64,000 bases of DNA from an uncultured Candidatus Saccharibacteria bacterium. GTDB taxonomy: Bacteria; Patescibacteriota; Saccharimonadia; Saccharimonadales; UBA4665. Made by a program: the position numbers and the translations under genes. Where the stretch lies: the NCBI GenBank assembly GCA_964513385.1, contig CAZEMC010000007.1, positions 21,552-85,551 on the forward strand. Reading direction: 5' to 3'. Below are positions 1 through 64,000 of this stretch, in pieces. The notes beneath the pieces were generated by a model. It did no database searches. It saw only the letters and a program-made list of their open reading frames with translations, and was not told the DNA's origin. Position 1 is the first letter of the stretch. Each line of letters opens with the position of its first letter.

Positions 1-26
1 TTCCTTTGGAATTTAATTTTATTTGC

Positions 27-103
27 GTCATCCTGGACTTGATTCAGGATCTAAAGCTCACAATTACTGAGTGCTGTAGATTCCGGGTCGAGCCCGGAAT
101 GAC
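27..103. repeat. GTCAT...ATGAC hairpin-ended MITE-like element, copy 1
   Basis: GTCATCCTGGACTTGATTCAGGAT ... ATTCCGGGTCGAGCCCGGAATGAC. Each end is itself a stem-loop. The same architecture occurs at 10114, 24463, 25468 and 60262. Confidence 0.7.
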
Positions 104-347
104 ACGGAACGGGAGTACTCGACCTGTACTCGCCGGATGTTACAAAGAGAAAGAGCCTTTGTTTCCAAAGGCTCTCTTACTGAGATTTCGCTCAAAATAC
201 AAAAAGATTTATCGCTGCCTCGGTAGCATTCTTAAGGTCGGTCAGTGAAGTATTTGGTACCTACTTCGGGGACGTACCCGCTACTGTCTTTGGTAACAGA
301 TGTAATTGTAGCAGTATGATGCCTCTAAGTCAACAGAAATTGCGACT

Positions 348-599
348 TTATGCTGCGACTTCAACTAGTTGTGGTGTAGCGACTTCCCCAAGTAAATGTG
401 AGCTCAAAATGTTGAGTTGCGCCTGTACATTTCCATAGTTTTGTCGCATCTGCCTCCGAAACTCATAGTCGGCTGAATCTGGGTCATCCCCATAATCTCC
501 CATCTCAAAAAAGAGCGGAAGATGCATTTTAAACTGATAATCCAGCTCGGCTGTGGCGAGTAAATCGTCAACGTGTTCTTGTCGTGATCGTGTGCTCAT
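348..599 (-). CDS. hypothetical small protein (83 aa)
   Basis: ORF track 348..641. The internal ATG at 597-599 lies 4 nt after the stop (604-606) of the upstream ORF. No recognisable family. Confidence 0.45.
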   Translation of the reverse strand: MSTRSRQEHVDDLLATAELDYQFKMHLPLFFEMGDYGDDPDSADYEFRRQMRQNYGNVQAQLNILSSHLLGEVATPQLVEVAA

Positions 600-603
600 A
601 TAG

Positions 604-846
604 TTAATCCGTGTGGGGTATCTGATCGGCACCAGTGGCATCTGGCTCGTAGTGGGTTACTGCCATAGTCCCGAGTTCACGCTGCGTATCAAGCACGATG
701 AACCCCGCCTCGATGTCTGCTGGGAGCTCCGCCAAGACCGGCTTCATGATAAGACGAAACAGGATGTCTTGTGTACGGGGCGTGTCTTCCACGGGCTGTG
801 TCTCGTACTGAGGTTGCTGTATGTGTGTCGGGGTTGGGTAGTTCAT
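604..846 (-). CDS. hypothetical small protein (80 aa)
   Basis: ORF track. Tightly coupled to the downstream ORF and starts just after the terminator at 865-902. Confidence 0.45.
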   Translation of the reverse strand: MNYPTPTHIQQPQYETQPVEDTPRTQDILFRLIMKPVLAELPADIEAGFIVLDTQRELGTMAVTHYEPDATGADQIPHTD

Positions 847-864
847 AGTATCTTTCTGTTCAAA

Positions 865-902
865 TAAAAAAGTAGGCTTCTGGTTGAAGCCTACTTGGTT
901 TT
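865..902. terminator. bidirectional intrinsic terminator
   Basis: 10-bp stem AGTAGGCTTC (871-880) / GAAGCCTACT (886-895), with an A-run upstream and a T-rich tract downstream. Confidence 0.65.
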
Positions 903-1057
903 CTCTGGGACTGTGCTGTGCGGATTAGTTGTACCTTTTCCGCGAGGCTTCAACCGGAACGAAGCACAGCCCCTTGTGGCCGAGAATGACGAGGACGAAT
1001 TGCTTCATTACAGTTTTCACAACCTCTATTTTACGCCCGCTCCGCCGCCGCGTCAAG

Positions 1058-1366
1058 CTAAGGATGGCGTCTCGGCTGCACGATGCTATACCCTCTGTCG
1101 CCCTGGCCGGTCAGCCGGTAGGTTTCTGCTCCGACCTTTAGTGTTACGATAGGCTCCCCGGAAGATGGAAAGCGCTGGTGAAGGTCACCAGGCGCCACAT
1201 CTCCGGTGTCGAGGGCGGCGTTGACGACGTCTGCTATATACGGCCAGGAGGATTTCTCTCCTCGCCCAATCGCATCAACATGTGCGACCGCTAGTCTGCC
1301 GATTACTCCGTCTGGTGCACCGAGTGGTGTTATGGGTGCCCGTTCGTTTCTGAATGCTTGTGACAT
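1058..1366 (-). CDS. hypothetical protein (102 aa)
   Basis: ORF track. SD-like AAAGGAA upstream of the ATG. Confidence 0.5.
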   Translation of the reverse strand: MSQAFRNERAPITPLGAPDGVIGRLAVAHVDAIGRGEKSSWPYIADVVNAALDTGDVAPGDLHQRFPSSGEPIVTLKVGAETYRLTGQGDRGYSIVQPRRHP

Positions 1367-1385
1367 GATAGTTCCTTTCGGTGGG

Positions 1386-1970
1386 TTAGTTTAGGGTCGG
1401 TAGGTTGGCGTAGGGTGTCGTCCACGCTTGAGCTTCGATAAGCGGGTGGTTGCGTGCTAACGGAAGGAAGAATGGCTTGCCTGCGATAGCGTACGCCTGA
1501 TTCCCTTCGCAGTCGAACTGGTCAGCTGGATTGGTATCGGGTGGTAACGCGGCTACTTCTATGCCGATTTGCCCGAGTAAATGCGCGAACACGGCGGCCC
1601 GCTCTTTGCTTTTCGCATCCGGTGTATGGTGATTGATAGCCCTGACGGTGTCCAGGACGGAGGTACCGAACGGTTTCGTATCTTTCCGGATGGCGGCTTG
1701 TATATTGCCGAACCGTGTCATAAGGTGCGGATGGTTCCTCCCTGTTATATCACCGGTTATATCATGTACGGCGGTACTGATTTTGTGCGGTGATAAGATG
1801 GCATGCACGTATCGGTTGTCTGTTTTGCCGGCTGCAAGCAGCCGCTCCCTAACGGAGTGAACTTGTGCTGTCCAGGTCTCGATATTCTTCTTACCGGGTA
1901 CGACCGTCCGTCCGATTTGGGTAATGAGCTCTTCGTCGAGGGACGCTCGGGTAATGGTTTCTGCTGTCAT
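1386..1970 (-). CDS. hypothetical protein (194 aa)
   Basis: ORF track. SD-like GAAAGGA upstream. No recognisable motif. Confidence 0.55.
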   Translation of the reverse strand: MTAETITRASLDEELITQIGRTVVPGKKNIETWTAQVHSVRERLLAAGKTDNRYVHAILSPHKISTAVHDITGDITGRNHPHLMTRFGNIQAAIRKDTKPFGTSVLDTVRAINHHTPDAKSKERAAVFAHLLGQIGIEVAALPPDTNPADQFDCEGNQAYAIAGKPFFLPLARNHPLIEAQAWTTPYANLPTLN

Positions 1971-1994
1971 GGTACTGTCCTTTCTGTGGTCACT

Positions 1995-2024
1995 AAAAAA
2001 CCGCTAGATGGGTTCATCTAGCGG
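1995..2024 (-). terminator. intrinsic terminator on the minus strand
   Basis: Stem CCGCTAGATG (2001-2010) / CATCTAGCGG (2015-2024). The A6 run at 1995-2000 gives a U-tract on the minus strand. It closes the roughly 510-nt ORF-poor stretch downstream of tmk-thyX. Confidence 0.65.
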
Positions 2025-2029
2025 TCTAT

Positions 2030-2533
2030 GTGCGTTCGTTATGTTTTACATTGTTTCGGCGGCAATAGCACTGCTAGATGTAGCGGGGCACATCATGCAG
2101 CAGGCTTGGATTGCGGCGAACGAAACCATGCGCCCTATTGTATGAGGTAGTGGGCTGGCTTGTCAATGGACACTCTGCTTAGTCTTGCTGGTGTTCCACA
2201 CGAGCAGGATTCATCTTTTTCGCAAAAACACCAATGACACTTTTGAATCGCAAAAGTGCCCAAAACTCCCCGGCCAGGCTCCAGTCGCTCGGTGGGTGTT
2301 GTCAAAGCCGACAACCGTTTTGACAACTAGCGACGGGGAGTCGCGTCGGACAGTCAAAACGTTCCTACGCCTCCGGCTTGGAAAAGTTGTCGTTTCGACC
2401 AACACCCAGCCGGGCTCCTTCCGAATGGCCGGCAACTAGTTGCACGGCTCTTGCGAGCCGCTATTTGAAGACGTCTCCGTATCCGCGGAATGACATGACG
2501 GCGTCAGAAAGGTGCACTGTCGGTGCGGCCAGG
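2030..2533 (-). ncRNA. ORF-poor structured transcript or long 3' UTR; weak RNase P RNA-like motifs (unresolved)
   Basis: Only short overlapping ORFs. Minus strand has a GNRA hairpin GGCTC-GCAA-GAGCC (2446-2459), a long-range helix 2294-2301/2400-2407, a nested helix 2316-2324/2353-2361, AGATGAAT (2209-2216) and TGTCCAttGACAAGCCAGCCCA (2151-2172). The last resembles the RNase P CR-IV/CR-V region. Canonical GGAAAGTCCGG and GGTGAAA boxes are absent. Confidence 0.25.
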
Positions 2534-4945
2534 TCAGCTGCCGTTTAGTTGTTCTAGTTTGAACTGGGTGTATTTTTCGGCGGCGAGGCGGGCTAGTTCG
2601 GGGTCTTCTCCCTGGTTCATGAAGCTCATGGCTTCGGCGAGCAATGGGTGGACTTCGGCGATTTTGGCGTGCATCTGCTGGGCGATTTTGCGGTAGGTGG
2701 GGTGGCCCTGCGGCGACGAGCGCAGCTCGAGCATCTGGAAGGCTTCGCGGCCGTTGATGGTTACCTTCCAGCGGACATTGTTACCGTGGAGGACGGCGTA
2801 TTGGGCGATGACCGGCCCTTTGGCTGCCTGCAGCGCACTGTATAGCTCAAGGCTGAGGTCGAAACACTGTTCGAACTGCTCGGTCAGGCCGGCCTCTTCG
2901 ACCAGCTTCGGTACATCGTAGCCGAGGCGCGGGCTAAAGGTCTGCCACTGCAGGTCGTCGACCATGCGGTGGCGCTGTAGGTCTTTGAACGCGCCGTATT
3001 TGCCGACTAGGTCGAAACTGTAATGGATTTTTTCGAGGGCCCTGCCCGGCCGCTGGCGGCGGTTGAGGCGCTCGCCCATGGAGGCCTTGAAGACATCGGC
3101 TTTCTGCTGGTACGGCCAGGTTTGCACGACTTGCTGGAGCGCTTCGAGCGACAAATCGCTGTGTTCGTAGAGCATGTCGGGTACGATATCGAGTTCGTTG
3201 CGCGGGGTGTAAGCGACCAGCTGGACCGGGTCGGCTGCTGCACCGGTGTGGTTCGGCGGCAGCAGCTCGTCTGCCAGCTTGCGGACAGCGTCGTACGTAT
3301 TGGAACGGTAAGCGATGGTGGCGCCGCCGCGGTCGGGCTTGTCGGCGCGCTCCAGAAACACGGGGATGATTTTGCGGCCTTCTTCCAGCATGGCTTGGCC
3401 GGTTTGCCGGGCCTCTTCGAGCTCGTCGCCGAGCAAGTGCATGATAAGGCTTTCGAGCGCCTGGCCAGAGGCGAAGATGCCGACGGTGGCTTTGGTGGAA
3501 AGCGGCAGCAGGTCGCGGATAGCGTCGCAGGCCTGGGCTTTGGTGGCGGCGCGCCAGGCGGCGTCCTGCTCGGCCTTCGGTACGGTAGAGGTGGCACGGA
3601 CGTGCCCGGTCATTTTCTGGACCAAGTCGGAATAAATGTCGAAAATCTTGTTAGTAGTACGGATGTACTGGCTGCGGATTTTGCCCTTCAGCTCCGGCGG
3701 GACATAGTAGCGGTAACGGCCCTCGGCGTCCTTTTGGTCGAAGTAGATGTAGCGGCTGGACTGCTCCAGGTAAGCTGCCAGGCGGCCCCGCTCCAGCTTT
3801 TTGGTCAGCAGTATACTGGCGCCTTCGACCACGAAATGCTGGCCGACCAGCTGCTGGACCGAATCGTCGCCGTACGCGGTAATGACCCGGTGCAACAGCT
3901 GTGCGTCTTTGTCGACTTTGCCGATGAATTCGTCGAGCAGCGTGACGCGCATGTCGTCGCCGCGGCGGCTGAGCCGGGCCATGGCAGCGGCGGCCGTAAC
4001 CGGCGAAAGTGCCGGCGTAAAGCTGTAGACCGAACCTTCGGTGTTAGTGATGTATTTGGCGATTTCGGCGTTGCCAGCGGGCGTGATGCTGGTAGAACCG
4101 TTTTCGTTCTTCTGTATCCATGGTTCGCTTTGCTCCGGCGATGTTGCTGTCTCTGTCAGCTTGAGCTTGTCGAGAGATTCCGTCGGTGCCGTAATAGAAC
4201 GAGATTCCTCGGCTTCGCTCGGAATGACAGACAAGGGTGGTTCGACGGGACTGGTCTGGGTTGGGGGCTTGGCGGCCAGGACTTCGGCGACCGAGGTGGT
4301 CTGGCTGGGAGCGCCATCGCGCGTGGCCAGCGTATCGGCGACGTGTTTCCAGACTTGTTTGAAGACTTCGTCCACGCTCTCGGTAGCGTAAATGACCGGC
4401 AGGTTGCGCTGCTTGGCTTCCCAGAGGTAGCCTGCACGGACACGCTCTAGGAACGATTCGTCGAGGTTGTCGAATCGCTCGCCATTGTAGCGGTGTTTGA
4501 CACGCTCGCGCAGCGTGTTCACCGGCGCATCGAGCACTACCATGAGGTCGGGCTGCATGTCGCCGACGGCGAAGCCGATGATGTCGTTGATTTTTTCGTA
4601 ATCGGTTACGTCGCCCCGGCCGTAATACTGGATGGCGAGCGTGGTCAGATAGCTGCGGTCGACCAGGCAGTAGACGCCATTGACAGTCGCCTCACGTATA
4701 ATCTCGAGCGATTGTGAACGGGCGGCGTTGTACAGCAGCACTTCGGTGCGGGTGTTCATGGGGTAACGTGGGTCTTGGGTCAGGCGGCGGATGGCCCGGG
4801 CGGTCATGTCGTTCTGGCTTTCGGGCTCGCGCATGATTTTTACCGGCAGCCCAGCTGCCTGCAGGTGCTGGCCTATCATCTGGACCATCGTGGTTTTGCC
4901 GACACCCTCTGCGCCCTCTATGACGATGTATTTACCCCTATTCAT
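2534..4945 (-). CDS. tmk-thyX: thymidylate kinase fused to a two-domain FAD-dependent thymidylate synthase (ThyX)
   Basis: N-terminus has the P-loop IVIEGAEGVGKTT (Tmk). A low-complexity S/T/P/E linker follows. The C-terminal ~520 aa carry ThyX motifs RGRLAAYLEQSSRY, LQRHRM and ELRSSPQGH. Start taken at ATG 4943-4945 (GGGAG SD), because the ORF-track N-terminus runs into a repeat. Confidence 0.85.
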   Translation of the reverse strand: MNRGKYIVIEGAEGVGKTTMVQMIGQHLQAAGLPVKIMREPESQNDMTARAIRRLTQDPRYPMNTRTEVLLYNAARSQSLEIIREATVNGVYCLVDRSYLTTLAIQYYGRGDVTDYEKINDIIGFAVGDMQPDLMVVLDAPVNTLRERVKHRYNGERFDNLDESFLERVRAGYLWEAKQRNLPVIYATESVDEVFKQVWKHVADTLATRDGAPSQTTSVAEVLAAKPPTQTSPVEPPLSVIPSEAEESRSITAPTESLDKLKLTETATSPEQSEPWIQKNENGSTSITPAGNAEIAKYITNTEGSVYSFTPALSPVTAAAAMARLSRRGDDMRVTLLDEFIGKVDKDAQLLHRVITAYGDDSVQQLVGQHFVVEGASILLTKKLERGRLAAYLEQSSRYIYFDQKDAEGRYRYYVPPELKGKIRSQYIRTTNKIFDIYSDLVQKMTGHVRATSTVPKAEQDAAWRAATKAQACDAIRDLLPLSTKATVGIFASGQALESLIMHLLGDELEEARQTGQAMLEEGRKIIPVFLERADKPDRGGATIAYRSNTYDAVRKLADELLPPNHTGAAADPVQLVAYTPRNELDIVPDMLYEHSDLSLEALQQVVQTWPYQQKADVFKASMGERLNRRQRPGRALEKIHYSFDLVGKYGAFKDLQRHRMVDDLQWQTFSPRLGYDVPKLVEEAGLTEQFEQCFDLSLELYSALQAAKGPVIAQYAVLHGNNVRWKVTINGREAFQMLELRSSPQGHPTYRKIAQQMHAKIAEVHPLLAEAMSFMNQGEDPELARLAAEKYTQFKLEQLNGS

Positions 4946-4962
4946 ATCTAGACTCCCAGGGG

Positions 4963-5126
4963 GAATGACCAAACCCCAAGCACCAATTACCAAGCAATGA
5001 CTGAATGACCGAAGGTCCGGATGACCGATTTTGGTCATTTGTGTATTTGGACATTGGTGCTTGATTGGTCACCCGCCTGTCTGGCCGACAGGACGGACAG
5101 GTTGCGATTTGGTGCTTGGTTATTTT
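4963..5126. repeat. ACCAA/TTGGT-word palindromic element, copy 1
   Basis: AATGACCAAACCCCAAGCACCAATTACCAAGCAATGAC ... TTGGTCATTTGTGTATTTGGACATTGGTGCTTGATTGGTCA. Homologous to 13969-14146 and 22982-23140. Fills the dcd/tmk spacer. Confidence 0.7.
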
Positions 5127-5130
5127 TCGT

Positions 5131-5844
5131 CTATTCATAGCTGAGTCCTTCGACTTTGGTGGGCAGTTCGCGGGTGTCTTTGTACGCTTGCGGCAGCATA
5201 AGGCTCGGCGACCACGTCTTGATAAGCGTTTCGAGGTCGGTCCCCGTCTGGTATTTGCCGCTAAAACCTTCGTCGCGGCCGCTGCCGTAGTTGCCGTCGA
5301 CCTCGCCGGTTTCGTGGAAGACTATTTGGGCGATGCGTTCGCCTACTGGCAGCAGTACGGTTTCGTTCTGGTTGAGGTTGTAGATTTCGAGCGTCAGGCG
5401 GTTTATGTAGCCGGGGTCTATCCAGCCGGCATCGAAGCAGACGGCGACACCGTTGCGGCCCCAGCTGCTGCGGCTTTTGACTTCGCAAGCGCCGGGCGGC
5501 AAAATGCCGAAAAATTCGTGGGTGTGCGCCAGAATCCGCTCGCCGGGCTTGAGCGCGATGACCGGGTGGTCGTCGGGGATGCCGACTACCGGCTTCATGC
5601 CGTTCAGGTCGCACCACTGCTTGTGCGGCATGGCTTTGTACGGGCCGTCGAAGTAGCGCTCGACGTCTTCGCGGTCGAACGGGTTGTAGATGGTGCGTTC
5701 GTTGGCGAGCTCTGTCCGGTAGTAGTAATACCCCAGTGTCACATCTAGCGAGGCGTGGCTGACATGCTTGTCGTTGAACGGGTGACAGACGATGTGCCCA
5801 CTAGCAATAGCCTGTCGGATTTGTGTGTTACTAAACACGCCCAT
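5131..5844 (-). CDS. dcd: dCTP deaminase family protein
   Basis: Motifs SSWGRNGV, DAGWIDPGY, LTLEIYN and AQIVF. Start at ATG 5842-5844 (MGVFSNTQIRQAI). Confidence 0.85.
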   Translation of the reverse strand: MGVFSNTQIRQAIASGHIVCHPFNDKHVSHASLDVTLGYYYYRTELANERTIYNPFDREDVERYFDGPYKAMPHKQWCDLNGMKPVVGIPDDHPVIALKPGERILAHTHEFFGILPPGACEVKSRSSWGRNGVAVCFDAGWIDPGYINRLTLEIYNLNQNETVLLPVGERIAQIVFHETGEVDGNYGSGRDEGFSGKYQTGTDLETLIKTWSPSLMLPQAYKDTRELPTKVEGLSYE

Positions 5845-6189
5845 ACGTGTAAAACTCCCCTTCTTAGTACATCGCTCCCGACCAGCTCTGTTACGTACTA
5901 TTGTACGGTTATGCTCTAGCACCTTGCAATACTGCCCACACAATTTTACAACTGTATTTGGCGACGACTGGGCGTCCCAGCTCCGGGCCAACCGACACGC
6001 CCAACTGGCCAAATAGCGGTTGCTGCAGACGGCCTGGAATTTAGTAAGATAGCTGCTTGACCGCTTATGGCAGAAATGTGAAGATACTGAGCGTACTCAT
6101 TGTCGAGTGAAAGGATTTCTGGAACTCCGAGGCAGTACATGGAGAGTTTCGGCACTGGGTCGGACTCACGAAACGAAGGTGGAATGTGC

Positions 6190-6465
6190 ATGAGTGTTCC
6201 GATGGACTACGCGACGTATCTGCTCCAGGTATCGATTGTGGTGCCGAGCGATGGTGAGACAATCGTCGAGTATAGCCGCTCGAATCCTAACCCCGCGCCG
6301 GTTTCTCGTGACGAGCTGGATACAGCGTTGTTGCAGGTTTTTGGCGAGGAAGTAATCGGGTATGAGTTCGAGGACGGCGTGCTGCATGTAATGGTTGCCG
6401 AAATGCCTCAACAAGAGGACCTCGAAACGGCAATCGACCAGCTCTTCAAGCAGTTCACACACTAG
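6190..6465 (+). CDS. hypothetical small acidic protein (91 aa)
   Basis: ORF track 6100..6465. ATG at 6190 lies 7 nt after the SD-like GAAGGTGG. Confidence 0.4.
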   Translation: MSVPMDYATYLLQVSIVVPSDGETIVEYSRSNPNPAPVSRDELDTALLQVFGEEVIGYEFEDGVLHVMVAEMPQQEDLETAIDQLFKQFTH

Positions 6466-6598
6466 GTGGGGCGTGCCTGACGCACCCTCTGTGCCCGGGC
6501 GGGGTTCGCTGGTTGAACCTGACACTGTCAGACGATACACTAGCGAACCCCGCCGCCCGCCGAAACTCTCCCTTACCCTGATACTATCTTCCTTGTTT

Positions 6599-6630
6599 AA
6601 AAAAACAGCGCCGGAAGTGGCGCTGTTTTT
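6599..6630. terminator. bidirectional intrinsic terminator
   Basis: A7, then ACAGCGCC (6605-6612), loop GGAAGT, GGCGCTGT (6619-6626), then T5. Lies between rplA (minus) and the plus-strand small ORF. Confidence 0.75.
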
Positions 6631-6710
6631 ATGTGGTTTGTCATACTCAACTGGATTAAGAATCCAGGTAATTCTGGACCCGCCGCGGCGGGTGACAACA
6701 CGGGTAGAAG

Positions 6711-7652
6711 CTACTCGTTGGTGGAAACGGTGACGCTGGGGCCCATGGTGGTCGTAGCGTGGACGGCTTTGATGTAGTTGCCCTTGACGCTAGCAGGCTT
6801 GGCAGCACGAATGCTGTTCATGACTGCGTTTGCGTTTTCGAGCAGCTTAGCGCCACCGAAGCTTACTTTACCAACGGCGAGGTGGACGATGCCGGTGCTA
6901 TCGACACGGTACTCAACCTTACCAGCTTTGCTTTCTTTGACAGCCTTGGCGACATCGTTCGTGACGGTACCGCTCTTTGGGTTTGGCATCAGACCGCGTG
7001 GGCCGAGCAAACGAGCGTACTTACCGAGCTTAGCCATGTTGGCGGGAGTCGAAACGAGTACGTCAAAGTTGATAGCGCCCTTTTCGAGTTCTTTGATGAT
7101 GTTGTCGACGCCAGAAAGGTCTGCGCCTTCGGCTTTGTCGTCTGCAAAGACAGCGACACGGACAGTCTTACCAGTACCCTGTGGCAGGACCAGGTTGGCA
7201 CGGATGTTCTGGTCGGCCTGGCGTGGGTCAACAGCGAGGTTGACGTGCAGTTCGACGCTAGCGTCGAACTTGACGCTGCTAGTCTTGGTAGCGAGGTCCA
7301 TAGCTTCTTTCAAAGTGTAGGTCTTACCTGCTTCGACTAGTTCTGCGCTCTTGCGGTAGCCCTTGCTGCGGCGCACGAGGCGGCTGCGGGTTGGGTTCTG
7401 GTGCTGCTTTGGCTTGCTTTCTTTTTCTTCGGCTTCTACTTCGGCGCGGTGCTGCTGGGCCTCGATTTTCTCGGCTTTAGCTTCGGCTTCTTCGATTCCC
7501 TTTACGCTACGCTTACCAGCCTTGGCTGGGGCTTTCTTGGTAGTGCTAGTCTCTAGCTTTTCTTCTACGACTTCCACAGCTTCTGCTGCGACTTCCGCTT
7601 CTACTACAGCGGCTTCTTCTATGACTTCGTCTTGTTTCTTGGCTGCTGCCAT
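6711..7652 (-). CDS. rplA: 50S ribosomal protein L1 with a ~90-aa N-terminal Ala/Glu/Lys-rich extension
   Basis: L1 core begins at [24 protein letters not shown]...[13 protein letters not shown]. Start at ATG 7650-7652 preceded by AAGGAG. Confidence 0.9.
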
Positions 7653-7719
7653 AATCTTATCTCCTTCGTGGTGCAAACCCCAACTCTTCACTGAAGTGTC
7701 AGGTCCCACAATATTAAAG

Positions 7720-7929
7720 TTAAATCTCTTGAGGTGGTTGCCAAGCTGTGTCGGCTCGGCGCTCTAATTCATCTTGTGCCTCGTAGACTAAGGCTACTTC
7801 CGTATCGGTACTGATGCCTCGCACCTCTATCAGCCTTTGCAGAGCTGGAGTACTGAGGCTTGCTACGATACCTCGACGGAAATCTGCTAAATCATCGTGC
7901 CCTGGTGTTTCTCCTGAAAAATGTGGCAT
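7720..7929 (-). CDS. hypothetical small protein (69 aa) between rplK and rplA
   Basis: In-frame ATG at 7927-7929 preceded by GAGGAA. It occupies the unusually long 310-bp rplK-rplA spacer. Confidence 0.4.
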   Translation of the reverse strand: MPHFSGETPGHDDLADFRRGIVASLSTPALQRLIEVRGISTDTEVALVYEAQDELERRADTAWQPPQEI

Positions 7930-7963
7930 AACGATTCCTCTGTTTCTCCGGACTATGTGCCGG

Positions 7964-8392
7964 TTAGGCCTCGACCTCGACGCCCATGCTGCGGGCGGTG
8001 CCGGCAACCATTTTCATGATAGCTTCGACGTCGTCGGCGTTCATGTCGGCGGCTTTTTCTTCGGCAATTTTGCGCAGGTCTGCTTGGCTCAGCTTTTTAG
8101 CGATTTTTTCGCTGTTTGGGCGGCCAGAACCTTTTTGGATACCGAGGGCTGCACGGATGCGGTCGTCGGTTGGTTCTGCTACGACACGGAAAGCCATCGT
8201 ACGGTCATCGTAAATGGTGATGTGTGCTGTGACGGTCTTGCCCATCATGTCTTTGGTGGCGTCGTTGAACGGCTGGATGAAATCCATCATGTTCACACCG
8301 TACTGACCGAGGGTCGAACCGACCGGAGGCGCAGCACTGGCTTGACCGCCTTTAATCTTCATTTTTAGGTTTGCTTTGACGACTTTTGCCAT
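7964..8392 (-). CDS. rplK: 50S ribosomal protein L11
   Basis: MAKVVKANLKMKIKGGQASAAPPVGSTLGQYGVNMMDF is a typical L11 sequence. Confidence 0.95.
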   Translation of the reverse strand: MAKVVKANLKMKIKGGQASAAPPVGSTLGQYGVNMMDFIQPFNDATKDMMGKTVTAHITIYDDRTMAFRVVAEPTDDRIRAALGIQKGSGRPNSEKIAKKLSQADLRKIAEEKAADMNADDVEAIMKMVAGTARSMGVEVEA

Positions 8393-8489
8393 CTTGTAAC
8401 TCCTTTATTACGAAGTTTCGCCGCTCCCGTTAGTTCGGGGTTTGAAGCGCGGGTACTCATTCTCCTACCTTTAAGTAGTGCGTAACAGA

Positions 8490-8846
8490 TTAGATTATAT
8501 CAGTTTGCTTCTTACTTGTCGAGCTGTGTAGGCCGCGAATGACATTGCGCCCAAGGCGTTGTGCGCGCTCTCTCAGATTTCCGTTGGCGGCACGGTTGAA
8601 TTCCTTTGGATCGGACAACCGTAATTCGCAAAAGTTCTGGTAGCCCATACATATCGGAGGATTAGGAAAAATCATCAGATCCTTCACCGTGCAGCCCGTG
8701 CCATCAGTCCCCTCGTAGCCACATTCTACTTCCGGGGCACTCAGTGCATGGACGCCTTCTAAATCTGCAGGATCAGCATCAAGCGCAGCTCTATAGGCCT
8801 GCGCTATCAGACAAGGTTGCGGTTGAATAGCTTCTGAAAATGACAT
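8490..8846 (-). CDS. hypothetical Cys-containing protein (118 aa) inserted between nusG and rplK
   Basis: ORF track. Six Cys. No SD; the start codon lies inside an AT-rich palindrome (8841-8863). Confidence 0.5.
   Translation of the reverse strand: MSFSEAIQPQPCLIAQAYRAALDADPADLEGVHALSAPEVECGYEGTDGTGCTVKDLMIFPNPPICMGYQNFCELRLSDPKEFNRAANGNLRERAQRLGRNVIRGLHSSTSKKQTDII
8494..8522 (-). promoter_or_regulatory. sigma70-like promoter for rplK
   Basis: Minus strand reads TCGACA (8517-8522), N17, TATAAT (8494-8499), about 95 nt upstream of the rplK ATG. Confidence 0.4.
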
Positions 8847-8888
8847 AATACATAATTATGTCATAAGTGCTTGCTAGAAGCAATCTCT

Positions 8889-9434
8889 TTAGACGCGCTT
8901 GACTTGCAAGCTGTCGAGCTCGACAGGCGTTTCGCGGCCGAACATGTTGACGAGGACTTTGAGCTTGCCCTTTTGCGGGTCGATTTCGTTTATGGAACCG
9001 TCGAAGCCCTTGAACGGACCGTCGGTGATGTTCACGACTTCGCCGATAGCGTAGTCTATCTTGTGCTTCGGCTGCTCTAAGCCCATGCGCTTCTGAATTT
9101 TTTCGATTTCGTCTTGGTCGACCGGAGTCGGTTCGGTGCCGCTGCCGACGAAGCCGGTTACGCTCGGCGTGTTGCGGACGATGTACCAAGCGTCTTCGCT
9201 CATCTTCATCTGTACGAGGACGTAGCCTTGGAAGATTCGCTTTTCAACCACGCGGCGCTTGCCGTTCTTGATTTCAATCTGCTTTTCCTTAGGTACCAAA
9301 GCCTGGAAAATCTTGTCTTTCATGTCCAGGGAATCTGCGCGCTGGCGGATGCTTTCGGCGACCTTTTCTTCGTATCCGCTGTAGGTGTGGATGGCGTACC
9401 ACTGCTTGCTGGTGTCGTATCGTTTGCTTGCCAT
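8889..9434 (-). CDS. nusG: transcription termination/antitermination factor NusG
   Basis: WYAIHTYSGYEEKV (NGN domain) and a C-terminal KOW (GEVVNITDGPFKGFDGSINEID). Confidence 0.95.
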   Translation of the reverse strand: MASKRYDTSKQWYAIHTYSGYEEKVAESIRQRADSLDMKDKIFQALVPKEKQIEIKNGKRRVVEKRIFQGYVLVQMKMSEDAWYIVRNTPSVTGFVGSGTEPTPVDQDEIEKIQKRMGLEQPKHKIDYAIGEVVNITDGPFKGFDGSINEIDPQKGKLKVLVNMFGRETPVELDSLQVKRV

Positions 9435-9456
9435 AGTTGTTCTCCTTTGTCGAACG

Positions 9457-9534
9457 GAGGGCTAAGGGTTTAGGGCAAAGGGCTGAGTTCGTCGGTGGAG
9501 CGTACTTTGCCCTTTGCCCTCCTTGCTTTGCCCT
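9457..9534. repeat. word-tract hairpin (GGGCAAA / TTTGCCC)
   Basis: 11-bp core stem GGGCAAAGGGC (9473-9483) / GCCCTTTGCCC (9509-9519), flanked by more GGGC/GCCC words. Lies in the secE-nusG spacer. Confidence 0.55.
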
Positions 9535-9910
9535 ACTTTAGTAAAATTTGCTTAAATAATTTGTCGAGTCCGTAGTCGGCTGCAGCGACCAGTGCCCCGA
9601 AGATGACCGAAAAGATGATAACTGCGCCAGTCAAACGGCGGCTTTCTTTCCAGGTCGGCCAGGTGACCTGACGGAGTTCGCGCCAGCTGCTAGCCAGGTA
9701 GCCGAAGCCCAGAATTTTACCGATGAATCGGATAGGCTTGAGGCGGAAGAACCAACGGAACGCGTGTCCTATCTGCTTGAGCGGCGGGTGATGCGCCAGC
9801 CAGGCCAGGCCTTTGCCAATCATCCGGACCGGCCAGAAAAAGCCACGGAAAAATACCCTTACGAGCGATTCGTCGTCGCCATTTGTCTTCGGCTGTTGTT
9901 TCTTTGCCAC
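9533..9910 (-). CDS. secE: preprotein translocase subunit SecE (N-terminally extended)
   Basis: C-terminus LRQVTWPTWKESRRLTGAVIIFSVIFGALVAAADYGLD is SecE-like. Synteny with nusG. Confidence 0.8.
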   Translation of the reverse strand: MAKKQQPKTNGDDESLVRVFFRGFFWPVRMIGKGLAWLAHHPPLKQIGHAFRWFFRLKPIRFIGKILGFGYLASSWRELRQVTWPTWKESRRLTGAVIIFSVIFGALVAAADYGLDKLFKQILLK

Positions 9911-10113
9911 GTGTGCACCTACCTCTTACGTCTTATCCATTCGACACTGTCTGCAGGAATCGCTCCCAACAAAAAAGCCTACAGTGTTTTGTAGGCGTTC
10001 GTGTCAATAGTACCTTACGTACCTCTTGGCGTCAAGCAGAAGATAGGGCAGAGTTTTCAGGTCAGAGAGAGCAGGATTAGAACCGGCGGGGAGTAAGGCG
10101 AACTCTATTCGGT

Positions 10114-10214
10114 GTCATTCCGGCCGGAGCCTGTCCTGAACTTGATTCAGGAAGCCGGAATCTACAGCGTGATGATACGTAAAGCGTTAGATTCCGGGTC
10201 AAGCCCGGAATGAC
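10114..10214. repeat. GTCAT...ATGAC MITE-like element, copy 2, with a nested hairpin unit
   Basis: GTCATTCCGGC[CGGAGCCTGTCCTGAACTTGATTCAGGAA]GCCGGAAT ... ATTCCGGGTCAAGCCCGGAATGAC. Confidence 0.7.
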
Positions 10215-10274
10215 GCGGGGCAAACGTTGCCCTTTGTCCTCCTTGCTTCTAACTCGTCTGCTATAGTAGGTAGT

Positions 10275-11798
10275 ATGATGTTTGCGCTGGGCCTGTGGCT
10301 GTTCGCGGCCGCAAGCGAATTGCTGCTGTATAAGGTGTTGCCGGGTAGGAAAGCACGGGTAGCCTGGGCGGGTATAACCGCAGGACTGCTTATGGCTAGT
10401 AGCGTATGGCTTACGGCTTACCATTGGCAAATCTGGCTGGGGGCGTCGCTCATCGGGTTGTACAAGCTGGTGTCGTTGGCGCGGGCGGCGATGGGCCGTT
10501 TGCCGCGCCGCGAGCTCCAACGGATTTCGGTGCGGGCGTATGCTTGGCTGCTCCTTGCGCAGGTACTGTTTATCGGCTTCGGCTGGCTGGCTGAGCATGA
10601 ACGCTCGGTAGCGATATATGCGTTCGATATCCTCGTCGCGCTCCAGGTGCTGGCGGCACTGATACTGGTGCGTGTCACGGTAAATACCTGGCGGCATACC
10701 CGGCCTGGCCCACTCGAGACGTCCATGACGGACAAAGAACTGCCGGCTGTCAGCGTGCTTATACCGGCGCGTAACGAAACCGATGCCCTCCAGCGCTGCC
10801 TGGAGACGTTGGTTGCGAGCGACTATCCTAAGCTCGAAATAGTGGTGCTGGATGACTGCTCGGCAAACCGCCGGACGCCCGAAATCATCCGGGGTTTCGC
10901 CCACGACGGCGTACGGTTCATACAAGGTGCCGAACCGGACGAGGCAAACTGGTTGGCGAAGAACCAGGCGTATGCGCGTCTGAGTGAAGAATCCAGTGGT
11001 GACGTATTGGTATTTTGCGGGGTGGATGTGGAGTTCTCGCCCCATACCATACGCTGTCTGGTAGAACTCATGCACCGCCGCGACAAAGACATGGTAAGCG
11101 TTATGCCGTTGCGTGCCCAGAGAGTCTGGGCGGAGGGTTCGCTGCTGCAGCCCATGCGGTACTTCTGGGAAATCTGTTTGCCACGCCGCTTTTTCAAGCG
11201 GCCGCCGGTGCTCAGTACCCTCTGGGCTATACGGGCCGAGGCCTTGCGGCGGGACGGTGGCTTTGAGGCGGTTGCGCGCTCGGTGACGCCCGAGGCGCAC
11301 TTTGCGCGCAAAGCTGTCGCAAGTGACCGCTACAGTTTTATACGCTCCAACTTGGGCTTCGGTCTGTATAGCACCAAGCCGGCCAGTGAGCAGTACGAGA
11401 CTACTGTCCGCACGCGCTACCCGCAGCTGCACCGGCGGTTGGAACTGGTGGCGGTGACGACTGTGCTGGAGCTGGTGTTTCTCATAGGCCCCTTCGTGGG
11501 GCTGTTATTGCTCTGGGCGCTGCCGCACCAGATTATCCTCGGTGTCATCTGGCTGTGTACCATCGTGGCGCTGGAGTTCACATACTACAAAGTCGCGGTC
11601 AAAACCAAGCTAAATAATCCGGCGTTCGCTTGGATGCTCTTCCCGGTCGCTGTGCTGACAGACCTGGTCATGCTGCACGTTTCGCTGTATAAATATGAAT
11701 TCGATACGGTCGACTGGAAGGGCCGCAACGTCTGCATCCCGGTCATGCGGGTCGAACCGCACCTACCTGAACTACCGCCTGTCGAGAGTCATAAATAG
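10275..11798 (+). CDS. membrane-bound family 2 glycosyltransferase
   Basis: VSVLIPARNE, VVLDDCS and CGVDVEF, flanked by multiple TM segments. Start taken at ATG 10275. The antisense 451-aa ORF is Arg-rich shadow. Confidence 0.85.
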   Translation: MMFALGLWLFAAASELLLYKVLPGRKARVAWAGITAGLLMASSVWLTAYHWQIWLGASLIGLYKLVSLARAAMGRLPRRELQRISVRAYAWLLLAQVLFIGFGWLAEHERSVAIYAFDILVALQVLAALILVRVTVNTWRHTRPGPLETSMTDKELPAVSVLIPARNETDALQRCLETLVASDYPKLEIVVLDDCSANRRTPEIIRGFAHDGVRFIQGAEPDEANWLAKNQAYARLSEESSGDVLVFCGVDVEFSPHTIRCLVELMHRRDKDMVSVMPLRAQRVWAEGSLLQPMRYFWEICLPRRFFKRPPVLSTLWAIRAEALRRDGGFEAVARSVTPEAHFARKAVASDRYSFIRSNLGFGLYSTKPASEQYETTVRTRYPQLHRRLELVAVTTVLELVFLIGPFVGLLLLWALPHQIILGVIWLCTIVALEFTYYKVAVKTKLNNPAFAWMLFPVAVLTDLVMLHVSLYKYEFDTVDWKGRNVCIPVMRVEPHLPELPPVESHK

Positions 11799-12022
11799 TG
11801 AGTATTTACGAGAGATTCACCGGTTTTGCGCGGGACGTGAGGAATGTATCACTCGGTGCGGCGGCGTTGGCATATATGCCTGCTTTTGAAGCCCCTGGCA
11901 CCTCGCTGGAGGCAGAACTGGCCAGTGTGTCTGCGGCCTTTTTGGTTACTGCTGTCGGTATGCGGGTTTTGGAGTGTTGCGCCCGGCAGCTGGACGAACA
12001 GTCTACTGCAGATTCGGGATGA
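11798..12022 (+). CDS. possible small protein (74 aa)
   Basis: GTG overlaps the GT2 stop by 1 nt. Overlaps the 3' end of the convergent kinase gene. Weak support. Confidence 0.2.
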   Translation: MSIYERFTGFARDVRNVSLGAAALAYMPAFEAPGTSLEAELASVSAAFLVTAVGMRVLECCARQLDEQSTADSG

Positions 12023-13118
12023 AGATGATGAAGGTCGAGCCCTGGTTGAGTTCGCTGGCGACGGTTATGTCGGCGTGTAGCAGGCGCGCCAGCTTGGTCG
12101 TCACGTACAGTCCCAAGCCGGTGCCATTGGTATGACGGGTGCGGAAATCTTCGCTGCGGAAGAATTTGTCGAAGACCTTTTCCTGGTCGGCTTTGCTGAT
12201 GCCGATGCCGGTATCGGTCACGGTGAACCGGACGCCTTTGGGGTCGGCATATGCGGCAACGGTCACGCTGCCTGTCTCGGTGTATTTTATGGCGTTCGTG
12301 ACGAAATTCTGCAGGATTTCTCGAACATACAGCGCACTGGAATGCAGGCTTTCGAGGTGTGGGTCGAATTCGGTCAGGAGCTCCAAGCCTTTTTCTGCGG
12401 CGTCGCTCCGGTAGCTGGCGGCCAAATCCTCGACCAGCTGGTGCGGATTTATGGGTTCGATTTCCAGTTCTATAGCGCCCCGCTCGGCGCGCGAGAGCGT
12501 CGCCAGGTCGTTCACGAGGCCCGAGAGAAAGAGTATCTGGTCGTGCGCGCTCTTGAGCGCCTCGCGGATTTGGGCTACGTCGCCGGTATGCTGGGCGATA
12601 TACTGGGCGTTGCTGATGTTCCCCTCTGTTATGGCGATGGGCGTGCGCAGTTCGTGGCTGACGACGCTGATGAACTCATCCCGCTCCTCTTCGAGCGATT
12701 TTTCGCGGGTAATATCGCGGATAAGCAACACATGTCCCTGGTCGCCGCCGGCGCCGTATCCGAGGTGGACTGGCGCGATGGAAAGATACAAGTTGGCGCG
12801 GCTGCCGTCGCCATAGTGCAGCAGCAGGTCGCGGCTGGTGGTGGGGATTTTGGTCTCGTGCACCATGGTTTCTATATCGACGGCCTGGCCGTTGGTGTCG
12901 AACGGTCGCAGCACCCGGCGCAAGTGGCGGCCCCGTATGCTGCCGTTCAGGTCGAGGATGTTTAGGGCGGCACCATTGTACATGACGACTTCTATGTGGT
13001 CGTCAACGGCGATGACGCCATCGGCCATGCTGCCGATGAGGCTGTTCAGGCGTTCGTGCTCTAGTGCGGCCGTCTGGACGGCTGGAGCTGCAGTGTGTTT
13101 CCTGGATACTTTAGGCAT
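12003..13118 (-). CDS. cytoplasmic PAS-domain sensor histidine kinase
   Basis: H-box SHELRTPIAIT and HATPase motifs (NAIKYT, DTGIGI, GTGLGL). No TM segment. No response regulator in the window. Confidence 0.85.
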   Translation of the reverse strand: MPKVSRKHTAAPAVQTAALEHERLNSLIGSMADGVIAVDDHIEVVMYNGAALNILDLNGSIRGRHLRRVLRPFDTNGQAVDIETMVHETKIPTTSRDLLLHYGDGSRANLYLSIAPVHLGYGAGGDQGHVLLIRDITREKSLEEERDEFISVVSHELRTPIAITEGNISNAQYIAQHTGDVAQIREALKSAHDQILFLSGLVNDLATLSRAERGAIELEIEPINPHQLVEDLAASYRSDAAEKGLELLTEFDPHLESLHSSALYVREILQNFVTNAIKYTETGSVTVAAYADPKGVRFTVTDTGIGISKADQEKVFDKFFRSEDFRTRHTNGTGLGLYVTTKLARLLHADITVASELNQGSTFIIFIPNLQ

Positions 13119-13132
13119 AAGCCTAGTATAGC

Positions 13133-13227
13133 GAAAGGAGAATTAAGAAGATAGAAGGAAGAATGAAGGGCTTTAAAAGAATGAAAGGCGAAGCCCCCTA
13201 CCTTCTATCTTCCTCCTTCTTTATTCT
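13133..13227. repeat. word-tract hairpin (GAAGRA / TYCTTC)
   Basis: 12-bp core GAAGATAGAAGG (13147-13158) / CCTTCTATCTTC (13201-13212) within a C-free left tract and a G-poor right tract. Confidence 0.55.
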
Positions 13228-13930
13228 AGTTGCCGACGGTGGGTTGGTGGTTCCGGAGTTGACGGCTGATATCGCGGGCGCGTGGGTTCAGCTGCGTAAG
13301 GAGCTTCCAGAACTCTGGACCGTGATTCATGTGCACGGTGTGGGTTAGTTCGTGGCAGATGACATAGTCGATGTATTCCCACGACAAATCCATAAGATAT
13401 AGGTTGAAGACAATGTTCTTTTGGCTGTCGCAGCTGCCCCAGCGGCGCTTGAGCGATTTGACGCTGACACTTTTGTAGCCAAGCCCATGTTTTTCGGACA
13501 GGGCCCGCAAACGCGGTGGCAGCAATTGCTCGGCCTCGCGTTTGAGCGCCCGGGCGGCGGCCGTGACAGCCCTTTGCTGCACATCTGGGTCTTCTATGTG
13601 CTCGCTGGGCTGCAACCGTACCACGACTTCTGTGCCGGTTACGCGGCTGGTCGGCGGTTTGTCATCCAGAATTTGCTCGAACCGCAGGTAGTGCAGCTTG
13701 CCGATACGCTGGCCGGCCTCCAGCTGAGCCGTAGGCCGTTTTGCCAGCTCGCGCGAAATCCACTCCGCGTGGTGCTCCGCAAAGGCCTTGCCGGCACTGA
13801 ACGGTGTCCAGCGTGGCATGCTGACGCGTATGCCATTTGCGGTCACAGTCAGGCGCAGGCTGCGGTTCTGCGCCGACTTGACGAGTGTTACCGGCCCAAC
13901 ACCCTCAAGCTCGATTTTTTTCGTTGCCAT
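13226..13930 (-). CDS. DUF45/YgjP-like (M48-type) zinc metallohydrolase
   Basis: WGSCDSQKNIVFNLYL and HELTHTVHMNHGPEFW (HExxH). Confidence 0.8.
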   Translation of the reverse strand: MATKKIELEGVGPVTLVKSAQNRSLRLTVTANGIRVSMPRWTPFSAGKAFAEHHAEWISRELAKRPTAQLEAGQRIGKLHYLRFEQILDDKPPTSRVTGTEVVVRLQPSEHIEDPDVQQRAVTAAARALKREAEQLLPPRLRALSEKHGLGYKSVSVKSLKRRWGSCDSQKNIVFNLYLMDLSWEYIDYVICHELTHTVHMNHGPEFWKLLTQLNPRARDISRQLRNHQPTVGN

Positions 13931-13968
13931 ATGTCGCTTCTTATTATACTACTTGGCCGAAAGCCTAT

Positions 13969-14146
13969 TAATGACCAAGCACCAAATCCCAATAACCAAT
14001 CAATGTCTGAATTCACGAATGACGGAATGACTCAACGGACGTGGTCATTTGGTCATTTAAGCATTTGTGAATTGCTTGGGTATTGGTGCTTGCGGCTTGG
14101 TTATTACTGCTTCACCTGGCCATTGCGATTTGGTGCTTGGTGCTTC
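13969..14146. repeat. ACCAA/TTGGT-word palindromic element, copy 2
   Basis: About 90% identical to copy 3 over ACCAAGC.CAAATCCCAAT.ACCAATCAATG.C.GAATTCACGAATGAC. The right half is TTGGT-rich. Confidence 0.7.
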
Positions 14147-14158
14147 CCCGTCAGGGTG

Positions 14159-14824
14159 CTAGCGGATGTTGATGTTACGGCGAGACAGGTCGACACGCCC
14201 AGCCATAGGGTTCGGGATAAGATTTACGAGGCCTGGTTTGATAACTTGCGCAGCAGAGTTCGGGTCCAGGTTTATGAGTTTGAGCTCTTGCAAGCGGCGC
14301 AAGATGGCGCTGCGTTGCGTCGTAAAGTTGTGTTTGCCGCTGACGACGATGTACTGCTCGGTGCCGCTGGGGTTCTGCATGCCGGTGCTGAGCTGCTCGA
14401 ACCGGCCGCGGTCGATGGCCGGGCTGTAGCGGTCGTCTGCTTTACGCTTGTCGCGCTTGCTAGCACGCCCTAGGGCTGTGTCTGGGTCTATTTGCAGCCA
14501 TATGAGAACCGACTCGGCCTTGGCTTTCAGTGCAAGGTTGCGCAGGCCGATGCGCTGGCTGGCGCGGAGGGCGTTGGTGTCGAACACGACGCTGACGCCG
14601 GCGTTCAGGAATTCGGTCGTCATGTAGGTCATAAGACTATTGACGACGTGGTTTTCCTGCTTGCTGTAGCTGGGGTTTTCGAAGAGTTCGGTGCGTATGC
14701 GGTCGTCTTGGATGTGTGCGGCCTGAATGGTGTCGCATAGCTGGCGTGCTACATAGCTTTTGCCCGACCCGGGGTACCCGTAGAGCATGACGAGCAGCGG
14801 CTTGTGAGGAATTATTTTTGCCAT
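14159..14824 (-). CDS. P-loop ATPase/kinase (AAA_33 / polynucleotide-kinase-like)
   Basis: Walker A LYGYPGSGKSYV. Size and layout match small NTP-dependent kinases. Confidence 0.7.
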   Translation of the reverse strand: MAKIIPHKPLLVMLYGYPGSGKSYVARQLCDTIQAAHIQDDRIRTELFENPSYSKQENHVVNSLMTYMTTEFLNAGVSVVFDTNALRASQRIGLRNLALKAKAESVLIWLQIDPDTALGRASKRDKRKADDRYSPAIDRGRFEQLSTGMQNPSGTEQYIVVSGKHNFTTQRSAILRRLQELKLINLDPNSAAQVIKPGLVNLIPNPMAGRVDLSRRNINIR

Positions 14825-14894
14825 CGTCTACTATGTATACCAAAATTCCAGTCTTCACGCAACGCGTAACAGATGTGGCTTATGGTTTTATATA

Positions 14895-14917
14895 ACAAAA
14901 ACCGGTCAAATGACCGG
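14895..14917 (-). terminator. intrinsic terminator after the tRNA-Val/Leu pair
   Basis: Minus strand reads CCGGTC-ATTT-GACCGG followed by TTTTTG. Confidence 0.65.
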
Positions 14918-14928
14918 CTCTCTAAATC

Positions 14929-15013
14929 TGGTGCGGACGAGAGGACTTGAACCTCCAAGCCTTGCGGCACATGCACCTCAAGCATGCGCGTATACCAATT
15001 CCGCCACGTCCGC
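14929..15013 (-). tRNA. tRNA-Leu (anticodon GAG), CCA encoded
   Basis: Cloverleaf read by hand: acceptor GCGGACG/CGTCCGC, anticodon arm CATGC-TTGAGGT-GCATG, long variable arm, T-arm GGAGGTTCAAGTCCTC. Confidence 0.92.
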
Positions 15014-15022
15014 AATTCTCTA

Positions 15023-15099
15023 TGGTGGGTTGTGAGGGACTCGAACCCCCGACCCTCTGTGTGTAAAACAGATGCTCTAGCCAGCTGAGCTAACAACCC
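15023..15099 (-). tRNA. tRNA-Val (anticodon TAC), CCA encoded
   Basis: GGGTTGTTAGCTCAGCTGG...TCTGT-TTTACAC-ACAGA...GGTTCGAGTCC...ACAACCCACCA. Confidence 0.92.
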
Positions 15100-15154
15100 T
15101 AGCTCATCAATAGTATCTGTTTGTATCTGATTTTTCAATATGTAAAATATAGAA

Positions 15155-15877
15155 TTGAACCACCAAGCCATTTACCCCATAATACTTCCTGTGAAATTGA
15201 ACGAGAAAATTCAAGCGAGAGAACTACGTACGGCAGGACTCTCCATAAAAGATATTGCCGAGCGTTTGCAGGTTGCAAAAAGTAGTGTGAGCATATGGGT
15301 ACGCGATATCGAACTCAGCCCAACTCAACAAGATATGTTAGCGTCCAAGCCTTTTGCAAAGTCTGCAGTCGAAAAGCGACGCATAACCCGACTTGCCAAT
15401 GAAGCTGCAAAGCGGAGAGAGATTCAATTGCAGGCAAAATCCACAGTGTCTGCTATTTCAAAGCGGGAAATCTGGCTTATGGGAGTCATGTTGTACTGGG
15501 CGGAGGGCGGTAAAACGCAACGATTAGTACGTTTTTCGAATGGTGACCCAGAGATGATTACGCTAATGATGAGATTTTTCCGTGAAGTTTGTGCAGTGCC
15601 TGAACCTAAATTTAGGGGGTATATACATATTCATCCACATCTTGACCATAGACGTGCAGAGAAGTATTGGTCTGATGTTTCCTCAATTCCTATTGGACAA
15701 TTCTTTAAGACATACCACAAAACCAATATCTCCAGTCAAAATAAAAAGAACTCCCTACCATATGGTGTATTCGATATCTATGTGCTTGACACGAAGCTTT
15801 TTCTGACGATTTGCGGATGGGCTGAGGGTATTTTTGATTGCACCCAGCCTGACGACGATAAAAGACAGCGAGGTTAA
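15155..15877 (+). CDS. HTH-domain protein with a LAGLIDADG-like (LYWAEGGK) motif; possible free-standing homing endonuclease
   Basis: N-terminal HTH (LSIKDIAERLQVAKSSVSIWV) and a GVMLYWAEGGK motif. Visibly AT-richer than neighbours. Start uncertain (TTG 15155 or GTG 15191). Confidence 0.55.
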   Translation: MNHQAIYPIILPVKLNEKIQARELRTAGLSIKDIAERLQVAKSSVSIWVRDIELSPTQQDMLASKPFAKSAVEKRRITRLANEAAKRREIQLQAKSTVSAISKREIWLMGVMLYWAEGGKTQRLVRFSNGDPEMITLMMRFFREVCAVPEPKFRGYIHIHPHLDHRRAEKYWSDVSSIPIGQFFKTYHKTNISSQNKKNSLPYGVFDIYVLDTKLFLTICGWAEGIFDCTQPDDDKRQRG

Positions 15878-15898
15878 CAGCGCCAAAGCTTGCTCATA

Positions 15899-17545
15899 CT
15901 AGCTGCGGGGCATGTGGTCGTAGAGGTGGTCCATGGTGTAGGTGTTACGAACCAGGGGCTTTATGTCGTCGAGGGTGACGTCTATTTTGACGCCGGGGTT
16001 CAGAGTAGCGTACGGGTCGAAAATGTGCCTGACGCGCTTGAGGAGGGCGTAACCTTCGGGGCCGTATAGCAGGGGGAGGTAGGGTGCGCGCAGGCGGCCG
16101 TCGCCGTGCTCGCCGCTGGTGGTGCCACCGAGCGAAATGACTAGTTTATAGTATTCGTCGATGAGTTTGAAGGCCTTCTGGCGGTCGCCGAGCTGGCTCA
16201 GGTCCAGAAACGGCTGCATGTGCAGGTTCCCGTCGCCGGCGTGTCCCCAAACGGCGACCTGCAGCTTGGCGGCGGCGAAGAGTTTATAGACACCGGTAAC
16301 GTAGGTTTCGAACTTGTCGGCCGGCACGACGCCGTCTTCTATTATCGGCACGGCTTTGAGCTGGCCTTCGCTGTGCGCGACGACGCTGGCCGAGGCGTGA
16401 CGGATTTTCCAGAGACGTGATTGGGCTTCGGGGTCTTCTTCGTGCACGAATGTCTGGCTGTATTCGTCGAGAATCTTTTCGGCCTGCTTGAGCGTTTTCT
16501 TGAGCTTGCGGTCCCCTGCCCCTTCAAACTCCACTAGCAAGACGACTTTGGCGAACGGCGTGCCGACGATGCCCTTCAGCTGGTTCGGGTTCAGCCGGTG
16601 GACGAGTTCCAGCAACTGGCCGTCTACCATTTCTATGGCTGAAGGCAGGTCTTTGAGCCCGCGCAGCTGCATTATGGCCTGCTCGGCTTTGGTCAGGCTG
16701 TCGAACTCGGCCATGTAGAGCACGGTATCGGGGTTGTAGCTTTCGGTTTCCAGCGTCGCTTCGGTGATGATGCCGAGCGTGCCCTGGCTGCCCACGAGCA
16801 GCGGCGTGAGGTCAAAGCTGCCGTCGGGGTCCTTGACGCTCGCCAGCGCGTAGCCCGCGGTGTTTTTGGAAACATCCAGGCGGAGTTTTTCGACGGCATC
16901 GCGGTTTTCTTCTATAAGGGTGTCGAGGGCACGGTAGATTTCGCCCTCGAACGTGCTGAGGCCGAGTTTTTTGCTGAGTTCGCGCTTGCTGAGCCGGAAC
17001 GTCTCCACGACTTCGCCGTTCGCGAGCACGACGCGCAAGGACTTCACGAAGTCACGAGTCGAGCCGTATTTGTGGCTCTTTTCGCCGCTGGCATTGTTCG
17101 CCAGCGCGCCGCCGATGGTACTGTATTCGTAGCTGGCCGGGTATGGCGGCAGAAAACGGTCGTGCGTGTGCAGCGTCTGCTCCAGGCGGCCGTAGTTCAG
17201 GCCGGGTTCTACGGCGACCACACCACTCTTCGGGTCAAGCTCGACGATGCGGTTCATGTGGGCCGGGAAGACCATCATGATGCCCTCGCCCAGTGCTGCG
17301 CCGCCTTGGTCGGTGCCGCTGCCTCGGCACGTGATGGGGATTATTCGGCCGCGTTCGGCCAGCTGCCAGGCGAAGCGGGCGGTTTTGCGGACATCGTTTT
17401 CGTTGCGGGGGTACAGCACGATGCTTGGTGTGACGGTAAAAATGCTGCCGTCGGTTGCGAAGTACTTGCGCGCGTCGGCGCTCGTCATGACCTCTCCCAG
17501 CAAATGTTCCTGCAGATAATGCGCGACTTTACTCACCGTAACCAC
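15899..17545 (-). CDS. FAD-binding oxidase (GlcD / D-lactate dehydrogenase family)
   Basis: FAD_binding_4-type motifs (RGSGTDQGGAALG, GGALANNASG) and a C-terminal GEHGDGRLR. Confidence 0.85.
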   Translation of the reverse strand: MVTVSKVAHYLQEHLLGEVMTSADARKYFATDGSIFTVTPSIVLYPRNENDVRKTARFAWQLAERGRIIPITCRGSGTDQGGAALGEGIMMVFPAHMNRIVELDPKSGVVAVEPGLNYGRLEQTLHTHDRFLPPYPASYEYSTIGGALANNASGEKSHKYGSTRDFVKSLRVVLANGEVVETFRLSKRELSKKLGLSTFEGEIYRALDTLIEENRDAVEKLRLDVSKNTAGYALASVKDPDGSFDLTPLLVGSQGTLGIITEATLETESYNPDTVLYMAEFDSLTKAEQAIMQLRGLKDLPSAIEMVDGQLLELVHRLNPNQLKGIVGTPFAKVVLLVEFEGAGDRKLKKTLKQAEKILDEYSQTFVHEEDPEAQSRLWKIRHASASVVAHSEGQLKAVPIIEDGVVPADKFETYVTGVYKLFAAAKLQVAVWGHAGDGNLHMQPFLDLSQLGDRQKAFKLIDEYYKLVISLGGTTSGEHGDGRLRAPYLPLLYGPEGYALLKRVRHIFDPYATLNPGVKIDVTLDDIKPLVRNTYTMDHLYDHMPRS

Positions 17546-17615
17546 TCCTCACCAGTGTCAGTTTCTGCTGTTTCATGTCTAGAGCCTATGATAGCATAAA
17601 CGCTTTCGAAGCACG

Positions 17616-17640
17616 AAAAAACCGAGCCATTTTGCTCGGT
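17616..17640 (-). terminator. intrinsic terminator (minus strand)
   Basis: ACCGAGC (17621-17627) / GCTCGGT (17634-17640). The A5 upstream gives a U-run on the minus strand. Confidence 0.5.
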
Positions 17641-17779
17641 TTAGAAACCTGGGAAGTCGGGTAATTGCAGTCAGTCGTCGGGTGGGGCTAGGGTTGGCGT
17701 ATACGCCGGGGCAGTGTCGGAAAACTTGTTCGCTGAGCCAGCGCAAATTTCGTTTCCGAATTACCCCCTCCGCTAGAAG

Positions 17780-18016
17780 CTAAATCTCCAAGATAGCTTC
17801 CATCGCTCCGACCGCACGCGCGTATGCAGGAACTTCTTTTGCAAACTCTTCCGGGGGGACCATCAGAGATTTGTTGTTGAGTTCATCTTGCATACGTAGT
17901 GCAATCACTCGTGCCGCCTCAATACGACCAACGTGAATGAGCGCTAACGCCACATCCATTTGACCGATGAAGCGCTCGATGCGATTCCTTGCTCCACTAT
18001 GTAACTGTGTGCCCAT
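17780..18016 (-). CDS. hypothetical small protein (78 aa)
   Basis: Strong SD AAGGAGGTGA immediately upstream of the ATG. Confidence 0.6.
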   Translation of the reverse strand: MGTQLHSGARNRIERFIGQMDVALALIHVGRIEAARVIALRMQDELNNKSLMVPPEEFAKEVPAYARAVGAMEAILEI

Positions 18017-18159
18017 GCTTCACCTCCTTTCAGGGGGTGACTCGCTCCAAGCTAACGGACTTTCCGCCAGCGATCGAGATTGGCTCGGTAGTACAACTGC
18101 AATTACCCTCTCCATCTATGATGGATTGTAATATTATACCACATTTGTCAATGTCCCCC

Positions 18160-18188
18160 TTGAAAATAGAACTGAAAACAGATAGAAT
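18160..18188 (+). promoter_or_regulatory. sigma70-like promoter upstream of tRNA-Leu(CAG)
   Basis: TTGAAA (18160-18165), N17, TAGAAT (18183-18188). Implies a ~200-nt hairpin-rich leader before the tRNA. Confidence 0.4.
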
Positions 18189-18393
18189 AGCGGAGTTGAT
18201 ACCAGGCTTTCTTCCCGAGTGAGGGAAAAGAGCAGCCCCCGACGTACGTCGGGGCGCGATGAGAAAAACCGTCAGGTTTGTCTCATCACCTTGCGGATGT
18301 GGCGGCTGCGTAACGCAAATTAATCGTAGACGCGCTAACGCGTTCGGAAACCTGGTCCGGGACGACCTAAAACTAAGTGCACTTTACATCTAT

Positions 18394-18481
18394 GCGGACG
18401 TGGCGGAATTGGTAGACGCGCTAGTTTCAGGTACTAGTGAGCTTTAAACTCGTGGAGGTTCAAGTCCTCTCGTCCGCACCA
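18394..18481 (+). tRNA. tRNA-Leu (anticodon CAG), CCA encoded
   Basis: GCGGACG...CTAGT-TTCAGGT-ACTAG...long variable arm...GGAGGTTCAAGTCCTC...CGTCCGCACCA. Confidence 0.95.
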
Positions 18482-18517
18482 AGAAAATACCCCAGGCAAT
18501 GTTTGGGGTATTTTCTT
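18481..18517 (+). terminator. intrinsic terminator after tRNA-Leu
   Basis: 14-bp stem AAGAAAATACCCCA / TGGGGTATTTTCTT; the right arm supplies the T-tract. Confidence 0.7.
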
Positions 18518-18539
18518 GGCTTGAACTAGTAGATGTACT

Positions 18540-18896
18540 TCCAGAAAACCTTTCACGGTTCCGGCCAACTTTTCACGGGGCGTTTGTCAGCCCAGCTTCC
18601 GCTGGGCTGACGAGCCTAGGGTACGTCCGGACGGTTCTTGGCTTGGTGCGTTGGCTGGATATCCGTGCACAGGGATGAGTGTGAAGCCTGCAAACGATTC
18701 CACATCCGTGATGACTTCCCACGTAGGCGTCTTATGGTCTGACCAGGGAAACCCGCGGGTTTCCCTACGCTCGGTAGCATCCTTGCTTCGCGGATGCTAG
18801 CCGGGCTACCTTTCCGGTCTGCAGACCGGGGATTAGAGAGACTCGCTGGTCGCGAGTCGCAACGGAATCTGCGACTAGCGTTGGTGACTCACCCAC
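18540..18896. other. ORF-free cluster of GC-rich perfect hairpins (candidate structured RNA or hairpin array)
   Basis: Hairpins at 18586-18611 (11 bp; the loop reads GGAA on the minus strand), 18746-18765 (20-nt perfect palindrome), 18777-18797, 18814-18829, 18840-18858 and 18856-18875. No ORF of 60 aa or more on either strand. Confidence 0.4.
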
Positions 18897-18995
18897 TGCG
18901 CGTTAGTGCACGAGGCGATAGCTGAGCTTTAGGGGATGGGAGACATGCTTCGAGTTCATTTCGAAGCATGTTGGGAAGGGTGAGCCCTTCCCTAA
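18897..18995 (+). repeat. modular V-element, copy A (5' box + variable hairpin + G-rich hairpin)
   Basis: GCGTTAGTGCACGAGGCGATAGCTGAGCTTTAGGGGATGGGAG, then ACATGCTTCGA-GTTCATT-TCGAAGCATGT, then GGGAAGGG-TGAG-CCCTTCCC. Confidence 0.7.
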
Positions 18996-20785
18996 TTACT
19001 AACTTTGGCGGTGTGCGTTTCCCACGCGGCGACCGAGTTGTACCGGTCGGTGTCGGTGTTCAAAGCATGTTCTTCCAGGTTGTAGACCGGGCCGCGGGTT
19101 ATGTAGAGGAAGCGCGGCTGGTAGAGGCCGAGCGCGGGTGCGTCAGTCTGCCAGGCTTGCAAAAACGGCCGGTATTTTATGACGCGCAGGGCCGGGTCGG
19201 TGCGGGTGCGGCCGGCTTCGAGGGCGGTGTCCGCAGTAGTCGACCGGTATTCCGAAAAATTCAGCCGGCTCGTGGAGCGGATATCTGCCTGCGTGCTATC
19301 CCAGTAGGCGTAGACGTCGGGGTCGACGCCGATGGAAATGCCGTACAATAGCGCATCGTACGTATGGAACTCAAGCGTGGTCTGGAAGTCTGACGCCTGC
19401 TGCGAAATCGGCACGACATCGGCGCCGATAGCTCGCCAGTCGCTGACCAACCGGCGGACGACATAGTCATTTTCGGGTGTTTCCTGCGTGTACAAGCGGA
19501 ATGTCAGCCGCTGTCCGTTTTTGGTACGGATGCCGTTCGAACCGACGGCCCACCCAGCTGCGTCGAGCTGCGCCTTGGCGGCTGTCGGGTCGTAGCCGGC
19601 CTGGTAGTATTTGCTGTCGTACGCCAGCTGACCTATGAGCAGCGGTTCGCGCACGGCGTGGGTCTGGTACGACAGGCCCTCTATGATTCCCTGCGTATCG
19701 GCGCCTTTGACCAGCGCCTGGCGGACGGCCGTATCGCTCAGGACGCCGCTGGAAGTTTTGAAGAATGACATCAGCGCGGCGGTCGATGTAAAGCTGGTGA
19801 CATGTATGTCGGAGCCGGTGCCGATTTCTTTCGGAACTTCGTTCAGCCCGGCCATGGCGTTGACTTCGTGTGCGTTGAACGCGGCGACCAGCCGGTCACG
19901 GGTAGAGTAGGCGCGGATGACGAACCGGCTGAGCTTGGGGCTGCCGCCGACGTAGTTGTCGAACGGTTGGAGAGCGATGAAGGTGGTCGATTTGTCGGGG
20001 CTGCCGCCGTCGTTCGTTTCTATGGTGCGCCATTTGAACGGGCCGGCGCCGATGGGGTGGATAGTGTTGAAGTTGTTCGAGCGCAGCTGTTCGGCCGGTA
20101 CGTTGCCCAGGAGGTGCTCCGGGATGATGCCGGTCGTCAGGCTGTAGGGGAACGACGCGAGCGTGCTCGGCAGGTCGAACCGTACGGTCGCCGGGTTTAT
20201 GGCGCTGATACTGATTCCCTGCCAGGCTGCCTGCAGCGCCGAGTTCGCGTCGGGGTTCTGTATGGTGTGGTAGGTGAACACGACGTCGTTCGCCGTCAAC
20301 GGTTTGCCATCTTGCCAAGTTAGGTTGGGCTTGAGGGTGACAGTGTACTGCCGGCCGCTGGCATCGACGCTGAAGCCGCTGGCCAGGTCGCCGGTGAGTG
20401 AATTGTGGTTGTCGTATTTCAAGAGGCCGGCGAAAATCAGGCGCGACACTGCGGAATCGACGCTCCCGGTGGCGTAGATAGGGTTGGCGTTGCTGTAGCT
20501 GCCCACCATGCCTTCGTTGTAAGCGCCGCCACCGACAGGCTGCGTGGTCTGGTAGAACGTACTGAGCGCCATAGTCTGCGCCACGGTGCATCCGACCAGT
20601 AGTGCGACGAGCAGGAGCCAGCCGAATGCGAAGCGCTTAACATGTAATAGCCGGTCGAACCGGGCGATGAGGTTGTTTTCGAACTGTGCCTCGGCCTCTT
20701 GCGCGGCTGTTTCGACTTGCCGTTGCCGCCGGCGAAACAGCCGTCGGACCCGTAGGCGTGCTGCGCGGTCAAAAGAAAGTGCCAT
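18992..20785 (-). CDS. ABC transporter substrate-binding protein, family 5 (peptide/nickel type), membrane-anchored
   Basis: N-terminal TM segment and a typical SBP_bac_5 region (TVTLKPNLTWQDGKPLTANDVVFTY). No permease or ATPase gene adjacent. Confidence 0.85.
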   Translation of the reverse strand: MALSFDRAARLRVRRLFRRRQRQVETAAQEAEAQFENNLIARFDRLLHVKRFAFGWLLLVALLVGCTVAQTMALSTFYQTTQPVGGGAYNEGMVGSYSNANPIYATGSVDSAVSRLIFAGLLKYDNHNSLTGDLASGFSVDASGRQYTVTLKPNLTWQDGKPLTANDVVFTYHTIQNPDANSALQAAWQGISISAINPATVRFDLPSTLASFPYSLTTGIIPEHLLGNVPAEQLRSNNFNTIHPIGAGPFKWRTIETNDGGSPDKSTTFIALQPFDNYVGGSPKLSRFVIRAYSTRDRLVAAFNAHEVNAMAGLNEVPKEIGTGSDIHVTSFTSTAALMSFFKTSSGVLSDTAVRQALVKGADTQGIIEGLSYQTHAVREPLLIGQLAYDSKYYQAGYDPTAAKAQLDAAGWAVGSNGIRTKNGQRLTFRLYTQETPENDYVVRRLVSDWRAIGADVVPISQQASDFQTTLEFHTYDALLYGISIGVDPDVYAYWDSTQADIRSTSRLNFSEYRSTTADTALEAGRTRTDPALRVIKYRPFLQAWQTDAPALGLYQPRFLYITRGPVYNLEEHALNTDTDRYNSVAAWETHTAKVSN

Positions 20786-20821
20786 TATACCCTCGAACCA
20801 CCCCTTATTCCTTAGTACTTC

Positions 20822-21037
20822 TTACGCCGCAATAATACCCGCCAAAATAGACAGTACGAACACCGTAGCCGTAACGATAGTAATCTGATAAATGGTTTTT
20901 TCGGTGCCGCGGCGTTCGGTGTTGACCTCGCCGCTGCTGCCGATACCGGCGCCAAGACTGGCTCCGCGGGTCTGCACCAGGATAAGCAATGTCATGAACA
21001 GCATAGAAGCAATAGTGACGTAATTGTAAATACTCAT
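20822..21037 (-). CDS. secG: preprotein translocase subunit SecG
   Basis: 71 aa, two TM segments, LLILVQTRGASLGAGIG motif. Start at ATG 21035-21037. Confidence 0.75.
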   Translation of the reverse strand: MSIYNYVTIASMLFMTLLILVQTRGASLGAGIGSSGEVNTERRGTEKTIYQITIVTATVFVLSILAGIIAA

Positions 21038-21090
21038 CGTTCTTCTAGTATAGCATGGGACTTTCGCAGAATGGCACATTCTGGAAAGCC

Positions 21091-21217
21091 GTTTACCATT
21101 TACCCTTCACCGTTTACCGTGCGTTACCCATTCACCATTTATCGTGCGGGCGTTATTCTTCATGGTAAACGGTTCACAGTGCATGTATGGTGAATGGAAA
21201 ATGGTGAACGGTGAATA
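21091..21217. repeat. complementary word tracts (TTTACC/TTCACC vs GGTAAA/GGTGAA)
   Basis: Left tract 21091-21140, right tract 21164-21217. Several alternative registers of pairing are possible. Confidence 0.55.
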
Positions 21218-21302
21218 GTTTGGCCGGTGGTGGCTTCTGGGCTTTCCTGTCTGCCGGTAGGCAGGTCTAAGAACTATCCGACTAAGAACTTTATATTCAT
21301 GG

Positions 21303-21725
21303 TTATTTCTGGCGTTCTTCGAGAATGGCGGTAACCAGGTAATTTACCAAGCCTATGATAAGCCCCGTGCCCATAGCCGCCCAGAAATTCGTGACCTCGA
21401 AGGGTTTGTAGAGCACGCTGGCGAGCCATACCGTCAGCCCGTTGACGACCAGCATGAACAAGCCGAGCGTTACCAGTATGGCCGGGAGGCTGGCGAGTAC
21501 CAGGATGGGTTTGATGACGGCGTTTATGGCCGCCAGTATAAGCCCGGCGATGATGATAACGATGAACCGGTCGTCATATGACACACTGCTACTGAGCAGC
21601 CCGGCGGCTATCCAAAGCCCCAGCGAACAGACGAGCCACCGGAGTGCAAACCGTACCGCAAAGCCCGGCGCCGGGTTTTGGCCTGGTTGGTTCGCGACTT
21701 GTTTGCTGTGAGTTTTTGTGCTCAT
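21303..21725 (-). CDS. DUF360 / phage-holin-family-4-like membrane protein
   Basis: INAVIKPILVLASLPAILVTLGLFMLVVNGL motif. Start at ATG 21723-21725. Confidence 0.7.
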   Translation of the reverse strand: MSTKTHSKQVANQPGQNPAPGFAVRFALRWLVCSLGLWIAAGLLSSSVSYDDRFIVIIIAGLILAAINAVIKPILVLASLPAILVTLGLFMLVVNGLTVWLASVLYKPFEVTNFWAAMGTGLIIGLVNYLVTAILEERQK

Positions 21726-21745
21726 GTGGCTAGCTATAATTGTAG

Positions 21746-22978
21746 TTAAAATGCCTGCCGCGGGCAAGCCGCACTCAGCACTTCGCATCCATCTTTCGTG
21801 ATAAGGATGTCGTCTTCTATTCGTACGCCGATGCCTTCTTCTGGTATATAAATCCCCGGTTCGCAGGTAATGACCATATTTGCCTGCCATGGTTCGCGGT
21901 AATCACCGGCGTCATGCAGGTCCAGCCCGAGGAAGTGCGACGTTGCATGCGGGAAATAGCGCCGGATATTCTCCCGGGTCGCTTCCCGTATGACGCCAAG
22001 TTCGAGGAGTTTGGCGCCCATGTATGTCTCGACCTGCTTTTCGTAATCTAGTGGCTGCACGCCGGGTCTGATGAGGCCGAGCGCATATGCCTGCACGTCT
22101 GCCACGGCATTCCAGAGCTCGGCTTTCCGGCCTTCTAGCGGGCGATTGCTGATGGTGCGGGTGATATCCGCCGCATAGTGTTCTACACTAGCACCGATAT
22201 CGATGACAATAAAGTCGCCAGCTGCGATTTCCCCGTCGTTTTCCTGGTGATGCAGCGTGGTGCTGTGCTTGCCTGCGCCGACGATTGAAAAGAAGGCCGG
22301 CCCGTCCGTGCCGCGCTTGCGGAAACCATAGGTTATAGCGGCTTCAATCTCGTATTCATACCGAACCGTGTTCAAGAACTCCGGCTGGCGAATATCGGCT
22401 ATGGTCTCGACGGTACTGTCTATGGCCCGCTGCAGCGCCTGAAGTTCTTCGGGCTGCTTGACGCAGCGCAGCCGGGCGATTTCCTCCCGGATGTCCTGGA
22501 CGGCAACATCGCGGTCGAGGCGCTTGAGTTTTTCAATCAACCGTCTTCGGTATGGAAGCGTATGGAGCCCATGCCGCTTCATATATGACGGCGCGCTGAG
22601 CGGCGTGGCGACCGTATGCGTCCGGGCTAGCTCGTCGCGTACCTTTTTCCAGCCGGTCGTACTGTCTACTATCTGTGTGATTCCTGAAGTGGCGGTAAAG
22701 GCGGCGAAATCGTGTGCTCCGTCGAACGCCTCGCGTTCGAATGAGAGCGTTGGGGCGATGAGGTACGTTTCTCGGGCAGTGATTACCAGCACCAAATCTG
22801 GCGTGCTCAGCCCGGTCAGGTACCAGAAACTACTGTCCTGGTGAAATGGGAACGCTTCGTCGGCGCCCTTCTGCATGGTGCCGTTGCCGGTGATGATGAT
22901 GGGGGTGTCGCTGGCGATGGCTGCGCGGAGTTTGGCGCGGTTGCCGGCGAAGAAGTCGGAAGTAAAAAAACTTTGCAT
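21746..22978 (-). CDS. pepP: Xaa-Pro aminopeptidase (M24B)
   Basis: M24 metal-ligand context (DFIVIDIGASVEHYAADITRT, HATSHFLGLDLHD, ITCEPGIY, VRIEDDI). Start at ATG 22976-22978, downstream of the repeat. Confidence 0.85.
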   Translation of the reverse strand: MQSFFTSDFFAGNRAKLRAAIASDTPIIITGNGTMQKGADEAFPFHQDSSFWYLTGLSTPDLVLVITARETYLIAPTLSFEREAFDGAHDFAAFTATSGITQIVDSTTGWKKVRDELARTHTVATPLSAPSYMKRHGLHTLPYRRRLIEKLKRLDRDVAVQDIREEIARLRCVKQPEELQALQRAIDSTVETIADIRQPEFLNTVRYEYEIEAAITYGFRKRGTDGPAFFSIVGAGKHSTTLHHQENDGEIAAGDFIVIDIGASVEHYAADITRTISNRPLEGRKAELWNAVADVQAYALGLIRPGVQPLDYEKQVETYMGAKLLELGVIREATRENIRRYFPHATSHFLGLDLHDAGDYREPWQANMVITCEPGIYIPEEGIGVRIEDDILITKDGCEVLSAACPRQAF

Positions 22979-22981
22979 CCC

Positions 22982-23140
22982 ACCAAGTATAGCAAATAAC
23001 CAAGCGTCAAATCCCAATGACCAATCAATGGCCGAATTCACGAATGACCAAATATCCGTACGGCTTGGGGTCATGCACGCATTTGGACATTCGGGCATTC
23101 GTGCATTGATTGGTCATTAGTGCTTGTGACTCGGTCATTC
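22982..23140. repeat. ACCAA/TTGGT-word palindromic element, copy 3
   Basis: AACCAAGCGTCAAATCCCAATGACCAATCAATGGCCGAATTCACGAATGACC ... CATTGATTGGTCATTAGTGCTTG. Confidence 0.7.
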
Positions 23141-23142
23141 TC

Positions 23143-24372
23143 CTAGTGGCGGGTGAGGCGCCACCAGAAGCTGGGTTCGGCGAGTGGTTTTTCGAGTACG
23201 ACTGCCACTTGCCCGCTGGTCTTCGGCGTGCGGGCGTACAATGTCCCGACTGATTCCGGTCGCGTTCCAGCTGTGATTTCACTCAGGGCCGCATGCACCG
23301 AAGCAAGTTGGCCGTTCCAGCGGGTAGCTGTAAGGTCTGCGGCTGCTACGGCTGTTGCGGTCGCACCCCATGGTGCCCGGTAGGTCGCAACGGTCTGGCC
23401 TTTGGCCGCCAAGAAGACCGGTGCGAAGTTCGGCGGCACCGATGCAAGCAGCGCGACGGTATCATTCAGTGCTTGCCACAGTGTGCTGGCGCCCATGACC
23501 GCACCGGTTACGGTAACGGACTTGCCGTTTACAGGTACATCGGCGGCGAAGAGGAACGCGCCGGGGTTCTGGTCGTTATTGCCCGTTTTTATGCCACGGA
23601 TTCCCTGCTCGCCCAGGGCAAAGTTATAATTCGTCACAGTACCAGTAAGCGGGAGCTCGGCACTTTTCTGTCCGGCTATTTCCATCAGCACTGGCTGCGC
23701 AACTGCGAGGCTGCCGAGTTTCGCCAAGTCGTTCGCGGTACTGACGGTGGCGCCGTCTAGTCCGCTGGCGTCGACCGCGACCCTGGTGCTCGACATGCCG
23801 TTGCGCGCCAGGAACTGGTTCGCGTACGCGAAGTATGCCTTCAGGCTGCCGAAGGCCCATACCGCCAACGTGTCAGAAAAATTATTGGCGCTGGGCAACA
23901 TAAGACCCTCGAGTAGCTGGTATTCGGAGATAGTTTCGCCGACTTCGACGTACGCCACCGAGCCGTCGTTCGCGACGTAGTGGTCGTAGATGTCGATATC
24001 GGCCTGCGTGAGGGTTATGGTCGGTCCCTGCCCACCTGGCTTCAGTGGTCGCTTCTCGAGTACGCACAGAGCGGTAATGACCTTGGCGATGCTGGCTGTG
24101 GCAAGCGGTTTCTGTTCGCCATGGGTCGCCAGCAGCGTCCCGTCGGCTAGCGCCAACGACGACTGCCCGTAGTCTGGCCAGGCCAACGAAACACTTGCCG
24201 GTGAGACGTGTGTTCCGGATATACCTGTTGCCTCGACCATTGGTAGTGGGCGGAGGTAGTTTATTGTTCCGGCTATGGTTACCAGTAAGAAGACGCCTAG
24301 CAAAACCAGAGCGGCTCGGCGGCCGGTGTGCCGCTTTGGCTGAGGGGGCGGTTTGACGGGGATGACACGCAT
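23143..24372 (-). CDS. serine-type D-Ala-D-Ala carboxypeptidase (PBP5/6-like)
   Basis: SxxK (SIAK), SxN (SANN) and KTG (KTGN) boxes. N-terminal TM segment. Start at ATG 24370-24372; the ORF-track N-terminus translates repeats. Confidence 0.85.
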   Translation of the reverse strand: MRVIPVKPPPQPKRHTGRRAALVLLGVFLLVTIAGTINYLRPLPMVEATGISGTHVSPASVSLAWPDYGQSSLALADGTLLATHGEQKPLATASIAKVITALCVLEKRPLKPGGQGPTITLTQADIDIYDHYVANDGSVAYVEVGETISEYQLLEGLMLPSANNFSDTLAVWAFGSLKAYFAYANQFLARNGMSSTRVAVDASGLDGATVSTANDLAKLGSLAVAQPVLMEIAGQKSAELPLTGTVTNYNFALGEQGIRGIKTGNNDQNPGAFLFAADVPVNGKSVTVTGAVMGASTLWQALNDTVALLASVPPNFAPVFLAAKGQTVATYRAPWGATATAVAAADLTATRWNGQLASVHAALSEITAGTRPESVGTLYARTPKTSGQVAVVLEKPLAEPSFWWRLTRH

Positions 24373-24462
24373 ACGATTAGCCCTTATTATACTCCTTGCC
24401 TGTCCAGGTAAATCCCGGAACTGACCCACATGCACTTTTCTAAAGACAAACATTTCCTCTCT

Positions 24463-24546
24463 GTCGTTCCGAACTCGTTTCGGAATCCATACGGTAGCAC
24501 GGACGTCCATCTCAACGCATGGATACTGAAACAAGTTCAGCATGAC
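24463..24546. repeat. GTCAT...ATGAC MITE-like element, copy 3
   Basis: Roughly 85% identical by eye to the reverse complement of copy 5 (60262-60345), including the core CCATACGGTAGCACGGACG. Sits inside the 15-bp inverted repeat 24425-24439 / 24548-24562. Confidence 0.75.
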
Positions 24547-24593
24547 AAAAAGTGCATGTGGGCAAGGTCCCGGAAGGATACAAGATGTGTAAG

Positions 24594-24775
24594 TTCCAAA
24601 ATCCAAATCACAAATTCCAAACAATACCAAAATTCCAAAAAACAAATGCCGCCCCGTTATTACTACGCGGTTGCCCTGTGTGAACCGACTCATAATCACG
24701 GTATGAAGCCGTTTGTAATGTAAGCTATTGGAATTTGTTTGTGATTTGGAGCTTGGAATTTGGAATTTTGGATTC
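24594..24775. repeat. large inverted repeat of TTCCAAA / TTTGGAA word tracts
   Basis: G-free left arm 24594-24641 and C-poor right arm 24727-24775, separated by about 85 nt. Confidence 0.65.
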
Positions 24776-24894
24776 TCTCCTGTATGCGAATTGTATGCCA
24801 AAATGACCAGAGTGACCCACGCTGCTATCTACTCGCATACTGCTGCGCTTTCCGCTATACTGAAACGTAGGTAATTCTAAGGAGAACTTGCTAC

Positions 24895-25461
24895 ATGACA
24901 ATCATTCTTATCATCGTCGGCGTCGTGGTCGTGCTGGGCATCGTCGTGGCGGCGCTGTACAACAGCCTGGTGACGTTGAACGTCCGGGCCAACGAAGCCT
25001 GGAGCGACATCACGGTCCAGCTGAAGCGCCGCGCCGACCTCATACCGAACCTCGTGAACACCGTCAAAGGCTACGCCACGCACGAAAGCGGCGTATTCGA
25101 AAAAGTCACTGCTGCGCGTGCCGCTACCCTGAATGCCCAGACGCCGGAACAAGCCGCCAAAGCCGAGGGCGATTTCCAGGCGACCATGAAGAGCCTGTTC
25201 GCTGTCGCCGAGGCGTACCCCGACCTGAAAGCCAGCCAGAACTTCCAGCAGCTGCAGGCCGACCTGACCGACACCGAAGACAAAATCCAAGCCAGCCGCC
25301 GTTTCTACAACGGCGTTGTCCGCGACTTCAACACCAAGCGCACCGTGTTCCCGACCAACATCTTTGCCAAAATGCTCGGGTTCAAAGAAGACAAGCAGTT
25401 CTTCGAAGTTTCCGACGCAGAAAACGCTACTATCCAGGCCCCCGTCGAAGTCAAATTCTAA
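24895..25461 (+). CDS. lemA: LemA family protein
   Basis: N-terminal TM segment, then LYNSLVTLNVRANEAWSDITVQLKRRADLIPNLV. SD AAGGAGA upstream. Confidence 0.9.
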   Translation: MTIILIIVGVVVVLGIVVAALYNSLVTLNVRANEAWSDITVQLKRRADLIPNLVNTVKGYATHESGVFEKVTAARAATLNAQTPEQAAKAEGDFQATMKSLFAVAEAYPDLKASQNFQQLQADLTDTEDKIQASRRFYNGVVRDFNTKRTVFPTNIFAKMLGFKEDKQFFEVSDAENATIQAPVEVKF

Positions 25462-25467
25462 TCTTTC

Positions 25468-25535
25468 GTCATTCCGAACTTGATTCGGAATCTTCTAAAG
25501 AGTCGTAAAAGATCCTGAATCAAGTTCAGGATGAC
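25468..25535. repeat. GTCAT...ATGAC MITE-like element, copy 4
   Basis: GTCATTCCGAACTTGATTCGGAAT-22 nt-CCTGAATCAAGTTCAGGATGAC. Fills the lemA-htpX spacer. Confidence 0.7.
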
Positions 25536-25560
25536 GAATCAGGAAGTCCAGTCAGTATTT

Positions 25561-26425
25561 ATGTACAGTGAAATAGCCAGTAATAAGCGGAAAACGGTGT
25601 TTATAATGCTGGGGTTCCTGGTGTTTGCCGGGGCTCTCGCGTGGTTGCTTGGCGCTCTCTACGGCCAGAGCGCTATGTATGGAGTGCTCGTTTTCGCATT
25701 ATGCTATACGGCTATCATGTATTTTGCCGGTTCGCGGTTGAGTCTGGCGGTGAACGGCGCACGTGAGATACAGAAAAGTGATAATCCACGGTTGTGGCGT
25801 ACGGTAGAGAACCTGGCGATTACCGAGGGGCTGCCGATGCCGAAGGTGTATATAATGGACGACCCGGCGCCGAACGCCTTCGCCACCGGCCGGAATCCTA
25901 GCAACAGCGCCGTATGTGCCACGCAGGGCCTGCTCGACCTCATGGACGACCAAGAGCTGCAGGGTGTGATGGCGCACGAACTCGGCCACATAAAGAACTA
26001 CGATATGCGCGTCAGTATGATAGCCTTCGCCCTGAGCGCGGTCATCGCTGTTTTGGCAGATTTCATTTTGCGTATGACCTGGTTCCGTGACCGCGACAGC
26101 GAAAACAACAACCAAGTGTTGATGCTGGCCGGTATCGCCGCCGCCATCATCGCACCGCTCGTCGCCACCATGATTCAGTTGGCCGTGAGTCGCAAGCGCG
26201 AGTTCCTAGCCGACGCTACCGGTGCGCTTACGACGCGCTATCCGGAAGGCCTCGAGAGCGCGCTGGCAAAAATCGGCCAGGCCGGCAGCGCGACGAAGAA
26301 GCAGAATACGTCGACCGCACACTTCTTTTTCGCGAATCCACTCAAGGGTAAAAGTATCAACAGCCTGTTCAGTACGCATCCGCCTATCGCAGAGCGTATC
26401 AAGCGGCTGCAGGAGATGGGGACAC

Positions 26426-26433
<8 letters not shown>
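25561..26433 (+). CDS. htpX: HtpX-like M48 zinc metalloprotease
   Basis: HELGHIKNYD and multiple TM segments. The start may instead be ATG 25531, which lies inside the repeat. Confidence 0.85.
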
Positions 26434-29445
<3,012 letters not shown>

Positions 29446-29493
29446 CATCTCGCGTGATTGTGAGAGACTGGGTAATCATAACAGGAGGTTGGT

Positions 29494-29688
29494 ATGGCAG
29501 TAGAGACAACAAACCGGATTGACATTGGTGAATACGCTCAGCAAAACCCTGACTCTGAACTTTTGCGGCAACTTGGTGTGGCTGCGGAAGACGGCGCTAG
29601 CCCGTATTACAGTGAGTGGTGGAATGATTTACGCGCGGAATATGTAGCGGGTACTTTGCCGTTGGATGCCGCCACGGCAGCAATATAA
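29494..29688 (+). CDS. hypothetical small acidic protein (64 aa)
   Basis: Strong SD AGGAGG 6 nt upstream of the ATG. Confidence 0.5.
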   Translation: MAVETTNRIDIGEYAQQNPDSELLRQLGVAAEDGASPYYSEWWNDLRAEYVAGTLPLDAATAAI

Positions 29689-29816
29689 GTGTTATACGGT
29701 GTGTCGACACGAGCCGCGCAAGCGAAGAATGGGTTGCCAGCCGAGCGCGTGGGCTTGTTGCGGGCCAGAAGGTCGCTGTACTCGATGGTCATAGCCTTGA
29801 CCCGCAGCAAAGCGGT

Positions 29817-30449
29817 GTGCTTGCTGCACCCGCGACAGCTGTCTTTGGCCACCCATACAACCCTGACAATACTGAGTATCCTTGTATTCAATATGGTTTA
29901 CAGTTTGAAGATCGGAAAGGTGTACAACCAGTTGAAGTAACTAGGGCACTGCTCATCGGCGAAGAAGAGATTGTCGATTATTATGAAGAGTTTGTCGGGG
30001 CGTCAAACAATACAATCCGCCCCAATGACAGGTATGTTCCGAAAGATGTGCTAGTGACTGCCGCAACGGTTGAAAAGCTAAACCTAACAGAAAGCAAATC
30101 CCGTTTTGAAAAAGTGCGTGACCAGCTGGTTATGCTTACGCATCGGCTCGTGCTGCCGGAGCGGGTTTGGCATGCTCCACTCGATAGCTACAGCGAGGGT
30201 TGGAACTACTTAAGCATAGTAGAGCTGTTGCCGGCTATGCACATTCTCGACCCGTCGGGTACTGATGAGGTTATTCGCCAGTTTGCGACATACGGTGGCT
30301 TTTTGTCCAAGGAATACGAAAGTGTCCTGGTCGACGCTCTGGCGGCCATACGAAGTCCAAAAGCTCTCGACAGTCTCAGCCCAGACGAGCAGCAGATGTG
30401 GAAGCACTTGGCAGGGGCCGAAGTATATCAGATGAGAATCGACGCCTAA
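29817..30449 (+). CDS. hypothetical protein (210 aa)
   Basis: Long ORF with only a TTG start available and no in-frame ATG near the 5' end. No recognisable motif. Confidence 0.45.
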   Translation: MLAAPATAVFGHPYNPDNTEYPCIQYGLQFEDRKGVQPVEVTRALLIGEEEIVDYYEEFVGASNNTIRPNDRYVPKDVLVTAATVEKLNLTESKSRFEKVRDQLVMLTHRLVLPERVWHAPLDSYSEGWNYLSIVELLPAMHILDPSGTDEVIRQFATYGGFLSKEYESVLVDALAAIRSPKALDSLSPDEQQMWKHLAGAEVYQMRIDA

Positions 30450-30555
30450 GAAGCGGACGATGAGGCCGATATGATAGACCGAGCAGCTGCTAGTATTCGC
30501 GAGTCGCTTTAAATAGGGTTACGAACCGGGACATTTGGGGTAAAATAGCCCTGTA

Positions 30556-32361
30556 ATGGCAGAGACGGAAAAGAGAAGTTTGACGCTGCGGGAGCAGGTG
30601 CGGGCGGTTGCCGGTGTGGCGAAGCTGAGTTTTAAGACTGCTCCGGGAGCTGTCATATTCAAGTTAGTCGGTGCGATTATAGATGCGCTCCTCCCGATAG
30701 CGACGACATACTTTGCCGCCAAGACGACTACTGCGCTCGCCGACGCGTATAATGGCGTGCTGGGCGCTAAAGAGCATATCTTCACATACATCCTTATTAC
30801 GGCAGGCTTAGGGCTCGTCATGACCGTGTGGAGCAGCTTTGACTCATTGGTGCAGTCAAAGATGCGCTACGTCGTGGAAACGAAGGTTAGCAACAAGATG
30901 TTTGAGCATTTTCTGTCGCTCGACTTCTGGCGGTACGACGACAAAGAGACGGCCGACCTGTACGACCGGGCGCAGAAGTTTTCACAGTTCTTTGCCTGGG
31001 TGTTCGACCGCATCGCGTCCATTGTATCGCAATTGATTACGACAGTGAGCGCTGTCGTCGCCCTCGCTTTTGTCAACAAAGGCCTAGCGCTCGTAATCTT
31101 GCTTGCGATTGTGCCGGGCGTATATGTGCAATTCCGTATCTCTCGCCAGCAGATTAAACACTGGAACGAAAACGTAGAGACACGTCGTATGCTGAACCTT
31201 GTGGAATGGGACATGCTCCAACCCCGTTTCATCAGCGAGCTGCGTCTGTACAACGTTGTAAACCATTTGCTTCGGCTTCGTATAAAACTTCGTGATAAAG
31301 ACCAGAAACAGCAGCTGGAGATAGATAGGAGAGGTATACCGCTCCGTCTGCTTTCCGATGTGCTTGAGGCGTTGGCGGAGGTCGGTTCTCTGCTGTGGAT
31401 AAGTATGCAGATTATCGCCCACAAGCAGCCGATAGGACAGTTCATCTATGTGCAGCAGATTGTTTCACGCGCTATCAGCAGCGCGAACGCTCTCGTTTCT
31501 ACCCTGGCAAGTATAGACGAGGATGTAGCCAACTTGTTTGATTACGAGCGGTTTATGCAGCTGCCCCGTCGTCCGGCGCATGGCAGGCGTATCGAATCCG
31601 TGCCGGAATCGATACGATTTACCAATGTTTCGTTTGCCTACCCCGGTAGCGAAACAAAGTACGTTTTGCAGAATGTAAACCTTGAAATAAAGCGCGACCA
31701 ACACATAGCGATAGTAGGCGAAAACGGCGCTGGTAAGTCGACGTTCATAAAACTGCTGACCGGATTGTACGAACCGACCTCCGGCACCATACGGCTGGAC
31801 GGGACAGCACTGAATGACATAGACATCGTGTCGTGGCACCGGCAGCTTGGCGTGCTGCAGCAGGATTTCATATCGTATGGTTTTGCTACAGCCCGCGAGA
31901 ATGTTGAGTTCGGCGATGTAGATGCTCCGAAGGATGAAGCTAAGTTTCAGGAGGCGCTGCGCGACGCCGAGGCAGCTGAGTTTTTGCGTAAACTGCCGAA
32001 AGGTGCCGATTCCTACGTCAACAACTGGATGGAGGATGACGATGGCAACAAAGGCACTGACCTTTCCGGCGGGCAGTGGCAGCGGCTGGCGCTGGCGCGT
32101 GATTTCTACCGCGCTGCACCCATTATTATCCTCGACGAACCGACATCGGCCATAGACGCACTGGCAGAAGCACGGATTTTCGAGCGATTGTTCAAGGGCC
32201 GGCAGCGGACGGTTATAACCATCAGCCACCGCCTATCGACTATCAAAAAAGCGGATGTTATATATATGCTCGAAGACGGCAAACTGGTCGAAACCGGTAC
32301 GTACGAAGAGCTTGTCTCCAAAAAAGGCAGCTTCTACACTATGTTCAAATCGCAGCTATAA
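30556..32361 (+). CDS. ABC exporter, fused permease/ATPase (MsbA-like)
   Basis: Six-TM N-terminal domain, Walker A GENGAGKST, signature LSGGQWQR, Walker B IIILDEPTS. Confidence 0.9.
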   Translation: MAETEKRSLTLREQVRAVAGVAKLSFKTAPGAVIFKLVGAIIDALLPIATTYFAAKTTTALADAYNGVLGAKEHIFTYILITAGLGLVMTVWSSFDSLVQSKMRYVVETKVSNKMFEHFLSLDFWRYDDKETADLYDRAQKFSQFFAWVFDRIASIVSQLITTVSAVVALAFVNKGLALVILLAIVPGVYVQFRISRQQIKHWNENVETRRMLNLVEWDMLQPRFISELRLYNVVNHLLRLRIKLRDKDQKQQLEIDRRGIPLRLLSDVLEALAEVGSLLWISMQIIAHKQPIGQFIYVQQIVSRAISSANALVSTLASIDEDVANLFDYERFMQLPRRPAHGRRIESVPESIRFTNVSFAYPGSETKYVLQNVNLEIKRDQHIAIVGENGAGKSTFIKLLTGLYEPTSGTIRLDGTALNDIDIVSWHRQLGVLQQDFISYGFATARENVEFGDVDAPKDEAKFQEALRDAEAAEFLRKLPKGADSYVNNWMEDDDGNKGTDLSGGQWQRLALARDFYRAAPIIILDEPTSAIDALAEARIFERLFKGRQRTVITISHRLSTIKKADVIYMLEDGKLVETGTYEELVSKKGSFYTMFKSQL

Positions 32362-32362
32362 G

Positions 32363-33856
32363 CTAGCCTGCTAGTGTACCATAGACCTTTATGGGGTATG
32401 GGTTACCGTTGGCGTCGAAGGCTTGGATGTCGGCAAGCTTCTGTTTGGTAGCGCCGTAAGACTGGATATTCACGGCGCCGGGTGTCGGGCCGGTGTCGAA
32501 ATCGACTCCGCGGTAGGTCAGTTTTACGGAGCCGCCCTCGGCGTAGATACCGGTATGTAATGTGTTGAGCGCTTGCGAGTCGCTGGGACGCCCTGGTTTG
32601 CCACCCTGCCCCATGTAGTCGGACCAGTTCGAGCCGCCTATCCACTCGACCTCCATACCGGCCTGGCACTTTTCGAGGTTCAGGCCAGAACCGCGGTTCC
32701 AACGGCAATTGACATTCTTGAGCGTGTGCTTGCCTGAGCTGTTCCATATGGTAAGCATGCCGGCATAGGTTTCGCTGGCATCGGTGTTTTCTATAAGCCC
32801 GCCACCGGTACTACTGTTTATCATTATCGGCGAAGTACCAGTGCGCGCACCGGTGCTGTCGCGGGTGCCAAGTACGCAATTACTTATAGTGTAGTAGCCT
32901 GTTCCGCCACTACAGACTCCGCCCGCCTCGCCGTTCGGCACGCCCTGGAAGCCATGCCAGGCCCCTGTCATGTTCAGTCGTTCGAAAACCGGTGCTCCTT
33001 TGCTGGCGACGATGCCCGAGTATGCCACTCCGCCTAAACTATGCGAACGCATGGTAAAGTTACCGAAGTAAGGGTCGTTCACGACGCTTTCGATGACCTT
33101 TTCCTGACAGCCTACCAGCTCGCTCTGCACAACCCCGCTCGTATTCGTCCAGTAGCGGCCGGGCGAGACCCACCCGTCTGATTGTACACTGCCCTTGTCT
33201 TCGATTTGTGGTTCCTGCGTCCAGGAAGATTGACTTATTTCTATGACCGCTCCTGGGCCGAGGCCCACTATACCGCGGCGTGCCCGGGCCATAGCGAACC
33301 AGGTGCGGGCGGTACGGATGTTCTTATAGCGGTTTACGATGGTGAGCTGGCCGTTGCGGCCGGTAACCGAAGCGACGCCGGCAGCTCGGAAGCCTTCTGA
33401 CGAATCGATGACATAGGGCTGTGCTCGCTCGGGTAGGACTAAAATGTCGTTATCGCCGAGTTCGAGCGCGAAGATGTCTTCCAAATCTCGTGTTGCTGGC
33501 CACGCATTGTTCCACATAACGTAGTTGGCGGTTGCGGGCGTTCGCAGGTTGGCGCGGGCAGTTGCTAAGTCAGGGTAGCTTATGGGCCCGCGGGCTGCCG
33601 AGCTGCTACCGAACTGCACAGCTTGACCACCGGAGGCACCCGTGTCGGCTACGGTGGCAGCACTGCCAGACGGCGTTCCCTCTTCTGGCTCAATGTCCGT
33701 TGCGGGTGTGCTTGCTTTGGATGCAAGCTGACGCGCTACGCCTACAATACCGAAAACTGACATTACGGCCAGCAGGCCGTATACCAAGAATTCTTTGCGC
33801 GTCATCTCTCGCGACAGTAGTTTCCCCAGGTGTTTGCTCATAGCATTTCTGCTCAT
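32363..33856 (-). CDS. secreted right-handed beta-helix-like protein
   Basis: N-terminal TRKEF motif plus hydrophobic segment and an IEPEEGTPSG module shared with the GH16 gene. Gly/Asn/Thr-rich repeats are consistent with a parallel beta-helix. Confidence 0.55.
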   Translation of the reverse strand: MSRNAMSKHLGKLLSREMTRKEFLVYGLLAVMSVFGIVGVARQLASKASTPATDIEPEEGTPSGSAATVADTGASGGQAVQFGSSSAARGPISYPDLATARANLRTPATANYVMWNNAWPATRDLEDIFALELGDNDILVLPERAQPYVIDSSEGFRAAGVASVTGRNGQLTIVNRYKNIRTARTWFAMARARRGIVGLGPGAVIEISQSSWTQEPQIEDKGSVQSDGWVSPGRYWTNTSGVVQSELVGCQEKVIESVVNDPYFGNFTMRSHSLGGVAYSGIVASKGAPVFERLNMTGAWHGFQGVPNGEAGGVCSGGTGYYTISNCVLGTRDSTGARTGTSPIMINSSTGGGLIENTDASETYAGMLTIWNSSGKHTLKNVNCRWNRGSGLNLEKCQAGMEVEWIGGSNWSDYMGQGGKPGRPSDSQALNTLHTGIYAEGGSVKLTYRGVDFDTGPTPGAVNIQSYGATKQKLADIQAFDANGNPYPIKVYGTLAG

Positions 33857-33940
33857 AGTTTAGCATAAGGTCGTTAACCTACGAGGAGCCGGATAACTTA
33901 TGACTGGCGCCTTCCAGGGCGGTGGCCTATACTGGCAATA

Positions 33941-34504
33941 ATGCGGACACCTCTCTTTATAACCGGAAACCAGAACAAGGCGGATTTCTTGGCGAAATGG
34001 CTTGGCATACCCCTGGACCACCAAAAGGTCGAGCTCGACGAGCTGCAATCGCTGGACCTGCACGAGATTGTCGAACATAAAGCCCGGCAGGCGTACGAAA
34101 TCGTGCAGCGGCCGGTGCTAGTTGAAGACGCCGGACTGACGATTAGTGCCCTAGGCAGGTTGCCAGGCCCATTTGTGAAATGGTTTCTAGAAGAGCTTAC
34201 GCTTGAGCAACTGTGTAACCTTGTTCCCAAAGGTGTCAGCAGAAACGCCACCGCAATGGTAGATTTCTGTTGGTTCAATGGCGCGGAGATTCGGTTTTTT
34301 GACGGTGCGGTAGATGGCCTGCTGGCTCCGTTGCCACGTGGTACGGCGGGTTTCGGATTCGACCCGATATTTATACCTGGAGGTAGCCAGCACACGTATA
34401 GCGAAATGACTGACGATGAGCTGGCGGCGTTCGGGGTGCGTACCACCAAGGTCTTTCCGCAGCTCCGCGAGTTTTTTCGGGGTCTTGACAACACAGCAAA
34501 ATAG
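33941..34504 (+). CDS. rdgB: non-canonical purine NTP pyrophosphatase (RdgB/HAM1)
   Basis: FITGNQNKADF, LVEDAGL and FGFDPIF. Confidence 0.85.
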   Translation: MRTPLFITGNQNKADFLAKWLGIPLDHQKVELDELQSLDLHEIVEHKARQAYEIVQRPVLVEDAGLTISALGRLPGPFVKWFLEELTLEQLCNLVPKGVSRNATAMVDFCWFNGAEIRFFDGAVDGLLAPLPRGTAGFGFDPIFIPGGSQHTYSEMTDDELAAFGVRTTKVFPQLREFFRGLDNTAK

Positions 34505-34610
34505 CTTATGATTAAAGTAATTCGTGCGTCGCATGGCGGCGCGTGAAACAAAAACATTTCAAACAAAAATGTCCCTCACCCGTCGCCGGGTGGGCACGCA
34601 CGAAAGAAAA

Positions 34611-34634
34611 GACTGGGTTTCCGCCCGGTCTTTT
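34611..34634. terminator. bidirectional terminator between convergent genes
   Basis: GACTGGG-TTTCCG-CCCGGTC followed by TTTT, with an A-rich tract upstream. Confidence 0.6.
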
Positions 34635-34647
34635 CATATGGTTCGCT

Positions 34648-35502
34648 TTAGGGCCCAGGCGCTGTGTATGTGACAGGGTTAGAGCTCGCGGATGCAGTGC
34701 TGCCGTCGGAGCCGATGCTGATAATCTGGTAGGTGTACGGAGTATCGGCCGCAACGGAGTCGTCGAGATAGGTCGTACCCGAGTAATTGTCCTCTAATGT
34801 TGTGCCGCCGCGTACTATCCGGTATGCGGTGGCGGACCCGTCGGCAGGAGCGCTCCAGCTTACCGATATCTCGGGCGTACTATCTGAGGCGGTGGCTACT
34901 ACGTTTGTCGGCGGGCTGGCGGGCTGCGCGGTCGTACCGGAACCTGGGTTCGGGTCTGAGCTTCCCTGTTGGGTTTGGCCGCTGTTGCCACTAGCTGTGC
35001 TACCAGTGGTGGCTGGCGGAGTGGTTGCTATGGCGTCGGTGCTCGGTTTGGTGCCGGGCGTGACGGTCGAAACGAAGTCCGCCGGAGGTGTGTTTTGCGT
35101 GTCGGCGTCGGTGTACACCTTGGCGACCACTTGATGTGTGCCGGGCTGGAGGCTCTTTTCGTCTATGCTGACCGTGAACGGCTCGCTGTATGCCGCGCCA
35201 ACCAACCGGTTGCTGACGTAGAACTCCACCTTTTGGACCTTGGCGGTTTTCTTGGGCGTGACCGTGAACCTAACCTTACCTGGCAGCTTTTCTACTAGGG
35301 GCATGGCCAGCGTGTCGGCTGCGACTGCAGTCTGCTGCACCGGTTTGGCACTGGTGACCACTGGGGTTGTGGTGTGGGTGGTTTCGGCTACGGCGGTTTC
35401 TTCGGCACGATGCGTCGCGGCGTACCACACACCGCCAACTACCGCCACTATGACCAGCGGTGGAAAGATACGGTTCGTCCAGCGGTGATTCACAACGCGC
35501 AC
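34648..35502 (-). CDS. membrane-anchored surface protein with Ig-like and fibronectin type III domains
   Basis: N-terminal TM segment. Ig-like segment KVEFYVSNRLVGAAYSEPFTVSID. FN3-like C-terminus (PTNVVATASDSTPEISVSWSAP...YTYQIISI). Confidence 0.7.
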   Translation of the reverse strand: MRVVNHRWTNRIFPPLVIVAVVGGVWYAATHRAEETAVAETTHTTTPVVTSAKPVQQTAVAADTLAMPLVEKLPGKVRFTVTPKKTAKVQKVEFYVSNRLVGAAYSEPFTVSIDEKSLQPGTHQVVAKVYTDADTQNTPPADFVSTVTPGTKPSTDAIATTPPATTGSTASGNSGQTQQGSSDPNPGSGTTAQPASPPTNVVATASDSTPEISVSWSAPADGSATAYRIVRGGTTLEDNYSGTTYLDDSVAADTPYTYQIISIGSDGSTASASSNPVTYTAPGP

Positions 35503-35584
35503 TCCTTACGTACAATTATCTTCACTATACATAAGCATACTTACAGCTGCAAGCGTACCACAGCAATAATTCTTACAGATACGA

Positions 35585-35614
35585 TTGAGTTTTCCTGCCC
35601 CTTTCAGGTATAAT
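35585..35614 (+). promoter_or_regulatory. sigma70-like promoter upstream of tRNA-Trp
   Basis: TTGAGT (35585-35590), N18, TATAAT (35609-35614). Confidence 0.35.
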
Positions 35615-35653
35615 TCCCCTGTCGTACGGTAGTCGTATAGTTGAATAGTCTTA

Positions 35654-35721
35654 TTGTCGGATAGTCTTATTTGAACTGTCTTCGACAATACGACAATCCA
35701 GACTGTCAGACTATCCGACAA
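35654..35721. repeat. 14-bp perfect inverted repeat in TAGTC-word leader
   Basis: TTGTCGGATAGTCT (35654-35667) / AGACTATCCGACAA (35708-35721). The right arm ends 3 nt before the tRNA-Trp 5' end. Confidence 0.6.
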
Positions 35722-35724
35722 CAC

Positions 35725-35800
35725 AGGGGCGTAGCTCAGTTGGTAGAGCACCGGTCTCCAAAACCGGGTGTCGTCAGTTCGAGTCTGGCCGCCCCTGCCA
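35725..35800 (+). tRNA. tRNA-Trp (anticodon CCA), CCA encoded
   Basis: AGGGGCGTAGCTCAGTTGGTAGAGCA-CCGGT-CTCCAAA-ACCGG...GTTCGAGTC...CGCCCCTGCCA. Confidence 0.93.
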
Positions 35801-35816
35801 TGAATACAAAGTGTAA

Positions 35817-35840
35817 AGTCCGCAAATTGCGGACTTTTTT
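35817..35840 (+). terminator. intrinsic terminator after tRNA-Trp
   Basis: AGTCCGC-AAATT-GCGGACT followed by TTTTTT. Confidence 0.75.
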
Positions 35841-35861
35841 GTAAGGGAGTTTATGAATCAT

Positions 35862-36428
35862 TCAGAGCTTGTATGTGGTGAGGCTAGGTGGGTTTACTGA
35901 TGCGTGGGGTGTATCATCGATGCTTGAGACGACAAGCTGAGTTACCATACCGGTACATACATGGTTCGGGGGTATTTGGCGTATAGCTTCTTGGAACGCC
36001 CCTTCGGCGAGCTCTCTGCCGATGGTTATGTGGGGCTTGAAGTCGTGTTCGTACCCGTATGATGCAGGGTTTTCGTAGTCACTGAAATCTTTCAGCGCTT
36101 CACGAATGGCCGTTTGGAACTGCAGCAAGCGCGTATCCGGCTGGCTGGCGAACAGATATATCCAGCCAGTGCCGTCGAAACTGTCGTGTTCGTCCAGCTG
36201 CAAATCGTCAAATTCGACGGTAATACCATGTAGTTTCTCTTGCCATTCGTGCAGAACGGTTTTGGTAAGCTGTCGGATTACCGGTAGCTGCTTGTCCCCC
36301 ACCCGTGCGGCCTGTTTCAGTGTCAGATGAAACGGATAGGGTTTGTCGTATTTATCGCGGAACGTCGCTAACCACTCGGGTGTTTCAGCAAGTCGTACTT
36401 CACAGTAAACGGCAAATATTTTTTCCAT
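35862..36428 (-). CDS. 2H phosphoesterase superfamily protein (LigT / 2'-5' RNA ligase-like)
   Basis: Two HxT/S motifs: FHLTLK and PHITIG. Confidence 0.7.
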   Translation of the reverse strand: MEKIFAVYCEVRLAETPEWLATFRDKYDKPYPFHLTLKQAARVGDKQLPVIRQLTKTVLHEWQEKLHGITVEFDDLQLDEHDSFDGTGWIYLFASQPDTRLLQFQTAIREALKDFSDYENPASYGYEHDFKPHITIGRELAEGAFQEAIRQIPPNHVCTGMVTQLVVSSIDDTPHASVNPPSLTTYKL

Positions 36429-36562
36429 AGATTTATCCTAGCAGATAGGAATCCCTATTTGGATTATTTGTTTTTACGACAGTATTGTAACGGGCCCATG
36501 ACGAGAAAATGTTTACGTTTGTGGGGCTTAGCGGTACTATATGGGTAACGTAAGATTTATAC

Positions 36563-37648
36563 ATGCCGAAGCAATACTTTCAAAGACTCATGGACAAAGA
36601 CCTTACTCGTAAAGAGTTTATCGGACTCATCGGGTTGGCTGTCGCCACGCTGACTGGAATTACGGGGCTTATCAGGCAACTCGAATCCCACGCTGCTACG
36701 CCCACTGCGAGCATAGAACCGGAAAACGGCACCCTAAGCGGCGGTGCGGCAGCGGTGACCGATGCGACGGCGTCTGGCGGCAAGGCAGTCAAATTCAGCT
36801 CTGGGACAAGCACGGGAGGAGTGTCTGATGCGACTTTGAATGCGCTGATTGCGTCGGTACCGCCAACTACCGCCAGTCCTGCCCCGTCTGGCTCTACGGT
36901 CGGTCAGGCTGGGCAGTTCGACACGGGGACGCTTGCTACCAACGAAATCTGGGACAACTTTGACGGCACGACGCTCGACAGCCGTCTGTGGCAGCAAGAT
37001 ACCATCAACCAAGGTGGCACTCAAGTGTACCAAAGCGCGAATTTTGCGCTTGACGGTAACGGACATGCGGTTATGACGTGTACCAAGAGCGGCAGCACGA
37101 TTTATTCGGGGCGCTTTACATCTCGCCAGAAATTCAACATGAAGTATGGATGGCTCGCGTCTAGCATTAAAATGCCTATGTCAAAGAATGGTGTGGGTGG
37201 AGCTTGGTTTCCAGCCTTCTGGCTGCTGCTGGTCGGCTACAACACCAGTCCAAACTACTGCGAGATTGACATCATGGAGCAGTTTGGCAACTCTACTGAG
37301 TATTCAACGCACTTATACGCTTTCCAAACCGACTCCCCCGACAATAAGGAATCGTATGTCGATGTGCCTGCATCCCAAAGCAGCGACGCCAGCCAAGCTT
37401 ATCACACATACTGGATGCTATGGGAAGATAACCGCATCCGCATCGGTGTCGACCAGGTCCGGATGGGGGACTGGAAATCAACCGACTTTTCGGCCGGTAT
37501 CTGGGCAGCACACTTCCAGCAACCGATGTACTACATCTTTAACTTCGCAGCCGCGCCAGACTGGCTCCCCGCACCCAAAGCTTCCGACTTCCCCGCAACG
37601 ATGTCGGTCGACTGGGCCTGGTACAAACCCCTCTCCGCTATTTCGTAG
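36563..37648 (+). CDS. secreted glycoside hydrolase family 16 (beta-glucanase-like)
   Basis: Catalytic EIDIME motif. The N-terminal TRKEF leader and IEPENGTLSG module are shared with 32363-33856. Confidence 0.85.
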   Translation: MPKQYFQRLMDKDLTRKEFIGLIGLAVATLTGITGLIRQLESHAATPTASIEPENGTLSGGAAAVTDATASGGKAVKFSSGTSTGGVSDATLNALIASVPPTTASPAPSGSTVGQAGQFDTGTLATNEIWDNFDGTTLDSRLWQQDTINQGGTQVYQSANFALDGNGHAVMTCTKSGSTIYSGRFTSRQKFNMKYGWLASSIKMPMSKNGVGGAWFPAFWLLLVGYNTSPNYCEIDIMEQFGNSTEYSTHLYAFQTDSPDNKESYVDVPASQSSDASQAYHTYWMLWEDNRIRIGVDQVRMGDWKSTDFSAGIWAAHFQQPMYYIFNFAAAPDWLPAPKASDFPATMSVDWAWYKPLSAIS

Positions 37649-37797
37649 ACAGCGTGGCTGGATAAAATTCCTTGGACCGATATTTCAAGGGTACGCCTTG
37701 GTTCAAGGAGAATTTTCCCAAGACAGGGCTTTTTCTCAAGTGATTTCCAGGTTTATGGGTGACTTACTGTAACCCCAGCTCGCCATAAACACCCCAG

Positions 37798-37905
37798 TGA
37801 GCGCCGTCAGGCGCAAGCAAGCGTAAGCGAAGCCTTTAGGGGTGGGGGCTAGCTATGCCGGATTTATTCCGGCATAGCTAGCGGGGAGGGTAAACCCTCC
37901 CCTTA
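37798..37905 (+). repeat. modular V-element, copy B
   Basis: TGAGCGCCGTCAGGCGCAAGCAAGCGTAAGCGAAGCCTTTAGGGGTGGGG, then GCTAGCTATGCCGGA-TTTAT-TCCGGCATAGCTAGC, then GGGGAGGG-TAAA-CCCTCCCC. Confidence 0.7.
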
Positions 37906-37930
37906 TGAGCTCGGCGGTGATGCCGAGTTC

Positions 37931-38968
37931 ATGTTAATGTATACTACAAGCAATATGGATACAAATAACAACACACCCGACACGACACAAAGTAACCAGC
38001 CTGGGGCAGTACCGCCGCCCGAACCGCCCACGGTGCCAACGCCACCCGTTACTCCTCTTGCTCCTAGTCCCGTGCAGCCCATACCCGCCGCTCCCCCGCC
38101 GCCACCTCCACCTGCGCAGCCGGGTGATTTCCCGGGCCGCACGCTCGGTATAGTCGGCTTCGTGCTGGCGTTCTTTTTCCCGTTGGCCGGCCTGATTCTT
38201 AGCATCGTAGCTAGCAAAAAAGCCAAACAAGCCGGCGTCAAGTTTGGCCTCGCGACGGCAGGAATCATACTGAATGCTGTATTCTTGGCCTTAGGCGCAC
38301 TATTCTGGGCGCTAGTAATTGTCGCAGCCGTAAAGGGCGGACAAAATTGTGTCAGCTTCGGTGAAGGCCCTGCGGCGCACTGTACCAGCGACAGCCAAGG
38401 CGGCACGCAGACGGGCTCCAGTAGTACGGCTACCAAGACATATACCGCCTCGACTCTCTCTTTTCAGTATCCCGGCAACTGGACGCAGACCGATACGTCC
38501 AACGCGCACTACTTCGCTCCAGATGGCGCATACGATACTTACGACCTGTTTTACTCCCCGGCTACAATCGGTTCGGCGGATAAGCCTGCAGGTATAATTG
38601 TTTACTCAGTTCAGAAGGCCGAAGGCTCTGCGTCCGCTTCGACTATTCACGCTACCGCAGTCGCGGCCATGAAAGCCAATGTCGAGAAGATGAAGACATG
38701 GGACGGCAACGGCCGCGATACCGGCCATGGGTGTGCGTCGAACTGGAAGCTGACGGAGGGCCCGACGTATCAGGAAAAGGACCAACTCGTCGGCATGACC
38801 TATAGCTACACTTGCAAGAGCCCGTACGACGGACAGATACATGGAAGCTCCGGTGTATGGTATGACCAGTACGGTTCGACAAACCGGCTGGATGTGACCG
38901 CGGTCGACAGTTACTACAACGCGAATTCGCAGGCGATTAACGCCATCGTCCCCTCGGTTCACCAATAG
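37931..38968 (+). CDS. DUF4190-like membrane protein with a proline-rich N-terminus and an extracellular C-terminal domain
   Basis: P-rich tract, then GIVGFVLAFFFPLAGLILSIVASKKAK and GLATAGIILN. Confidence 0.7.
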   Translation: MLMYTTSNMDTNNNTPDTTQSNQPGAVPPPEPPTVPTPPVTPLAPSPVQPIPAAPPPPPPPAQPGDFPGRTLGIVGFVLAFFFPLAGLILSIVASKKAKQAGVKFGLATAGIILNAVFLALGALFWALVIVAAVKGGQNCVSFGEGPAAHCTSDSQGGTQTGSSSTATKTYTASTLSFQYPGNWTQTDTSNAHYFAPDGAYDTYDLFYSPATIGSADKPAGIIVYSVQKAEGSASASTIHATAVAAMKANVEKMKTWDGNGRDTGHGCASNWKLTEGPTYQEKDQLVGMTYSYTCKSPYDGQIHGSSGVWYDQYGSTNRLDVTAVDSYYNANSQAINAIVPSVHQ

Positions 38969-38982
38969 TCTCTTGGTTGGCC

Positions 38983-39624
38983 TTATGCGGGGGTGACGGT
39001 TGCGAGGATTGTCGCTATCATAATCAGTAAAATGCTGATAACTATCGAGACTACGACGATTTGAGAGGTCATGTATTTATCGGTCCGAATCCGTATGGCA
39101 ACCCCACGGGATTGCAAGTAAGCAGCCCACCGGTACGCCGCGTAGAACGATATACGCTGGGCTTTTGTCATGGAGTAAGCGCCCGAGATTTCACCTATCG
39201 CCCCCAGAATGTCACCAGAACTACTACCGCCCATGCTCGAAGCGGTCGCAATGACATTTGAGCCGATATATACATTCAAACCGCCGAGTGCTTGGTCGTG
39301 CTCCCGCTCGCCAGTCTTCCCGGCCAGCTCCGCCCTCTGTAGTTGGGTGAACTTTCCAGCATTCCCGGGCACGTATGCGCCCGTGAGGAAGCGGTATTTC
39401 TGGCCGGTGCTCCGAATGTGTATGGTGAGGGTCGCATAAATACTGAGCTTGGCTTCGACATCAGAGATGTCGGCGTTGAAAAGTTCGGCCTTGGCCGTTC
39501 GGAACCGCAGGTTGCGGCCTTCGAGCGTCATGATGCCCGGTGTGGATTTGATGCCTTTGCGCCAATATATGCCGGCTTTTCCTATGTCTGTGGGTGTTGG
39601 TTGGGTTCCGCTAGTCGGTTGCAT
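38983..39624 (-). CDS. hypothetical C-terminally anchored protein (213 aa)
   Basis: ORF track. A single C-terminal TM segment (IVVVSIVISILLIMIATILATV). Confidence 0.55.
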   Translation of the reverse strand: MQPTSGTQPTPTDIGKAGIYWRKGIKSTPGIMTLEGRNLRFRTAKAELFNADISDVEAKLSIYATLTIHIRSTGQKYRFLTGAYVPGNAGKFTQLQRAELAGKTGEREHDQALGGLNVYIGSNVIATASSMGGSSSGDILGAIGEISGAYSMTKAQRISFYAAYRWAAYLQSRGVAIRIRTDKYMTSQIVVVSIVISILLIMIATILATVTPA

Positions 39625-39734
39625 GGCCCTAGTATAGCGTATCGGAGCAGATGCGTGGTGCCTATGTATAGTAGCTGGGTGTCACGGGCTTCCTGCCCTA
39701 TGGTGTTGCAGAACGCTTTTGGTATACTGCAGGT

Positions 39735-40352
39735 GTGCACGCAACACAAACACTGCTTGGTCAAATCGCTGCTCTGTTTGCCATCGTGCAGGTCGTTCCG
39801 TATGTCCGCAGTATATTGAAAGGAAAAACCCGTCCGTCCCGCACCAGCTACGGCATATGGGCGGTGGTAGATACCATCGGCGCCATAGGTTATGTAAACG
39901 CTGGTGCGACCACGACGGCATGGGTCATGATTGTGTTGGCTATAAATGCTATCGGCATCTATGCACTTTCGCTAAAATATGGCATGCGCGGACATACGAA
40001 GGTTGATGTTCCTTGTCTGATTATCGCCGGCCTGGCTGTCGCCGTGTGGCTGGCGACGAACAATCCGGCGCTCGCGGTGTATATGAGTGCGCTCGCCGGG
40101 TTCTTGGGCTACTTGCCGACCATCCGCAAATCGTACCTGTGGCCGCACAGCGAAAGCACCTTGTCGTGGAGTATGTATGCAGTCGCGGCCGCGCTGAACA
40201 TGTGCGCCCTGACCCAACTTTCGCCAGCTATCATCTTGCTGCCTTTTCTGAGTTTGTGCATGGCATTTACTGTCGCGGGCCTGCTAGTCTTCCCTCGCTG
40301 GAAATTCCGTGGCCGTCGTCGCTTCCGTTCTGCTATCCCGGCGCACCTATGA
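39735..40352 (+). CDS. multi-pass membrane protein, function unknown
   Basis: ORF track. About 6 hydrophobic segments. Confidence 0.6.
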   Translation: MHATQTLLGQIAALFAIVQVVPYVRSILKGKTRPSRTSYGIWAVVDTIGAIGYVNAGATTTAWVMIVLAINAIGIYALSLKYGMRGHTKVDVPCLIIAGLAVAVWLATNNPALAVYMSALAGFLGYLPTIRKSYLWPHSESTLSWSMYAVAAALNMCALTQLSPAIILLPFLSLCMAFTVAGLLVFPRWKFRGRRRFRSAIPAHL

Positions 40353-40407
40353 TGGTTACTGGTTTGTGGGCTATGATTAGGCTATGACACAGCGGAATCG
40401 GCATGTA

Positions 40408-40573
40408 GTGAACCCATCGCAAAACCCCATTCCGGCCAAAACCCGCAGTCTTGCACGCTGGAGCGCTCAGGCCACTCGTCGCGGTAACTACGGTTACGCC
40501 TCCTCCCGTCCTGAACACTCCAGCCCACAATCTGCAGGTTTTGACTCGAAAGCGGGTTTCGCAATGGGTTCAC
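40408..40573 (+). repeat. 165-nt rod-like hairpin element, copy 1
   Basis: Terminal stem GTGAACCCATCGCAAAACCC / GGGTTTCGCAATGGGTTCAC. Internal helices AAACCCGCAG/CTGCAGGTTT, CTGGAG/CTCCAG and GTAAC/GTTAC. Homologous to 56384-56548 in the opposite orientation. Confidence 0.75.
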
Positions 40574-41352
40574 TGCAAAGACTGGGGCGGTTGCCTGGTG
40601 GAAATTTCTGGGTGTTTGCGGTAACGCAAGCCTGGGCTGGGCTGTTCGGTTTGCTCCTGCTTGGCGCTGTGTGGGTGACGCAGTCTGTCACGTTGCCTTG
40701 GTTCGGGCGGTATGATTGGCTGCTTATCTTCGCCGTGATGATTCAGGCGATTATGCTGCTGGCGCGGCTACAAAAGCCGACCGAGCTTCTTATCGTGGCC
40801 GTATTCTATCTGCTCGGGCTTGGTATAGAGGTATTCCAGACGTCAAGCGCCGTGCAGGCTTGGGCGTATCCAGACTCGGGTTCGTTAGTGCTCGGCAATG
40901 CGCCGCTGTTCGCAGGGTTCCTGTACGCGGCTATCGGTAGCTACATCTTCCGGTTGTGGCGCATCACGCGGATGGAGTTTACGAACTATCCTCGCCAACG
41001 ATATGCTGCGCTGCTTGCGCTTGCGATATACATCAATTTCTTTACCGCGCACGTCCTATACGATGTAAGCTACCTGCTACTTCTTGCAGCTCTCATTCTT
41101 TTCTGGCGGACACGTGCGTCGTATGTAAACAACGGTAAAAAGCGTCATATGCCATTCCTCTTGCCAGTACTTATCGCTCCCCTGCTGATACTGCTTGCTG
41201 AAAAATTCGCTGCCTTTGCACAGCTCTGGGTCTACACCGAAGAACCGAACTCACTGAGCAAAATCCTCACCTGGCTCCTCCTTCTGCTCTTCAGCTGCAT
41301 TATCGTCGACCTGCTCCGTTCTCATAGCGGTCCAAGCAGCACGACTAGATAA
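40564..41352 (+). CDS. DUF817 family membrane protein
   Basis: Typical DUF817-like TM pattern (FAVTQAWAGLFGLLLLG...YDWLLIFAVMIQ). ATG 40564 lies inside the right arm of the rod element. Confidence 0.7.
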   Translation: MGSLQRLGRLPGGNFWVFAVTQAWAGLFGLLLLGAVWVTQSVTLPWFGRYDWLLIFAVMIQAIMLLARLQKPTELLIVAVFYLLGLGIEVFQTSSAVQAWAYPDSGSLVLGNAPLFAGFLYAAIGSYIFRLWRITRMEFTNYPRQRYAALLALAIYINFFTAHVLYDVSYLLLLAALILFWRTRASYVNNGKKRHMPFLLPVLIAPLLILLAEKFAAFAQLWVYTEEPNSLSKILTWLLLLLFSCIIVDLLRSHSGPSSTTR

Positions 41353-41394
41353 TTCCTGTGCTCCGTTGACGCCCGGGCGTATACTATAAACACT

Positions 41395-42969
41395 ATGACG
41401 ATGACGCCCGAACGCTTGGGCATAGAGTCCGTAGACCAAGCCCCTGCGGTTGCCGAAACAAACACAGTTGTAGACCCATGTGCCGTATCCCGAAGAGGGT
41501 TGCTTCGTAGATTTCTAAGCGGCCCAGCTTCAAGCAACGTGGTAGATATGGCGGATGAGGTGCTTGAGCTACCGGAACCTGCAGAAGAAATTTGCCCCGA
41601 AGACCCGACCATAACCGAGCTCAGTGAGCGTTACCAACAAGCGGTGTTGGCTGCATTTGCACGCACTTGTGACATTGACCCGGGGCAGACGGCCGCAAAG
41701 CAGAACTACGTCGTAGACCGTGTCTTGGTCGCACAGTTGGACCGAGAAGGGGACGGTATGGCGGAGGTTATCGCAGGACGACATGGAGTAACTAGGCGCC
41801 AAGCTTTACGATTTATTAGAAACACGGCAATCACAGTGGGCTCTGTGGCGGCCACCGCAAAGTTGGCACTGACTTTCGACCAATATGCCAGCCTGCTGGT
41901 CTGGGGTGAAAACAACCCCGATACTTATCCGGACATCAAAGACGTCACCCCGCCGGAAGTTGTCGCCACAAGCCCCACGCATGGCACCTTTGTGTTCGGC
42001 GGGTTCGGGGTCAAGGACGCTTCGCCGATTGCCGAAGCGCTTTCCGAGTCGCTGGCGACTCAGGGGCGAGCGTTCGGCATCAACTACGACAACATCGTCG
42101 GTATACAGATTTCGCACCTGGCGCAGGTGGTCAGCCGGCAAATTACCGAAAAAGGGCTCACCGAAGTTTCGTTCTACGGCCACAGTATGGGTGGTGATGT
42201 GTCGCTGCGTGTCGCGGCAGAGGTCTTAAAGCTTCACCCGGAGGTCCAATTGCGCAATGTGACTATAGACTGTACGCCGGACGGATTCAATTCGGTTCGT
42301 AGCCAAAGTAAGAACCAAGTCGGACTCGTGAAAAAGATTATGGCGGATTTAAACGTCGAAGATGGCGGCCCCGGCACCCGTGTGCTCGTAGAACTGCCGA
42401 ACTCTCCAAATGCCGACTTCGTTTCGTTCTCTCCCCGCCCGCCATATATTGATGCTTCGCGGCTGTTTGACCGGATACGGGTGCTAAAGGACGAAAAGCT
42501 GAACACCTTTGCCGCATCGAACAGACTGGTGATACAGCAGATGGATACCATTATTTCTACAGACATCCGGGCGACCTTCGCAGAACTGCACGAACTCACG
42601 AAACACCAACTGTTCGCTCCGGTAGTCACTATGTTCCGTCCCCGTGATGGTAGCAAAGATAGGACAGTGGATGTCGATCAGGCAGAGCAGAATTTCCGGG
42701 ACGCAGCCGCCGAAGTCGGCCTGAATTTCGCAACACATATGTTGGATGGCGACGATGTACACCACGCCGACCCGAGAGCGCTCAGCGGCATCTATAACCA
42801 AGGGCTATCCGCGATGTTCTGCTCGCAGGCCGAAAGCAGACGCATGCAGCTCGAAGCCCTTCGGGAAGAGCGGCTACTGGCATATCTCGCTATACTGAGC
42901 GTCATGGCAAAGAGAAAGAAACAGGCCGAACTGCAAAACCTGGCGCTACAGGCGCCCGGCCCACGTTAA
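41395..42969 (+). CDS. alpha/beta hydrolase (GHSMGG nucleophile elbow) with a long N-terminal region
   Basis: YGHSMGGDVS motif. Two twin-arginine-like motifs (SRRGLLRRFL, TRRQALRFI). The true start may be the internal M122 (41758). Confidence 0.65.
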   Translation: MTMTPERLGIESVDQAPAVAETNTVVDPCAVSRRGLLRRFLSGPASSNVVDMADEVLELPEPAEEICPEDPTITELSERYQQAVLAAFARTCDIDPGQTAAKQNYVVDRVLVAQLDREGDGMAEVIAGRHGVTRRQALRFIRNTAITVGSVAATAKLALTFDQYASLLVWGENNPDTYPDIKDVTPPEVVATSPTHGTFVFGGFGVKDASPIAEALSESLATQGRAFGINYDNIVGIQISHLAQVVSRQITEKGLTEVSFYGHSMGGDVSLRVAAEVLKLHPEVQLRNVTIDCTPDGFNSVRSQSKNQVGLVKKIMADLNVEDGGPGTRVLVELPNSPNADFVSFSPRPPYIDASRLFDRIRVLKDEKLNTFAASNRLVIQQMDTIISTDIRATFAELHELTKHQLFAPVVTMFRPRDGSKDRTVDVDQAEQNFRDAAAEVGLNFATHMLDGDDVHHADPRALSGIYNQGLSAMFCSQAESRRMQLEALREERLLAYLAILSVMAKRKKQAELQNLALQAPGPR

Positions 42970-43829
42970 ACCACTTGGATTTCGGTGGCGTCGAGGAAGT
43001 CTTCTATAGAACCGGGCAGCTTGCGGTCTTTGTGCCAGAAGGCGTATATGGGGCGGTAGAGCGGCTTGCGCAGGTCTATTTCCGCCAATTTGCCGCCGAT
43101 GTGCTGCCCCGCAAAGGCCAGTGGCAGCGCAGTAATGCCTTTGCCTTGTTGCGCTAACCCGGCCAACACTGACGGGTTGGTCGAGTATAATGTAGGTTCC
43201 GTGACGATGCGGTTTTGCCCCAGTTGGCTTTCGAGCAGGCGGTAGGTCGTCGATTCGTGGTTGTAGGCCAGGAAGTTGTGGAGCGTGCCTGCTTTTGCCT
43301 CGACTGCATACTGCTCGGCTTCGGACTTGCGGCAGACGAGTGCGAACTTTTCATCGCCAAGGAACCGCTCGGTGTAGTCGGGCAAGCGTTGTGACTGCTC
43401 GACTATGATAGCCATGTCCAGCCTGCCCTGTTTTAGCTCTTCGAGAAGTACGGCGGAGTTCTGTACTATAAGCGAGACTTCGGAGTCCGCTTCGAGTATC
43501 GGCAGCAGCTTTGCTTGCACCATAGTGAGTGCGATGCTGTCTATGCAGCCGAGGACGAACGGTTGTTTCTTTCCTGCTAGCGCTCCAAGTTCGGACTGCA
43601 GATTTTGTTCTTCTCGGAGAAGCTGCTGACCGTGCGCGTAGACTACTTCACCTTCCCTGGTCATCTGAAGTGTACGCGAACCCCGTACCAGGAGGGGTGA
43701 TTTGATTTCCCGTTCTAGCTTCTGTACGGCGGTCGTAAGAGCCGGCTGCGAAGTGTGGAGCTGCTTCGCGGCGGCGGTGTAGGTGCCGGCGTCGATGAGG
43801 GTTACGAATTTCTTTATGCGGTCTTCCAT
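42966..43829 (-). CDS. LysR family transcriptional regulator
   Basis: N-terminal HTH (TYTAAAKQLHTSQPALTTAVQKLE) plus a LysR substrate-binding domain. Divergent from ino1. Confidence 0.9.
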   Translation of the reverse strand: MEDRIKKFVTLIDAGTYTAAAKQLHTSQPALTTAVQKLEREIKSPLLVRGSRTLQMTREGEVVYAHGQQLLREEQNLQSELGALAGKKQPFVLGCIDSIALTMVQAKLLPILEADSEVSLIVQNSAVLLEELKQGRLDMAIIVEQSQRLPDYTERFLGDEKFALVCRKSEAEQYAVEAKAGTLHNFLAYNHESTTYRLLESQLGQNRIVTEPTLYSTNPSVLAGLAQQGKGITALPLAFAGQHIGGKLAEIDLRKPLYRPIYAFWHKDRKLPGSIEDFLDATEIQVV

Positions 43830-43838
43830 ACTATCGGT

Positions 43839-43955
43839 AACTAGGAATTAGCAATTTGCAACTGGCAGGCGTATTGACACGGAGAGCTGGCGATAGCTGC
43901 GCTAAACTTTACATATCGTGTAGCGGCTAGTTTCTAGTTCCCAGTTGCTAGTTGC
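43839..43955. repeat. complementary word tracts (AACTAG/GCAACT vs CTAGTT/AGTTGC)
   Basis: GCAACTGG (43858-43865) pairs with CCAGTTGC (43941-43948). AACTAG (43839-43844) pairs with CTAGTT (43948-43953). Lies in the lysR/ino1 divergent region. Confidence 0.5.
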
Positions 43956-44072
43956 TGATGGCTAGATTTCTCACTATAACATTTACCTATACATATATAA
44001 CACAAATATATTTGAAAACTATAAGCTTGTTACTGTATGCTTGCCTGGTAACAAGTGGAGGTGTGAAGGCTC

Positions 44073-45173
44073 ATGGCAAAAGAAAAAGAAATTCGTGTGG
44101 CGATAGTGGGTGTTGGTAACTGTGCTTCGTCGCTGGTGCAAGGTATCGAGTACTATAAAGATGCGAAGGATGACGAATTCATCCCCGGTGTCATGCATAC
44201 TCGTTTTGGCGGCTACCACATTCGCGACATCAAAGTCGTTGCGGCGTTTGATGTGAACAGCAACAAAGTCGGCCAAGATGTAGCTGACGCCATTTACGCA
44301 GCGCCAAATAACACGGTAGTATTCGCTAAAGTACCAAAAACCGGCGTCAAAGTATCTCGTGGGCCACGTCTGGACGGTGTCAATAAGTACACCGAAGTCC
44401 TCGTGCCGGTCGATGACAAACAGAAAGCGGTCGACGTCGTACAGGTTCTAAAAGATGCCAAAGTCGATGCAGTTATAAACTACCTGCCCGTCGGCTCGCA
44501 AGAGGCTACTGAATTCTATGCCCAGGCAGCCATCGACGCTGGCGCAGGTTTTGTAAACTGTATTCCAGTATTCATCGCCAGCACACCGAAGTGGGCGAAG
44601 AAGTTCGAAGATGCCGGCCTCCCGGTCATCGGCGACGACATCAAAGCCCAAGTCGGCGCGACTATAACCCACCGCACACTCGTGAACCTCTTCTTGGACC
44701 GCGGCATGAAGATAGATCGTACGTACCAGCTAAACACCGGTGGTAACACCGACTTTCTGAACATGTTGGAACGTGACCGCCTGAAATATAAAAAGATTTC
44801 GAAGACTGAAGCGGTGACTTCGCAAATCGAGGCTCGCGGCCAAACCATCGCCGACGAAAACGTCCATGTCGGCCCCAGCGACTACGTGCCCTGGCAGAAA
44901 GACAAGAAAATCTGCTTCCTGCGCATAGAAAGCAAGCACTTTGGTGATGTTCCGATGAACCTCGAACTGCGCCTTGAAGTGGAAGATTCGCCGAACTCAG
45001 CTGGTGTTGCCATCGACAGCATACGCTGCCTGAAGCTCGCCAAAGACCATGGGCTCAAGGGCGCCATCATCGAACCGGCTGCCTACTTCCAAAAGCACCC
45101 GCCAAAGCAAATCGAAGACCGTACCGCCCGCCAGCTCGTCGAAGACTTCATCGAAGCCAACAAAGCCGTCTAG
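44073..45173 (+). CDS. ino1: myo-inositol-1-phosphate synthase
   Basis: [23 protein letters not shown] and a typical bacterial/archaeal MIPS layout over the full length. Confidence 0.9.
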
Positions 45174-45205
45174 TTCGCACACCAGGCCGCTGCTATAGTA
45201 CTGTC

Positions 45206-46258
45206 ATGGATATTGCTCGGGAGCGGCTTTTGGCGCAGGGGATTTTGGAACCGCGGACAGATGATGTGGCGGAGATTGTGCGGCGTTTGGGGGCGATGCA
45301 GGCGCAGGATTATGCGGGGGCGCTTTGGTCGATTGGGCTCAGGATGAAACATCCGAGCTTGAAGGCAGTCGAGAAAGCGATTGGGGATAGGAAAATCGTG
45401 CGGACGTGGCCGATGCGGGGTACGCTGCATTTTCTGGCTGCCGAAGATGTGCACTGGATACTCAAACTCCTGGCGCCACGGGCCACGCAGGTCGCCAAGA
45501 GCCGGCGGATAAACCAGTTGGGGCTGACCGATGCGGTGGTGGACGAGGCCGAAAAAGCGCTGCGGGCCGTGCTGAAAGGCGGTAAAAGCATTCAGCGCAA
45601 CCACGTCGCTTCGCTGCTAGCTGCCAAAGTCAAAGGTCTCAAGATAGACAATCAGCACACGCAGCACCTCATGCGGAACTTCGGCGAGCGCGGCATCATC
45701 TGCTTCGGCCCGCACGAAGGCAAACAGCCCACGTTTGTGCTACTGGATGAATGGGTCAAGCCGGGGCCGAAGAAGGACCGTGACGAAGCCCTGAAAGAAC
45801 TGGCGCTCCGCTATTTCACCAGTCACGGTCCGGCTACCCTGAAAGACTTCGCTGGCTGGGGTTTTATGACCATGCGTGACGCGAAAAATGCCCTAGAACT
45901 GGCTAGGCTAGAGCTGCAAGAGACAGTAGTATCCGACACTGCTTACTACCGTGCGCCCACCCTAGGGCCTGTAGATGTGTCAAGCGCGTTCCTGCTGCCC
46001 GGATTCGATGAATATCTGCTAGGGTACAAAGACCGCTCAGCTGTTCTCGCCCCCGAACACGCCGGCAAAATCGTCCCTGGCGGCAACGGCATGTTCCTCC
46101 CTACATTGGTGCGGAACGGCCAGGTCATTGGTACCTGGAAACGGTACGTAAAAAGGTCTGGCGTGAGTATAGACTACCTGCCTTTCGAAGTGAAGCGTTT
46201 TGATGAAGGGCTTTTCATGCCAGCCGCAGAGCGGTACCAGAACTTCCTGAGTACTTAG
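45206..46258 (+). CDS. winged-helix DNA glycosylase-like protein (AlkZ/YcaQ, DUF1006)
   Basis: LGAMQAQDYAGALWSIGLR and RTWPMRGTLHF motifs. Confidence 0.75.
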   Translation: MDIARERLLAQGILEPRTDDVAEIVRRLGAMQAQDYAGALWSIGLRMKHPSLKAVEKAIGDRKIVRTWPMRGTLHFLAAEDVHWILKLLAPRATQVAKSRRINQLGLTDAVVDEAEKALRAVLKGGKSIQRNHVASLLAAKVKGLKIDNQHTQHLMRNFGERGIICFGPHEGKQPTFVLLDEWVKPGPKKDRDEALKELALRYFTSHGPATLKDFAGWGFMTMRDAKNALELARLELQETVVSDTAYYRAPTLGPVDVSSAFLLPGFDEYLLGYKDRSAVLAPEHAGKIVPGGNGMFLPTLVRNGQVIGTWKRYVKRSGVSIDYLPFEVKRFDEGLFMPAAERYQNFLST

Positions 46259-46620
46259 TTATTGCGGGAGCGCAGCGGCAAGCGGATGCTATGGATGATG
46301 CCGTGGCGCGGATTGCGCACGATTGCGGCCTCTTGTTTCCCGGCGGCGATGACCATGCCTGCGGTCAGCTCTTCGAGTTCGGTTATGGTTAGGCTGTCGA
46401 CTTCACGTATCCGCTCCGGCGTGAGTTCGGGGAGTATCGTCGTGCCGTTCAGTTTAGCCGAGCCGAGGCTCGGGCCGCCAGACCGCCCGGCAAAGACTAT
46501 GCCTTGCAGCCGGTCCGTCCGGGGAGCCTGTTTCTTGAGTGCCGGGCGTGCCTTGTCGACGAAAAATAGCGTCTCCGGGCGGCGTACCAGTATGCCTTGT
46601 ATGGGGTCGTTCAGTGTCAT
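46255..46620 (-). CDS. hypothetical protein (121 aa)
   Basis: ORF track. Its start overlaps the stop of the upstream ORF by 4 nt. Confidence 0.5.
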   Translation of the reverse strand: MTLNDPIQGILVRRPETLFFVDKARPALKKQAPRTDRLQGIVFAGRSGGPSLGSAKLNGTTILPELTPERIREVDSLTITELEELTAGMVIAAGKQEAAIVRNPRHGIIHSIRLPLRSRNN

Positions 46621-47372
46621 GCTTTGTTCGCTCCTTTCGTGCGTTTCGTGGCCTTCGCTTCATGGATAAGCACGCTTGGGTAGTAGTAGTTCATGCCTAG
46701 GAAACCGGCCGAGTCGTCGACGCTGAACTGCAACCGGTCGTCGATGAGTCGGGCGCACGGGATTTCGTGCGGCGAGGCCATGTCGGCCAACAGCAGATTC
46801 CAGGTGCCGATTTCGACCAGGGGTACGCCTTGTAGGTAGGCGGCGGCGACCAATTGTGCGCTAGTGTTGAGTGTGAAAAATGACTTGTCTTTGGCCGGGT
46901 ATTTCTGTAGAAAATCCTGGACGTCTTCGACGTGTTGGCGGCCGGCGGGATTCTGTACGACGGCACAGCGCCAAGCCTGGTTCGGTTTGACCCTGAGGTC
47001 TTTGTAGCTCTGTATGTCTACGGTCGGCGCCGGAATGTGCTGCATGGCTTTCAGCAAGGTGCGCTGCGGTGGTATGAGGACGATTTCCATGCCCGGCTCC
47101 ATGATGTCCTGGTGTTCGGTCACGAAATCGAGTGCGGCTGCGAGTTTCGGCTGCAGGACGCCGAACTTCGGTATGTCTACGCCCACTGCCGCCCAGCATT
47201 TCTGGAGCTTTTTGTGGCAGCTAGTGGCCGAAAGCGGCGCCTGTTCGGAGACGGCGGTGGCGGGAGCTTTCATAATCAGCGCGCGTTCGTCGTACAGCGC
47301 CGAGAGACGCTTCAACTGACGGATGATATCCTGGTCGATGGCGTTCAAACGGACTAAATCGTTATATAACAT
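46617..47372 (-). CDS. hypothetical protein (251 aa)
   Basis: ORF track 46617..47444. ATG at 47370-47372 is preceded by GAGGAA. Confidence 0.55.
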   Translation of the reverse strand: MLYNDLVRLNAIDQDIIRQLKRLSALYDERALIMKAPATAVSEQAPLSATSCHKKLQKCWAAVGVDIPKFGVLQPKLAAALDFVTEHQDIMEPGMEIVLIPPQRTLLKAMQHIPAPTVDIQSYKDLRVKPNQAWRCAVVQNPAGRQHVEDVQDFLQKYPAKDKSFFTLNTSAQLVAAAYLQGVPLVEIGTWNLLLADMASPHEIPCARLIDDRLQFSVDDSAGFLGMNYYYPSVLIHEAKATKRTKGANKA

Positions 47373-47503
47373 GGTTTCCTCTTGCCGAGTGCTCCGAACC
47401 TCTGTAAGTACTAAAATAGTATAATACATATGTAACAGAGTCAATAAGATTATATAGCATTTGGCTTACGCTTTATGCCCCTCCTCCAGCCCCCTTCCGG
47501 CCA

Positions 47504-47702
47504 TGAGCGTAGCGAACAAGGCGACCGCCATACTTCAGGGAATAGGAAACTACTGAGCGTAGCGAACAAGGCGACCGCCATACTTCAGGGAATAGGAAAC
47601 TACTGAGCGCAGCGCACGAGGCGATAGCCGAGCTTCAGGGGGAGGGGAACCTATCTCGAAGTGAATTCGAGATAGGTTCGGGAGGGGCGAGCCCCTCCCT
47701 TA
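47504..47702 (+). repeat. modular V-element, copy C, with its 5' box tandemly triplicated
   Basis: Two identical 50-nt units (47504-47553, 47554-47603), then a full element: TGAGCGCAGCGCACGAGGCGATAGCCGAGCTTCAGGGGGAGGGG, then AACCTATCTCGAA-GTGAA-TTCGAGATAGGTT, then GGGAGGGG-CGAG-CCCCTCCC. Confidence 0.8.
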
Positions 47703-47771
47703 GACTACAGCAAGCCCCTCCCTGATAGATAGAGCTCGACATGCCTGTCGAGCTCGGGGTATACTAAGCAT

Positions 47772-48449
47772 ATGAAGTTCATCATGGAGGGGCCGGAGGC
47801 TGCCGCAAAGGCGGTCGCCGCACAACTTATCACCGCTGTCAAAGCGACAAAACCGACCATCTGGCTGGTGTGCGGAGGTTCGAATATACCGACCGAGGTC
47901 GAAATCATGAATCAGCTGCGCGAGGCGGCGCCGGACAGCTTGGGGAGCCTGCTTATTTTGCCGATGGACGAGCGATATGGCCCGCCCGGCCACGCCGACA
48001 GCAACTACAAGCAGCTGCAAGACGCTGGGTTCGACCCAGGCAAGGCACTGTGGATGGACGTGCTGGAACGTAACTTGCCCCTGCCCGAGACCGTCGATTA
48101 CTACGGCGGTCTGGTGGAAGCGGCGTTCGCTTCCGCACAGGTTGTCGTTGGCCTCTTCGGCCTCGGCACCGATGGCCACACGGCCGGCGTACTGCCTGGC
48201 AGCCCGGCGGTGACAGAAGCAGCCACTACCGTGGTCGGGTACGATTCCCCGCCATTCGTCCGTCTGACGCTTACGCCTGGCCAGCTCGTCAAGACCACGG
48301 CTGCGTTCGTGTTGGCGTATGGCGAAGCCAAAAAAGAGCCGCTGGAACGGCTCCGGGCTAACCAAGAAGACTTGCAGCAGCTTCCTTCCAAGCTACTCTA
48401 CGACATCCCCGAAGTCTCCGTCTATAACGACCAGCTGGGAACAGAATGA
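47772..48449 (+). CDS. pgl: 6-phosphogluconolactonase
   Basis: LVCGGSN, LPMDERYG and GLGTDGHTAG motifs. Confidence 0.85.
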   Translation: MKFIMEGPEAAAKAVAAQLITAVKATKPTIWLVCGGSNIPTEVEIMNQLREAAPDSLGSLLILPMDERYGPPGHADSNYKQLQDAGFDPGKALWMDVLERNLPLPETVDYYGGLVEAAFASAQVVVGLFGLGTDGHTAGVLPGSPAVTEAATTVVGYDSPPFVRLTLTPGQLVKTTAAFVLAYGEAKKEPLERLRANQEDLQQLPSKLLYDIPEVSVYNDQLGTE

Positions 48450-48452
48450 AAA

Positions 48453-48526
48453 AGTTTATAGTTGATAGTTTACAGTTTGTAGTTAGCACGGGTGAACTAG
48501 CAACTAACAACTATAAACTATTTACT
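48453..48526. repeat. word-tract hairpin (TAGTT / AACTA)
   Basis: GTTTATAGTTG (48454-48464) pairs with CAACTATAAAC (48508-48518). The arms are nearly C-free and G-free respectively. Confidence 0.55.
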
Positions 48527-48543
48527 ACAACCGGAGGTCGTGT

Positions 48544-49467
48544 ATGAAAATAGCTATTCAGGGCTTGGGGCGCATGGGCATGCAGATAGCCCGCAAACTG
48601 GCCGAAAGCGGCGAGCATACGGTCATCGCGCATAACCGCAGTCATGAGCCTATCGACGAAGCTGTGGGCTATGGCGCGGTCAGGGCATACGAAAAGCAAG
48701 ACGTGCTGGACGCGTTCGGGGGTGACCAGGTCGTGCTGTGGATAATGCTCCCCGCCGAAATCGTCGATGCCCAGGTCGACGAGTGGCTTACGCTGCTGCC
48801 GAAAGGCTCCATCATCATCGATGGCGGTAACTCCGACTTCCGGAGTACTAAAAAACTGAACGAAACGGTAACGGCTGCCGGTATGCAGCTGCTCGATGCC
48901 GGTGTTTCGGGCGGAGTCTGGGGCTACCAAAACGGTTTTCCTATAATGTGCGGCGGCGACAGCGTCGAGGCATTCGCGGTACTTGAACCGGCCCTCAAGA
49001 CGTTGGTGCAGCCGGGCGGTATGTACTACCACTTCGGCCCAAGCGGTGCGGGCCACTACGTCAAGATGGTGCACAACGCCATAGAGTACGGCATGATGCA
49101 GTCGCTCGGCGAAGGCTTCCGTATGCTGCACGACGGCCCATACCAAGGCTTGGATTTGGCACAGGCGGCCGACCTCTGGCAACACCACAGTGTCATTACC
49201 AGCTGGCTAACCGAACTCAGCCGCGATGCGTTTGCAGAAAACCCCGAACTGGAAGGTATTTCCGGGTATGTGGCCGAAAGCGGCGAAGCCCGCTGGACAC
49301 TGGAGGTTGCTAAAGACAGGGGCATTACCCTGCCCTCTATACAGGCGGCGTTCGATGTTCGCGTGGCGAGTCAAAACGGCGAAACCAATTTCGCCACCAA
49401 AGTCGTCGCCGCCCAGCGCAACAAATTCGGCGGACACAACCTGAATGGCGAAGGCGCAGCCAAGTAA
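48544..49467 (+). CDS. gnd: 6-phosphogluconate dehydrogenase, short (YqeC-like) form
   Basis: N-terminal Rossmann GLGRMG and HYVKMVHNAIEYGMMQ. Confidence 0.85.
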   Translation: MKIAIQGLGRMGMQIARKLAESGEHTVIAHNRSHEPIDEAVGYGAVRAYEKQDVLDAFGGDQVVLWIMLPAEIVDAQVDEWLTLLPKGSIIIDGGNSDFRSTKKLNETVTAAGMQLLDAGVSGGVWGYQNGFPIMCGGDSVEAFAVLEPALKTLVQPGGMYYHFGPSGAGHYVKMVHNAIEYGMMQSLGEGFRMLHDGPYQGLDLAQAADLWQHHSVITSWLTELSRDAFAENPELEGISGYVAESGEARWTLEVAKDRGITLPSIQAAFDVRVASQNGETNFATKVVAAQRNKFGGHNLNGEGAAK

Positions 49468-49470
49468 CCG

Positions 49471-50832
49471 ATGGAACAGCTTACGCGGCCGCTCGTCCTG
49501 ACTATCTTCGGCATCACCGGTGACCTTGCCCAGCGCTACATTCTGCCGGCGCTCTATGAACTCGCCGCCGTCCATGTGCTACCAGAGCAACTCCGGATAG
49601 TCGGGGTTAGCCGCCGAGACATTACGAAGGACGAAGTATATGGTCAGCTACAGGAGTTCGTAAAGTCCGAAGGCTTTGACGAAGGCGTCAAACAGCGGTT
49701 GCTCGAGGCGACCGAAATGCGCCAGATGGACCTCGAGAGTGCCGCCGACTACACCACGCTGCTCGAGCACCTCCACGAAGTTGAGCGTGAGTTCGGCGGT
49801 GATGTGAGCCGGCTGTACTATCTGTCTATCCCGGCCCAGTCGTTCGCCGGCGTCGTCCATCTGCTCGGCCAGACCGGCCACAACGAACCGTCGCACGAAG
49901 GCGCGCAGTTACCACGGTTGCTTATAGAAAAGCCGTTCGGCTATGACCTGGCATCGGCCGAAGAGCTTATAAACGCCGTCAAAGAACACTTCAGCGAAGC
50001 CCAGGCTTATCGCATAGACCACTACTTGGCAAAGGAGACGGCGCAAAATATCCTGACCTTTCGGTTTAAAAACCCGTTGTTCGACGCCGTGTGGGATAAC
50101 CAGCACATCGAAAGCATAGAAATAGCTGCACGCGAACAGCTAGACATAGAAGGCCGCGCAAACTTCTACGAACAGACCGGCGCACTCCGGGACCTTATAC
50201 AGAGCCACCTCATGCAGCTGCTGGCGATAACGACCATGCAGAAGCCGGCCGCTATGGATAGCGACAGCATACATGCCGCCAAGCTGGAGCTGCTCAAGCT
50301 GGTAGAGCCGGCCGACCCGGCCCAAGCGGTCCGGGGACAGTACGAGGGTTACCGCACCGAGGTCGAACACCCGGAATCACCTGTCGAAACCTTTGCACGT
50401 GTACGCTTGAATATCGGTGGCAAATGGGCGGGCGTGCCGGTCACGCTCGAAACCGGCAAAGCGCTCCAGGCCAAGCGCACGGAGATTACCGTCTGCTTCA
50501 AACCTACAGAGGATGACCTGCGGAACAAGCTCCTGTTCCGCATACAGCCGGCCGAAGGTATTACACTCCAACTCCAGGCCAAACGCCCTGGCATAGATAA
50601 CACCACCGAGACTGTCGATATGGATTTTGACTACGTCGACTCATTCGATGAACGGCAGCCGGGGGCGTACGAACGGGTCATCGTGGACGCCATCCGTGGC
50701 GACCAAACTTTGTTCGCGAGTAGCGCGGAGGTGTTAGCTTCGTGGCACATCATCGCTCCAGTGCTTCAAAAGTGGTCTGAAAGTGGCGAAGACCTCCTTA
50801 CCTACGCCAAAGGCACCCCTGGCCCCAGGTAA
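49471..50832 (+). CDS. zwf: glucose-6-phosphate dehydrogenase
   Basis: FGITGDLA, EKPFG and RIDHYLAKE motifs. Confidence 0.95.
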   Translation: MEQLTRPLVLTIFGITGDLAQRYILPALYELAAVHVLPEQLRIVGVSRRDITKDEVYGQLQEFVKSEGFDEGVKQRLLEATEMRQMDLESAADYTTLLEHLHEVEREFGGDVSRLYYLSIPAQSFAGVVHLLGQTGHNEPSHEGAQLPRLLIEKPFGYDLASAEELINAVKEHFSEAQAYRIDHYLAKETAQNILTFRFKNPLFDAVWDNQHIESIEIAAREQLDIEGRANFYEQTGALRDLIQSHLMQLLAITTMQKPAAMDSDSIHAAKLELLKLVEPADPAQAVRGQYEGYRTEVEHPESPVETFARVRLNIGGKWAGVPVTLETGKALQAKRTEITVCFKPTEDDLRNKLLFRIQPAEGITLQLQAKRPGIDNTTETVDMDFDYVDSFDERQPGAYERVIVDAIRGDQTLFASSAEVLASWHIIAPVLQKWSESGEDLLTYAKGTPGPR

Positions 50833-50841
50833 CCTCTGCAA

Positions 50842-50940
50842 TGAGCGGAGCGAACAAGGTGAAAGCCGAACTTCAGGGGATGGGAGCTTTCTTTTGCATT
50901 CATTTCAAAAGAAAGTGGGAGGGGTGAGCCCCTCCCTTTA
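50842..50940 (+). repeat. modular V-element, copy D
   Basis: TGAGCGGAGCGAACAAGGTGAAAGCCGAACTTCAGGGGATGGGAG, then CTTTCTTTTG-CATTCATTT-CAAAAGAAAG, then GGGAGGGG-TGAG-CCCCTCCC-TTTA. Confidence 0.75.
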
Positions 50941-51038
50941 GCGTTCGGCATTCCGCCGAACGCGGCATAAAATAGTTGTGCTTACATCGGCAGTTCGTAT
51001 ATACTGAGGACAAACCGTAAGCAGAGACAAAAGGTAGC

Positions 51039-52244
51039 ATGAAAATACTGATGCTCGGGTGGGAATTGCCGCCGCATAACAGCGGCGGGTTGGGCGTCGC
51101 TTGCTATGGCTTGTGCCGGGCTTTGGCACACCGTGGCGTCGACATCGAGTTCGTGGTGCCCTATCACGAGCAGCATGACATCGACTTTATGAAGATTACG
51201 CCGGCGCACCAACAGGGCGCCAAAGTGGTGCTGGAAAGCGGCGGCGCCTACGACAGCCGCCTGTACATCCACCCCGATGGCCGCGAGGAGCGCTTGGACA
51301 TCTACGGCCAGGTCAAGGCGTACGAGCATGCGGTGGCCCGCTTGGCGACCGAAACCGAGTTCGATATTATCCACGCTCACGACTGGCTAACCTTCCGCGC
51401 CGGTTTGCGCGCCAAAATGTCATCCGGTGCTCCGCTTATCCTGCATGTCCACTCCATAGAACGTGACCGCGCTGGCGGCACGCCCGGCAACCCGCTGGTG
51501 CGCGATATCGAAGAGACCGTTATGATGATGGCCGATGGTATCTGTGCTGTCAGTCAACTGACGAAAGACGCCATCGTAGCCGATTATGGCATCCCGGCCG
51601 ACAAGATTCACGTCATTCACAACCACTTGAACGACCTGCCCGAAGCGCATGCAAGCGACGACACGATGTACCCATACATCGCCGCCATGCGCGGCCAGGG
51701 CTACAAGGTCGTGACGAACGTCGGCCGCCTGACGGTGCAAAAGGGGCTGCCGAACCTGCTGCGCGCTGCCCGCATCGTTGTCGACCACGAGCCCAAGACA
51801 CTGTTCCTTATTGTCGGCGGCGGTGACATGCTTCACGAGCTTATCCAGCTTTCGGCAGATTTAGGCCTCAGCAAAAACGTTCTCTTTACCGGCTTCCAGC
51901 GCGGCCAGGCTTGGCGCGATGCGTTCGCACTGGCCGACCTGTTCGTCATGCCATCGGTTTCGGAACCGTTCGGCCTGACACCACTGGAGAGCATCGGCTT
52001 CGGCACGCCGGCGCTCATAAGCAAACAATCGGGCGTGAGCGAAGTGCTGCAGAACGCGCTGAAGGTCGACTTCTGGGATATCACTAAGATGGCCGACCAG
52101 ATTACGTCCGTCATACAGAACCCTGCGCTGCCTGAAACGCTGCAGCACAATGCCATCCGCGAGCTGCGGGGTATGCATTGGGGGCAGTCGGCCGAAAAGG
52201 TCACGAACCTGTATCAGCAGTACGCCGCCGGAGTCACGACATGA
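51039..52244 (+). CDS. glycogen/alpha-glucan synthase-like glycosyltransferase (GT4/GT5)
   Basis: KILMLGWELPPHNSGGLGVACYGL N-terminus and the PSVSEPFGLTPLE motif. Confidence 0.8.
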   Translation: MKILMLGWELPPHNSGGLGVACYGLCRALAHRGVDIEFVVPYHEQHDIDFMKITPAHQQGAKVVLESGGAYDSRLYIHPDGREERLDIYGQVKAYEHAVARLATETEFDIIHAHDWLTFRAGLRAKMSSGAPLILHVHSIERDRAGGTPGNPLVRDIEETVMMMADGICAVSQLTKDAIVADYGIPADKIHVIHNHLNDLPEAHASDDTMYPYIAAMRGQGYKVVTNVGRLTVQKGLPNLLRAARIVVDHEPKTLFLIVGGGDMLHELIQLSADLGLSKNVLFTGFQRGQAWRDAFALADLFVMPSVSEPFGLTPLESIGFGTPALISKQSGVSEVLQNALKVDFWDITKMADQITSVIQNPALPETLQHNAIRELRGMHWGQSAEKVTNLYQQYAAGVTT

Positions 52245-52249
52245 GTAGC

Positions 52250-52340
52250 GGTAATAAGAAAAAAGTAATAAGTAATAAGGGGCAAGCTTCGCTTGCTGCA
52301 GTCAAAACCCTTTTTACCTTTTACCTTTTACCTTTTACCT
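52250..52340. repeat. complementary word tracts (GTAATAA vs four tandem CCTTTTA)
   Basis: C-free left tract 52250-52282. The right tract 52308-52340 is a 7-nt tandem array. Complementarity is imperfect. Confidence 0.5.
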
Positions 52341-52358
52341 TTGGAACGGAGTTTCAAT

Positions 52359-53570
52359 ATGTCTAAAAAGGCCATCGTCCTCTACCTCCACGTCCACCAG
52401 CCATACCGCGTGCGCAACTACACCATCCTCGATGCCGGCCACCGGCACGACTACTTCGATGCGCCCTACGAAGACCGCACCAGCAACGAACGTATTATCC
52501 ACAAAGTGGCCGAAAAGTCGTACCTGCCGACCAACAAAGTGCTGCTGGAGCTGCTGCACAAACACCCCGAGTTCAAACTCAGCATGTCCATAACCGGTAC
52601 CATCCTCGACCAGCTGGAGCAGTGGTCGCCCGAAGCGCTTCGGTCGTTCCAGGAACTCGTTCAGACCGGCCGGGTCGAAATCGTCGCCGAAACGTATCAC
52701 CACAGCCTGGCGTTTTTCTACTCCCGCCAGGAGTTCGAAGCCCAGGTACAGATGCACCGTGAAAAGGTTCAGCAGCTCTTCGGTGTTACGCCGACAGCTT
52801 TCCGCAACACCGAGCTGTCGTATAACAACGATGTCGCATACTGGGCCGACAAAGCCGGCTACAAAGTCGTCTTGAGCGAGGGCTGGGACCCGATACTTAA
52901 ATGGCGCAGTCCGAACTATGTCTACCGTCCTAGCTATACCGAAAACATCAAGCTGCTCATGAAGAACTACAAGCTCAGCGATGATGTCGCGTTCCGCTTT
53001 GGCAATCACGCTTGGAGCGAGTGGCCGCTGACTGCCGACAAGTACACTCACTGGCTCAGCGAGACGGGCGATGCGACTAACTTCAACCTGTTCATGGATT
53101 ACGAAACCTTCGGTGAGCATCAGTGGGACGAATCGGGTATTTTCGATTTCCTCCGGCACCTGCCCGGTGAATGGCTCAAGGGCCATGACCATACGTTCAT
53201 GACGGTCAGTGAAGCTGCCGACGCGTTCGAACCCGTCGATACCGTCGATACGCCATACACGGTCACCTGGGCCGACACCGAACGCGACCTGTCTGCGTGG
53301 CTGGGCAACAGCATGCAAGATTCCTCCATCCATGCCCTGTACGAACTCGAAGACGCCGTGAAAGGTTCCGGCGACCTGGCGCTGATAGAAGATTGGCGCC
53401 GGCTGACTACCAGTGACCACTTCTACTACATGTGTACCAAATGGTGGAGCGACGGTGACATCCACGCCTACTTCAGCCCGTACGAAACACCGTACGAAGC
53501 GTTTGTGGCGTTCATGAATGCCTGGCATGACCTGCAGTTCCGCCTTGTCGAAAAAGGAGCAACCGTATGA
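52359..53570 (+). CDS. glycoside hydrolase family 57 (alpha-glucan acting)
   Basis: LHVHQPYR, FRNTELSYN and MDYETFGEH motifs. Start at ATG 52359. Confidence 0.85.
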   Translation: MSKKAIVLYLHVHQPYRVRNYTILDAGHRHDYFDAPYEDRTSNERIIHKVAEKSYLPTNKVLLELLHKHPEFKLSMSITGTILDQLEQWSPEALRSFQELVQTGRVEIVAETYHHSLAFFYSRQEFEAQVQMHREKVQQLFGVTPTAFRNTELSYNNDVAYWADKAGYKVVLSEGWDPILKWRSPNYVYRPSYTENIKLLMKNYKLSDDVAFRFGNHAWSEWPLTADKYTHWLSETGDATNFNLFMDYETFGEHQWDESGIFDFLRHLPGEWLKGHDHTFMTVSEAADAFEPVDTVDTPYTVTWADTERDLSAWLGNSMQDSSIHALYELEDAVKGSGDLALIEDWRRLTTSDHFYYMCTKWWSDGDIHAYFSPYETPYEAFVAFMNAWHDLQFRLVEKGATV

Positions 53571-53640
53571 CGTATGACGTATCCCGTATAACGTATGAAG
53601 AAGCACCCCGAAATACGAAATACTTTATACGGTATACTGT
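53565..53640. repeat. word-tract hairpin (CGTATGA / TATACG words)
   Basis: CCGTATAACGTAT pairs with ATACTTTATACGG with one mismatch. Overlaps the GH57 stop. Confidence 0.5.
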
Positions 53641-53657
53641 GAAATCGGAGATTTCAC
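53639..53657 (+). promoter_or_regulatory. SD-occluding hairpin directly upstream of the GH15 start codon
   Basis: GTGAAATC (53639-53646), loop GGA, GATTTCAC (53650-53657). The GGAG SD (53647-53650) lies in the loop and stem; ATG at 53658. Confidence 0.45.
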
Positions 53658-55598
53658 ATGGGTAGGCCAGTTATCTTAGGTAACGGTAGTCTGACGGTGG
53701 GCCTGAACGAACAGGGCCTGGTGCATGATTTCTACTACCCATACGTCGGGCTCGATAACCTGACGACCGCCCGCAGCACCGACCACAAAATAGGTGTGCA
53801 TGTCGACGGCAGGTTCTCGTGGATCGACGATGGAACGTGGAACGTGTCCGTGGAGTTCGAGCAGGACGCACTGGTCAGCAATGTCACCATGCAGCACGAC
53901 GACCTACGGTTGCGGCTGCATTTCAGCGACTTTGTCGACCACACGCTGAACGTCTTTTGCCGCCGGGTAACCGTGCAGAACCTGGCGGACCACGAGCGGA
54001 CTGTCCGGCTGTTTTTCCACCAGGTTTTCCAGATTTCGCGTGGCGGCCGGGGTGATACAGCCCTGTTCGTACCGGAAGCGAACTACCTGTTGGACTATAA
54101 AGGGCGCTGCGCACTGCTCATTTTCGGCCAGGCGGGCAACCATAACGCCCTCTTCGACCAGTACTGCGTCGGTAACTACGGCATAGAGGGCAAGGAAGGC
54201 ACCTGGCGCGATGCCGAAGACGGCGAGCTGAGCGGCAACCCGGTAGAGCATGGTGGCGTCGATTCGGTTTTGCGACTGACGCTGGAGCTGGGCGGCAACG
54301 AAGGCCAAACGGCCGACTACTGGGTCATAGCGGCCGATTCTCAATTCTCGGCCGAGAAGGTCCACCGCAAGCTGCTGACCGACGGGCTGCAGGACCGGCT
54401 CGACAAAACGCGCAAACATTGGTACGAATGGCTCGACATCGCTCGGGACGAAATGGGCGGCATGAATGAGGGCGAACGGGCCATGATAAAGAAATCGCTC
54501 ATGGTCATAAAGGCACATACCGATAAGCGCGGCGGCATTATCGCCAGCTGCGATTCGTCTATTTATAACTATGGCCGCGACTACTACAGCTACGTCTGGC
54601 CACGCGACGGCGCCTACGCCATGTGGCCGCTCATACGGCTCGGCTACACCGAGGAACCAAGGAAATTCTTCGAATTCTGCCGCGATATACTCCACCCCGA
54701 CGGTTACCTGCTGCACAAATACCAGCCCGACCGCGCCATCGGCAGCACCTGGCATCCGCTGGTGCACGGCAAGCACGCAGAACTGGCGATACAGGAAGAC
54801 GAAACGGCCATTGTGCTCTACATGCTCGGCGAGTATTTCGAGGAAAGCAAAGACAGAGACTATGTCAGCAGCTTGTACGTGACTCTGGTGCAACCGGCAG
54901 CGAACTTTTTAGCGGGGTTCCGTGACGAGCAGACAGGTCTGCCCCATGCCAGCTACGACCTCTGGGAAGAAAAATTCGCGACGCATACCTACACTGTTTC
55001 TGTGACCTATCAGGCGCTGCTGACGGCCGCCCAGTTCGCTGACCTGTTCGAGTACCCTGACGATGCGGTGGCCTGGCGCGCGGCTGCCGGCGAAATCGCC
55101 AAGGGCGTCCAAATACTGTTCGACCCCGGTCGCGGTACGCTCCGCAAGGGCTTTTTGCTGCAAGATGACGGCTCACTCCAGTTCGACAACACACTGGATG
55201 TTTCCAGCCTGTTCGCCGTCTCTACGTTCGGGCCCAAGGAATTCGGCAAGGAGCAACTGCTGAGCACGGTGGCCGCTATAGAGTCGACACTGCTCGAGCA
55301 GTCGCCGTCGGGCGGTTCGCCGCGCTACGAGCACGATACGTATTTTGCCGGTCAATCCACCTACACGGGCAATCCGTGGTTCGTAACGACGCTATGGATA
55401 GCGCAGTACTACATACAACACGGCAACAGAGAACGCGGCAAACAGCTTATAGACTGGACGATTGCGCATGCCTTGCCAAGCGGTGTCCTGAGTGAGCAGG
55501 TAGACCCCGGAACCGGCGCACCGTTGTCTGTGGCGCCACTTGTGTGGAGTCATGCGGAGCTTATCAATACGCTGCTTGACCTGCACATCGAACAGTAG
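53658..55598 (+). CDS. glycoside hydrolase family 15 (glucoamylase-like)
   Basis: SYVWPRDGAYAMW and the C-terminal (alpha/alpha)6 motifs NPWFVTTLW and PLVWSHAE. Confidence 0.85.
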   Translation: MGRPVILGNGSLTVGLNEQGLVHDFYYPYVGLDNLTTARSTDHKIGVHVDGRFSWIDDGTWNVSVEFEQDALVSNVTMQHDDLRLRLHFSDFVDHTLNVFCRRVTVQNLADHERTVRLFFHQVFQISRGGRGDTALFVPEANYLLDYKGRCALLIFGQAGNHNALFDQYCVGNYGIEGKEGTWRDAEDGELSGNPVEHGGVDSVLRLTLELGGNEGQTADYWVIAADSQFSAEKVHRKLLTDGLQDRLDKTRKHWYEWLDIARDEMGGMNEGERAMIKKSLMVIKAHTDKRGGIIASCDSSIYNYGRDYYSYVWPRDGAYAMWPLIRLGYTEEPRKFFEFCRDILHPDGYLLHKYQPDRAIGSTWHPLVHGKHAELAIQEDETAIVLYMLGEYFEESKDRDYVSSLYVTLVQPAANFLAGFRDEQTGLPHASYDLWEEKFATHTYTVSVTYQALLTAAQFADLFEYPDDAVAWRAAAGEIAKGVQILFDPGRGTLRKGFLLQDDGSLQFDNTLDVSSLFAVSTFGPKEFGKEQLLSTVAAIESTLLEQSPSGGSPRYEHDTYFAGQSTYTGNPWFVTTLWIAQYYIQHGNRERGKQLIDWTIAHALPSGVLSEQVDPGTGAPLSVAPLVWSHAELINTLLDLHIEQ

Positions 55599-55665
55599 CG
55601 TAGAACGACGAATGAAGAAAGACGAAGATGGATGTGCCTCTTCGTTCTTCATTCATCGTTCTACG
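55599..55665. repeat. long word-tract hairpin (GAAGAA/CGAA vs TTCGTTCTTC), terminator-like without a U-tract
   Basis: Left arm 55599-55627 and right arm 55640-55665 form about 26 bp with one mismatch and a 3-nt bulge. Starts 1 nt after the GH15 stop. Confidence 0.65.
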
Positions 55666-55731
55666 TTCGGAGGCGACATCTAAAAATTCCAGCACGACGG
55701 CCGGAATCTCTAATACACCAAAATACAGAAC

Positions 55732-55938
55732 CTAGTGTTTTCGGGGCTTGACTTCGTTGCGGCCAAGATTTTTCTTGGTCTCTACGAACAGCACGTGCTT
55801 GCGCAGCTTGGGGCTGTACTTTTTCAAACTCAACTTTTCGGTTGTGTTCTGCGTGTTCTTGCTTGTGTAGTAAATGCGCTCGCCGGACTCTTCGCTTACG
55901 AGCCCGACTAGTTTGCGCTTGTCACCTTTTTTCGCCAT
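55732..55938 (-). CDS. rpmG: 50S ribosomal protein L33 (Cys-less form, C-terminally extended)
   Basis: [33 protein letters not shown] matches the L33 core. Confidence 0.85.
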
Positions 55939-56144
55939 ATCCCAAGTAGTCTAACAGATGCGGAAGGTTTTGTAAACAGTTTTCAGACTAAAATACAAAA
56001 ATACCGACTGATCAGGTCGGTAAATTTGTACTTCTTGCAAGAAGAGATGAGATGCATAGATGTTCGCTTATTTTTTCACGTTCATCTACTTTTGTAAGTG
56101 TTCGTTTTTTCCGTACTCTTACTACTCAGATAGTATCAAGCCGC

Positions 56145-56357
56145 TTATGCTTTGTCAACAGGTTTTTCCGGAACGACCACCCAACAGATAATGTATGCCA
56201 GAAATGCAGGAAAGAAACCGAAGAGGAGCAGCGCCACTGCTATAAGCCGTACGACGACAGGGTCGATGGCGAAGTATTCCGCTACCCCGCCACATACGCC
56301 GGCAATCATTTTGTTTGTCGTAGAACGATATAAGCGCTTGGGTTCTTGTTGTGTCAT
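56145..56357 (-). CDS. PspC domain-containing membrane protein
   Basis: KMIAGVCGGVAEYFAIDPVVVRL followed by one TM segment. Confidence 0.8.
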   Translation of the reverse strand: MTQQEPKRLYRSTTNKMIAGVCGGVAEYFAIDPVVVRLIAVALLLFGFFPAFLAYIICWVVVPEKPVDKA

Positions 56358-56383
56358 ACCTTTAGTATACGCTCTTTCGTAAA

Positions 56384-56548
56384 TGAACTCATTTCAAAAC
56401 TCGCTTCCTAGGCTGAAACTTGCAGATTGTGGGCTGGAGTGTTTGGAGCGGGAGGAAGCGTAACGGTGTTTACGGTGACGAGTGCTCCGGGCGCTCTGGC
56501 CTGCAAGGCTGCGGGTTTTAGGCGGAATGGAGTTTTGAAATGAGTTCA
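56384..56548 (-). repeat. 165-nt rod-like hairpin element, copy 2
   Basis: Perfect 19-bp terminal stem TGAACTCATTTCAAAACTC / GAGTTTTGAAATGAGTTCA. The interior aligns with the reverse complement of 40408-40573. Confidence 0.75.
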
Positions 56549-56550
56549 AT

Positions 56551-56576
56551 AAAAAACCTAGCCATTTCCGGCTAGG
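56551..56576 (-). terminator. intrinsic terminator after the tRNA-Thr/Tyr/Thr cluster
   Basis: Minus strand reads CCTAGCC-GGAAAT-GGCTAGG followed by TTTTTT. Confidence 0.75.
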
Positions 56577-56588
56577 TTCGGTATTCTG

Positions 56589-56663
<75 letters not shown>

Positions 56664-56666
56664 GCT

Positions 56667-56751
56667 TGGTGCAGGGTGTAGGATTCGAACCTACGAACTC
56701 GGAGAGGGCAGATTTACAGTCTGCTGTGTTTGACCGCTTCACTAACCCTGC
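56667..56751 (-). tRNA. tRNA-Tyr (anticodon GTA), long variable arm, CCA encoded
   Basis: GCAGGGT...GCAGA-CTGTAAA-TCTGC...GGTTCGAATCC...ACCCTGCACCA. Confidence 0.9.
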
Positions 56752-56763
56752 ATTTAAATATTC

Positions 56764-56840
56764 TGGAGCCGCCTGTCGGATTCGAACCGACGACCCGATG
56801 CTTACAAAGCAACTGCTCTGGCCAACTGAGCTAAGGCGGC
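56764..56840 (-). tRNA. tRNA-Thr (anticodon TGT), CCA encoded
   Basis: GCCGCCTTAGCTCAGTTGGCCAGAGCA-GTTGC-TTTGTAA-GCATC (one U-U mismatch)...GGTTCGAATCC...GGCGGCTCCA. Confidence 0.88.
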
Positions 56841-56841
56841 A

Positions 56842-57279
56842 CTACTGATTCTTCATGTATTTATTGCGTCGCCATATTCTCCCATTCCCCTTATTCAGGT
56901 TACGAAAATTGGCAGTTAGCGCATGACAATTGGGGCATATTAGACGTAAGTTTTCCTCTACGTTATTATTGGGATTGCCATCTACATGGTCGATTTCTAG
57001 TGGCACTCGGCCTGTAGTAATGTTGACTTCGTTCCAGCCGCATTGCGAACATCGCTCTCCATATTTCTGCGCGATGTACCTTCGTACATGTCCTGATACT
57101 CCTTGAGCACGAATACCCATGCCGCCACTTACCTTGCCTTGCTTCCAGAGCGCGATGAATTGCTTATACTGGAATTCGTGCTGACATACGTAACGGCAAT
57201 AGATTGCTGCCTTGCGTTTGACCGGAGCTCCACAATTTTGACATGGCTTCACGATTGCAATTATATACCAAATTTTCAA
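56842..57279 (-). CDS. HNH endonuclease
   Basis: LEIDHVDGNPNNNVEENLRLICPNCHA plus CxxC pairs. AT-richer than neighbours. The stop codon ends 1 nt from the tRNA-Thr(TGT) 5' end. Confidence 0.85.
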   Translation of the reverse strand: MKIWYIIAIVKPCQNCGAPVKRKAAIYCRYVCQHEFQYKQFIALWKQGKVSGGMGIRAQGVSGHVRRYIAQKYGERCSQCGWNEVNITTGRVPLEIDHVDGNPNNNVEENLRLICPNCHALTANFRNLNKGNGRIWRRNKYMKNQ

Positions 57280-57363
57280 CGTTCTGTCTAAACCAGCCTA
57301 CAGATAAAGAGTGTACCAAAACAGGGGTAAAAACTCAAGTCATTATCCTGTTATACTGCTTGT

Positions 57364-57834
57364 ATGGATAAGATTTTTCGTCTCCAGCCCTGGACGCCAC
57401 AATTAAGACATACCGCAGAGGATGTTATAGGGCGTATCCATGGAGCCATACCTGAATGCGAAGTGCTGTTTATGGGGGCGGCTGCGCTAGGGTTGCCAGG
57501 TAAAAACGATATCGACCTTGATATACTATGCGACGTTTCTGACATCGACCGCTACACAGAACTACTCACTCCTATACTCGGTGAGCCGAAAGATAACAAA
57601 GACTCTCTGACCACGTGGGAATGTGCCCAAGACGGGTACGAAATAGATGCGATACTTTCCGACCCCAGGACATCTCACGTCCCTCGGCAACGTGCTGTTT
57701 TCGAAAAACTGAAGTCTGACCCAGCATCGCAAGCGATATATTTACGGCTCAAGCAGGAGTGCGACGGCCTACCCTATGAAGTGTATGAACGGCGGAAGAA
57801 GGAATTCTTTACTATGTTACTTACCGGTGGTTAG
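57364..57834 (+). CDS. nucleotidyltransferase-fold protein (GrpB-like)
   Basis: FMGAAALGLPGKNDIDLDI resembles the GS...DxD nucleotidyltransferase/GrpB motif. Confidence 0.5.
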   Translation: MDKIFRLQPWTPQLRHTAEDVIGRIHGAIPECEVLFMGAAALGLPGKNDIDLDILCDVSDIDRYTELLTPILGEPKDNKDSLTTWECAQDGYEIDAILSDPRTSHVPRQRAVFEKLKSDPASQAIYLRLKQECDGLPYEVYERRKKEFFTMLLTGG

Positions 57835-58484
57835 ATGACCACTTTGCGGGGGCGGAGGATGCGGCGCGGGTGACCGGCCGGGACGATGAGTTTTTTGAGT
57901 TTTTCGTCTATCATGTCGGCTTCTTTTTCCATGCCGCGCTCTTCATAGGCCTTTTGCAACAAGCTGTAGGTTTCTTTGTTCGGTTCGAGTTCGACGGCAC
58001 GTTCCAGGGCTTTGAACATCAGTTTTTCGTTGCCGAGTTTTTCGTTCACCTTGGCGTAAGCAATGTGGCGGGCGGCAAGTGATTCCTCAAGACGCAAGGC
58101 TTGTTCGAAGGCGATGCCGGCCTTTTCGTAGTTTTCGGTTTCGTAATAAATAAGCCCTAAGTTATGCAAACTTGAGGGCGTGGCTTCGATGGAACTGGCG
58201 ATTTCGAAACAATCTATAGCGTCGCGGTATTCTTTCTGTTTGGCGTAGAGTATACCCAGACGGTTATAAGCAGCAGCGTTCTTTTCATCGATTTTCAGGA
58301 TGGTCAGAAGCGCCTTCTCGGCGCGCAAGAAGCGGTTTTCGCGCATGCCCTGGTGTGCGATGTCCCAGAGCTTGCCTATGCGGTCACCGACTTTGCGGGA
58401 GACGTCCGCGAATTCATCGGCGTGGAGCTTCACATTTATCAAACTTAAAACGCCAAAGGCGCCAACCACAATAAGTCCATACAT
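57831..58484 (-). CDS. membrane-anchored tetratricopeptide repeat protein
   Basis: N-terminal TM segment and at least 4 TPR units (e.g. AAAYNRLGILYAKQKEYRDAIDCFEIA). Confidence 0.75.
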   Translation of the reverse strand: MYGLIVVGAFGVLSLINVKLHADEFADVSRKVGDRIGKLWDIAHQGMRENRFLRAEKALLTILKIDEKNAAAYNRLGILYAKQKEYRDAIDCFEIASSIEATPSSLHNLGLIYYETENYEKAGIAFEQALRLEESLAARHIAYAKVNEKLGNEKLMFKALERAVELEPNKETYSLLQKAYEERGMEKEADMIDEKLKKLIVPAGHPRRILRPRKVVI

Positions 58485-58580
58485 CGGTACCCTTCAGTAT
58501 AGCATAGGCAGAACGGTGTACGAAGGGCTGACCGAAACATGCGCAATGAACCGAAGATAGAGGCACGGCTTTGCTATATA

Positions 58581-59222
58581 ATGAGGCTTATGAAGAAGCC
58601 TGTCGTCATCGCAGCAGCGGTCGTCACCGGATTAGTGGTACTTGGCATGTATCTATACCTCTTCCCGGCGCCCTGGAAACCTGCTTTCTTGCGGAACCCT
58701 GTGGAACGGCAGGTTCAGACGCAACTCAACGCGTCACATGACCCGGTGTACTTACCGGGAACTGGACAGACGGCCACTGCGGGCGGCATGACCTACCACA
58801 ACAGGTTCACGACCTACAGCACTTGGCAAGACGCCTACTACGTGCAGGCGATTCTGAAGGGATTTTACTATCAGGTGTCGCCGCGTTCGGTAATAAGCAC
58901 GGGTAACGACGGGCCCGAAGCGTCCATCGTCGACTTCTTGAACAACGTCAAAAATGGCAAGGTGTGCATCGCTACGGACAGGCAGGTTACCGACTGTTCC
59001 TTCACGGAAGCGGGGCTTGGCGAGCGGAAGTTTAAGGCTTACGGGATAGATGGCTATACGCTTGTGGCGGAGATTACCCAGGCCAACTACAGTTTCTCGG
59101 GCAAAGCGAGCCTGAGGACTTTCAACGATAGCGAAACGAAGCAAGTAGAGCAGATGCTGACCGATGCATCGCCGGTTCCGCTCGCCGAAGCCCGCAAATC
59201 GCAGTTCGCCTACAATATCTAG
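58581..59222 (+). CDS. hypothetical membrane-anchored protein
   Basis: MRLMKKPVVIAAAVVTGLVVLGMYLY signal/anchor. No other motif. Confidence 0.5.
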   Translation: MRLMKKPVVIAAAVVTGLVVLGMYLYLFPAPWKPAFLRNPVERQVQTQLNASHDPVYLPGTGQTATAGGMTYHNRFTTYSTWQDAYYVQAILKGFYYQVSPRSVISTGNDGPEASIVDFLNNVKNGKVCIATDRQVTDCSFTEAGLGERKFKAYGIDGYTLVAEITQANYSFSGKASLRTFNDSETKQVEQMLTDASPVPLAEARKSQFAYNI

Positions 59223-59396
59223 TACTGCCTGCTACCGCGGTTTACTTACGCTATAGTCGGTATTAAATAATACCTCACCCGATTGTAGAAGTGAGCCAAA
59301 TACTAGGGCTGCCTGAAGTTCTGGAGTCATTGGGGTTTGAAGCCGATATCTCGTCATAATTATAAGTATCCTGCCAAATGTCGGGGGTGTCAACTG

Positions 59397-60248
59397 CTAC
59401 AAAGACAGCATCAGGTCGGTGAGGACTAGTTTGGTATTGCCGTTTTTTTCGAGGGCGTCTTGGGCGGTCACGCCGGCTTGTAACACGGATTGCCAGCGCG
59501 GCAGGGTGGCTGGGTTTTGGGCGGCGGCTCGTTCCAGGCTTACGGTGGCGACGCGCACCAGGTTATCGACGAACGCATTAGCAGCCTCTTTGTCTTTGGC
59601 CATGGCGTCGACGTGCAGCAACCGGTCGTAGGTGTTGCCCGCTAGGACGGCTCGCACCGTGTCTATATCGGCGTTGCTTTCACCGCTCAGTATCGCTTCC
59701 ATTTGGCGGATTGAGCCTTCGGTCATCAAGTGGGCGCGTTCTATATCTGTCGGCGCGTAGCCTTTTACGACGAACCAGCCAGCGATTTGCCGCTTGCTTG
59801 GCGTTGTTACGGCCAACTCGGTTGTCCGTGAACGGATGGTAGCGAGCAGGCGTTTCGAATCATGCGAGACTAGCACGAGGACACTGCCCTGCGGTGGTTC
59901 TTCGAGCGTTTTTAGAAGCGCGTTCTGAGCTTCGGTAGAAAGCGTGTCGGCGTCGTCTAGTACTACGACGCGTTTTACCACCGCATTGCCGGGCACCGTC
60001 AGTGCGAAGAAGCTTTGCAGCCCACGAACAGACTCTATGGGTATGGTTCCCTTTTCTGGTGCCAGAAGTCGGAAGTACTGCTCATTCTCGAGGTTTTTGC
60101 TGCCAAGCAGTTCTTTGGCGAGCACGTTCGCGATGGTGCTGAGGCCTATTCCCCGCTGCCCTGTCAGCAGTACCGCATGTGCAGGCTTGTCCAGAAATGC
60201 CTGTAGCGATGTTCTCGCATCCTTGCTCAGGAGCAGTTCATCGAACAT
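59397..60248 (-). CDS. holB: DNA polymerase III subunit delta'
   Basis: HAVLLTGQRGIGLST and VVVLDDADTLSTEAQNALLKTLEEPP. Confidence 0.85.
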   Translation of the reverse strand: MFDELLLSKDARTSLQAFLDKPAHAVLLTGQRGIGLSTIANVLAKELLGSKNLENEQYFRLLAPEKGTIPIESVRGLQSFFALTVPGNAVVKRVVVLDDADTLSTEAQNALLKTLEEPPQGSVLVLVSHDSKRLLATIRSRTTELAVTTPSKRQIAGWFVVKGYAPTDIERAHLMTEGSIRQMEAILSGESNADIDTVRAVLAGNTYDRLLHVDAMAKDKEAANAFVDNLVRVATVSLERAAAQNPATLPRWQSVLQAGVTAQDALEKNGNTKLVLTDLMLSL

Positions 60249-60261
60249 GACTCACCTCGTT

Positions 60262-60345
60262 GTCATGCTGAACTTGTTTCAGCACCCATGCGTTCATATG
60301 AGCGTCCGTGCTACCGTATGGGTCCTGAAACAAGTTCAGGATGAC
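60262..60345. repeat. GTCAT...ATGAC MITE-like element, copy 5
   Basis: GTCATGCTGAACTTGTTTCAGCA-core-CCTGAAACAAGTTCAGGATGAC. Reverse-complement homologue of copy 3. Confidence 0.75.
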
Positions 60346-60356
60346 AAGACCACGAC

Positions 60357-61238
60357 TCACTTTAGAAGCTCCTGGAATTCCGGGGGGATGGGAGCGTGGA
60401 AGACCTTGCGTTCACTATTCGCCGGCACGGTTATCTCTAGCTCTTCGGCGTGCAAATAGAGCCTGTCGGCTTCTTTGCCATTGTACATATGGTCGCCGAC
60501 GATGGGATGGCCAAGGTGGTTCAAGTGGACGCGTAGCTGGTGAGTGCGGCCAGTGGTAGGTTTGAGTTCGAGCAATGAGTACTTGTCGTTCTGTGCAATG
60601 ACTTTATAGTGCGTTACGGCGCTTTTGCCCTGAGCGCCGACGCGAAAGGTAGCTGGGGCTCGAGGGTTTCGTTCTATGGGCATATCTATGACTGCCTCTG
60701 GTGGGTTCAAATGCCCTGTGACTACTGCGGCGTAGGTCTTTTTGGTTTTACGCTGGGCGAACTGCTTTTGCAGCCACGCGAGGGCTTTCGGTGTCTTGGC
60801 ACATATCATCACACCAGATGTAGCGCGGTCTAGACGGTGGACAATTCCTGCACGGTTGTTCAGGCTGTTTTTATCCTGGTCGAGCAGCACCTCGTCTTGT
60901 ATACGGCCGTGGAGCCAGGTGGCAACACTTGGTTCGGGGTTGAAGGCGCCTTTGCTGTGTGTCAGTAGCCCGACCGGCTTTACGATGACCACGCAGTCAT
61001 CGTCTTCGTACAGAATAGGCAGTTCAATACCGGGGATGGTAAATGCTTCGGGATCGTAATCCACGACAACTTCGTCTGAAATGCGGATTTTAGTACCAGC
61101 CTTAGTAGCGACTTCGCCGTTTATGGTAACCTTCCCTTCGTCTATCAGCCGCACAGCAAACGACCGGCTCAGCGTCGGCAGCAAACTAACCACCCGCTGG
61201 TCCAACCGTTCGCCTCTACTTAGTTCTATATTGCTCAC
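60357..61238 (-). CDS. rluD: RluA-family 23S rRNA pseudouridine synthase (RluD-like)
   Basis: N-terminal S4 domain and catalytic HRLDRATSG. Confidence 0.9.
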   Translation of the reverse strand: MSNIELSRGERLDQRVVSLLPTLSRSFAVRLIDEGKVTINGEVATKAGTKIRISDEVVVDYDPEAFTIPGIELPILYEDDDCVVIVKPVGLLTHSKGAFNPEPSVATWLHGRIQDEVLLDQDKNSLNNRAGIVHRLDRATSGVMICAKTPKALAWLQKQFAQRKTKKTYAAVVTGHLNPPEAVIDMPIERNPRAPATFRVGAQGKSAVTHYKVIAQNDKYSLLELKPTTGRTHQLRVHLNHLGHPIVGDHMYNGKEADRLYLHAEELEITVPANSERKVFHAPIPPEFQELLK

Positions 61239-61609
61239 AATTCTTGTTTATCTAGCTCGCTTAGCTCATCAATTTTATAAAGAAACACCGTATCTCCATC
61301 TTCATTCACACTTATGGTGCTATCACCTGAAACTTGCTGATTCCCAGACTTTTCGCGAGCTTGAACGAAATGACCTCTACGCCCCTGTATTAAATCAGTA
61401 AAATACTTTTCTATGGCATCCACACTTTCGACATAATCTTCTGCATAGAGATAATACAGACCATTCGTGAGCCTCAGCTTCCATAAAAATGCATCCGGTG
61501 AAAGCATTTGAAACAACTTCACGTCAACCAGCACACTCTCACCTATTTCAAATTGATTTAGGCAATCTACGAGATCCTTTGTTCCGTACGCATATGTTTG
61601 TGCAATCAT
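61235..61609 (-). CDS. hypothetical protein (124 aa), AT-rich
   Basis: ORF track. 4-nt overlap with the rluD start. Clearly lower GC by eye than the flanking genes. Confidence 0.5.
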   Translation of the reverse strand: MIAQTYAYGTKDLVDCLNQFEIGESVLVDVKLFQMLSPDAFLWKLRLTNGLYYLYAEDYVESVDAIEKYFTDLIQGRRGHFVQAREKSGNQQVSGDSTISVNEDGDTVFLYKIDELSELDKQEL

Positions 61610-61613
61610 ATTT

Positions 61614-61652
61614 TCAGGCTCTCAGGCTCTCAGGCTCTCAGGCTCTCAGGCC
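61614..61652. repeat. 8-nt tandem repeat (TCAGGCTC x4.9)
   Basis: Read directly. Overlaps the trpS stop and its last 4 codons (GLRA). Confidence 0.9.
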
Positions 61653-62678
61653 GACGGCTTTTTGGACTTTAAGGAGAGTTGCGTTGGCGACTTCGTTCAT
61701 TTTGGCTTCGTCGGCGGCGAGTTTGGCCATAAGTTCAGCTTCGTTCACTTGATTCAGGCGTTGTTGGAAGTCTGTCAGGAATGCCTGCACCGCTTCGGCG
61801 ACAGCAGTCTTAAGCGGGCCATATTGCTCCTGGCCGACGTATTCGGCTACGACGTCGGGGTATGGCCGGTCGGTCAACAGCGCGAGTATTTGCAGCAGGT
61901 TACGTATGCCTGGTTGGTCCTGCGCGCTCGGGTCTATTTTGCCGAAGCTATCGGTTGCGGCACTTTTAATCTTCTTTGCGGCTTCTTCCGGCTTATCACC
62001 CAGGAATAGTACACTTTTACCACTGTCGTCGCTTTTACTCATTTTCTTAGACGGGTCTTGGAGGTCTTTAATCCTGAGCCCTTGCTCATTACCAAAGAAT
62101 GCATGTTGCGCCTTCATGGTTTCGGGGACAACAAACAACTCTCCGAACTTATTATTCAACCGCTCGGCAATGGCACGCGTATATTCTATGTGTTGCCTCT
62201 GGTCGTCACCAACAGGTACATACGTGGCGCCATACAGCAGGATATCCGCCGCCATAAGGGGAGGATAGTTAAATTGCCCTACGCCGATATGCTCAGAGCC
62301 AAGCCTAGCCGACTTGTCCTTGAATTCGGTCATGCGGCTTAACTCTCCAAAACCCGTAAAACAGTCCAGTATCCACGCAAGCTCGCTGTGGGCAGGGATG
62401 TAGCTTTGGCGGTAGATGTGGATGTTCGGGTGGTCGAGCGGCAAACCGGCAGCCACGAAGAGCTTTAGGTTGTGCAGAATCTGAGCTTGCAGCTGCGAGT
62501 GGTCTATGGGTGTCGTAAAGCTGTGCAGGTCGGGCACGAACAGGTTTATGTGGTAGTCGTCGGCATGGCTTTTGGCCATGTCTATCAGCGGCAGCAGCGC
62601 GCCGAAGTAGTTGCCGATATGCAGGTCGTTATTCGCCCGAAGGCCAGTCAAAATTACAGGTTTACTCATATAGTTCAT
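61638..62678 (-). CDS. trpS: tryptophan--tRNA ligase
   Basis: HIGNYFG (HIGH) and KMSKSD (KMSKS) motifs. Class Ic size. Confidence 0.95.
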   Translation of the reverse strand: MNYMSKPVILTGLRANNDLHIGNYFGALLPLIDMAKSHADDYHINLFVPDLHSFTTPIDHSQLQAQILHNLKLFVAAGLPLDHPNIHIYRQSYIPAHSELAWILDCFTGFGELSRMTEFKDKSARLGSEHIGVGQFNYPPLMAADILLYGATYVPVGDDQRQHIEYTRAIAERLNNKFGELFVVPETMKAQHAFFGNEQGLRIKDLQDPSKKMSKSDDSGKSVLFLGDKPEEAAKKIKSAATDSFGKIDPSAQDQPGIRNLLQILALLTDRPYPDVVAEYVGQEQYGPLKTAVAEAVQAFLTDFQQRLNQVNEAELMAKLAADEAKMNEVANATLLKVQKAVGLRA

Positions 62679-62710
62679 AGTATACCTTTTCTTCCTTTTG
62701 TTGTCTGCTG

Positions 62711-63106
62711 CTACACAATGCGCCCATCGACGACGCGCGGATCGACGCCAGCTTCTGCAAGCATGTGACGTACAACCGTTACATCTTCGGGCGGATAGAA
62801 ACCCTGTACGGCACGAAACACGTGGAAATTTAGCCCGCCCTCAAAGCCGATATCTTGTACCGGGTATTCCTCGGGCTCTTTGTACGCCACTCCTCCGTGC
62901 TCGTCACAATGCGTAGGGATGACCCGTATTCGTTGTACGCGGGCGGCATCTAGGATGTGTCGCGGCAACCCCCTTCTGTGCTTCGAGGCTTGCCTATCCT
63001 GCGTATATGTCACTAACGTGCGCGTACATTCCTGGCCGATACAACGGTATATGGCCGTAACATCCGATAGGTTATCGGGGTTATTCAAGATGTTATACTC
63101 TTTCAT
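62711..63106 (-). CDS. hypothetical protein (131 aa)
   Basis: ORF track. AAGGAG SD upstream. Confidence 0.5.
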   Translation of the reverse strand: MKEYNILNNPDNLSDVTAIYRCIGQECTRTLVTYTQDRQASKHRRGLPRHILDAARVQRIRVIPTHCDEHGGVAYKEPEEYPVQDIGFEGGLNFHVFRAVQGFYPPEDVTVVRHMLAEAGVDPRVVDGRIV

Positions 63107-63123
63107 AGTTTCTCCTTATAGTT

Positions 63124-63155
63124 AAAAGTCCGTCACAGGTTGTTCGTGACGGACT
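63124..63155 (-). terminator. intrinsic terminator (minus strand)
   Basis: AGTCCGTCAC (63127-63136) / GTGACGGACT (63146-63155). TTTT follows on the minus strand. Confidence 0.6.
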
Positions 63156-63291
63156 GATCAGTAGTTCCGAGTTAGTTATGAAGTTATAGACACACAGAAC
63201 AAGCCGCCACGTTTCGTGCGGCTTTGCCAGGACTTGTCCTGTGGGATGTGTCTGTGAGTGTATTTGAATTGCATGATTTACTTTTTACGCG

Positions 63292-63456
63292 CTAGGCTGT
63301 TGGTTCTTGCTCTGGTTCTTTATGAAATTGTATTGCTGCGCCCCATACGCCATCGGCCAATGCGGCTCTTTGTGTCCGCGTTGCCCTCAGCCACTCTTCG
63401 TATTGCTTTGCGTAGTCTTCGACTGGGGTTTCGTTTTGGCTTATTTCTCGTTCCAT
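63292..63456 (-). CDS. possible small protein (54 aa)
   Basis: Hand-translated: MEREISQNETPVEDYAKQYEEWLRATRTQRAALADGVWGAAIQFHKEPEQEPTA. AAAGGA upstream. Bracketed by terminators. Below the ORF-track size cutoff. Confidence 0.35.
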   Translation of the reverse strand: MEREISQNETPVEDYAKQYEEWLRATRTQRAALADGVWGAAIQFHKEPEQEPTA

Positions 63457-63482
63457 GAGGATCCTTTCTCGGAAGTGATATT

Positions 63483-63509
63483 AAAAAACCGCCGGGTGGC
63501 GGTTTCTTC
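63483..63509. terminator. bidirectional intrinsic terminator
   Basis: A6, then AACCGCC-GGGT-GGCGGTT, then TCTTCT. Confidence 0.7.
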
Positions 63510-63683
63510 TCTGGGTTCAATGTAGTTTAGCTTGAGCGCACAGAACAAACCGCCACGGGGGCGTCGTAAAGTACAACCAATAGTTGTTCTGCGTCATGCT
63601 TGACATACCGTGTAATATACACCTTTTGTCAAGATGGGGCAATAGTTTACGTAATCCGTGCAGAAAGAGTATAATCCTGGCCC

Positions 63684-64000
63684 ATGGAGCAGTACGAGAG
63701 CGCGGCGTGCCAAGCGATAGCACAACCGATTGAAGCGGCCTGGCGAGTAAGTCCATACGAACTGCTGAAACTCAAGACCGTATGGTACTATGCAATTTTG
63801 GATCCATATGCCGTTACGGCTGTTTTTGAGCCAGAAACGCGTGACGAGGTATCATGGACGTTCAGTCGGGAGCTCCTGCATGCGGCGCTCACTGCTCAGC
63901 AGCTAGGCGTGGTAACTTTAGGGGACGTGCGACTGGCAGCCGGAGGGCTATTTTCTACGGAGGACTTAACCGATAGCGCATGGAAATCTGGGGTGCAGAT
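63684..64000 (+). CDS. SsgA/SsgB-like (SALP family) protein, 3'-truncated by the window end
   Basis: Hand-translated open frame with no stop to 64000. LDPYAVTAVFEPETRDEVSWTFSRELLHAAL...LGDVRL resembles the SsgB core DPYAV..F......V.W.F.R.LL..L....GDVR. TATAAT lies 8 nt upstream of the ATG. Confidence 0.55.
   Translation, partial: MEQYESAACQAIAQPIEAAWRVSPYELLKLKTVWYYAILDPYAVTAVFEPETRDEVSWTFSRELLHAALTAQQLGVVTLGDVRLAAGGLFSTEDLTDSAWKSGVQ

What the first reader, a model, noticed from the sequence alone, without database searches (positions are those of the whole stretch)
63684..64000. SsgA/SsgB-like cell-division protein in a non-actinobacterial-looking genome
The truncated ORF contains LDPYAVTAVFEPETRDEVSWTFSRELLHAAL...TLGDVRL. 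This parallels the SsgB core (DPYAV.A.F....E.V.W.F.R.LL..GL....GDVR). SALP proteins recruit FtsZ and are regarded as Actinobacteria-specific. If the organism is a Saccharibacteria-like epibiont of Actinobacteria, this would be a candidate host-derived transfer affecting cell division. The gene appears leaderless, with TATAAT 8 nt before the ATG, which is also an actinobacterial habit.
Basis: partly seen in the sequence, partly recalled or inferred. Interest (0 to 1): 0.6.

Follow-up and report, generated by a model that had tools for sequence, protein, structure and literature searches.

The report
Divergent SsgB-like protein in Saccharibacteria
A tiny epibiotic bacterium (Saccharimonadales, "TM7") carries an intact but very divergent copy of the SsgA/SsgB cell-division protein family, until now described only in actinomycetes, and its relatives show that this lineage has taken such genes from actinomycetes more than once.

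Summary
The ORF starting at 63684 runs past the window to give a 171-aa protein. It scores above Pfam's SsgA threshold (41.9 vs 25 bits), covers the whole profile, and its predicted fold matches only SsgB crystal structures. It keeps nine ScSsgB residues mapped here, most of them shown critical by mutagenesis.

The genome is Saccharimonadales (1.42 Mb), not actinobacterial. The gene sits between rsmB and a conserved non-coding element. The sister species and two further genera lack it at that site. Two independent assemblies reproduce the junctions.

The family is rare and patchy: 11 of 310 genomes in this GTDB family, 3 of about 377 elsewhere in the order, 0 of about 397 in the rest of the phylum.

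"Host-derived transfer" is only partly supported for this gene. Its closest relative among 1.84 billion representatives is about 40% identical, and its GC matches its flanks, so it is not a recent import. A relative (G598) does carry an un-ameliorated SALP (GC3 0.90 in 0.52 flanks), 68–75% identical to Trebonia and named Streptosporangiaceae SALPs (87% to one MAG contig). An AU test rejects a single Saccharimonadales clade.

The leaderless-type start is a habit of this genome, not an actinobacterial signature. An FtsZ-related function is inferred, not shown. No paper in the library searched reports this.

The parts
63684..64000 (+). First 317 nt (105 codons) of the 516-nt SsgA/SsgB-like CDS. 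The gene continues about 199 nt beyond the window (genome C7:85235-85750; 171 aa, P0001).
   Evidence: ORF; Pfam SsgA 37.2 / 41.9 bits vs 25; fold = SsgB; residue mapping
63646..63675 (+). Sigma-70-type promoter-like site TTTACG-18 nt-TATAAT, ending 8 nt before the ATG. There is no SD, so a leaderless or near-leaderless mRNA is predicted.
   Evidence: Genome-wide enrichment of TANNNT 6-9 nt before starts.
63479..63633 (.). Conserved non-coding element with a GC hairpin and palindrome (63496-63556). It is native to the rsmB-trpS intergenic region of relatives and marks the upstream boundary of the lineage-specific SALP insertion. It probably serves as the terminator for rsmB (- strand).
   Evidence: 88% identity to sister genome, above the flanking CDS; also in L003, L004; inverted repeat; only a weak sub-threshold Rfam hit
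63663..63674 (.). Right arm of a 12-nt perfect inverted repeat (GAAAGAGTATAA), overlapping the -10 region. The left arm is at 63093-63104, in the first codons of the divergent 131-aa ORF.
62711..63106 (-). 131-aa orphan ORF, the other gene at this locus not shared with relatives. It has no family hit and no homologue.
63292..63456 (-). 54-aa ORF inside the conserved cassette, between the two copies of the repeated element. The sister genome has a 57-aa ORF at the same position.
61638..62678 (-). Tryptophanyl-tRNA synthetase. This is the taxonomic anchor, up to 82% identical to Saccharimonadales MAGs.

Best explanation
SHOWN: this is an intact, single-copy, highly divergent member of the SsgA-like protein (SALP) family in a Saccharimonadales (TM7, Patescibacteria) genome. 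It has the SsgB alpha+beta fold and keeps the ScSsgB residues Y35/V37/W51/R55/L57/D70/P116/G118/E120 as Y42/V44/W58/R62/L64/D81/P137/G139/E141. That set includes the Y-R-E network that fixes the last helix. It is a lineage-specific gene in a variable rsmB-trpS hotspot. It lies between the rsmB stop codon (17 nt away, convergent) and a conserved hairpin element, and it is absent at that site in the sister species and in two other genera. INFERRED (origin): SALPs entered Saccharimonadales from Actinomycetota by inter-phylum transfer more than once. This copy descends from an old, fully ameliorated acquisition. It may have moved between Saccharimonadales genomes before landing here, and it has diverged strongly since, gaining a longer central loop and an acidic 22-aa C-terminal tail. 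INFERRED (function): by analogy with SsgB it is a small cytoplasmic protein that binds FtsZ and promotes or positions Z-ring assembly in the epibiont's own division. The genome has ftsA-ftsZ and a YGGT/SepG-type protein, but no SepF or DivIVA was detected. It is probably expressed from its own TTTACG-18-TATAAT promoter as a leaderless mRNA, as many genes of this genome appear to be.
For: Family: Pfam SsgA 41.9 bits vs 25, full profile. The only PDB sequence hits are SsgA/SsgB. The AF2 model (pLDDT 74, pTM 0.71) has SsgB chains as its top 8 Foldseek hits (TM 0.77-0.85, E 5e-10 to 5e-8), with the next hit at E 5e-3. Key residues per PMC8061694 are conserved. Taxonomy: TrpRS, RsmB and the ribosomal/rpoA cluster on the contig are 70-99% identical to Saccharimonadales MAGs. 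The genome is 1.42 Mb and 99.7% complete. Locus. Independent Logan assemblies from two runs. Distribution: 11/310, 3/~377, 0/~397. Divergence: best relative 40% identity, E 4e-7, among 1.84e9 representatives, and only itself in the word-index search. Composition: gene GC 0.531, flanks 0.531; GC3 0.523 vs genome 0.644 +/- 0.084; codon adaptation at the 5.8th percentile. Multiple transfers: G598a SALP has GC3 0.90 in 0.52 flanks and is 68-87% identical to Trebonia/Streptosporangiaceae. AU test against one TM7 clade: p = 0.00025. One old clade including this gene is not rejected, p = 0.32. Partners. Promoter and leaderless start.
Against: FtsZ binding is purely by analogy. The protein lacks several near-invariant SALP residues, such as the W-P of the GDVRVWP motif, G68, G78 and G116. 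The region 86-120 is modelled with low confidence. Prevalence of only about 3.5% and absence from the sister species show it is dispensable. The tree is star-like and the gene's position is unsupported (78/21 with G121). Gain at this site cannot be strictly separated from clean loss in the sister species. Slightly atypical codon usage leaves room for a more recent arrival from a mid-GC donor.
Confidence: 0.65

Rival explanations
1. Recent, direct host-to-epibiont transfer: the gene was taken from the current actinobacterial host shortly before sampling.
For: It is absent from the sister species at the same site. A relative shows that such transfers happen. Codon adaptation is in the lowest 6% of genes.
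Against: No homologue exceeds ~40% identity in 1.84e9 representatives. Named actinobacterial SALPs are only 25-37% identical. Gene GC and GC3 (0.53 / 0.52) match the flanks and are far from actinomycete values of 0.66-0.71 / 0.86-0.94. Its promoter and start type are those of the recipient genome.
Confidence: 0.07
2. Old vertically inherited Saccharimonadales gene: one ancient acquisition or ancestral presence, then loss in most lineages including the sister species. On this reading the present site is ancestral or results from an internal relocation.
For: One clade of the ten older Saccharimonadales SALPs is not rejected (p-AU 0.32). A starred Saccharimonadales-only clade spans two GTDB families. 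The gene is retained across species within genera g4, g31 and g75. G003 also has its SALP next to rsmB, on the other side. Composition is fully ameliorated.
Against: This would need dozens of independent losses (7 of 102 genera positive). The site is empty in the sister genome and in two outgroup genera, with no remnant. Contexts differ between lineages.
Confidence: 0.2
3. The fold is retained but the role is different: either a whirly-like nucleic-acid-binding or other adaptor protein, or a protein delivered to the actinobacterial host to interfere with host FtsZ and septation.
For: It is strongly divergent and has lost several near-invariant SALP positions. It has an added acidic tail. This genome already has FtsA for Z-ring anchoring. 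Weak structural echoes of PUR-alpha/whirly-type folds appear (E 0.02-0.05). Cultivated Saccharibacteria grow on Actinobacteria (PMC10633639 abstract).
Against: The residues that matter for SsgB function are kept. The N-terminus shows no hydrophobic signal sequence. There is no secretion-system gene next to it. Whirly-type hits are far weaker than the SsgB hits.
Confidence: 0.12
4. Artefact: a mis-binned actinobacterial contig or a chimeric assembly.
For: MAG bins do contain such errors. For example, a 72%-GC SALP contig is labelled Spirochaetaceae.
Against: The gene is 17 nt from rsmB (88% aa identity to the sister Saccharimonadales genome) and about 50 nt from a conserved Saccharimonadales element, on a 105-kb contig carrying the lineage's ribosomal cluster. 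The same junctions occur in two independent Logan assemblies. GC equals the flanks.
Confidence: 0.01

Closest known systems
SsgB of Streptomyces coelicolor (PDB 6SLC/6SUJ) and Thermobifida fusca (3CM1), the archetypal SALP that recruits FtsZ to sporulation septa
   Same: Same Pfam family and same fold (TM 0.77-0.85, 21-27% identity). It has the same DPYAV...W.F.R.LL...GDV...P.G.E motifs, and the mapped residues (Y35, V37, W51, R55, L57, D70, P116, G118, E120 equivalents) are conserved. It is a small protein with no signal peptide, on its own promoter.
   Different: Only 21-27% identical. It lacks the W-P after GDVR. It has a longer, poorly modelled central loop (residues ~86-104) and a 22-aa acidic C-terminal tail. 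It is 171 aa against ~137. The host organism is a non-sporulating, non-mycelial 1.4-Mb epibiont that has FtsA and lacks detectable SepF/DivIVA. No SsgA partner is present, since the gene is single-copy.
Other Streptomyces SALP paralogues (SsgA, SsgC-G; NCBIfam SsgD equivalog NF052496)
   Same: Family-level similarity. SsgD was the only NCBIfam model hit.
   Different: 36 bits against a cut-off of 185, so it is not an orthologue of any named SALP subfamily.
SALP genes of other Saccharimonadales genomes found here (G003, G031, G075, G082, G121, G598 x2, G604, G606, G660, G666, G827, G853)
   Same: Same family in the same order of epibionts. Most are compositionally ameliorated and sit among genuine Saccharimonadales genes. 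The weakly nearest is G121.
   Different: 15-26% identity to ours in the alignment. They score far better against the Pfam model (up to 107 bits vs 42) and sit in different genomic contexts. G598a is a fresh high-GC import 68-87% identical to Trebonia/Streptosporangiaceae SALPs, whereas ours has no close relative anywhere.
Whirly / PUR-alpha-type single-stranded nucleic-acid-binding folds
   Same: Distant structural resemblance to PUR-alpha-type folds among the weak Foldseek hits. PMC8061694 describes the ScSsgB trimer as having a 'whirly' shape.
   Different: Foldseek E 0.02-0.05 and TM ~0.3, against 1e-9 and ~0.8 for SsgB. There is no sequence similarity.

Membership tests
SsgA-like proteins (SALP; Pfam PF04686) | Significant match to the family HMM over the whole domain | tested here: met
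   41.9 bits vs gathering 25, E 9.6e-11, profile 4-98 of 98. A profile of the aligned family hits only SsgA/SsgB in the PDB.
SsgA-like proteins (SALP; Pfam PF04686) | SsgB-type alpha+beta fold | tested here: met
   AF2 model with pLDDT 74 and pTM 0.71. The top 8 PDB matches are all SsgB, TM 0.77-0.85. Caveat: the alignment used for the model consisted of SALPs.
SsgA-like proteins (SALP; Pfam PF04686) | Conserved core and functional residues (ScSsgB Y35, V37, W51, R55, L57, D70, P116, G118, E120) | tested here: met
   Y42, V44, W58, R62, L64, D81, P137, G139, E141. V115 becomes L136 and P117 becomes L138. The W-P after GDVR and several near-invariant glycines are not kept.
SsgA-like proteins (SALP; Pfam PF04686) | Small protein of about 120-150 aa, 30-50% identical to other SALPs (PMC2440963) | tested here: inconclusive
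   171 aa (domain ~130 aa plus a 22-aa tail). Identity to other SALPs is 15-40%, at or below the family's usual lower bound.
SsgA-like proteins (SALP; Pfam PF04686) | Occurrence restricted to (morphologically complex) actinomycetes (PMC2440963, PMC4457907) | tested here: not met
   The genome is Saccharimonadales. This is a taxonomic description, not a molecular criterion, and its failure is the point of the finding.
SsgA-like proteins (SALP; Pfam PF04686) | Binds FtsZ / promotes Z-ring formation; self-association (trimer) | not testable with these tools
   Only the presence of ftsA-ftsZ and a YGGT-family gene in the genome could be shown.
Named SALP orthologue groups (NCBIfam equivalogs) | Score above the equivalog cut-off | tested here: not met
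   Only SsgD NF052496 was hit, at 36.2 bits vs 185.

The most novel reading that the evidence does not exclude
Saccharimonadales epibionts repeatedly capture regulators of development and division from their actinomycete hosts (SALPs, and WhiB-like proteins in about a third of genera) and keep some of them for hundreds of millions of years. On this reading the captured SALPs act on FtsZ, either to run a positively controlled, host-like mode of division in the epibiont or to interfere with the host's own Z-ring. Fresh copies such as the G598 one would also identify the host lineage, here Treboniaceae/Streptosporangiaceae.
Probability: 0.25. Interest if true: 0.8.

Novelty: new member of a known kind. 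Interest (0 to 1): 0.6.

Why it matters
SALPs are textbook "actinomycete-only" proteins, and SsgB is the best-known positive recruiter of FtsZ. Finding intact SALPs in about 3.5% of one Saccharimonadales family breaks that taxonomic rule. These range from an un-ameliorated Trebonia-like import to this fully domesticated, very divergent copy, so they provide a graded series of inter-phylum transfers between hosts and their ultrasmall epibionts.

The finding gives three testable handles:
- Does a SALP work with a non-actinobacterial FtsZ/FtsA system?
- Which parts of SsgB are indispensable? This copy keeps the Y-R-E helix-locking network but not the W-P motif.
- Can fresh imports be used to assign hosts to uncultured Saccharibacteria?

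No paper in the library searched mentions SsgA/SsgB, or WhiB, in Saccharibacteria in a relevant sense.

Tried and rejected
- **Word-indexed homologue search** of the protein and of the neighbouring 131-aa ORF: each found only itself.
- **Pattern scan with the 22-sequence alignment:** failed because the alignment was too diverse. A narrower alignment worked.
- **SALP next to trpS in 51 related loci:** none found.
- **Remnant of the gene in the sister genome's 199-nt gap:** none (best E 0.86).
- **Paralogue in the own genome:** none.
- **Conserved upstream element:** Rfam and tRNA scans gave only a sub-threshold STAXI hit (18.8 vs 40.5 bits) and no tRNA.
- **Phage and PHROG searches with this protein:** no hit.
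- **SSU rRNA for taxonomy:** none assembled, so taxonomy rests on protein markers and synteny.
- **Phylogeny:** the backbone is a star, and the position of this protein is not resolved.
- **Contamination or chimera:** considered and rejected.
- **A conserved operon partner across Saccharimonadales SALP loci:** considered and rejected, because the contexts differ.

Full report
**1. The observation**

The window maps to contig C7 (105.8 kb) of a 1.42-Mb, 28-contig genome that is 99.7% complete with 55% GC. There the ORF continues to C7:85750 and encodes 171 aa (P0001).

TATAAT lies at 63670-63675, 8 nt before the ATG, and a TTTACG hexamer lies 18 nt upstream (10 of 12 consensus matches). An in-frame TAA at 63672 leaves this ATG as the only start, and no Shine-Dalgarno-like sequence precedes it.

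**2. Family membership**

- Pfam SsgA (PF04686) is hit above the gathering score by the fragment (37.2 bits) and by the full protein (41.9 bits, E 9.6e-11), over profile positions 4-98 of 98.
- The only solved structures found by sequence are SsgA/SsgB entries 6SLC/6SUJ and 3CM1.
- An AlphaFold2 model built on 80 SALPs from fetched loci has pLDDT 74 and pTM 0.71. Its eight best PDB matches are all SsgB chains (target-normalised TM 0.77-0.85, E 5e-10 to 5e-8), and the next hit is at E 5e-3.
- The saturation-mutagenesis and crystal study of S. coelicolor SsgB (PMC8061694) names Y35, V37, W51, R55, L57, L88, A95-L97, V115-G118 and E120 as critical. E120 locks helix alpha-3 through R55 and Y35. 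That study also lists D70G among the variants with aberrant phenotypes.
- Through the HMMER alignments and the family alignments, these map to Y42, V44, W58, R62, L64, D81, P137, G139 and E141 in our protein, all conserved. V115 becomes L136 and P117 becomes L138.

The differences from canonical SALPs are as follows:
- The W-P after GDVR and several near-invariant glycines are missing.
- The central part (about residues 86-120) is longer and modelled with low confidence.
- There is a 22-residue acidic C-terminal tail.
- NCBIfam gives only a far sub-threshold SsgD hit (36 vs 185 bits), so it is not an orthologue of a named SALP.

**3. The organism**

- The TrpRS gene 1 kb away finds almost only Saccharimonadia/Saccharibacteria MAGs, at up to 82% identity.
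- RsmB and the ribosomal-protein/rpoA cluster on the same contig are 70-99% identical to the same MAGs and in the same order.
- No SSU rRNA is assembled.

**4. The locus**

In two other genera (L003, L004), rsmB lies about 225 bp from trpS. A conserved non-coding element sits about 80-100 nt after the rsmB stop.

In our genome that element (window 63479-63633) is 88% identical to the sister species, which is more than the flanking CDS. It contains a GC hairpin and palindrome. The SALP gene lies exactly between it and the rsmB stop. It is convergent with rsmB, with 17 nt between the stop codons, and the scan found no terminator between them.

The only other species of the genus (G024 = L002) has 199-206 nt of unrelated sequence there and no remnant of the gene. 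The space between the element and trpS is also variable. Ours holds a 54-aa ORF and a 131-aa orphan ORF, while the sister holds a 57-aa ORF, a 297-aa ORF and a racemase-like gene.

Logan assemblies of two runs (SRR16481186 and SRR16481187) give the same arrangement at 99.9-100% identity. Parsimony favours gain in our lineage, but a clean loss in the sister cannot be strictly excluded.

**5. Distribution**

| Group searched | Genomes with a PF04686 match |
|---|---|
| The whole GTDB family held (includes G000) | 11 of 310 (7 of 102 genera) |
| Other families of the order | 3 of about 377 (one marginal) |
| Rest of the phylum sample | 0 of about 397 |

These are samples, so "not found in those searched" is the correct wording.

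Most of the other loci are flanked by genes 50-84% identical to our genome's proteins and have 44-56% GC, so they are genuine Saccharimonadales DNA. Several genera keep the gene in more than one species (g4, g31, g75).

**6. Origin**

*No close relative.* Our protein has none anywhere.
- The word-indexed search of 5.8 billion clusters returns only itself.
- An exhaustive phmmer scan of 1.84 billion representatives gives a best other hit at E 4e-7, 40% identity over about 110 residues.
- Named homologues are Actinomycetota at 25-37%.

*Composition.* Its GC (0.531) equals its flanks (0.531). Its GC3 (0.523) is 1.4 SD below the genome mean, and its codon adaptation is at the 5.8th percentile. This rules out a recent import from a high-GC actinomycete.

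*The G598 contrast.* One of the two SALPs of G598 (MAG GZL_HY_2_bin.140) differs sharply.
- It is 99% identical to the NCBI record of its own MAG (the same genome).
- It is 87% identical to one Streptosporangiaceae-labelled MAG contig, whose flanks are 67.5% GC.
- It is 74-75% identical to other Streptosporangiaceae MAG contigs and 67-73% identical to Trebonia records; the isolate Trebonia kvetii is at 68%.
- It has GC 0.68 and GC3 0.90 inside 0.52-GC flanks.
- It forms a gene-sized GC spike between genes that are adjacent in our contig C14, with syntenic Saccharimonadales genes on both sides.

This is a clean recent transfer.

*Tree and tests.* The SALP tree is star-like at depth. It contains a well-supported Saccharimonadales-only clade of five genomes from two GTDB families. 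An AU test rejects one clade for all Saccharimonadales SALPs (delta lnL 111, p = 0.00025). One clade for the ten older copies, ours included, is not rejected (p = 0.32). Our protein sits on a long branch, weakly nearest to the G121 copy (78/21).

*Phages.* A Streptomyces phage (Faust gp210) and a small unannotated phage record carry SALP-like genes at about 30% identity, so a phage route is possible. Our protein itself hits no phage.

**7. Function (inferred)**

The genome encodes ftsA-ftsZ and a YGGT (SepG-type) protein. No SepF or DivIVA was found. Because the SsgB functional residues are retained, the most likely role is an FtsZ-associated regulator of the epibiont's own division. This is analogy, not evidence.

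**8. The leaderless start**

Among 516 ORFs with unambiguous starts, TANNNT hexamers peak at 6 nt before the start (64 against a background of about 12.6). They stay raised at 7-9 nt (20-23). About 27% of starts have such a hexamer, and another 27% have an SD-like motif. The gene's 8-nt spacing falls within the enriched range. It reflects this genome's own habit and is not a mark of actinobacterial origin. No RNA data could be obtained.

**9. Literature**

Reviews state that SALPs occur exclusively in actinomycetes (PMC2440963; PMC4457907 abstract). No paper in the library combines SsgA/SsgB with Saccharibacteria or Patescibacteria in a relevant sense.

**10. Verdict**

It is a new, very divergent member of a known family in an unexpected phylum. 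The host-derived-transfer idea holds for the family in this lineage and is shown directly for a relative. For this gene the transfer is old or indirect, and the donor is unknown.

Noticed in passing
window 63479-63633 (second copy of part of it at 63124-63232): A conserved non-coding element between rsmB and trpS. It is 88% identical to the sister species, more than the neighbouring CDS, and is also present in two other genera. It has a 25-nt inverted repeat (63496-63520 / 63532-63556) and a 19-nt direct repeat (63193, 63539) bracketing a 54-aa ORF. Rfam gives only a sub-threshold STAXI hit. It could be a bidirectional terminator or an undescribed small RNA.
   Followed up: partly
window 63093-63104 and 63663-63674: A 12-nt perfect inverted repeat whose arms are the first codons of the 131-aa orphan ORF and the -10 region of the SALP gene. 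The two non-shared genes each begin at an arm, and the arms bracket the shared cassette. This could be a recombination or inversion scar, or a duplicated promoter. The chance expectation is about 0.015 (my own estimate).
   Followed up: no
G000:C5:54006-54212 and C8:99479-99676 (L154, L155); family-wide: The genome has two WhiB-like (PF02467) genes, and 34 of 101 sampled genera of this Saccharimonadales family have at least one. Wbl proteins are described as exclusive to Actinobacteria and their phages. No paper found reports them in Saccharibacteria.
   Followed up: partly
L240 (G598:C45) 3230-3660; also L059, L160: A recent actinomycete-to-Saccharimonadales transfer of a SALP. The gene has GC3 0.90 in 0.52-GC flanks, is 67-73% identical to Trebonia and 74-87% to Streptosporangiaceae MAG contigs, and is inserted between genes that are adjacent in G000 C14. 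The same genome has a second, ameliorated SALP (60% identical) next to lepA. This could point to the host lineage.
   Followed up: yes
L002:660-870 (sister genome, same intergenic site): The 199-nt filler in the sister genome has terminal inverted repeats (CACTGTCATCCCCGC ... GCGGGGATGACAGTG), which looks MITE-like. The rsmB-trpS gap seems to be an insertion hotspot.
   Followed up: no
phage records NC_070783.1 (Streptomyces phage Faust, gene 210) and MT838510.1: SALP-like ORFs in phage records: Faust gp210, annotated as hypothetical, and an unannotated 5-kb 'Bacteriophage sp.' record from human faecal samples (30.6% identity over 94% of a Saccharimonadales SALP).
   Followed up: no
L074 (JAJAYQ010000187.1, 'Spirochaetaceae' MAG) and L196 ('Acidobacteriaceae' MAG): SALP-bearing contigs with 67-72% GC throughout, assigned to non-actinobacterial MAGs. 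They are most likely mis-binned actinobacterial contigs, not further cases of SALPs outside Actinomycetota.
   Followed up: partly
whole genome G000: There is a strong genome-wide signal for leaderless-type starts (TANNNT 6 nt before the start codon, about 5x background). No SSU rRNA gene is assembled.
   Followed up: partly
L001:3275-3601 (just beyond the window, C7 ~86.7-88.5 kb): An ORF with RCC1-like repeats (YCWGxNxxGQLG) lies between rsmB and rplQ. Relatives L003 and L004 have these two genes about 150 nt apart, so this is another lineage-specific insertion in the same neighbourhood.
   Followed up: no
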